The translations under genes and the position numbers were made by a program. Positions 1 through 32,912 of a DNA stretch of 32,912 bases are shown in pieces. The stretch is from Candidatus Bathyarchaeia archaeon (GTDB taxonomy: Archaea > Thermoproteota > Bathyarchaeia > 40CM-2-53-6). How positions within the stretch are numbered: position 1 is the stretch's first letter; every line of letters begins with the position of its first letter. The stretch is from contig JBEKSC010000029.1 in NCBI GenBank assembly GCA_049517415.1, positions 1-32,912 on the forward strand, read 5' to 3'. Below the pieces are notes generated by a model that ran no database searches, was not told the DNA's origin, and worked only from the letters and a program-made list of their open reading frames with translations.

Positions 1-324
1 GGGGGACAAATTGCTGCACAAACTGCGGCCGAAGCATTCCAGAACAACCGGTTCGACAAGGGATTTCTCAACCGTTACGAGCGACGGTGCAGAAATGCCT
101 TCGGAACTGATTTTGATGTCGCGTACCGTGTAGCCTGCTTCAGCTTCCTGGAGCAATATGACATGGAGCGGGTGGCCAGGTTCTTTTTCTCGAACAGGAA
201 GATGCAGGAGTGCATGGTTGGATTATTGGACGGCTCGTTGCGATATCGGGATGTGGAACTGAAGTTGGCGTGGCCTTACTTCAAGTACCGCCTCGCCAAG
301 TTAGAGCTACCCTTCTACTCCTGA
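1..324 (+). CDS. C-terminal part of a geranylgeranyl reductase-family FAD oxidoreductase (5'-truncated by window)
   Basis: Frame 1 is open from base 1 to TGA at 322-324: GGQIAAQTAAEAFQNNRFDKGFLNRYERRCRNAFG..., matching the 'G..AA..A..A.....D...L..Y' C-terminal pattern of GGR-family proteins. Confidence 0.55.
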   Translation, partial: GGQIAAQTAAEAFQNNRFDKGFLNRYERRCRNAFGTDFDVAYRVACFSFLEQYDMERVARFFFSNRKMQECMVGLLDGSLRYRDVELKLAWPYFKYRLAKLELPFYS

Positions 325-376
325 ACCAGCCCATATCCTGAAAGCCCGCGGTCACTACTTTGGGTATGAGCGCAGA

Positions 377-1411
377 ATGAAAACAAGCTTTGATCGAAGC
401 GAGTTCTACAGTCGACAAATGGTGTTAAGCGAGCTGGGTGCAAGCGGCCAAAAGAAACTTAGGAACTCAAAAGTCGCCGTCGTAGGTTTGGGCGGCCTAG
501 GAAGTGTTTCAGCACTTTACCTTGCTTTAGCCGGACTCGGCAGGCTAACGCTTGTGGACCAGGACACCGTTGAGATGAATAATTTACACCGGCAGATCCT
601 GTATTCGCTCGAAGACATCAGATATCCGAAGGTCGAGGCAGCCGCTCGAAGGATTGGCATGATCAACCCGGAAGTTCAAGTCACCCCTGTCCCAGAGAAT
701 TTGGATGCCGAGAATGTTTCAGCAATTTTGGAGGGAGCGGATTGCGTCGTCGATGGGCTTGACAACATGGAGACAAGGTACACAATCAACCAATATTGCG
801 TAGAGAGGAAGATACCGTTCGTTTTTGGTGGCGCAATCGGAATGGAAGGAAACGTAGCCTTACTCAAAAGCCCCGAAACCCCCTGCCTCCAATGCGTCTT
901 ACCGGGCTTGAAAGACGTAGACCTTCCAACCTGCGATACTCGCGGAGTCTTAGGTGCGACGACGGGGATTGTCGGCGCTATTCAAGCATTGGAGGCGATC
1001 AAGGCCCTCGCGGGAATTGAACCACAGTCCAGAGGCAAATTATTGATCTTCGACTTCGCGCAATCAGAATATAGAACGGTGAACCTGAACATCCGACCAG
1101 ACTGTGAAATCTGCCAAGTAAAACCAACAACCATCCCAACCTACGCCCGTCGGCTCGCGTGGCTGTGCGGGTCTGACACTGCAAATGTCAACCCTGAGAA
1201 ACCTCTGTCGCTCGATTTAGAAAAACTGACACGAACTCTTACGCGAAACTACAAGGTTCTTTTGGCGACGCCGATGGTCATTGTCTTCGACTTTCATGGG
1301 CATGAAATAAGCCTATTTAGTAAGGGACGAATGCTCATCAAGAACGTGCAAGACGAGAGAGAAGCTCTTTCAGTTTCGAGCGAAGTCGCCAAGTTACTTG
1401 ATGCAGGTTGA
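377..1411 (+). CDS. ThiF/MoeB/UbaA family E1-like adenylyltransferase with C-terminal extension domain
   Basis: YSRQ, GLGGLGS nucleotide-binding loop, D-x-DTVEMNNLHRQ, DGLDN, Zn ligands CLQC and CEIC, catalytic-position Cys in PTCDTRGVLG. Confidence 0.93.
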   Translation: MKTSFDRSEFYSRQMVLSELGASGQKKLRNSKVAVVGLGGLGSVSALYLALAGLGRLTLVDQDTVEMNNLHRQILYSLEDIRYPKVEAAARRIGMINPEVQVTPVPENLDAENVSAILEGADCVVDGLDNMETRYTINQYCVERKIPFVFGGAIGMEGNVALLKSPETPCLQCVLPGLKDVDLPTCDTRGVLGATTGIVGAIQALEAIKALAGIEPQSRGKLLIFDFAQSEYRTVNLNIRPDCEICQVKPTTIPTYARRLAWLCGSDTANVNPEKPLSLDLEKLTRTLTRNYKVLLATPMVIVFDFHGHEISLFSKGRMLIKNVQDEREALSVSSEVAKLLDAG

Positions 1412-2103
1412 CAGAACTGACACTTCAAACGTTAGCTCCAAAATGGCCTACCCTAAAATTATCCGGACGGTCGGTCTTTCTCATTTCAGGCGGGATTGAT
1501 TCCCCCGTTGCGGCATGGCTGCTGATTAGGAAAGGTGTTGAACCCATCTTCGCCTATTTCGACAATTATCCGTTATGCGACCAGGCCGCTGAGGGCATTG
1601 CCCTAGAGACCATCCGTAAGGTCTGCGAGAAGACGAACGTTCGAAATTCAAAAGTGTTCATTGTTTCACATTCGCCCGACCTACAGGAGATATTGTCGAA
1701 ATGCCCTGCCAAGTTTGCATGTATGCTTTCTAGGCGTGTGATGTTCAGAGTTGCCGAACGAATAGCTGAGCGTGAGAATTGCTCTTCGATCGTCACGGGT
1801 GACGCGGTTGGGCAGAAGGCGAGTCAGACGCTTCAGAATATTGTAGCGGCAGACTGCGTTCTCAGCAAGGTGCGTGTGCTCAGACCACTTGTGGGTATGA
1901 ATAAGCAGCAAATCGTGACGTATGCTAAAGAGATTGGAACCTACGAGATTTCGATACGCCCAGGGGTCGCCAGCTGTGGCGTTCCAACAAACAACCCCAG
2001 CACCTCTGCAAAGAGGAGTCAACTAACAGATGTCGAGGCGGCGTTAGACGTGGAAGGAATGGTTAGCAGAGATGTTGAGAACGCCCGCGTCATTTTCATT
2101 TAG
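1408..2103 (+). CDS. thiI: ThiI-like PP-loop sulfurtransferase, catalytic domain only (no NFLD/THUMP)
   Basis: LISGGIDSPVA PP-loop, TGDAVGQKASQTLQN, RPLVGMNK, EIGTYEIS; only 231 aa; TTG start overlaps the upstream stop (TTGA). Confidence 0.85.
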   Translation: MTELTLQTLAPKWPTLKLSGRSVFLISGGIDSPVAAWLLIRKGVEPIFAYFDNYPLCDQAAEGIALETIRKVCEKTNVRNSKVFIVSHSPDLQEILSKCPAKFACMLSRRVMFRVAERIAERENCSSIVTGDAVGQKASQTLQNIVAADCVLSKVRVLRPLVGMNKQQIVTYAKEIGTYEISIRPGVASCGVPTNNPSTSAKRSQLTDVEAALDVEGMVSRDVENARVIFI

Positions 2104-2106
2104 AGT

Positions 2107-2424
2107 TTAGTTGTGGAACTCTTTCATAACTAGGCTCATAACATCCGTGGCGGCAGCATGCGCAACCTGCTCGGAGCTAGCTTTCCGAACTATCATTCGC
2201 CCATCCCTTCTAAGCGTGATTTCCTGCCCTGCCCTGTTCTTCAGGATAACGAAATGAGGTGTCCACATCATCACTTCGTGCTTATGGATTGGCTGACCCT
2301 TCATCCCCTCAATATCGACCGCTAGGGGCTTCCTTGGAATAGCTTCAAAGGAAAGATGATCCGAACACAACTTGAAAAACAACGGTGACAAATTTCCGTG
2401 AGAATCAGTCACCCAGATCACCAA
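2107..2424 (-). CDS. Small protein homologous to the C-terminal domain of the neighbouring E1-like enzyme
   Basis: Manual alignment: LCSDHLSFEAIPRKPLAVDIE...VMMWTP...GQEITLRRDGRMIVR vs LCGSDTANVNPEKPLSLDLE...VLLATP...GHEISLFSKGRMLIK. Confidence 0.75.
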   Translation of the reverse strand: MVIWVTDSHGNLSPLFFKLCSDHLSFEAIPRKPLAVDIEGMKGQPIHKHEVMMWTPHFVILKNRAGQEITLRRDGRMIVRKASSEQVAHAAATDVMSLVMKEFHN

Positions 2425-2462
2425 GTTGAGAACTGTCGTCGAATTGCAGGTACACGTGCAGG

Positions 2463-2470
2463 TTTATTAG
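2463..2470 (+). promoter_or_regulatory. Putative TATA box of the tRNA-Cys gene
   Basis: TTTATTAG lies about 26-33 nt upstream of a pyrimidine-purine step at T2495/G2496. Confidence 0.45.
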
Positions 2471-2515
2471 AGCTATGTGCTCCAACGATTCTTTTGCCGG
2501 GGAGAATGCCGGGGT

Positions 2516-2548
2516 TGGTCTTTGGCTCTATAGCCTATGGCCACCGAA
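2516..2548 (+). other. tRNA intron at position 8/9 (33 nt)
   Basis: BHB: outer pairs G1-C11 and C2-G10, bulge AA|G, central helix CGGG:ACCG (3 of 4 paired), bulge GU|U, inner helix GGUC:GGCC. Confidence 0.75.
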
Positions 2549-2577
2549 GGCCGAACGGTCCAGGCGGCGGGCTGCAG

Positions 2578-2596
2578 TAGACAATAGCTTGCCGCA
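2578..2596 (+). other. tRNA intron at canonical position 37/38 (19 nt)
   Basis: Anticodon stem GCGGG:CCCGC, central helix CUGC:GCCG (one U.C mismatch), bulges AG|U and CA|A. Confidence 0.85.
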
Positions 2597-2607
2597 ACCC
2601 GCAGTAT

Positions 2608-2627
2608 AGAAAGCGAAGGTCGCTGAG
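2608..2627 (+). other. tRNA intron at position 48/49 (20 nt)
   Basis: BHB: outer helix AACCCG:UGGGUU, bulge AG|G, central helix CAGU:GCUG, bulge AU|A, inner GA:UC. Confidence 0.8.
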
Positions 2628-2763
2628 GTGGGTTCAATTCCCATCCCCGGCTCCAAGTTGTTTACGGTGCTTATCGAGCTTCGGGTAGGGACTTGTCGAA
2701 GCTTTCCGCGGAAATGCTGCTAACTGCTGTCAGGATGTTTGGCGCCACGCATTCCTCTGAACG

Positions 2764-2959
2764 ATGTACTTGGTCGCTGGTGACCATGTACATGGTTTGC
2801 GGCCATGCTACCTCAATCCCGTTTTCGGAAAGGTGTACATGTTCGCTGGTGAACATGTACATATTCAGGCGAAACTTCAGAGGGCCCCCGAAAACACGCT
2901 TGCGCTGCTGAAAGCCCTCTATTGCTCAATGACACTTGGTCGCTGGCGAATTGTGAATG
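2764..2959. repeat. Two ~30-nt palindromic repeats (2764-2793, 2833-2862) plus a degenerate third copy (~2930-2959)
   Basis: ATGTACTTGGTC-GCTGGT-GACCATGTACAT and GTGTACATGTTC-GCTGGT-GAACATGTACAT; third copy shares ACTTGGTCGCTGG. Confidence 0.6.
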
Positions 2960-3317
2960 GTCGACGATTGTGATGCCGAATGATTTTGCGCGTGAGGCGT
3001 CGAGTGCTACCAGCGCGGCCTGTTCTTTCAAGATTGCCGTTCGAACGAATGCTCCGAAGCCGTCCTCTCGGCACACCCTCTAGAGAACCTCTAGATCCTG
3101 TTCAGTGACGAACCTTGCACCATTCGCACCTCATGTCGGGGTACCTCAGGAACATCTCCAACTTTTTTCAGGGGAAGAGGGCGCGCAACTCCTGTTCGCA
3201 TGCAAGAGTTAATGAATTTTTGTCGCTCTTGATTCTGGAAGTTCTTCTACGAAGGGGAACCAGGATTGTTTTCCTTTTGGCGCAAGGGTTTTACGCTTGG
3301 GTGGCAATTGGAACCTT

Positions 3318-3614
3318 ATGAAAGTTGACGAATCTCAACTGGTTTCGCTGAGGATCGAAGACAAGTCGAAGTATGAAGACGCAATCACTTACCTGTACGC
3401 GGGAACGGACCCAGCTGCAGTGCACAAGCCCATAACGATATACAAGGAGAAGAATGCCAGCGCATACCTAGTCGCAGGCCGTTACACTAGCTCAACCGAA
3501 ACTGAGCTAAAGTACAAACCCCTAAATGAAGAAGAACAGAAGATTGTCGTCGCGAAACTCGGTTCCGGGAAGATCGTTAAGTTCCTATCGAAAGAGACCG
3601 CTCCGCGCCCGTAA
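3318..3614 (+). CDS. Hypothetical protein (~98 aa)
   Basis: ORF with protein-like composition; ATG at 3318 preferred over GTG at 3297; no recognisable motif. Confidence 0.6.
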   Translation: MKVDESQLVSLRIEDKSKYEDAITYLYAGTDPAAVHKPITIYKEKNASAYLVAGRYTSSTETELKYKPLNEEEQKIVVAKLGSGKIVKFLSKETAPRP

Positions 3615-3692
3615 CTTCAGATTTACCTTCAAAATCTGTTTACGGAGCAAAGATACCGGTCAGCTCTTTCTCTTCAGAACTGATGTATTGAG

Positions 3693-4562
3693 ATGAATTT
3701 TCGTACTCTCGTTGAAACCGTAGTCGCTCTAGTAGTGTTCGCCTCTGCATATACCTTGGTACGAATCGGCCTGACCGAATTACCGCCGCTAACCTTGGCA
3801 GCCCTGCGATTCATTCTGGCATCATGCCTGATCGTACCCTTTACCCTATTTCGTTACCACGGCAGCGCTTCGAGCATCAGTAGAAGAGACTTACCAATCT
3901 TGTTTGGCCTGACGATTGTTCAAATATTCATGCCGAATGTTCTCCAGAACATTGGGCTTGAGTACACCACTGCCTCGGTGACCAGCGTCCTTCAGTCAAC
4001 AACGCCCGTCTTCACTTTGCTGCTCTCGTTCACCTTCCTTAAGGAGGATGTTGGGCTGAGGGAGTTGGTAGGAGTAACGGTTGCGATGCTCGGTGTAATC
4101 CTCCTATCAACGGGAGGCAACGTCGCGAACCTTGCTGGATCAATGTTCCTCGGTAACTTGCTCCAAGTCGGAGTCGCAGCTTCCTACGCTGTGTCCGGAA
4201 TCGTTGGAAAACGTTTGTTGAGGAAATATCAACCGATGTTCATAATGACACTGACATTTGTATTCGGCGGTGCATTGCTAACAGTCTTCGCGGTAATCTT
4301 CGAAAGAAATCTGTGGCCGGCGGCGCTCTCGAACAAGGTCATATTAGCGCTGTTAATGCTCTCGTTCATGTACTGCGTTGGTCTTGTGTGCTGGTTTGAT
4401 GTCCTCAAACGTACTGGCGTATTCCGTCTCTATGTTCTTCTCTTTACGATGCCTGTTCTGGCTGTTCTAATTTCAATCATCGTCTTGAGAGAAAGTTTCA
4501 CCGCGCTCGACATTGTCTTCTCCGGGCTAACCCTTCTGGGGGTAGGTATAACACAATTCTGA
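3693..4562 (+). CDS. EamA/DMT family transporter
   Basis: About 10 TM helices in two repeats; LPPLTLAALRF, GLEYTTAS..SVLQSTTPVFT..LS..FLKE. Confidence 0.9.
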   Translation: MNFRTLVETVVALVVFASAYTLVRIGLTELPPLTLAALRFILASCLIVPFTLFRYHGSASSISRRDLPILFGLTIVQIFMPNVLQNIGLEYTTASVTSVLQSTTPVFTLLLSFTFLKEDVGLRELVGVTVAMLGVILLSTGGNVANLAGSMFLGNLLQVGVAASYAVSGIVGKRLLRKYQPMFIMTLTFVFGGALLTVFAVIFERNLWPAALSNKVILALLMLSFMYCVGLVCWFDVLKRTGVFRLYVLLFTMPVLAVLISIIVLRESFTALDIVFSGLTLLGVGITQF

Positions 4563-4682
4563 AAGACCAATTGACAAGGCTCCCCCAACGCAGCCCAACA
4601 TATGTTGTCGCACTAACCGAATTTTAATTGTAGTCGAATAGGGCTGACTGGTCGAGGGAACCTGGGGAACGTTTCCTGCAGG

Positions 4683-4979
4683 TCAGCGGCCAGTGGAGAA
4701 CGTTACTGCTGTGACGGTAAGACCCACTAGAAATAGAATGAGTCCTACCAAAACCCAGGCCAACCAGGCAGGCATCAATATCGCGAGCCACCTAACCGCC
4801 CCAACAGCCAGAAAAGCTATTCCGAGAACGGAGATAACAACTCCCGCGAGAATAAGGCCGACAGCTCGAGCTACCCGTTTTGCCAATCTTTCCGCTGGTT
4901 TGGCGATGCCGCCTAAGACTTCACGCAGAACTAACCGTGCAAGCCTCTCAAACAAGGTAGAGGTTTCTTTTTCTGGCAA
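4683..4979 (-). CDS. YqjE-like / phage-holin-family 2-TM membrane protein
   Basis: Basic amphipathic N-terminus followed by two TM helices with PAWLAWVLVG; TTG at 4979 lies 10 nt after the upstream stop. Confidence 0.55.
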   Translation of the reverse strand: MPEKETSTLFERLARLVLREVLGGIAKPAERLAKRVARAVGLILAGVVISVLGIAFLAVGAVRWLAILMPAWLAWVLVGLILFLVGLTVTAVTFSTGR

Positions 4980-4989
4980 TTCTGTTCGC

Positions 4990-5208
4990 CTATTCGCTGG
5001 ACCTGGATAACGCAACTCCTAGCGCCATCCCGGCTACGAAAGCTACACCAAGGGCTAGGATAGGGTGGTCTGTTACTTTTTGCGCAGCTCGCTCCTGAAG
5101 GGCATCCATCTGCACCTTGAGTTCGCTTAGACGCCTGTCCATATCCTTCTTGAGCTCTTTGACTGATACCTCGACCTTTTCGGCTTCCCGACTTTCTTTC
5201 TTCGACAA
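4990..5208 (-). CDS. ElaB/YqjD (DUF883)-like tail-anchored membrane protein
   Basis: Coiled-coil N-terminus plus C-terminal HPILALGVAFVAGMALGVAL. Confidence 0.7.
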   Translation of the reverse strand: MSKKESREAEKVEVSVKELKKDMDRRLSELKVQMDALQERAAQKVTDHPILALGVAFVAGMALGVALSRSSE

Positions 5209-5234
5209 TCAACTAACGCCTCAATAAGTGCAGG

Positions 5235-5435
5235 TCAATGAGTTCTTCTGTTCCCATTGCATAAGGCGACCCCAACAAGTAAGCCGAACGCGAAAGCCAA
5301 TCCGGTCACAAGCAGCGGGCTATCTTGCGTTGCTTTCCGAAATTCCCGCAGTAAATCCTTCGGGGCCCGCATATCTAGAATATCTTCAACTTCCTCGTCG
5401 GAATAGTCACCCTTTTTCTGTGTCGGCTTCGACAT
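5235..5435 (-). CDS. Second ElaB/YqjD (DUF883)-like tail-anchored protein
   Basis: C-terminal SPLLVTGLAFAFGLLVGVAL, paralogous to the downstream gene. Confidence 0.62.
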   Translation of the reverse strand: MSKPTQKKGDYSDEEVEDILDMRAPKDLLREFRKATQDSPLLVTGLAFAFGLLVGVALCNGNRRTH

Positions 5436-5560
5436 ATGTCTCTATTCTGCTAACAATTAGCCCCAACAAATATGTATTTGCGTTCTATGTCAGACCAGCA
5501 ATCAGCCTCGAAATGGCGGACACCTATAAGGCTGGAGCTTTGAAGAACAGGTGCATTGGG

Positions 5561-6061
5561 ATGGGCACGATGCAAGACGTGAAAAGGCAGACTAGCTATA
5601 TCCTACCTAGACTCAGGGAGGCTAGAAGACTCCCCTCCTCTGACCTTACGTCGAGCGTGGAAGACTATCTTGAAGTCATCTACGAGTTGATGAAAGAGAG
5701 GGGCTATGCGAGGTCAGTTGACATTTCTGAATACTTAGGGGTTAAGTCTCCAAGCGTTACGAACATGTTGCAAAGGCTGCATGGCATGGGGCTCGTTGTC
5801 TATGAGCGCTATAGAGGAATTACGCTAACTGAAAGGGGTAAACGTTTGGCACGCTCCGTGGAACAACGCCACCTTGTCATAACTCGGTTCCTTCGAATTC
5901 TAGGCGTGAGCGAGAGCATTGCGAACTCAGATGCCGAGGGCATTGAGCACCACGTCCACGAAGCAACGATCGAGCGAATCAGTAAATTCGTCGACTTTGT
6001 CGAGAAGAACAGAGCTTGGTTTGACGTCTTTGACCGTCCGGCAAAGAGGGGCCGACCTTAG
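5561..6061 (+). CDS. mntR: DtxR/MntR family metal-dependent transcriptional regulator
   Basis: EDYLEVIYEL, ARSVDISEYLGVKSPSVT, RH..I..FL..LGV, DAEGIEHH; start reassigned to ATG 5561 because the longer ORF overlaps an opposite-strand gene. Confidence 0.9.
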   Translation: MGTMQDVKRQTSYILPRLREARRLPSSDLTSSVEDYLEVIYELMKERGYARSVDISEYLGVKSPSVTNMLQRLHGMGLVVYERYRGITLTERGKRLARSVEQRHLVITRFLRILGVSESIANSDAEGIEHHVHEATIERISKFVDFVEKNRAWFDVFDRPAKRGRP

Positions 6062-6092
6062 GGTTAAGCGTCAATAACTCGGCTTTCCGAAC

Positions 6093-6128
6093 TTTATTAT
6101 ATCCATCTAATTTTGCATAGGGGAGATT
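6093..6128 (+). promoter_or_regulatory. Putative mntH TATA box and MntR operator
   Basis: TTTATTAT at 6093-6100 followed by the imperfect palindrome AATTTTGCATAGGGGAGATT (6109-6128), between mntR and mntH. Confidence 0.4.
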
Positions 6129-6161
6129 TTCCAAATGGAAAGTTGACCCACGACAGAAAAT

Positions 6162-7460
6162 GTGACACGGCTATTGGGCATCACCAAGAAAGACGCGTTG
6201 GTACGTCTGTCTAGATTGCCGGTGCCTAGAGTTTTCTGGCGTGATTTGTGGAATTATTTCGGGCCCGCGTTGATCGTAAGCGTTGCGTATATGGATCCGG
6301 GTAATTACGGGACTGACATCAGCGGGGGTGCGTCCTACGGTTACAGCATGCTATGGATTGTTTGGCTTGCTGGAATAATGGCTATGCTTTTGCAATATCT
6401 CTCGGGAAAGCTCGGCATAGCTACCGGTCATTCTCTTCCGGAACTCATGCGCACATATCTCAAGAAACGTACCTACATCGTGCTTTGTTGGTTGGCTGCG
6501 GAAATAGCGGCCGTTATGACGGACCTCGCAGAATTCCTAGGGACTGTCATTGCACTGAACTTACTCTTTGGAATACCGCTTCTCTATGGGACCTTTCTCT
6601 CTGTTTTCGATGTCATTCTCATCATGGGCGTAACGGGCGGTAGGGTCCGCAGGACGGAGTATATTTTCATGGCCCTAGTATCTACGATTGGCATTGGGTA
6701 TGTGTTCGAGATTTTCATTACGGGGCCTAGTTTGGCCCCATTGCTGTTAGGGTCGGTGATTCCGAACCTAGCTTCGACGGATCGGGTTCTAATCGCGGTG
6801 GGTGTGATCGGTGCTACGGTCATGCCCCACGCCGTTTTCGTTCATTCTGCTCTTGCGAACGATAAGATAACCGACCCGAGCATTGAAACGAAAAATCGAG
6901 TGATGCGCCTCCATAAAGTTGAGAGCATCATCATGTTCACTTTCGCAGGCCTCGTGAATGCTGCCATCATGGTAATGGCTGCTGCAGCGTTTGGTTCACG
7001 TGGATTAGCTGTGGCCACGATTCAGGACGCATACTTGACCCTTGTCCCCCTGTTTGGGCCCGCCGCCGCCGTAGTGTTTGGAATCACGCTCCTCGCGTCA
7101 GGGCTTTCATCCTCAACAACGGGAACCATTGCTGGTCAAGCTATGATGGAAGGAATGCTCGGTCGAAAGATGAACATCTGGGTTCGTAGAATTGTAACGA
7201 GGCTGATCAACACTGTCCCGACCACAATCGCCATTCTGTTAGGAATAGAACCGCTTTTGATTCTGGTCTACAGCCAAGTGGCATTGAGCCTACTGCTTCC
7301 CCTCCCGCTTCTTCCTTTGTGGAAGTTCACGAGGGACAAGAACTTGATGGGCCCATTTGTCAACAAACAAATAACCAGTATTCTTGCTGCAGTTTTCATT
7401 TTGATCATAATCGTGTTCAATGCTCTCTTGCTCTATCTCAGCTTCGGTGGAAGCATCTAG
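6162..7460 (+). CDS. mntH: NRAMP family Mn2+/Fe2+ transporter
   Basis: AYMDPGN, GATVMPH, GTIAGQ, LILVYSQV motifs. Confidence 0.95.
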   Translation: MTRLLGITKKDALVRLSRLPVPRVFWRDLWNYFGPALIVSVAYMDPGNYGTDISGGASYGYSMLWIVWLAGIMAMLLQYLSGKLGIATGHSLPELMRTYLKKRTYIVLCWLAAEIAAVMTDLAEFLGTVIALNLLFGIPLLYGTFLSVFDVILIMGVTGGRVRRTEYIFMALVSTIGIGYVFEIFITGPSLAPLLLGSVIPNLASTDRVLIAVGVIGATVMPHAVFVHSALANDKITDPSIETKNRVMRLHKVESIIMFTFAGLVNAAIMVMAAAAFGSRGLAVATIQDAYLTLVPLFGPAAAVVFGITLLASGLSSSTTGTIAGQAMMEGMLGRKMNIWVRRIVTRLINTVPTTIAILLGIEPLLILVYSQVALSLLLPLPLLPLWKFTRDKNLMGPFVNKQITSILAAVFILIIIVFNALLLYLSFGGSI

Positions 7461-7480
7461 CGCAGATACTGGCCCGGTCT

Positions 7481-8506
7481 TCATAGGTTTCTTTGTGCAC
7501 GTTCAGCTATGGCATCGGCCATCTCTGAAAGGCGTGCGGTGCCACCCAGGTCATAAGTTACTTTCTTCCCTTCCGCGATGACCTCCCGTGTTGCCTTGAA
7601 AATGGCTTCAGATTTCTTCTTCTCCCCTAGATATTCAAGCATCCAGGCACCAGCGAGAACCGTCGCAGTAGGATTGACCTTATCCTGGCCCTTGTAAGCC
7701 GGGGCACTACCATGGGCCGGTTCGAACATTGCATAATTATCCCCGAAGTTAGCCGAATAAATGCATCCGATACTCGCGACCAACGCCGAGATTTCTTCGG
7801 AGATTATGTCCATGAAGAGGTTGGTTCCAAATATGACACTCTGATTAAATCGTTGGGGATTCTTGATAAGTTGCTGTGCAAAATTGTCTATGAAATATTC
7901 CTCCATGCTAATGTCAGGATAATTTTTGTGGGCGTTTCTCGCTGCTTCCATGAAAAGGCCGTCCGTCTCTTTCAATATGTTCTGCTTCGTAATCGCGTAG
8001 CACCTCTTCCACCCGCGCCGCTTCGCCTCTTCAAAGGCCCTCTTAGCGAGCTTCTCGCTCGGTTCACGTGTAATCTTCCGAAAGGCTATTGCCACATCGT
8101 TCGAAAGGCGATGCTCAAGCCCAGAATACAGACCCTCAGTTGCCTCACGCACGCAAACTAGCTCCACATCCCCAAGCGGCCTCTTAGTTCCCTCGAATGT
8201 CTTCACGGGACGAATATTCGCGTAGAGGCCCTTCCGCTGGCGAATACTGACCGCAACACTCCGCGGCGTGTTCGGCCCAGCAGGAGTTGTGGTTGGGCCT
8301 TTCAAGCATGCGTCCGCGGCCTCGATCACCTTCCAACTTTCATCGGGTACCAGCGTTGCTCCACCATGTGTCTCCCACCATTCAAACCCAGCATCGCAAG
8401 AAAGGAATTCTATGCTTGTGCCGACGGCTCTTAGAACCTTCAACGTCGCATCCGCGAGTTCAGGACCTGTTCCATCGCCTTTGATCAAAGCAACGCTCTT
8501 CGTCAA
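7481..8506 (-). CDS. Isocitrate/isopropylmalate dehydrogenase family protein
   Basis: GDGTGPE, KGPTTTP, RSVAVSIRQ..GLYANIRP, REATEGLY, FEPAHGSAP, NPTA. Confidence 0.92.
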   Translation of the reverse strand: MTKSVALIKGDGTGPELADATLKVLRAVGTSIEFLSCDAGFEWWETHGGATLVPDESWKVIEAADACLKGPTTTPAGPNTPRSVAVSIRQRKGLYANIRPVKTFEGTKRPLGDVELVCVREATEGLYSGLEHRLSNDVAIAFRKITREPSEKLAKRAFEEAKRRGWKRCYAITKQNILKETDGLFMEAARNAHKNYPDISMEEYFIDNFAQQLIKNPQRFNQSVIFGTNLFMDIISEEISALVASIGCIYSANFGDNYAMFEPAHGSAPAYKGQDKVNPTATVLAGAWMLEYLGEKKKSEAIFKATREVIAEGKKVTYDLGGTARLSEMADAIAERAQRNL

Positions 8507-8572
8507 AACTCATCCGAGCGCAACGAGTGGCCTCGATAGTTAAGTGTTGTTTTGAAAACTGTGCAATTGTGA

Positions 8573-8650
8573 TGGCGGGCGGGGAGGGATTCGAACCCCC
8601 GACCTCAGGCTCCGGAGGCCTGTGCCCTATCCAGGCTAGGCTACCCGCCC
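8573..8650 (-). tRNA. tRNA-Arg(CCG), intronless, encoded CCA
   Basis: Reverse complement GGGCGGG TA GCCT AGCCTGGAT AGGGC A CAGGC CT CCG GA GCCTG AGGTC GGGGG TTCGAAT CCCTC CCCGCCC G CCA. Confidence 0.95.
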
Positions 8651-8776
8651 CCGTTAGATGAGAGAGTAGGTTTTCATGTATAAGGGTGGGCACAAGAACT
8701 TTCGAAGATCAGCGAACCAATTTTAAGGTGAACGATGCCATAGCAAATAGCTGAACTGCTTCCAAAAACCGGAAAA

Positions 8777-10729
8777 TTGGTCGCCTTGGGGAACATCCTC
8801 CAGCAATTTAGGGATGAGTGTAACAGCGCTCTTGGTGGTGCGCTGGAGAAGTCCTTCCCGGAATGGGTCGATAAGATCCCGCGCCTTACGGTCCCACCGT
8901 CCCTCGAATTTGGCGAACTGACATCCTCAATTGCACACGAAATCGCTCGTCAAAAACAGCTCCAACCACAACAAGTTGCCCAAGCAATTTGCGCCGCCAT
9001 ACCGATAAGAAAAAGCACGCTGCTGGCAAATGTCGAAAGCGTGTCAGGATACGTAAACTTCAAAATAGATTACAAGATTGCCGCCCCACAAATTCTTGCG
9101 AATGCAGTTCGAGAGGACGCCCGCTTCGGCATTGAGAAATCAGAACACCCGATAAGGATAACAGTCGAACATACAAGCGCCAATCCTAGTGGCCCCCTAA
9201 CAATGGGCCATGCTCGAAACGCCATACTTGGTGACGTGCTTGCACGCTTACTGAAGGCAAGAGGGCATTCAATCAAGAAAAGGTTCTACATTGACGACAT
9301 GGGACGGCAAGTGTCAATTCTCGCATACGGCTACAGCATCCTAAAGGAACCTGAACCTCAAGGGAAGGCGGACCATTGGTTCGGACGCCTCTACGCTTGC
9401 ACGAACTGCGCGGTTCAGGTCGAAGCCACGAAGATGAAATTGAAACAAATCGGGGACGATCCCAACCACATTGAACAAAGAGCTGAACTTCAGCGGAACC
9501 TCGACGAATGGGTAGGTATCGCAGCGGAACTCGGAGCAACCGACGCTGAACTCCTAGGAAAAGTTGTAAACGCCGTGCGTGCGGAGCCAAACGCTGAGAA
9601 AGCCATTCAAGATATTGGACGCAGATACGAGCAAAATGAGAAAGAAGCCGTTGCTTTGCTCAGAAAGGTTTCTGAACTATGCCTAAACGGAATCAGGGCA
9701 ACGTTAAGCGAGATGGATATCACATTTGATACTTGGGACTGGGAAGGGGAACTACTTTGGAACGGTCTGGTTGAAAAAACGCTTGCCAGGCTCGCTAAAC
9801 TGCCCTTCGCCAAGAAGGAGGGCGCGTCAATTTCGTTGGACGCTAACGCAATATTGGAGGCCTATTCGCTACGCAAAGAATTCGGCCTGTCCGAGAATTA
9901 TGAGATCCCACCTTTGACCTTAGTTCGCAGTGATGGCACAACCCTCTACCCAGCGAGGGATATCGCATATTCAATCGCAAAGTCCGCCGATTCGGAGAAG
10001 GTTATAAACGTAATCGCGTCGGAACAGACTTTACCCCAACTACAAATCCGCCTAGCACTTTATGCGCTCGGCGAACAAAAGGCGGCATGCAACCAGATTC
10101 ATTATGCGTACGGGTTGGTTGAGCTACCAGGCGGGATCAAAACGTCGAAACGGAGAGCGCATTACGTGGCTCTTGATGACGTGATCGAACAGGCCCGATC
10201 CCGAGTAGAGCAAACAATGGCGCAGAGAAAAGATGAACTTGGGGCGGCCGAATCTAACAGGACAGCTCAGAACATAGCACTAGGCGCAATCAGGTTCACC
10301 CTTCTCAATGTTAACAGCATGAAGAATATGACATTCACTTGGGACAGGGTCCTCAGCCTAGAGCGCAACAGCGCCCCGTTCATCAATTACGCCTATACTA
10401 GGGCTGGGAGTATTCTTCGGAAACTAGGCGAATTCCCGAAAAATGCAGACTGTTCGCTTTTAACACATCCTCTTGAATTCCTGCTCATATTCAAAATCGG
10501 GCGGATGACCGATGTCTTCTGCGAAGCAGCAGACCAGCTCAAGCCAGAGGAATTGACTGGATACGTAAATTCCATGGCCGAAAAGTTCCATGAATACTAC
10601 GAGAAGGTGGACGTAATCCACGCAGACGCAGATGTTAAGAACGCAAGGGCTTGGCTAGTTAGAGCCATACAGGTTGTGCTCCGGAATTCAATGGAATTAC
10701 TCGGAATCAACGTAAGCGAAAGGATGTAA
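8777..10729 (+). CDS. argS: Arginyl-tRNA synthetase
   Basis: EHTSANPSGPLTMGHARNAILGD, IDDMGRQ, RSDGTTLY..RDIAY, FTWDRVLS, C-terminal ERM. Confidence 0.96.
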   Translation: MVALGNILQQFRDECNSALGGALEKSFPEWVDKIPRLTVPPSLEFGELTSSIAHEIARQKQLQPQQVAQAICAAIPIRKSTLLANVESVSGYVNFKIDYKIAAPQILANAVREDARFGIEKSEHPIRITVEHTSANPSGPLTMGHARNAILGDVLARLLKARGHSIKKRFYIDDMGRQVSILAYGYSILKEPEPQGKADHWFGRLYACTNCAVQVEATKMKLKQIGDDPNHIEQRAELQRNLDEWVGIAAELGATDAELLGKVVNAVRAEPNAEKAIQDIGRRYEQNEKEAVALLRKVSELCLNGIRATLSEMDITFDTWDWEGELLWNGLVEKTLARLAKLPFAKKEGASISLDANAILEAYSLRKEFGLSENYEIPPLTLVRSDGTTLYPARDIAYSIAKSADSEKVINVIASEQTLPQLQIRLALYALGEQKAACNQIHYAYGLVELPGGIKTSKRRAHYVALDDVIEQARSRVEQTMAQRKDELGAAESNRTAQNIALGAIRFTLLNVNSMKNMTFTWDRVLSLERNSAPFINYAYTRAGSILRKLGEFPKNADCSLLTHPLEFLLIFKIGRMTDVFCEAADQLKPEELTGYVNSMAEKFHEYYEKVDVIHADADVKNARAWLVRAIQVVLRNSMELLGINVSERM

Positions 10730-10734
10730 CAATC

Positions 10735-12033
10735 TTGAGCAAGAAATCGTCTATGCTCAGTTGGCAGGGGATGAGAAGCTACTTCACGCTCGATCTTAGC
10801 CTACGAAGCCTATATGATAGGCTATTCTTGCTGCTCTTCGTTTTCGATGTGATTCTGCGAGCCATATGGCTCGACAAGCCAACGGGGTCCCTCATCTTCG
10901 ATGAGTGGTATTACGTTAATGTTGCGCGAGTCATCCTCAAGCTCCCCCAAAGCATAGGAGCAAATTCGCAACCACCCTATGTCAATGTCCCTCCTGGCTT
11001 GGACCCGAACCATGAACATCCACCTTTGGCCAAATTGCTAATCGCATTCTCAATGTACTTGTTGGGGAACAATGGTTTCGGCTGGCGAATACCGAGTGTA
11101 ATATTTGGTTCGATTGCGGTCCTTGTTTTCTACTTACTGATGAAGAAGCTTGCGACCTTCAAGATGGTTCCTCTCGTCGCGACCTTCCTATTTTCCTTCG
11201 ATAATCTGGTCTTCATTCAGAGCCGGATTGCAATCCTCGACATCTTCGCCTTGACATTCATGTTGCTGGGGATCTACTGGTACTTCTCGGGCCATTCCTA
11301 TCTTAGCGCGATTGGTATGTCACTCAGCGCTTTAAGTAAGATTACTGGCGTAGCAGGAATTCTCATAATTGTGATTTTACATGCGATAAGATGCGCGACG
11401 GGCCGGACGAAGGGGAAGACGTGGAGCGACTTCTTTTCGTGGTTCGAAAAGTACTTTGCAGTTTTTCTAGGTTCGTTTCTAGTATTGCTTACAATAATGG
11501 ACCGGTTGTGGGTGGGTTATTCTACCCCCTTTGAACACATTCAATTTATTCTCAGTTACTCGGCTAATCTTGTATCTCAATGCCCCAACGGAATCATAAG
11601 TTGTCCATGGCAGTGGCTACTGAATCAAATTCAGATTCCCTATCTCGTAGTGAACGTCCAAGTTTCCTCGGCTAGAGGTACATCGAGTCACACGGCTGTC
11701 TCATTCTTGGGTGCGGCGAATCCTGCGATTCTATACCTGACTATACCTGCGATGCTGTATGCCTCTTACAGTTATTATCGGAAGAGGAGCGACCTAACTT
11801 TGTTGTCAATCGTCTGGTTCGCGGTCACATACTTGCCTTACTACCCCGCCACGATAATCGATCAACGAGTGACCTACCTCTTCTACTTCCTTGCTGCTGT
11901 ACCGGCAATCTGCGCTGCCATCGCCCACATGATTTGGGACCAAAACCCGCCGAAACTAGTTGTCCTCTTCTATCTCGGGGTAGTTCTGGTTGCATTCTTC
12001 TTTATGTTCCCATTTAAGGTCATACCGACCTGA
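10735..12033 (+). CDS. PMT/GT39-like polyprenyl-phosphate-sugar protein glycosyltransferase
   Basis: IFDEWYY, EHPPLAK, GWRIPS, SRIAILD, S.PWQW, YLFYF; multi-TM. Confidence 0.85.
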   Translation: MSKKSSMLSWQGMRSYFTLDLSLRSLYDRLFLLLFVFDVILRAIWLDKPTGSLIFDEWYYVNVARVILKLPQSIGANSQPPYVNVPPGLDPNHEHPPLAKLLIAFSMYLLGNNGFGWRIPSVIFGSIAVLVFYLLMKKLATFKMVPLVATFLFSFDNLVFIQSRIAILDIFALTFMLLGIYWYFSGHSYLSAIGMSLSALSKITGVAGILIIVILHAIRCATGRTKGKTWSDFFSWFEKYFAVFLGSFLVLLTIMDRLWVGYSTPFEHIQFILSYSANLVSQCPNGIISCPWQWLLNQIQIPYLVVNVQVSSARGTSSHTAVSFLGAANPAILYLTIPAMLYASYSYYRKRSDLTLLSIVWFAVTYLPYYPATIIDQRVTYLFYFLAAVPAICAAIAHMIWDQNPPKLVVLFYLGVVLVAFFFMFPFKVIPT

Positions 12034-12170
12034 AATCTAAAGGGGCCTCGACGGGACTGGCCTGACCGAAATCAACAAATACGAAGATTGACGCTTAGAC
12101 CTGCTTACACAAGGATTCCAACAGATTGCACTGTACAGGGAACTTTGGATAACTAGGAGGTGACTAACGC

Positions 12171-12494
12171 ATGGCACAAGAGAATGCAGCTCCATACCCC
12201 ACAAGGGCTCGAGAGCCGATTCCACCGGACACCATCCTGATCGGAAAGAAACCCATAATGGCCTACGCAACCGCGGTCATGATGCACTTTCAGGCAGGCG
12301 CTCAAACTTTGACCGTTAAGGCCAGAGGGCGCGCAATCAGTACAGCGGTCGATGTCGTCGAAGTTGTACGCCGTAGATTCTTTGCAGGAAAACTTGCAGT
12401 CCAAGAGATAAGCATCGGTACTCAGGCACTCGGAGAGGGTAATGACATCAGAAACGTTTCAACGATTGAAATCAAGGTGAAGAAGACAGGATGA
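12171..12494 (+). CDS. albA: DNA/RNA-binding protein Alba
   Basis: ILIGKKPIMAY, VKARGRAISTAVDVVE, RNVSTIEI; SD AGGAGGTGA upstream. Confidence 0.95.
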   Translation: MAQENAAPYPTRAREPIPPDTILIGKKPIMAYATAVMMHFQAGAQTLTVKARGRAISTAVDVVEVVRRRFFAGKLAVQEISIGTQALGEGNDIRNVSTIEIKVKKTG

Positions 12495-12845
12495 CATGGC
12501 TCGCCAAATCGGGCTTACGTACTGAAGTGAAAATCCCAATTTCTTTCTCATGTTTTCGGTTTACTGTCGAATTCGTACGCGAATTTGTTGAATGCCAAAC
12601 GCGATTGGTGGAATCGACAGAAACAGCTCGTAATGTTCTCTGTTATCGCAGATTGATTAGTTCTCGCTTCTGTGCAACATCAGAATAGTACGCATTCTTA
12701 GTTCCTGAACGATGATTATGAGAAACCTGTTTCGTTGACTCGCTGATTCTTGACAGCTTTCTTGCACGAAATTTGAATAGCATTCGTTCGTGTACGCAGA
12801 ACAAACACGAAGAATTGTTGTAAGCACAAACCGGTGAATGTTAGA

Positions 12846-13505
12846 ATGAATCAAGGTTTTCTCAAGGACTGGGATAGGGATCAAAGAGAGCCTGTTTTTT
12901 CAAGATTCGGTGACCGTTTCCATCATAAACCCGCTGTTAAGGAGCAAATTACCTCGGCGCTCTACAGGCTGAATGTTCAGAAGAATAAGCTCGAAACAGC
13001 CGCCTCCCGTATGCAACAGCACGACAAGGACATTTTCGCTAAATGCATCAATTCTCAGATGGCACATGACAATGCTCGAGCGATGATGTATGCGAACGAG
13101 TGCGCAGAAGTGCGCAAGATGGCCAAGGTAACGGTGCAGTGCCAGATGGCCTTAGAGCAAGTCTACTTACGCCTCGAGACGATCGAGGAGTTTGGCGACG
13201 TTGCCAAAATGATGGCTCCCGTAGCGAGCGTGGTCCACTCGATTAAGAACCAGATATCTGGCGTGATGCCTGAAGTGGGTTTTGAACTTGGCCAGATAGG
13301 AGAAGTTCTAAGCGGCGTGGTTGATGAGGCGGGCGAGGTCACTGGGTCAAATTACGACGTGAACGCATCTGGTGAGGAGGCTCAAAGAATACTCGGCGAG
13401 GCTAATACCATCGCAGAACAGCACATGAAGAACATATTTCCTGATCTACCGAGCAACGGCTCCATGTCGCGCCAGAAAGTTGGCGAGGCAGGGATTTCTC
13501 ACTAG
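12846..13505 (+). CDS. ESCRT-III (Snf7 domain) CdvB paralog without wH domain
   Basis: A.MYANECAEVRK, LEQVYLRLETIEEFGD, MPEV, EEAQRILGEA, MIM2-like FPDLP; ATG at 12846. Confidence 0.9.
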   Translation: MNQGFLKDWDRDQREPVFSRFGDRFHHKPAVKEQITSALYRLNVQKNKLETAASRMQQHDKDIFAKCINSQMAHDNARAMMYANECAEVRKMAKVTVQCQMALEQVYLRLETIEEFGDVAKMMAPVASVVHSIKNQISGVMPEVGFELGQIGEVLSGVVDEAGEVTGSNYDVNASGEEAQRILGEANTIAEQHMKNIFPDLPSNGSMSRQKVGEAGISH

Positions 13506-13519
13506 AGGATTAATTCGCC

Positions 13520-14203
13520 ATGACTCTGACCGTAGAAGAAATTGGAAAGTATCTAGGGCAAGCCTTTGAGGATCCGATGGGACGGCCCTCAGGCAAGCTA
13601 GTAGGCCTTACAGCGGATGTCAAAGATGAAGTGCAAGCCGTCCAAGTAGCATTGAGTAGTGGGGAAGTTACAGAATACCCGATCAACTCCGTCAGAGTCA
13701 TCAACGGACGCCCAATCATACTAGAGGCATGGCGCGTAGAGGCCGAGGATCTGGAAAAGGAACACAACATCATCAAGAGAAGAAGGCAAGCGCTCGACCT
13801 GCTCCTAAAAGACGGAGACATTGACCAAACGGAGTACAACCAGCTACGGAACAGCTATGAAGACATAAACAAAGAGATCATTGGAAAACGCGAAAAAGTA
13901 GTCGAGACCCTAACGGAAGAAGTAGCAAAGCTTGAACAACAAATCAAAGACCTTCAAACAGCCTTAACCAACAACAAGATGCTGTACACAGCTGCCGAAA
14001 TCGACGAGAGCACTTACCACTCAGTAACCGAATCTATTCGAGCGGGACTCGAAATTGCCCGAAAAGAACGAAAAGACATTGACAACACGAGGGAGTCATT
14101 GCAGACAATCGATAACTTAGAAGCCTCAATTACGACCACGGAAACCTCGGCCCCGCCAAAAATCCCTGATGTAGTAGTAATCAAGATGCGAGAATTAACC
14201 TAA
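13520..14203 (+). CDS. cdvA: Cell division protein CdvA
   Basis: N-terminal PRC-barrel pattern (LGQAFEDPMGRPSGKLVG), coiled coil with RRQALDLLLKDGDIDQTEY, C-terminal beta-strand PDVVVIKM; directly upstream of cdvB. Confidence 0.9.
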   Translation: MTLTVEEIGKYLGQAFEDPMGRPSGKLVGLTADVKDEVQAVQVALSSGEVTEYPINSVRVINGRPIILEAWRVEAEDLEKEHNIIKRRRQALDLLLKDGDIDQTEYNQLRNSYEDINKEIIGKREKVVETLTEEVAKLEQQIKDLQTALTNNKMLYTAAEIDESTYHSVTESIRAGLEIARKERKDIDNTRESLQTIDNLEASITTTETSAPPKIPDVVVIKMRELT

Positions 14204-14215
14204 CCACGACAGGAT

Positions 14216-14998
14216 GTGGTTACCTTCTCCATCTTCAAGAAAGTTGAGGACAAGCTTCACCCCGTGCCACTAAAGGAACGCATTGAACACGCATCCTTCA
14301 GACTGCATGCTCAACTTGAAAAACTAGAGCACATGTACACTCGCCTCCACCAACGTGACACCGACCTCTTTCAACGCTGCGTAGGCGCACAGCTTTCGAA
14401 CGACTTGGGACATGCGAAGATATACGCCAACGAATGCGCCGAAATAAGAAAAATCGCCCAAGTCGTCTTGGGCAGTCAACTTGCCCTGGAAAAAGTAATT
14501 CTCAGGCTCGAAACCGTCGAAGAATTCGGTACGATCATGTCGCAGATCGCCCCAGTTATGGGCATAGTTAAGGAAACAAAATCGAAAATTGCTGGCATCG
14601 TTCCCCAAGTCGCCAGCGAACTTGAAGAAGTCAACAACATGTTGGGGGACCTAACCGTCGAAACCGGCGAAGTCACGGCAAACACCCTCCCCATAGAAAC
14701 ATCGGACGCAGAGGCAAGAAAAGTGCTCGAGGAGACTGGCCTGATCGCAGAACAGAAGCTGCATGAACACTTCCCAGACCTTCCAACCTTAGAAACCCCT
14801 CAAGTTGCAGTCCCCGAACCCGCAATCCCACTCATAGACATGGAAGCGGGCATCGATGATCAAGTCTACGAGTACGCAAGAAAACATGATGGCGAGATGA
14901 GTGTGGAATCATGTGCGCAAGAGCTCCATGCCTCACCCGTCCAAGTGAAAACTGCCATTCAAAGACTGCGGGAAAACGGAAAGGTCGTAATCGAATGA
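14216..14998 (+). CDS. cdvB: ESCRT-III CdvB with C-terminal winged-helix domain
   Basis: Snf7 core (AKIYANECAEIRK, LEKVILRLETVEEFG), FPDLP motif, wH tail IDDQVYEYARKHDGEMSVESCAQELHASPVQVKTAIQRL. Confidence 0.92.
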   Translation: MVTFSIFKKVEDKLHPVPLKERIEHASFRLHAQLEKLEHMYTRLHQRDTDLFQRCVGAQLSNDLGHAKIYANECAEIRKIAQVVLGSQLALEKVILRLETVEEFGTIMSQIAPVMGIVKETKSKIAGIVPQVASELEEVNNMLGDLTVETGEVTANTLPIETSDAEARKVLEETGLIAEQKLHEHFPDLPTLETPQVAVPEPAIPLIDMEAGIDDQVYEYARKHDGEMSVESCAQELHASPVQVKTAIQRLRENGKVVIE

Positions 14999-15020
14999 GC
15001 AGGACTAGTGTGAGTGGTTC

Positions 15021-16160
15021 TTGATGCAGCTCTCGGCTTCTGAACAACTCGAACAGATGGCAGCGAGATTCGCAAATGAAGCCGTTCAGTTTGATAAGCA
15101 AGGCGCAAAATCGAACGCAATCTCAAGGTACGAACGGACAGCAGAAATACTTCTGAAGCTCTGCACTCTCTACCCCGAAGCCCCCCAGACCCGCCTCTAC
15201 ATGCAACAGGTAGAAAATTGCAAACGCAGAATCAAGGAGCTTAAGGATGAGAATGGGCACCTTGATGAGCGCCCTAGCCTTGCACAATCTACTAGGCTTG
15301 AGCAGCTCGTATTGGCAGAGAAACCGAACATCAAGTGGGGCGAGATAGCTAACCTCCACGACGCCAAGAAAGCCATCGAAGAATCCATAGTCTTTCCCGT
15401 GAAGCGCCCCGACCTTTTCCCATTAGGTTGGCCCAGAGGAATATTGTTTTTCGGCCCACCGGGTTGCGGGAAAACTCTCCTTGCCGCCGCAATTGCGACT
15501 GAAATTGATGCAGTCTTCTACAGTGTTGATGCCGCGTCAATCATGTCGAAGTGGCTTGGCGAATCTGAGAAGAATGTTGCCGAACTCTTTGGTTCGGCCC
15601 ACAAAGCGTCCAAAGAAAACCACCCCGTCATAATTTTCGTTGATGAAGTAGACTCGCTGGTTGGAATTCGTCGAGAAGAGGTAGGTGGCGAGGTAAGAAC
15701 CCGCAACCAATTTCTCAAGGAAATGGACAACATCTTGGATAAGAAACGCCAAAGCCATGTTTACGTGATTGGAGCGACCAACAAGCCTTGGGCTTTAGAT
15801 GAGCCATTCATTCGCAGGTTCCAGAAGAGAATCTACGTCCCGCTTCCGAACTCTGAAGCTAGAAAGGAATTGTTCGGCATTTACGCGAAGGACCTTCGGC
15901 TGGACCATGACGTAGACCGAGAAGTCCTCATTCAGAAGACGGAGGGCTATTCTGGGAGCGATTTTCGGGACATATTCCAAGGCGCCCAAACGAGGGTTGT
16001 GCGTGAATTATTCGAGGGCAACACGTTGAAGGCTCAAGGTCAAGCGCGACCCATCACGATGGATGATTTCAGAGAGATTTTGAAGAAACGGAAACCAAGC
16101 GTTTCAGTCCAAATGTTGGGCCTTTACGATAAGTGGTTCGATACATACAAAGCACTTTGA
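15021..16160 (+). CDS. cdvC: Vps4-like AAA+ ATPase CdvC
   Basis: N-terminal MIT domain, PLGWPRGILFFGPPGCGKT, SIMSKWLGESEK, IIFVDEVD, GATNKPWALDEPFIRRFQKRIY. Confidence 0.95.
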   Translation: MMQLSASEQLEQMAARFANEAVQFDKQGAKSNAISRYERTAEILLKLCTLYPEAPQTRLYMQQVENCKRRIKELKDENGHLDERPSLAQSTRLEQLVLAEKPNIKWGEIANLHDAKKAIEESIVFPVKRPDLFPLGWPRGILFFGPPGCGKTLLAAAIATEIDAVFYSVDAASIMSKWLGESEKNVAELFGSAHKASKENHPVIIFVDEVDSLVGIRREEVGGEVRTRNQFLKEMDNILDKKRQSHVYVIGATNKPWALDEPFIRRFQKRIYVPLPNSEARKELFGIYAKDLRLDHDVDREVLIQKTEGYSGSDFRDIFQGAQTRVVRELFEGNTLKAQGQARPITMDDFREILKKRKPSVSVQMLGLYDKWFDTYKAL

Positions 16161-16172
16161 GGTAAGAATGAG

Positions 16173-16691
16173 ATGATTGATGCAGTAGACTACAAGATCC
16201 TGGCGGAACTTGTGGAAAACGCGAAGTACTCCTTTGCAGAGATCGGGCGCAAACTGAGTCTTCATCCAAATGTCGTGGCCTACCGTGTAAACAAGTTGGA
16301 GAAGAACGGGATAATCAAGGACTACACAGCAGATCTAGACTTGGAGAAACTTGGAGTAGCGGAGCAAATCTTAGTTGGCGCTAGCTTCCCGAGAGACACC
16401 GAAAGGGACTCAATTATTGAGAAAATTGCGGCAATCCCCCAAACGGTGAAAGTTGTTAGCTCACTGGGCGAACCTGAAGGGCTTGTTTTCTTGGTGGGTA
16501 AGAACAAGTCGGAAATCGAGAAGTTGATGACCAAACTGAGATCCCTCAATGTCAAGATCGAATACACCGGATCAATAATACGAACTCTTGAAGAAGGAAG
16601 ACTCGGCAATTTCCTGAAGATCTTGGCCAACGAACACGAAACAGCAGCGAACCAAAGCGGCGGGAATGGAACACTCACAAAGGGGGGATAG
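16173..16691 (+). CDS. Lrp/AsnC family transcriptional regulator
   Basis: IDAVDYKILAELVENAKYSFAEIGRKLSLHPNVVAYRVNKLEKNGIIKDY HTH followed by a RAM-like domain. Confidence 0.88.
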   Translation: MIDAVDYKILAELVENAKYSFAEIGRKLSLHPNVVAYRVNKLEKNGIIKDYTADLDLEKLGVAEQILVGASFPRDTERDSIIEKIAAIPQTVKVVSSLGEPEGLVFLVGKNKSEIEKLMTKLRSLNVKIEYTGSIIRTLEEGRLGNFLKILANEHETAANQSGGNGTLTKGG

Positions 16692-16696
16692 ATAGT

Positions 16697-17302
16697 ATGT
16701 TCAAAGAGAGAAGTCCGTGGAGTAAGAAGCTCAAGGAAGCAATCCACCCAACTCCAATGAAGCAGCGCATTAGCGAATGCCTCTTCAAACTGAAGGTTCA
16801 ACAACGAAAACTCGAAAGGACCTCATATCATATGCAAGAACGCGACCAAGCGCTCTATGGGAAGTGCGTTTTAGCTGTTCAGGGGAAGAACACTGAACTC
16901 GCGTCAATCTATGCTAACGAATGCGCCGAACTCAGAAAGATGGCGAAAGTCGTCTTACATAGTGAACTAGCACTTGAACAAGTCACATTAAGATTGGAAG
17001 CAGTGAACGAATTCGGCCAACTAGCCTACACAATGATGCCGGTTGCAGGCGTTGTAAGAACACTGAAGTCACAACTGGAGGGCGTGATGCCTGAGGTCTC
17101 ATTAGAACTCTCCAGCGTAAACGAAACACTTGAAGAACTGAACATGGAAGTTGGAGAAACTACCGAGAACACTTTCGACCTTTCATCATCCAGTGCTGAG
17201 TCGCAGAAGATCCTTCAAGAAGCAAACCTCGTGGCCGAACAAAAGATGAAGGAGCGCTTCCCAGAGCTGCCACCGATTCCAACCAGTGAAGCTCGGATGT
17301 AG
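16697..17302 (+). CDS. Third ESCRT-III CdvB paralog without wH domain
   Basis: ASIYANECAELRK, LEQVTLRLEAVNEFG, MPEVS, FPELPPIP. Confidence 0.9.
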   Translation: MFKERSPWSKKLKEAIHPTPMKQRISECLFKLKVQQRKLERTSYHMQERDQALYGKCVLAVQGKNTELASIYANECAELRKMAKVVLHSELALEQVTLRLEAVNEFGQLAYTMMPVAGVVRTLKSQLEGVMPEVSLELSSVNETLEELNMEVGETTENTFDLSSSSAESQKILQEANLVAEQKMKERFPELPPIPTSEARM

Positions 17303-17371
17303 CCGGGCTTCCGTCCCCTTCCTTTTTCAATCTCCTCTACTCTTATCTGCACCCTAACGAGGTGCAGTTGA

Positions 17372-17788
17372 ACGGCCGTCATTAACAAGCTTCTGACATT
17401 GAGGTCGTCTGAAAGAAGGCAACTCATCGATATTACGGCGGAAGTGATGGATTTTGTTGAAGGAGCTGGAGTAGAGAATGGAACGTGTATCATCAGTGTA
17501 CCCCATGCAACTGCCGCTATAGTCGCAAACGAACACGAAAGGGGCCTTATGCAGGATATGCTTGCCAAGGTCGAGGACGTATTTCCGAGATCTTGGAACT
17601 ATGGTCACAACGCCATCGATGATAACGCTGACGCCCACTTGGCTTCAGCATTTCTCGGGCATTCTCGAATGTTCCCAATCGTCAATGGCCAACTCATTAG
17701 GGGGACTTGGCAGAACGTCTTTGTGGTCGAACTCGATGGCCCGCGCACGAGACGTGAAGTATGGCTTCAAATCATAGGCGAGAGTTAA
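17372..17788 (+). CDS. yjbQ: YjbQ/UPF0047 family protein
   Basis: IDIT, HATAAIVANE.E, DNADAHL, RGTWQ.VFVVELDGPR; family-like N-terminus extends to ACG at 17372 (first standard start is TTG at 17399). Confidence 0.9.
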   Translation, partial: TAVINKLLTLRSSERRQLIDITAEVMDFVEGAGVENGTCIISVPHATAAIVANEHERGLMQDMLAKVEDVFPRSWNYGHNAIDDNADAHLASAFLGHSRMFPIVNGQLIRGTWQNVFVVELDGPRTRREVWLQIIGES

Positions 17789-17885
17789 TGGCCCATATAG
17801 GAGCCCTTGTATGTCGTACTCGGCTCAAACGAAACCCTCCCAATACACGAGGGTGAAGTTTTAGGCCTCGTAAAGCCTAATAGCG

Positions 17886-19772
17886 ATGAAAACGGAACTC
17901 ACACAGAAGGAATCAAAAGTGTCGGAAGAGAACAACCTTACTTGGGTCATCGGTGGCCCTCAAGGCAGCGGAATTAACTCTGTTGCGGAAACCTTCGCAA
18001 AGGCTTGTGCCCGAGGCGGGCTCCATGTCTTTGCCAACATCGAATACCACTCAAACATCAAAGGAGAGCACAGTTACTATCGAGTACGTGCCTCCGATAC
18101 GGAAGTTCGGTCGCACGTCGACTGGATCGACCTTCTCATAGCGCTTGACAAGGAAACTCTCTTCGGGGACTTGCACAAAGAGTACCCGTCACACAACGGG
18201 CATCGGAATGAAGTTAGCCCTGGCGGAGCAATTGTGTTCGATTCCGCTCTAAAGTTAACGCCAGAGGAAATCGGGCGCCCAGATGTCAGCTTGTACCCCG
18301 TCCCATACATGGCCGTATTGATCGAGGCTTTGAAGGAAACTGGCCACGAGCATGAGCTGAGCAAGTATCAGGTTATGACAAACACCGTGGCTTTCGGTGC
18401 GTCAATCGCTTTAATCGACTATGACTTCGATGTAGTTGCCTCGGCGATCAAAGAAGGTTTCACGGGAAGAAAGGCTGCCCTTGGAGAGCTCAACGTGACG
18501 GCAGCACGTCATGGGTATGACTATGTCAAGAAGAATTTCCAGGACGGCTTCGCGTACAAGCTCCATACGATACCGTCACAGGAGAAGCGAATGGTGATTC
18601 GAGGAGTTGCAGCTGTTGGAATTGGAAAGGTTAGGGCGGGTTGCGGTTTTCAAACTTACTATCCAATTACTCCTGCGACGGACGAAAGTGAATACTTAGA
18701 GAGTCACCAAAAGGACTTCAACATCGTTGTTGTCCAAACTGAAGATGAAATATCCGCAGTGCTCATGGCAACCGGTGCTGCGCATGCGGGCGTTCGTGCG
18801 TCAACCTCAACTTCAGGTCCAGGTTTCTCTTTGATGGCTGAGGGACTCGGTTGGGCTGGCCATACAGAGGCTCCAGGCCCAGTCATAATCCTGTGGCAGC
18901 GTACGGGCCCTTCCACTGGCCTTCCGACTAGGACTGAGCAAGGAGACCTGCAGTTCGTGTTGCACGCAGGCCACGGAGAGTTCCCTAGAATGGCAGTGGC
19001 ACCAGGTGATGTAGTTGAATGCTTCAGCGACACATTTGACGCATTCAATTACGCTGAGAGGCTTCAAATGCCGGTCATAGTGATTGCTGACAAGTTTCTC
19101 GCCTCAAGCTACCGTACCGTTCCGCTATTTGATACAAGGGACCTGAAAATTGACCGCGGCCAAATGCTTACAGAAACAGACCTGGTCGGGAAGGGTGTCT
19201 ACAAACGCTATGAGTTTACGCCACTTGGCATTTCGCCAAGAACTTTTCCAGGCACGGCTGGGGGAATATTCCACACAACCGGCGATGAGCATGACGAGTT
19301 GGGTAGCATAACGGAAAACTCAGAAAATCGTGTCAAGATGATGCAAAAACGTATGCATAAACTTCAGCTGGCTAACGAGTTAATTCCAGATGAGAAAAAA
19401 GTCAACTTTTTCGGCCCCGAGAAGGCAGACATAACGCTCGTGGGTTGGGGGTCGACGAAAGGGGCAATTCTTGACGGGATGCAGGACCTTGAGGCAGACG
19501 GGATCAGATGCAACTTCCTTCAAATCAGATACATGAGCCCGTTCCCCACGGAATTGGTGACCAAACATCTTTCGAACGCGAAGAAGACAGTGTTAATTGA
19601 GAATAATTACACGGGACAGTTGGGAGCGTTGATTAGGGAACACACAGGGATAGCAATGGATTACAAGGTTCTCAAATACAATGGCAGGCCGTTCTCGCAG
19701 AATGAAGTCTATGAAGGAGTTAAAGACGCAATTAAGAACGGCACCAAGGAGGTCGTGATGGCCCATGCTTGA
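17886..19772 (+). CDS. korA: 2-oxoacid:ferredoxin oxidoreductase alpha subunit (gamma-alpha fusion)
   Basis: [50 protein letters not shown]. Confidence 0.93.
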
Positions 19773-20694
19773 ACTCAAAGACTTCAGAACTAAGGTACAT
19801 AACGACTGGTGCCCAGGTTGCGGCGACTTCGGCATACTAAACGCGGTGCAGATGGCGCTATTCGAGCTCAAACTAGAACCGCATAATGTTGCCATAGTCT
19901 CCGGCATAGGTTGTTCCGGAAAGACACCACACTTCGTAAACACTTACGGCTTTCACACGCTTCACGGCCGGTCCTTGCCTATAGCAACTGGTATCAAACT
20001 TGCAAACACGGCCCTAACCGTGGTGGCCGTCGGCGGCGACGGCGACGGTTATGGAATTGGTGCAGGCCACTTTCTCAATACGGGCAGGCGAAACCTCGAC
20101 TTCACTTACGTCGTACATGATAACCAAGTGTACGGGTTAACCAAAGGTCAAGCCTCTCCAACCTTACCGAAAGGGCAGAGAACCAAATCCATGCCATCCC
20201 CAGCGATCATTGAGGGAATAAATCCTCTCGCGACCGCTATCAGCGCTGGCTATACTTTCGTGGCGCGCAGCTATGCGCTTGACGTCAGGCACCTGAAGGA
20301 AATTCTGAAGGCAGCTATCCTTCATAAGGGTAGTGCGCTGGTTGACGTGCTACAGACCTGCCCTACATACAACGACATAAACACGAAGGAATGGTACGCG
20401 GGCGCCGACCTAGCCACTAAGGCACCGAGGTTGTACAAGTTAGAGGAAGACGGCTACGATGGAAACGTCAAAGACCCGAACGACGCGAACGAAGTAAACC
20501 AGATGAAAGGTCGAGCAATAAGCCGATCCTTCGAGTGGGGCGAGAAAGTACCAATCGGGGTGTTCTACAGAATACAGGAACCAACTTACGAGGATATGAT
20601 CGCCCACAGGATGCCGTCGTACAAAGAGGTCCCACTCATCAAGCAGGACCTGTACAACCGAGATACCACTTCATTGTTCGAAGCCTTAGTTTAG
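19765..20694 (+). CDS. korB: 2-oxoacid:ferredoxin oxidoreductase beta subunit
   Basis: [26 protein letters not shown] motif, [11 protein letters not shown]. Confidence 0.94.
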
Positions 20695-20701
20695 GGCAGC
20701 C

Positions 20702-22123
20702 CTACCTTTTCTTTTCTTTTCCGTGGACCCCGGGCGTCGTCATCGCGAAGGGGTCCAATATTTCATCGAGTTGATGAGCTGAAAGTAAGCCCCTTTCCAA
20801 GACCACCTCGCGCAGTGGGACCCCACGCGTCAATGCTTCCTTTGCAACTTCAGCTGCTCTCTCGTACCCAATGAACGGGTTGAGGACTAATGCGACCCCC
20901 GCGCTTTTTTCAAGCAAAGCTGTACACCTTTCCTCATTCGCTTTAATCCCCTTCACGAGCCGCTCATTGAATACTCGTACAGCATTCGTTAGGATCATGA
21001 GTGACTGTGTTAGGTCATATGCGATTACCGGCATCATCACGTCCAGTTCTAGCTGGCTCGCTTGGGCGGCCATCATAACTGTTACGTCATTCCCAATGAC
21101 CTCGAAGCAAACCATGTTTAGCATTTCAGCAATACTCGGGTTAACCTTACCTGGCATTATCGAGGATCCAGGCTGTACAGCAGGTAGGACAATTTCTCCG
21201 ATCCCGGTGGCTGGCCCAGAACTCATCAGGCGCAGATCATTAGCGACTTTCGTCAGATCCACGCTCAATGTCCGGAGCGCAGCCGAGAATGTTACGAAAT
21301 CGGCCATAGATTGCATCAACGCCGCATAGTTGCGTGCAACACGAAACTTGAAACCCGTGTATTTGGATAAGTTCTCCACCGCAAGTTTCACGTATCTCGG
21401 GTCTGCGTTCAAGCCGGTACCAACAGCCGTCCCCCCCAAGTTGAGTTCCAGCAACTTGTCCCCGGCACGTTCAACGGTTCGGAGGTCATCTTCCACAATT
21501 TGCGCCCAAGCTGCAAACTCTTGGCCTAAGCGAATCGCACCTGCGTCCTGCAAATGAGTACGGCCGGATTTCACTATGTGATCGAATTCCTCCGCCTTCT
21601 CATCAAAGCCCTGCTTCAAGGAAACAAGGGCTTCAATGAGTAGCTTAGCCATCAATACGCTCGCTACGCGAATGAAAGTCGGATACGTGTCGTTAGTGGA
21701 TTGACCCATGTTAACGTGGTCGTGGGGGCTCACGAGCTTGTAGTCGCCCTTCCGCCCGCCAAGTATTTCGATGGCTCGGTTCGCCAGGACTTCGTTAGCG
21801 TTCATGTTGTGGGAAGTCCCTGCACCAGCCTGAAAAACATCTACGACAAAGTGGTCTCGAAGAGCACCGTTAAGGATTTCATCAGCTGCGGAAACAATCG
21901 CGTGCCCAACTTTCCTATCCAACAAGCCTAAGGACAGATTCGCATCCGCTGCAGCTTTCTTGACTAGAACCGTTGCCTTGACGAAATCTGGCAGCGGTCT
22001 TATTCCACTGATTGGGAAGTTCTCCACGGCCCTTGCAGTCTCTGGGCCGTAGTAAGCTTGCAACGGCACGCGGACAGACCCAAGCGAGTCTTTCTCGAGC
22101 CTCGCATCATCATTTCTCGACAT
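20702..22123 (-). CDS. Aspartate ammonia-lyase / class II fumarate hydratase
   Basis: GAGTSHNMNANEV, QSTND, GRTHLQDA, GSSIMPGKVNP signature; motifs alone do not cleanly separate AspA from FumC. Confidence 0.9.
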   Translation of the reverse strand: MSRNDDARLEKDSLGSVRVPLQAYYGPETARAVENFPISGIRPLPDFVKATVLVKKAAADANLSLGLLDRKVGHAIVSAADEILNGALRDHFVVDVFQAGAGTSHNMNANEVLANRAIEILGGRKGDYKLVSPHDHVNMGQSTNDTYPTFIRVASVLMAKLLIEALVSLKQGFDEKAEEFDHIVKSGRTHLQDAGAIRLGQEFAAWAQIVEDDLRTVERAGDKLLELNLGGTAVGTGLNADPRYVKLAVENLSKYTGFKFRVARNYAALMQSMADFVTFSAALRTLSVDLTKVANDLRLMSSGPATGIGEIVLPAVQPGSSIMPGKVNPSIAEMLNMVCFEVIGNDVTVMMAAQASQLELDVMMPVIAYDLTQSLMILTNAVRVFNERLVKGIKANEERCTALLEKSAGVALVLNPFIGYERAAEVAKEALTRGVPLREVVLERGLLSAHQLDEILDPFAMTTPGVHGKEKKR

Positions 22124-22265
22124 GAGACGGACGCCAAGCGGATTCTAACGACGCGGCAATAAAGGCCTTAGGCCCAACATTTGGAATACAGCAAACCAAC
22201 CATTCAGAGTCGGTCCAGAAGGCTTGACATATACGAATACTGGTCCAACCGGTAGCTGCGCGAGG

Positions 22266-22447
22266 TACTCAAGGCAACGCATCGCAAACACTAGCAAACA
22301 CTAAATATGCTTAGGCAGCACACCGCCTTTCTCGTCGAGGCAATCGTACACTTGGAAAGTTCCGGTGTTTTCCTTCCAGAAGCTTAAACGAACTCATTCA
22401 CTAGTGGGTATGCGGAATAATTATCGGGAGCGATTGTGCCTTGAGTA
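22266..22447. mobile_element. Possible MITE-like element (182 bp) or structured RNA
   Basis: Perfect 11-bp terminal inverted repeat TACTCAAGGCA/TGCCTTGAGTA with a further ATCGC/GCGAT match inside; AGG on both flanks; internal GCAAACACTA x2. Confidence 0.35.
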
Positions 22448-22780
22448 AGGAAATTGGCATTAATAGTTAGTTTTATATGTCAATAATTTCCGGTCGCAAA
22501 ACTAAGGTCCTTTCTCTTTCCGTCTGGTGTGGAAGATCTCTTTCCGAGGAAACAGGTAGGTTCCAGTCGCCGAGTCAAGTTCTTGATCCAGATCTCGCGG
22601 GATTCTCCAGTGGCCTTGCGTGAACTTCGTCGTCCTGGCTCACTCTACCAGAAATCGCGTACGACATGCAAAATGTTAAGCTCTCACGAGCGGATACTTC
22701 TGACTAGGAGACTGAAAACAAAACGAAACGACATTGGAGATGATTAAATCATAACTCAACGACGAACCGTTATACTACTC

Positions 22781-23368
22781 GTGGGGGTATTCCTCGTCGG
22801 ACTGATCGTTGGCTTGTTCATCGGCGCATCGCCAGCGTCAACTCCAAGGACGTCAAGCGAGCCGAATACCGTGACAAGTCTTGTCACGACGACAATGCAA
22901 CTCACAGCCACCACAATCACAAACCTCCAATCACCGGATATCCTAGGCGCGTGCTTCTCACCTGGCGGCAACTGCGCTGACCTAGTCGTCTACTGGATTG
23001 GGCGAGCGAACAGCAGCATCCACATCATGATCTACAGCTTCACCCTGGAGAACGTAGGCGACGCGCTCATCCAAGCCAAACAACGCGGCGTAGACGTGAA
23101 AATTGCATGGGACGAAAGCGAGATGAATGTGCGAGGAAGTGAATACCAGAAATTGCAGAACGCGGGTATACCCATCCATATAGACGAGCGGCCCGGACTC
23201 CTCCACGATAAGTACGCCGTCATCGACAGCCACATCATACTAACGGGCAGCTTCAATTGGAGCAACGCCGCAAATCAGACTAACCGGGAAAACCTGATCG
23301 TCCTAGACAGCCAGGAATGGGGTTCAGCCTATGAACAGAACTTCCAACAGAACTGGCAGGCAACCTAG
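22781..23368 (+). CDS. Membrane-anchored/secreted phospholipase D family (Nuc-like) protein
   Basis: N-terminal hydrophobic helix, Ser/Thr-rich linker, FSPGG, IYSFT, single HKD motif HDKYAVID..IILTGSFNWS, NREN. Confidence 0.9.
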   Translation: MGVFLVGLIVGLFIGASPASTPRTSSEPNTVTSLVTTTMQLTATTITNLQSPDILGACFSPGGNCADLVVYWIGRANSSIHIMIYSFTLENVGDALIQAKQRGVDVKIAWDESEMNVRGSEYQKLQNAGIPIHIDERPGLLHDKYAVIDSHIILTGSFNWSNAANQTNRENLIVLDSQEWGSAYEQNFQQNWQAT

Positions 23369-23406
23369 AAACTTGCATAAATGCCCTCATTAATGTATAT
23401 TGACAA

Positions 23407-24495
23407 GTGATAAACCGTCAGCCCACTCTTGTTCCAAGGGTCTTTCAGTTGTCGCAGACGAAGACTAAGTATTGTCAAAGTTGCGGAACCCGCATACCCA
23501 TAGCGGCTCAGATTTGCCCAAGTTGCAACCAGTGGACTGTTCCTCCTACTGAAGTATCAGTCGCCAGCGAACAAGTAGTCTCCAGTTCTTGGATTCAGAA
23601 GATGGGGCAAGAAGGACTATTAGCGTTGCTTGGGTACTTCCTCATGGCTATTAGTGCGTTCCTTCCTTGGGCGACCGTCTCAACAGTATTTGGGCAAATC
23701 CAAATGACTGGGCTGCAAGTCGCACAAGGAGTTCCTGGCATTATTCTCCTCGCAGTTGGCCTGTTTGGTGGATTGACAACACTAGTTCCGAAGAAGACTT
23801 CATGGACAGGATTCTCGGATCTCGCAATAGGAATTATCGTGCTGTGGGAAACAGGAGACGACATGAGCAACATTGCAAGGATCGCCGAAGAGGCTACCAC
23901 ATCGTATGTGAGGGCCGATCTCGGTTCAGGAGGTTATCTCGCGATGGTTGCAGGTTCTCTAGTGATCGTTGCAGGACTCGTTACGCTGGTCAAGGTGAGG
24001 TCAGCTAGACAAACGGTCAGAGCTATCAGCGCTCATGCCAAGCCAAGGACTGGCTTGAGAGGCCCGTTCCTGCTCAATGAACAGACTGTAAATGAAGAAG
24101 TTGGGTATGGCTCACCTGGTGTGTATGCTCTTGGCCGCAAGCGAGACAAGACTTTCTACCCTAGATACTTTGGCCGTTCTGATTCAGATGTCAATGCTGA
24201 ACTAAAGAAGCATTTCGGAAAGTATGATGCGTTCAAATTCGAATACTTCGATTCTCCAGAGGCTGCTTTCACTAAGGAATGCGAATTGTACCATGATTTT
24301 CGTGGGCCTGAAAGTAGACTTGATAACAAAACCCATCCTGACAGGTCGCAAGGCGCGACGTGGCAATGCCCCAAGTGTAACGCGTTTGTTTCGGTGGGCG
24401 CTGCCCAAACCAAAAACCAATTCTGCTTGAACTGCGGTTCTAGAATCCCCATCGACTCAAAGTTTTGTCCTAGTTGTGGCACACAACCCACCTAA
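23407..24495 (+). CDS. Zinc ribbon - 4TM - GIY-YIG-like - zinc ribbon membrane protein
   Basis: N-terminal CQSC..CPSC; four hydrophobic segments; SPGVYALG...RYFGRSD...KECELYHDF...LDNKTHP...WQCPKC; C-terminal FCLNCG..FCPSCG. Confidence 0.75.
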   Translation: MINRQPTLVPRVFQLSQTKTKYCQSCGTRIPIAAQICPSCNQWTVPPTEVSVASEQVVSSSWIQKMGQEGLLALLGYFLMAISAFLPWATVSTVFGQIQMTGLQVAQGVPGIILLAVGLFGGLTTLVPKKTSWTGFSDLAIGIIVLWETGDDMSNIARIAEEATTSYVRADLGSGGYLAMVAGSLVIVAGLVTLVKVRSARQTVRAISAHAKPRTGLRGPFLLNEQTVNEEVGYGSPGVYALGRKRDKTFYPRYFGRSDSDVNAELKKHFGKYDAFKFEYFDSPEAAFTKECELYHDFRGPESRLDNKTHPDRSQGATWQCPKCNAFVSVGAAQTKNQFCLNCGSRIPIDSKFCPSCGTQPT

Positions 24496-24648
24496 TCAGA
24501 ATGCCCTAGTCAACCCATGCTTACTTCACTTACTTCACTGGCAACCCCAACTTTTGATCCGACCAAAGAATTTCTTGCGAGTCATGAAATGCGAAATTAG
24601 ATATCGTAGCTCAGTGTTTTTGATTTTACGCGACCTGCCGCGTACATA

Positions 24649-25473
24649 GTGACAATGCTTCTGCTAGCGTCGATGTTAGCGGGATTCTCGTCCGCCACGT
24701 CAAGTTACCCTACCCAGGTTGTCACTTCATATTCATATTCGACAGTTCCGATTTCCACAGTTACGTCGACATCAACCGGGCAGCAGAACTTACTCACCGA
24801 CACAATTGCGCTTCAACCGGCTGGATTTCATTATTGCGGTGAATATGACGTGGAAGACTTCACTGCTTCGGCCGGAAGCATATCCGGTACGGTCACTTCC
24901 GACCATCCAATCGATGTCTATTTGGTTTCCAACGCTGTTCTCACTGAATGGATTAAGGCGGCATCGTGTGACGGTCCTAGCCAAGTCCTGTATGCTCGAA
25001 CGCAGACAACCAATTACAACTTCACTGCTAACCTTCCAAGTTCCGGAGAGTACGAAATTCTCTTCCTTAATCACTCTCACGATTTCACAGCGAACATTGT
25101 CATTACCGTGAACTCTGCAGAAACAGAGGTAACCTGGACAGCGACGAGTTACAGCATGTTGCAACAAACCTTCTTTTCTACGGAGAGCATGTCTTTGCAA
25201 GAAGAATTGCAGACAAGTTCCTCGTCTGGTTTTGGTAACTCATTGTTGATGTTTGGTGTCATTGCAGCCATAGCAATAGCGCTTGTAGCAATAGTTCTAA
25301 TGAGGCGAGGTAAAGCTGGGAAAGAGACCCCCCGAACTAAAGTCGGAGAGCCTGAGACTACCGCCGCTAAAGTCCAGGAGCGTGAGGGTTCCATGTTTTG
25401 TAGAAAGTGTGGCGCTAAGATACCGCGTGACAGCACGTTCTGCAAGGAATGCGGAGAAAAAACGAAGGCTTAG
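24649..25473 (+). CDS. Type I membrane protein: signal peptide, Ser/Thr stalks, beta-sandwich (PPC/GOLD-like) domain, TM, zinc ribbon
   Basis: PIDVYLV...PSSGEYEILFLN beta-sandwich pattern; TM followed by RRGK; FCRKCGAKIPRDSTFCKECG. Confidence 0.78.
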   Translation: MTMLLLASMLAGFSSATSSYPTQVVTSYSYSTVPISTVTSTSTGQQNLLTDTIALQPAGFHYCGEYDVEDFTASAGSISGTVTSDHPIDVYLVSNAVLTEWIKAASCDGPSQVLYARTQTTNYNFTANLPSSGEYEILFLNHSHDFTANIVITVNSAETEVTWTATSYSMLQQTFFSTESMSLQEELQTSSSSGFGNSLLMFGVIAAIAIALVAIVLMRRGKAGKETPRTKVGEPETTAAKVQEREGSMFCRKCGAKIPRDSTFCKECGEKTKA

Positions 25474-25479
25474 CAAACT

Positions 25480-26916
25480 GTGAGACTGCATGCTTCAGTA
25501 GCGATAGCATGCCTGGTGATACTGATCCTAGTAGGCAGCGGTCCACCTAACTCACATGCTGTCACGCACAATTCCGTTGGTCGATACAACTCCGTTGGAG
25601 TCGTTAACGGACTATACTGGTTTCAGGTAGGAGTTTCGGGTGAAAGTGACTTTGGTTATGGAGACCAGTTTGGCATTCCAATTACCGGTGCCAGCGTTGA
25701 CATTAGAATACTGAGCCCCCAACCGACCCTCCATTACGATTCTGAACTGTCATACTGGGTCGGCATCAACCTTCCTAACGACGCTTTCATTCAGGTTGGG
25801 TATGAGGTTGATCCGCAAGTCAACGCTGCGAGGACCAGCTGGTTCTGGGAGTACTTTCTCCCCGGAACTGCAGCTGAAGCGACCGGCGGTTTTCTTGGAA
25901 AAACTGGTGACGTTATAGGGCCGAATGGAACCTGGGTCACGTTTTCGTTGACCTCCAGCGGCACAGTATGGTCTGCCTTTGTGAATCAAGAGGAGGTGGG
26001 ATCAATTGACCTCAAAGTATCGAATTCCGGCACAAATGGTCCATACGCCATCGCAGAAGTCGCCAAGGTTCGCGAAGCAGGCAATGTTCTCGGACCGGTC
26101 GAGTTCAGAAATTTACAGTATCGTGACACATCATCTGAATGGCACACGGCCAACACCGGTGTCTCGAATTGCTGCTACGGTGTGACAAGTGACACGTTTG
26201 AGGGATCATATCCGTATGGTGTTGAAGGTATCCCAGGGGAGAATAATCATTGGCTAGCGGGCAGTGGCTTGCCCACACGTGCGGATGGAGAATACATTTG
26301 GCCTTGGTACCACGTCTCTGTGTTATCCCCTTACGGAGCGGTAGCAGGAAGCGGATTCTATGTCTTGGGTAGTTCTGTTCGTCTAGCAGTTGCAAACGTG
26401 AACTTGTCGAGTAACACTCGCATGAGCTTGGCCGGTTGTTATGTGAATGGAGTCCTCTCGAAAGATTTGTACTTCACCGTGACCTCGGACCTCAATTTGA
26501 CCGCGTCATACGAAGAGCAGTTCTTGGTTACTGTAACCTCAGAATATGGCCGAACAGTTGGGTCTGGATGGTACGACAAAGGAAGTGAAGTTACGATCTC
26601 CGTTTCTCCTGCATTCAGCACAGAAGGAATGCTGGGCGCTATCGGGTTTGATTCGATTATGATTGGATGGATCGGTAGCTACAGCGGGTTCTCCCCGGGG
26701 AACCGGCTTTCTTTTGCTGTCAATTCTCCCGTTATGTTAGATGCAGTTTGGTTCGATTCGAGCTTGGCTATACCTATAGGCGTCGTCTGTTGCGTGATTA
26801 TCATAATTGGATTGAAGAGACGCGTGAGAGCTAATACGTCCATGTTCTGCTTACATTGTGGCAGGAGGGTTCCCCGAGATAGTGTCTTCTGCCCAGAGTG
26901 TGGCAAGGAACTCTAG
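25480..26916 (+). CDS. Type I membrane protein with G1 glutamic-peptidase-like ectodomain, two beta repeats, TM and zinc ribbon
   Basis: Signal peptide; SYWVGI...FIQVGY...WFWEY and AIAEV; repeats YHVSVLSPYGAVAGSGFY / FLVTVTSEYGRTVGSGWY; FCLHCGRRVPRDSVFCPECG. Confidence 0.72.
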   Translation: MRLHASVAIACLVILILVGSGPPNSHAVTHNSVGRYNSVGVVNGLYWFQVGVSGESDFGYGDQFGIPITGASVDIRILSPQPTLHYDSELSYWVGINLPNDAFIQVGYEVDPQVNAARTSWFWEYFLPGTAAEATGGFLGKTGDVIGPNGTWVTFSLTSSGTVWSAFVNQEEVGSIDLKVSNSGTNGPYAIAEVAKVREAGNVLGPVEFRNLQYRDTSSEWHTANTGVSNCCYGVTSDTFEGSYPYGVEGIPGENNHWLAGSGLPTRADGEYIWPWYHVSVLSPYGAVAGSGFYVLGSSVRLAVANVNLSSNTRMSLAGCYVNGVLSKDLYFTVTSDLNLTASYEEQFLVTVTSEYGRTVGSGWYDKGSEVTISVSPAFSTEGMLGAIGFDSIMIGWIGSYSGFSPGNRLSFAVNSPVMLDAVWFDSSLAIPIGVVCCVIIIIGLKRRVRANTSMFCLHCGRRVPRDSVFCPECGKEL

Positions 26917-26925
26917 CGCGGCCGA

Positions 26926-27317
26926 GGGATCGGAACCTGGGGAATAATATCTCGAGATAATCTTCGAGACGTCGTTCATAGCAACTTCTACTTGCTTGAG
27001 ATCTCAGTCATCTAGAATAATGGCGACGGGAGCCAGTCCTGGTGCGGATTCCTGTGACCTGAAGCAACCTGTCCAAGGCAGTGAATCTCTCCCTGGACCC
27101 CTTTCTAGGAGTCGCCCTCAAGAAAGCCAAGGAGATTGATCGGGGCGTCATGGTAGTCATAGCGCCCGACGGTGGCGAAAAATACCTAAGCACATCGCTA
27201 TGCGAACCCAATCGATGTTTAGAATGTGCACAGAAATACGGAATCAGATGTTCGTATTTCGACGGAAGACCAACAATTGAAGCCAAGGCCTTCCTCTCCG
27301 AGCACGTATCACCATGA
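26926..27317 (+). pseudogene. Decayed cysteine synthase (CysK/CysM family) remnant
   Basis: Intact C-terminal motif VVIAPDGGEKYLST; upstream out-of-frame relics GIGTWGII (cf. GxGTGGT) and EPVL.RIP; N-terminal half missing. Confidence 0.7.
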
Positions 27318-28376
27318 AGTCACCTTGTAGCGATTGGGATAGGTACCCGTTTGGTACTTTTGGTGATTGGGACATGTACCCTTCAGGGGCCAGTTGGCTC
27401 ATGTACCGCCTAGACATGAGCGTTGCATATGCAGTAGAATCAGGCAGCTACGCAAATTCTGGTTGACGGAAGAACACGAATTTTCGGGCCGGGTTCCGTC
27501 AGATTCACGCTGTGATTATCTGGAAGGAGACGACACCCATGAGGCAACGTAACCTTGGCGTTTGGTCGCCAGTTTTCGGTACCCTGTAACAAAGCGTTTG
27601 GTGGGTTTTCTCCGTCTGCCGGAAAAGTGAAAACAGAATATTGTATTCAGCATCTAACTTGGTCTGGTCTACTGTACTGGGACGTACTGGCATATTTCTG
27701 AAGGCTTCTCCATGATACGGTTGATGGTGACTTCGCCTATGATCCTGCAGTGTTTGGCGATTTGACTTAGGTTCCAGATTATGATTCGAAGGCTCGCGGC
27801 GACGCTCGCATTCTTCACGTACGTCAAGACCTTCTGAGTCGCCAAATTTGCTAATCGTCACGAATTGGACTTCTCCGTTAGACCTTATTATCGCCAGTTG
27901 ACGAAGATCCCTCTGTGGATCGATTATGGGAAAATGTGATTCTATCGCCATTCAGGAATGGCTTAAGAAACGATACGCGTTGCTTTTCTTGAGGATCAAC
28001 GAGAGTACAGACCATGCATTCGCAATAGTGGATTTGCCAAACCTGCCTCCTAACCCAGTCGAACATCCTTTTGATTGCAAAATCTCGATAAGCACGCCTC
28101 GACAGGCGGAAAGAGATTTCCTCGGAATGTCTGACTTCGAAGAAGGCACAACCTTCTTCAACAGCAAAGGCTGGGAGAAACGCCTACTCGAAATTTCACG
28201 CCGCTAGAAATAGAATCCCCCCTGCTCTAATTTCACCTTAAAAAAGGAAACATCGTAGTTCTTGTCTGCGTGTTCCCCGGCCATGTCTAAGTATGCTTCT
28301 TCCGCTTGCTTTTCTTGTCTGTTCTAAAACATGCGGAGTTCAACGAGTTTCAATCTGGTTTCTAGGCCGCATCTCC

Positions 28377-28886
28377 TTAGCCTTCCTCCCTTTTGAAGAA
28401 CCCCCTTGCAAAACATAAGTCTAGGTAGTCCTCAAACCACATCCACCGTGACTGAAGTTCCTGCAATCTCATCTTGAAAGCCAAGCGCTCCTCAACCGGT
28501 CGTTTGTCAACAAAGAGGAGTGTCTCTTCGAGTCGACGTATGTCATCTGACATTCTCCTCATGCGGTTTTCCCAGCCGTAAAGAGGATTGCTCGTTCGCT
28601 CGGACTTGGGCAAGGAATTGAAGTACCTCTCTTTCTCATTCTCGCTATGGGTGTCCCAATGCTTCATGAACTCAACGTGATCGCTCCACATATCACCAGT
28701 GCCAACGGTGAAACTACAAATTTCGCAATCCGTTTTTCCGCTATACGCAGCCTCTTCATACCGCAAGATGCGACCCAGTTCGCACTTAGTACAGACGCAA
28801 AAAACTGGCTTAGCGCTTCTCGGACCGTACACCAAATCTACTGGTGAGCCGCATTTAGGACAGGGGAAATTTCGTTTCTCAGCCAA
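28377..28886 (-). CDS. Zinc-finger protein (C4 ribbon, C2H2-like finger, coiled coil)
   Basis: CPKCG...CTKC, CEIC...HWDTH, C-terminal heptads; start set at TTG 28886 (ORF is open to 29024). Confidence 0.6.
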   Translation of the reverse strand: MAEKRNFPCPKCGSPVDLVYGPRSAKPVFCVCTKCELGRILRYEEAAYSGKTDCEICSFTVGTGDMWSDHVEFMKHWDTHSENEKERYFNSLPKSERTSNPLYGWENRMRRMSDDIRRLEETLLFVDKRPVEERLAFKMRLQELQSRWMWFEDYLDLCFARGFFKREEG

Positions 28887-29033
28887 GCCTAGCCCTTCCC
28901 CTTCTTCTTCTCCATGACGATCTGACGTACCAAACATGAACCAGGAGCCTAATAACGCAACGGAAGGCGGGCTTGAGAATGTGGATAACAGTCTGATCGA
29001 TGGTCTGATAACGTCGGTGAGCATGACTGTGAC

Positions 29034-29393
29034 ATGTCTCGATATATGGCTTACAACGTAGGGTTGGGTTCTGGCGGAATACTCTTTTCCGTTGTGATTA
29101 TCGCACTAAATGGTTTTTTCGGTAACCCTGACTTGCCTTTCGTCTTAGGAGCAATACCCTTTGTCGCCTCATTTGTTATGTTATCTCTTCAGCTCGTTGT
29201 CTTCATGCTGATTGCACGAGACAGCATTGGCTCTCTTTCAACATATATCAAGAAATTCCCTCAAGAACACGAGTCGAACTTTTCGGTCAGAAGCCTAAAC
29301 TCCCGGGACGGTTTCCGCGTCAAAGAGAAATGGGAAGCGGAGACAGGGTTGAGAACCCCCAGGCCAGAGAGAAGAGAAGGTTCATCAAATTGA
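29034..29393 (+). CDS. Hypothetical 2-TM membrane protein
   Basis: Two hydrophobic segments followed by a charged tail. Confidence 0.45.
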   Translation: MSRYMAYNVGLGSGGILFSVVIIALNGFFGNPDLPFVLGAIPFVASFVMLSLQLVVFMLIARDSIGSLSTYIKKFPQEHESNFSVRSLNSRDGFRVKEKWEAETGLRTPRPERREGSSN

Positions 29394-29542
29394 CTGAACG
29401 GACGTACGAGAAATGTCCAGCATGTGGAGGACCTGTCGAATGGAAGCCAATCCATGTTACTCGAATCTACGATGTAGGTCAGCCTCCCACGGCTGACGCA
29501 GAATCTTACCTAACCCATAACATGCACGACTTTTCTCTCTGA
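29390..29542 (+). CDS. Small CPxCG-motif protein, possibly truncated
   Basis: TTG overlaps the upstream stop (TTGA); MTERTYEKCPACGGPVEW; second Cys pair absent. Confidence 0.35.
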   Translation: MTERTYEKCPACGGPVEWKPIHVTRIYDVGQPPTADAESYLTHNMHDFSL

Positions 29543-29649
29543 TCGAAAGCTTCAACATGCGGGTTTTGGAGCCGCTCCACCAGTTCCGAGACGGACGACA
29601 TCGAACGGATCTCTTTTGGCATTAATGGTTAGTTTCTTATGCGATCTAG

Positions 29650-30084
29650 TTAGCGGTTCTGGGCTTGTCGGTGCATTCTCGCGTATTTTCGGAGTTCCTC
29701 ATTCGTTAGTTGGGTTTTCTTCTCTGACCTCTTACCTGTGATAATCTCTCGAATGTCTGCTTCTAACGGGTCTTCTCCTATAGCCCTAAGATAGGCATTT
29801 ATCACCGGCAATCCAGCGCGTATTACAGATTCAGAGGGGAAGACGGCCGCTATCACGTCACGCCCCTCAGATTTGAATATACTAGCAAGCTGACGGGTGT
29901 GCAGTTCTCTCGCCTGTGACAAAATTTCGCCCTTAAACGTCTTGTCGTAGTTTGTGTGTAAATCGTCTTCCAAGTCGATGTGCTTACCGTGTCTGCCTGC
30001 TCTAGCCCAACATCGCATCATCCAGAGTTTGTATAGTATGAACCCTTGAACGTGCGCTGGGTCGCCCTCTTTCAGCTTTGGAAT
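29650..30084 (-). CDS. Uncharacterised archaeal winged-helix-like protein
   Basis: FILYKLWMMRCW...GKHIDLEDDL...KGEILSQAREL pattern; frame is open upstream of ATG 30021 to ATT at 30084. Confidence 0.6.
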   Translation of the reverse strand: MPKLKEGDPAHVQGFILYKLWMMRCWARAGRHGKHIDLEDDLHTNYDKTFKGEILSQARELHTRQLASIFKSEGRDVIAAVFPSESVIRAGLPVINAYLRAIGEDPLEADIREIITGKRSEKKTQLTNEELRKYARMHRQAQNR

Positions 30085-30158
30085 CTAATCCACTCTCCGT
30101 GGTTTTAGATACAACCTTTTATATGAGCTATTACATGCACAACTTACCGTGAAGATTA

Positions 30159-30470
30159 ATGAAAACTCAACTAGAGGGGCCACTAACTAGCCTCTTCGGA
30201 AACCCGCAAGGTAGAGCGATAGCGAAGGTGCTCGACCAATCAATCATAGTTGGAAACATGGAACAAACCGTCCGTATGCTCGCTGACTCGACCAACCTAG
30301 ACTATAAAACTATTCAGAACTCGCTGAAAAGGCTTGAGAGATGCGGATATGTAAGAAAGAGCCGAAGGGTCGGCAACGCTCAAACCTATAGGTTCAATGT
30401 GGAGAACGACCTGCACGACCTAGTCCACTTCGCTCGAAAGGCTCAGTTAACCCCGTCACGAAGACGTTAA
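30159..30470 (+). CDS. Winged helix-turn-helix transcriptional regulator
   Basis: LFGN...KVLD...TVRMLADSTNLDYKTIQNSLKRLERCGYVRKSRRVGNAQTYRFN. Confidence 0.82.
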   Translation: MKTQLEGPLTSLFGNPQGRAIAKVLDQSIIVGNMEQTVRMLADSTNLDYKTIQNSLKRLERCGYVRKSRRVGNAQTYRFNVENDLHDLVHFARKAQLTPSRRR

Positions 30471-30571
30471 TTTCCTCCTGGAGAGACTGCTCGCGAGATA
30501 CGATGCCGAGATGAACCAGGCTAAGCGTTAAGCCGAGAGCTTGCCCTACGTTTGATGGAGGATGAGTTTGC

Positions 30572-32032
30572 TTGCCTGGGCCTTTGAGGTTGAAAGAGAT
30601 TGGCATTACTGTGAAGAAGGCAGACGACCTTTCGGAATGGTATACACAGATAGTGACCAAGGCAGAACTCGCTGACTACGCTCCCATGAAGGGGTTCATG
30701 GTTCTTCGCCCCTACGGGTACTCGATATGGGAGAAGATCAAGGAGTGGTTGGACCGGAAGCTGAAGGAGTCGGGCCACTCGAACGCTTACTTCCCACTTT
30801 TCATTCCGGAAAGCTACCTCAAGAAAGAGGCCGAGCATTTCAAGGGGTTCACTCCGGAGGTATTCTGGGTAACGGAAGCAGGAGAGAACAAGCTCTCAGA
30901 ACGGCTCGCGGTTCGTCCCACATCTGAAACCATCGTCAACGACGCCTATTCAAGGTGGGTTCGAAGCTGGCGAGACCTACCGCTCTTAATCAACCTCTGG
31001 AACTCCGTACTGCGCTCTGAAATCACTGCGACTCGACCTTTCATCAGGACCTCGGAATTTCTGTGGCAGGAAGGCCACACCGTACACGCCACGAAGGAAG
31101 ATGCCGACAAGGAGGTAATGATGATACTGGAATTCTACCGTCAACTCACGGAGGATCAGATGGCGACCCCGGTACTAACTGGCTACAAAAGCGAGAAAGA
31201 GAAATTCGTCGGGGCCCTCTACACGACAACTCTTGAAGCAATGATGCCGGATGGGAAAGCGATACAGATGGGAACCTCGCACAACCTTGGACAGAACTTC
31301 TCCAAACCTTTTCAAATCAAATACCTGGGGCAGGATGAACAGACACACTTCGCCTGGACAACTTCGTGGGGCGTTTCCTGGCGACTGATTAGCGCTATGA
31401 TCATGCTTCACAGCGACGATAAGGGATTGGTCGTCCCACCGCGAATCGCTCCGATTCAGGCGGTTATCGTTCCGATATACTACAAGACTGAGCGGAGCGA
31501 AACCGTCGCGGAAAAAGTTCGAACCACCGCCGAGACGTTGTCTAGAGCCGGGGTAGCTGTGCACGTGGACTCCCGTGAGCAGTACACCCCTGGGTGGAAG
31601 TTCAACGAATGGGAGCTTAAGGGGGTCCCCCTTCGGGTCGAAATCGGGCCGAAAGATGTTGAAAAGAATCAAGTTACATTGGTTCGGCGTGACAATTCAC
31701 AGAAACTCGCCGTCAAAGATGACGCCATCCTGGGTGAAGTTCAGAGATGCCTGGACGAGATACAAAAGTCTCTGTACTCTAAAGCTAAGTCAGCCCTCAA
31801 CGATTCAATATCCCAAGCGACTGACTATGAACAATTCAAGAAGACACTGAATGACCGCGGCGGGTTCGTAAGGGCCTGCTGGTGTGGGCGAAGTGAATGC
31901 GAGGAGGCCATAAAGAACGAAACGGGAGCAACCATTCGCACAATCCCTCTCACGGACGAAAAACCATTCTCAAGCTGCATATACTGTTCAAACACCGCAA
32001 CGAAGGTCACATACTTCGCCAAATCCTACTAG
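30572..32032 (+). CDS. proS: Prolyl-tRNA synthetase (archaeal/eukaryotic type)
   Basis: RPTSET, TRPFIRTSEFLWQEGHT, QMGTSHNLGQNFSK, PGWKFNEWELKGVP, C-terminal FAKSY. Confidence 0.97.
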   Translation: MPGPLRLKEIGITVKKADDLSEWYTQIVTKAELADYAPMKGFMVLRPYGYSIWEKIKEWLDRKLKESGHSNAYFPLFIPESYLKKEAEHFKGFTPEVFWVTEAGENKLSERLAVRPTSETIVNDAYSRWVRSWRDLPLLINLWNSVLRSEITATRPFIRTSEFLWQEGHTVHATKEDADKEVMMILEFYRQLTEDQMATPVLTGYKSEKEKFVGALYTTTLEAMMPDGKAIQMGTSHNLGQNFSKPFQIKYLGQDEQTHFAWTTSWGVSWRLISAMIMLHSDDKGLVVPPRIAPIQAVIVPIYYKTERSETVAEKVRTTAETLSRAGVAVHVDSREQYTPGWKFNEWELKGVPLRVEIGPKDVEKNQVTLVRRDNSQKLAVKDDAILGEVQRCLDEIQKSLYSKAKSALNDSISQATDYEQFKKTLNDRGGFVRACWCGRSECEEAIKNETGATIRTIPLTDEKPFSSCIYCSNTATKVTYFAKSY

Positions 32033-32107
32033 CCGCTCCAAAGGACGCTTAACCCTCATAACAACGTTTAAGCGCCGCACAAGCGAGTTTACGGTAGCGG
32101 ATAAGGT

Positions 32108-32383
32108 TTGACGAAGAAGAGAAAGTCCCGCGGACGAAGCAAAGGAGGCAAAGGGCGAAGCGAGATGATCCAGTGCACCAACTGCGGTAGGCCAGTCCCA
32201 AGAGACAAGGCCAAACGCGACACACAATGGGTCTCGTTGGTGGACTCGTCGCTTGCACGTGAACTTCGCTCCAAGGGAACGTACATCGCACGACAGCGCG
32301 TGGTCAAGTTCTACTGCGTCTCCTGCGCAGTACACTTCGGGCTTACGAAAGTGCGATCTAGAGACGAAAGACACTTCTACTAA
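32108..32383 (+). CDS. rps26e: 30S ribosomal protein S26e
   Basis: KKRKSRGRSKGGKG, CTNCGRPVPRDKA, YCVSCAVH, VRSRDER. Confidence 0.96.
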   Translation: MTKKRKSRGRSKGGKGRSEMIQCTNCGRPVPRDKAKRDTQWVSLVDSSLARELRSKGTYIARQRVVKFYCVSCAVHFGLTKVRSRDERHFY

Positions 32384-32523
32384 GGTTCCTGAAGGATTCT
32401 TATATTGTTCAGTTGGATGGGCAAACGATCGCAAGCATATTCGAGCAGAAAATAATTCGAGAACGAAAACTCGCTTCCGCGTACTACCGTGCGCATTAAG
32501 GTTGGTTCTCGAGGTCGGCGAGA

Positions 32524-32760
32524 ATGCCACGAAAGAAGAAATTGCCGAACCATTCTCGCATCCCTACGTCTGAGGAGCTTGCAGGCGAAGACAAAGCCCT
32601 CGAACAGAAGTACCTACGCCTGTTGGAGAAGAGACAGGCGATAGATAGGCAGATCATCAAGCTTCTCAACCAACAGCAAGTGAACCGTGATGTTAGTGGG
32701 ATAATCAGAAGCCTGCTCGATGCGGAGAAGAAGGAGAAGACAACAGCGGCTGGTGTTTGA
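32524..32760 (+). CDS. Hypothetical coiled-coil protein (78 aa)
   Basis: ORF with heptad pattern; stop overlaps the next start (TTGA). Confidence 0.55.
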   Translation: MPRKKKLPNHSRIPTSEELAGEDKALEQKYLRLLEKRQAIDRQIIKLLNQQQVNRDVSGIIRSLLDAEKKEKTTAAGV

Positions 32761-32912
32761 ACGTGGCCGCAGCGCTGGCGCCGGCCGCGCGTTATAGGCG
32801 TTGGTCGATTCGAGTTCCAAGATTGCTTCTCTTTCGTGTCAAGGGCGTGGCCCAGAAAGAGAGATGGGCGTTAAGCGATCTCGTGCGTATGCTGATAGTT
32901 CTCGGTGCAGCT
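32757..32912 (+). CDS. Ribbon-helix-helix (CopG-like) protein, 3'-truncated by window
   Basis: Not in ORF track; frame open to window end: MNVAAALAPAARYRRWSIRVPRLLLFRVKGVAQKERWALSDLVRMLIVLGAA, with RHH-like strand (WSIRVP) and S-D-L-V-R helix. Confidence 0.55.
   Translation, partial: MNVAAALAPAARYRRWSIRVPRLLLFRVKGVAQKERWALSDLVRMLIVLGAA

Follow-up and report, generated by a model that had tools for sequence, protein, structure and literature searches.

A three-intron tRNA-Cys gene of Bathyarchaeia and an upstream copy of its 5′ acceptor strand that is likely to serve as a decoy in splicing

How can an intron be excised from between nucleotides 8 and 9 of a tRNA when its splice motif needs six bases of a 7-bp all-GC acceptor stem? 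This real folding problem is posed by the tRNA-Cys(GCA) gene at positions 2508-2655 of the window, by which we mean the whole stretch of Bathyarchaeia DNA analyzed here (32,912 nt). The gene carries three inserts, of 33 nt at 8/9, 19 nt at 37/38 and 20 nt at 48/49, and is preceded by a short repeat of its own 5′ end. The locus is laid out as follows.

2463..2470, plus strand: TATA-like box (inferred promoter), identified with a hand-made TATA motif and starting 33 nt before the leader copy.
2496..2502, plus strand: leader copy of tRNA nucleotides 1-7 (GCCGGGG), predicted to act on the 3′ acceptor strand as a decoy, from the sequence, co-occurrence with the 8/9 intron and the precursor model.
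2503..2507, plus strand: spacer separating the gene from the leader copy; its length varies from 4 to 15 nt in relatives.
2508..2515, plus strand: exon 1, acceptor 5′ strand and U8, invariant in 84/84 loci with an 8/9 intron.
2516..2548, plus strand: intron 8/9, 33 nt, relaxed bulge-helix-bulge (BHB) motif (3/4 central pairs, invariant G6.A), absent from 41/75 distinct orthologous loci.
2549..2577, plus strand: exon 2, nucleotides 9-37, comprising the D arm and the GCA anticodon (2574-2576); the genome has a single match to the exon-2 pattern.
2578..2596, plus strand: intron 37/38, 19 nt, relaxed BHB (U33.C), the 3′ part of which can also form 10 bp with exon nucleotides 24-33.
2597..2607, plus strand: exon 3, nucleotides 38-48, in which 2598-2602 are common to the 37/38 and 48/49 motifs.
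2608..2627, plus strand: intron 48/49, 20 nt, strict hBHBh′ with 4/4 central pairs.
2628..2655, plus strand: exon 4, T arm, 3′ acceptor strand (2645-2651), U73 (2652) and encoded CCA, from the sequence and ARAGORN.

Excision of the inserts removes 72 of 148 nt and leaves 76 nt; ARAGORN folds these into a tRNA-Cys(GCA) whose acceptor stem has 7/7 pairs, with U73 and an encoded CCA. These lengths agree with the initial annotation, made from the letters alone, which had derived an exact 76-nt Cys cloverleaf in this way. Such a call is weak proof, as 125 of 3,000 random triple excisions of the same lengths were also called tRNA, and comparison with orthologues was therefore needed to place the junctions. 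Searching 41 genomes from the same order at the DNA level yielded 30 tRNA-Cys loci, and a degenerate exon-2 pattern run against GTDB genomes added 71, mostly from genomes titled Candidatus Bathyarchaeia or Bathyarchaeota; several of the latter match same-genus loci without a difference, in keeping with a host in Bathyarchaeia. After removal from these 101 of one locus with an N in exon 2, three lacking the 3′ end and 22 duplicates, 75 distinct loci remained, including that of the window. All three inserts are present in 32 of them, whereas two lack only the 48/49 insert, seven lack only the 8/9 insert, 16 have only the 37/38 insert and 15 have none; the three scored as having only a 48/49 insert are mis-parsed 37/38 introns. 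In the 41 loci without the 8/9 insert, U8 runs directly into G9. Since the exons are near-invariant among relatives while the inserts vary in length and sequence, the junctions at 8/9, 37/38 and 48/49 can be read off from the loci in which one or more of the inserts are missing, and removal of the inserts gives a canonical tRNA matching the intron-less orthologues. A genome-wide profile parse returned the same three junctions, though it is not fully independent, as intron-less Cys genes supplied four of the 15 tRNAs on which the profile was trained. Two loci from genomes titled as bacteria, L077 and L097, are identical over the printed stretch to the Bathyarchaeia loci L014 and L019, which suggests that they lie on mis-binned contigs.

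The initial annotation had warned that standard scanners may miss the gene, and both ARAGORN with default settings and Rfam do miss it in its unspliced form. In relaxed mode ARAGORN labels 2508-2655 as tRNA-Ala(cgc), and excision of 2574-2592 indeed yields a tidy CGC loop, so that the locus might be read as a tRNA-Ala(CGC) with one insert or as some other decayed or mis-read gene. That excision has only 2/4 central pairs and no intron helix, the acceptor stem and U73 agree with intron-less Cys genes, the exons stay near-invariant across genera while the introns vary, and the genome has an Ala(CGC) gene elsewhere, while we could find no further Cys gene in it. We give this reading almost no probability, and the orthologues exclude it. 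A separate intact tRNA-Cys elsewhere had been named beforehand as part of the evidence that would count against the assignment; none that is credible was found across the assembly (59 contigs, rated 100% complete), either with the exon-2 pattern or in a relaxed ARAGORN scan, where the other Cys call, on contig C2, is poorly paired, has 45% GC, is marked "possible pseudogene" and is not a credible tRNA. Other gene architectures were considered and rejected. A split tRNA does not fit four exons that lie in order within 148 nt with a leader matching an exon strand and no separate halves, nor does a permuted tRNA fit colinear exons with an upstream element that copies the 5′ strand; group I or II self-splicing introns require a core of hundreds of bases compared with inserts of 19-33 nt, and Rfam has no match there. 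Judged from sequence comparison, the locus is thus a real three-intron tRNA-Cys of the archaeal BHB-intron kind, with an intron at an unusual junction.

Each of the three junctions lies in a BHB-type motif, strict or relaxed. The motif at 48/49, with 4/4 central pairs and both outer helices, is the only strict one, while the centers at 8/9 and 37/38 have 3/4 pairs, with a G6.A and a U33.C mismatch, respectively. A strict motif at every junction is not needed for membership in the archaeal BHB-intron family, which in the text available to us includes relaxed motifs. Since chance often produces motifs of the relaxed class, as a preprint on Asgard tRNA introns cautions in its main text, the relaxed motifs at 8/9 and 37/38 count mainly through their conservation. 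In each of the 27 distinct 8/9 introns the motif has its outer pairs, a 3/4 center and the first two pairs of the intron helix, of which the second (h′2) changes on both sides (G-C in 18, A-U in 8, G-U in 1). Two-sided changes are also seen in the first intron-helix pair (h′1) at 48/49 (G-C in 23 and C-G in 14 of 41 distinct inserts), where the center is 4/4 in 38 of the 41 inserts scored and the remaining three are mis-parsed 37/38 introns. The 37/38 center is more variable, with 4/4 pairs in 16, 3/4 in 25 and 2/4 in 5 of 46 distinct introns. The G6.A mismatch (2513/2543) in the central helix at 8/9 is invariant in 84/84 loci; other 8/9 introns of the same genome, unlike that of Cys, have 4/4 centers. 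Within this genome the three Cys introns have no match beyond chance that would indicate intron transposition.

The genome also encodes candidate processing enzymes. It has two EndA genes, one of which, on contig C10, specifies a 190-aa protein whose best structure matches are crenarchaeal α subunits (Aeropyrum pernix, E 7.5e-39) and the other, on contig C2, a 187-aa protein that resembles β subunits. In the alignment, Tyr127, His135 and Lys166 of the α-like protein fall on conserved catalytic positions, which we take to be the EndA catalytic triad. The α-like protein also keeps the lysine of the Crenarchaea-specific loop, as its K43 aligns with A. pernix K44, a residue required there for broad specificity (PMC3241643, in the text available). 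An RtcB gene and an archaeal RNase P RNA are present as well. The sequence and structure matches hence predict that the host makes a broad-specificity (αβ)2 EndA and an RNA ligase. That a relaxed-specificity endonuclease is at work, as had been supposed, is supported by the intron-less orthologues, the conserved motif geometry, the two-sided helix changes and the α/β EndA with its loop lysine.

Three-intron tRNAs as such are already known. In Thermoproteales, pre-tRNA-Glu(UUC) of Pyrobaculum calidifontis and P. islandicum's pre-tRNA-Pro(UGG) have three introns (PMC4390854, PMC4090602, PMC4033280), the available text of these papers giving three as the maximum per gene and 3/4 as the extreme position. 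Like those described there, the Cys gene combines one canonical with two noncanonical short BHB introns and uses relaxed motifs, and its host has a two-subunit EndA with the Crenarchaea-specific loop. It differs in that the host belongs to Bathyarchaeia, in that 8/9 and 48/49 fall outside the partial list of positions given in that text (20/21 to 59/60 "etc.", and 3/4), and in having a leader copy, which the same text does not mention. Asgard genomes, a different lineage, are described in the preprint as carrying comparable tRNA intron loads; its main text contains neither "leader" nor "Bathyarch", while its supplements and Supplementary Data 4 of PMC11291895 may list 8/9. A full-text literature search, with the primary catalogues and relevant supplements outside its scope, returned no 8/9 intron, no Bathyarchaeia tRNA introns and no leader copy of an acceptor strand. 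An 8/9 intron with a leader copy was thus not met in the literature searched, and its novelty is not established.

The motifs draw on one another's bases and on those of the mature tRNA. Bases 2598-2602 are required by both the 37/38 and the 48/49 motif, and the 8/9 motif takes up 2508-2513 and 2550-2551, so the competition between folds that the initial annotation had described is real. Its corollary, sequential splicing with refolding between steps, likewise follows from motifs using the same bases; the predicted costs of the three motifs (5.9-7.3 kcal/mol) are too close to fix an order. Removal of the 37/38 intron last would be in line with the strict motif at 48/49 and with tRNA-Ile(UAU) of Cyanidioschyzon merolae, from which three BHB introns are removed in order, 37/38 last, as followed by RT-PCR (PMC3728597, in the text available). 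That precedent is a eukaryotic alga in which each motif folds independently, whereas in the Bathyarchaeia gene two motifs draw on the same bases and the acceptor strand is required by one. The fold predicted for the precursor pairs nucleotides 38-43 toward the T arm and ties nucleotides 24-33 to the 37/38 intron, and among these loci, which are kin, the latter helix is strong in 26 of 39 with a 48/49 intron versus 1 of 18 without.

The initial account was incomplete in two respects: it did not say how the 7-bp GC acceptor stem is opened, and it overlooked the leader copy. Positions 2496-2502 repeat tRNA bases 1-7 exactly, 5 nt before G1; the chance of an exact 7-mer within that upstream span is about 0.001. 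All 34 distinct loci with an 8/9 intron have such a copy, which forms 7/7 pairs with the 3′ strand in 32 and 6/7 in the other two, where the gene's own acceptor stem is likewise 6/7. Of the 41 loci without the intron, none reaches 7/7 and one reaches 6/7; in one of the 41, L083, the parse picked the wrong 3′ strand, and no copy is visible upstream. We extended the comparison to metagenomes, where 80 loci were listed of at least 120; 10 incomplete loci and 6 duplicates were dropped, leaving 50 with and 14 without the 8/9 intron. Among these listed matches, the copy is present in 50/50 new loci with the intron (46 at 7/7, 4 at 6/7) and in 0/14 without it at 7/7. The two sets together, including the 50 and 14 loci among the metagenome matches listed, give 84/84 with the intron and 0/55 without it, figures that show conservation and not independent origins, because the loci are kin and share one intron end (ACC/TGAN). 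The 84 Cys introns at 8/9 probably descend from a single gain, as far as their common end tells.

On one alternative reading the introns are genuine, whereas the copy is a scar without function, left by the duplication through which the 8/9 intron arrived and retained only by common ancestry, with the acceptor opening by breathing or co-transcriptionally. Besides the apparent homology of all 84 introns, the upstream unit in L022 and L035 looks like exon 1 followed by a degenerate intron that ends in CCGAG, and in L206, the 5′ part of a tRNA-Cys, most of exon 1 and the 8/9 intron are freshly repeated in tandem, by either a recent duplication or an assembly artefact. Moreover, the 8/9 motif could fold during transcription before the 3′ strand exists, and one 8/9 gene of the same genome, a second Leu gene (C1:983), manages without a clear copy (5/7). 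Against this, the spacer ranges over 4-15 nt and the flanks diverge among relatives while the seven bases of the copy stay nearly fixed. The copy is exact in 80/84 loci and deviates in L029, L134, L141 and L142, twice where nucleotide 66 is A and no pair is possible and once to a wobble, so changes either keep the pairing or sit where pairing cannot occur; the gene's own strand deviates in 0/84. In addition, seven different genes hold copies of their own, different strands (see below). Duplication explains the origin of the copy well but not its conservation, and we consider it improbable that the copy is no more than a remnant. In the fold predicted for the precursor, the spacer itself (2503-2507) is paired to the T arm, and within the genus its sequence is mostly N-R-A-A-Y.

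The position of the promoter bears on where the transcript starts. In 32 of the 34 loci with an 8/9 intron, a hand-made TATA motif begins 30-34 nt upstream of the copy; measured to G1, the distance ranges from 41 to 53 nt. In intron-less loci, a wider list of TATA motifs falls 30-35 nt before G1 in 18/41. The spacing is thus nearly constant to the copy and variable to G1, which probably places the leader copy at the start of the transcript. A scan for bacterial promoters and terminators, which does not cover archaeal ones, found nothing.

That spacing would also suit a reading in which the upstream copy is the true first exon and a fourth, 12-nt intron at 7/8 is cut via a bulge-helix-loop on the self-complementary CCGG, leaving U8 as a one-base exon: the box then stands as far from the copy as it does from G1 in the 18/41 intron-less loci. 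The register gives 4/4 central pairs in 34/34 loci and, before removal of the 8/9 intron, a two-pair outer helix (G-U plus Y-G) in 31/34. Four central pairs are, however, automatic from two copies of a palindrome, and four of the seven genes with copies have no register that gives them. The reading would further require a base upstream of the likely start as well as the one-base exon, and the copy is what varies (U3 in L142; A7 opposite C66 in L141), not the gene strand. We regard a fourth intron as quite unlikely, more so than the scar.

We return to the leader copy as a decoy for the 3′ acceptor strand, which folding models allow to be described in terms of energy. In the precursor model (ViennaRNA), the copy of the window pairs with 2645-2651 at P about 1.0, and across the intron-bearing loci the leader takes the 3′ strand with a median P of 0.998, the true strand being freed. 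With the gene's own leader, the 8/9 core is predicted to cost a median of 6.7 instead of 14.9 kcal/mol (6.9 instead of 13.5 in the window), which brings it to the level of the two remaining motifs (7.3 and 5.9). The cost falls by more than 5 kcal/mol with the own leader in 29/34 loci, with leaders of intron-less relatives in 0/34 and with the spacer alone in 2/34. Under stricter constraints, shuffled leaders also lower it by more than 5 in 12/34; since shuffles rich in G can still bind the C run, they do not control well, and the comparison was made with natural leaders. In 34/34 loci the pairs of the 8/9 core stay at P of at most 0.09 even when the leader is present, so the 8/9 BHB is not the main predicted fold. 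The same models keep the decoy paired in the unconstrained spliced RNA (P 1.0), and with the arms fixed the true acceptor stem is ahead of the decoy by only 0.9 kcal/mol. Strand exchange is, by these calculations, feasible but would rely on tertiary contacts and on RNase P.

The other tRNA genes of the same genome offer a comparison across different acceptor sequences. A profile scan permitting introns anywhere was used, the best 52 hits were traced back and eight that were not intact were dropped, leaving 44 usable genes; some automatic anticodon labels were wrong, and the first intron of Leu(CAG) was set to 8/9 by hand. With tRNA-Asp, which has a 3′ intron, set apart, eight genes with an early first intron (3/4, 8/9 or 10/11) stand against 35 others. 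Seven of the eight carry a leader copy of their own acceptor strand, matching the 3′ strand at 7/7 in Gly, Cys, Glu, Phe, Asn and Trp and at 6/7 in Leu(CAG); the exception is the Leu gene at C1:983. The copies of Phe and Gly each differ from the gene at one base and keep the pair as G-U. None of the 35 other genes reaches 7/7; the best value among them is 6/7, attained by seven, mostly with the help of G-U pairs. Two genes outside these counts, initiator Met and Leu(TAG), have later first introns and no leader copy by eye.

Several of these genes are unusual in their own right. The tRNA-Gly(CCC) gene (C37:13446) has its intron at 3/4 and its leader copy 19 nt upstream, and tRNA-Trp (C24:5195) parses with five introns. 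In tRNA-Asp (C2:32482-32587, minus strand) the insert lies in the 3′ acceptor strand and the 3′ strand of the T stem recurs in the trailer, which may, to go by its sequence, be a mirror-image decoy. The tRNA-Arg(CCG) gene at 8576-8650 of the window (minus strand) is the sole intron-free gene among the 44 parsed, and partial Leu-like sequences without an intact parse at C16:42053 and C2:102153 are possibly remnants of attachment sites.

Beside tRNA-Cys in the window lie a ThiF/E1-like gene (377-1411; matches in 19/29 related loci), a ThiI PP-loop gene without a THUMP match (1408-2103; 17/29) and a 105-aa orphan (2107-2424, minus strand; 16/29). ThiI enzymes thiolate U8, and U8 is the base at the 8/9 junction of the neighboring tRNA-Cys. 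Downstream of the tRNA, two 38-nt direct repeats lie 69 nt apart (2756-2862), each with an imperfect palindrome of ~29 nt, and a partial third copy lies at 2934-2949; they are possibly protein-binding or recombination sites.

Sequence comparison and folding models together make it likely, in our judgment, that the three inserts are BHB introns handled by EndA and RtcB and that the leader copy pairs with the 3′ acceptor strand, freeing bases 1-8 for the 8/9 motif. Transcription would begin at or just before the copy, which would then take 2645-2651 and so also stop the partner of the 8-nt first exon from trapping that exon. The 48/49 and 8/9 introns would be cut before that at 37/38. After splicing, the true strand would regain the acceptor stem with the help of tertiary contacts, and removal of the roughly 12-nt leader by RNase P would make the swap irreversible; because it is this step that would fix the swap, 8/9 splicing would have to precede final 5′ maturation. 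As in the split and permuted tRNAs of Nanoarchaeum equitans and Caldivirga maquilingensis, sequence outside the mature tRNA would steer precursor folding for EndA, but in those systems, in the text available, the leader supplies one arm of the BHB and is itself cleaved by EndA (PMC4033280, PMC4390854). The Cys leader copy, by comparison, mimics an exon strand, lies outside the motif and in cis, and would be removed by RNase P.

With slightly less assurance, we think it probable that archaeal tRNA genes with an intron motif that consumes the 5′ acceptor strand have repeatedly gained such a decoy, a cis RNA chaperone at the start of the transcript that would open positions 3/4 to 10/11 to introns, with splicing before RNase P via strand exchange. 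The tRNA-Cys gene is a good substrate on which to test this, being short and having natural intron-less orthologues and natural variants with differing copies. Because default scanners miss such genes, Bathyarchaeia genomes appear to lack tRNA-Cys. The leader copy bears on which tRNA positions accept introns and how these are gained, a matter left open in the main text of the Asgard preprint. If the proposal is true, the sequence of a tRNA 5′ leader would matter for splicing and for having it take place ahead of RNase P cleavage.
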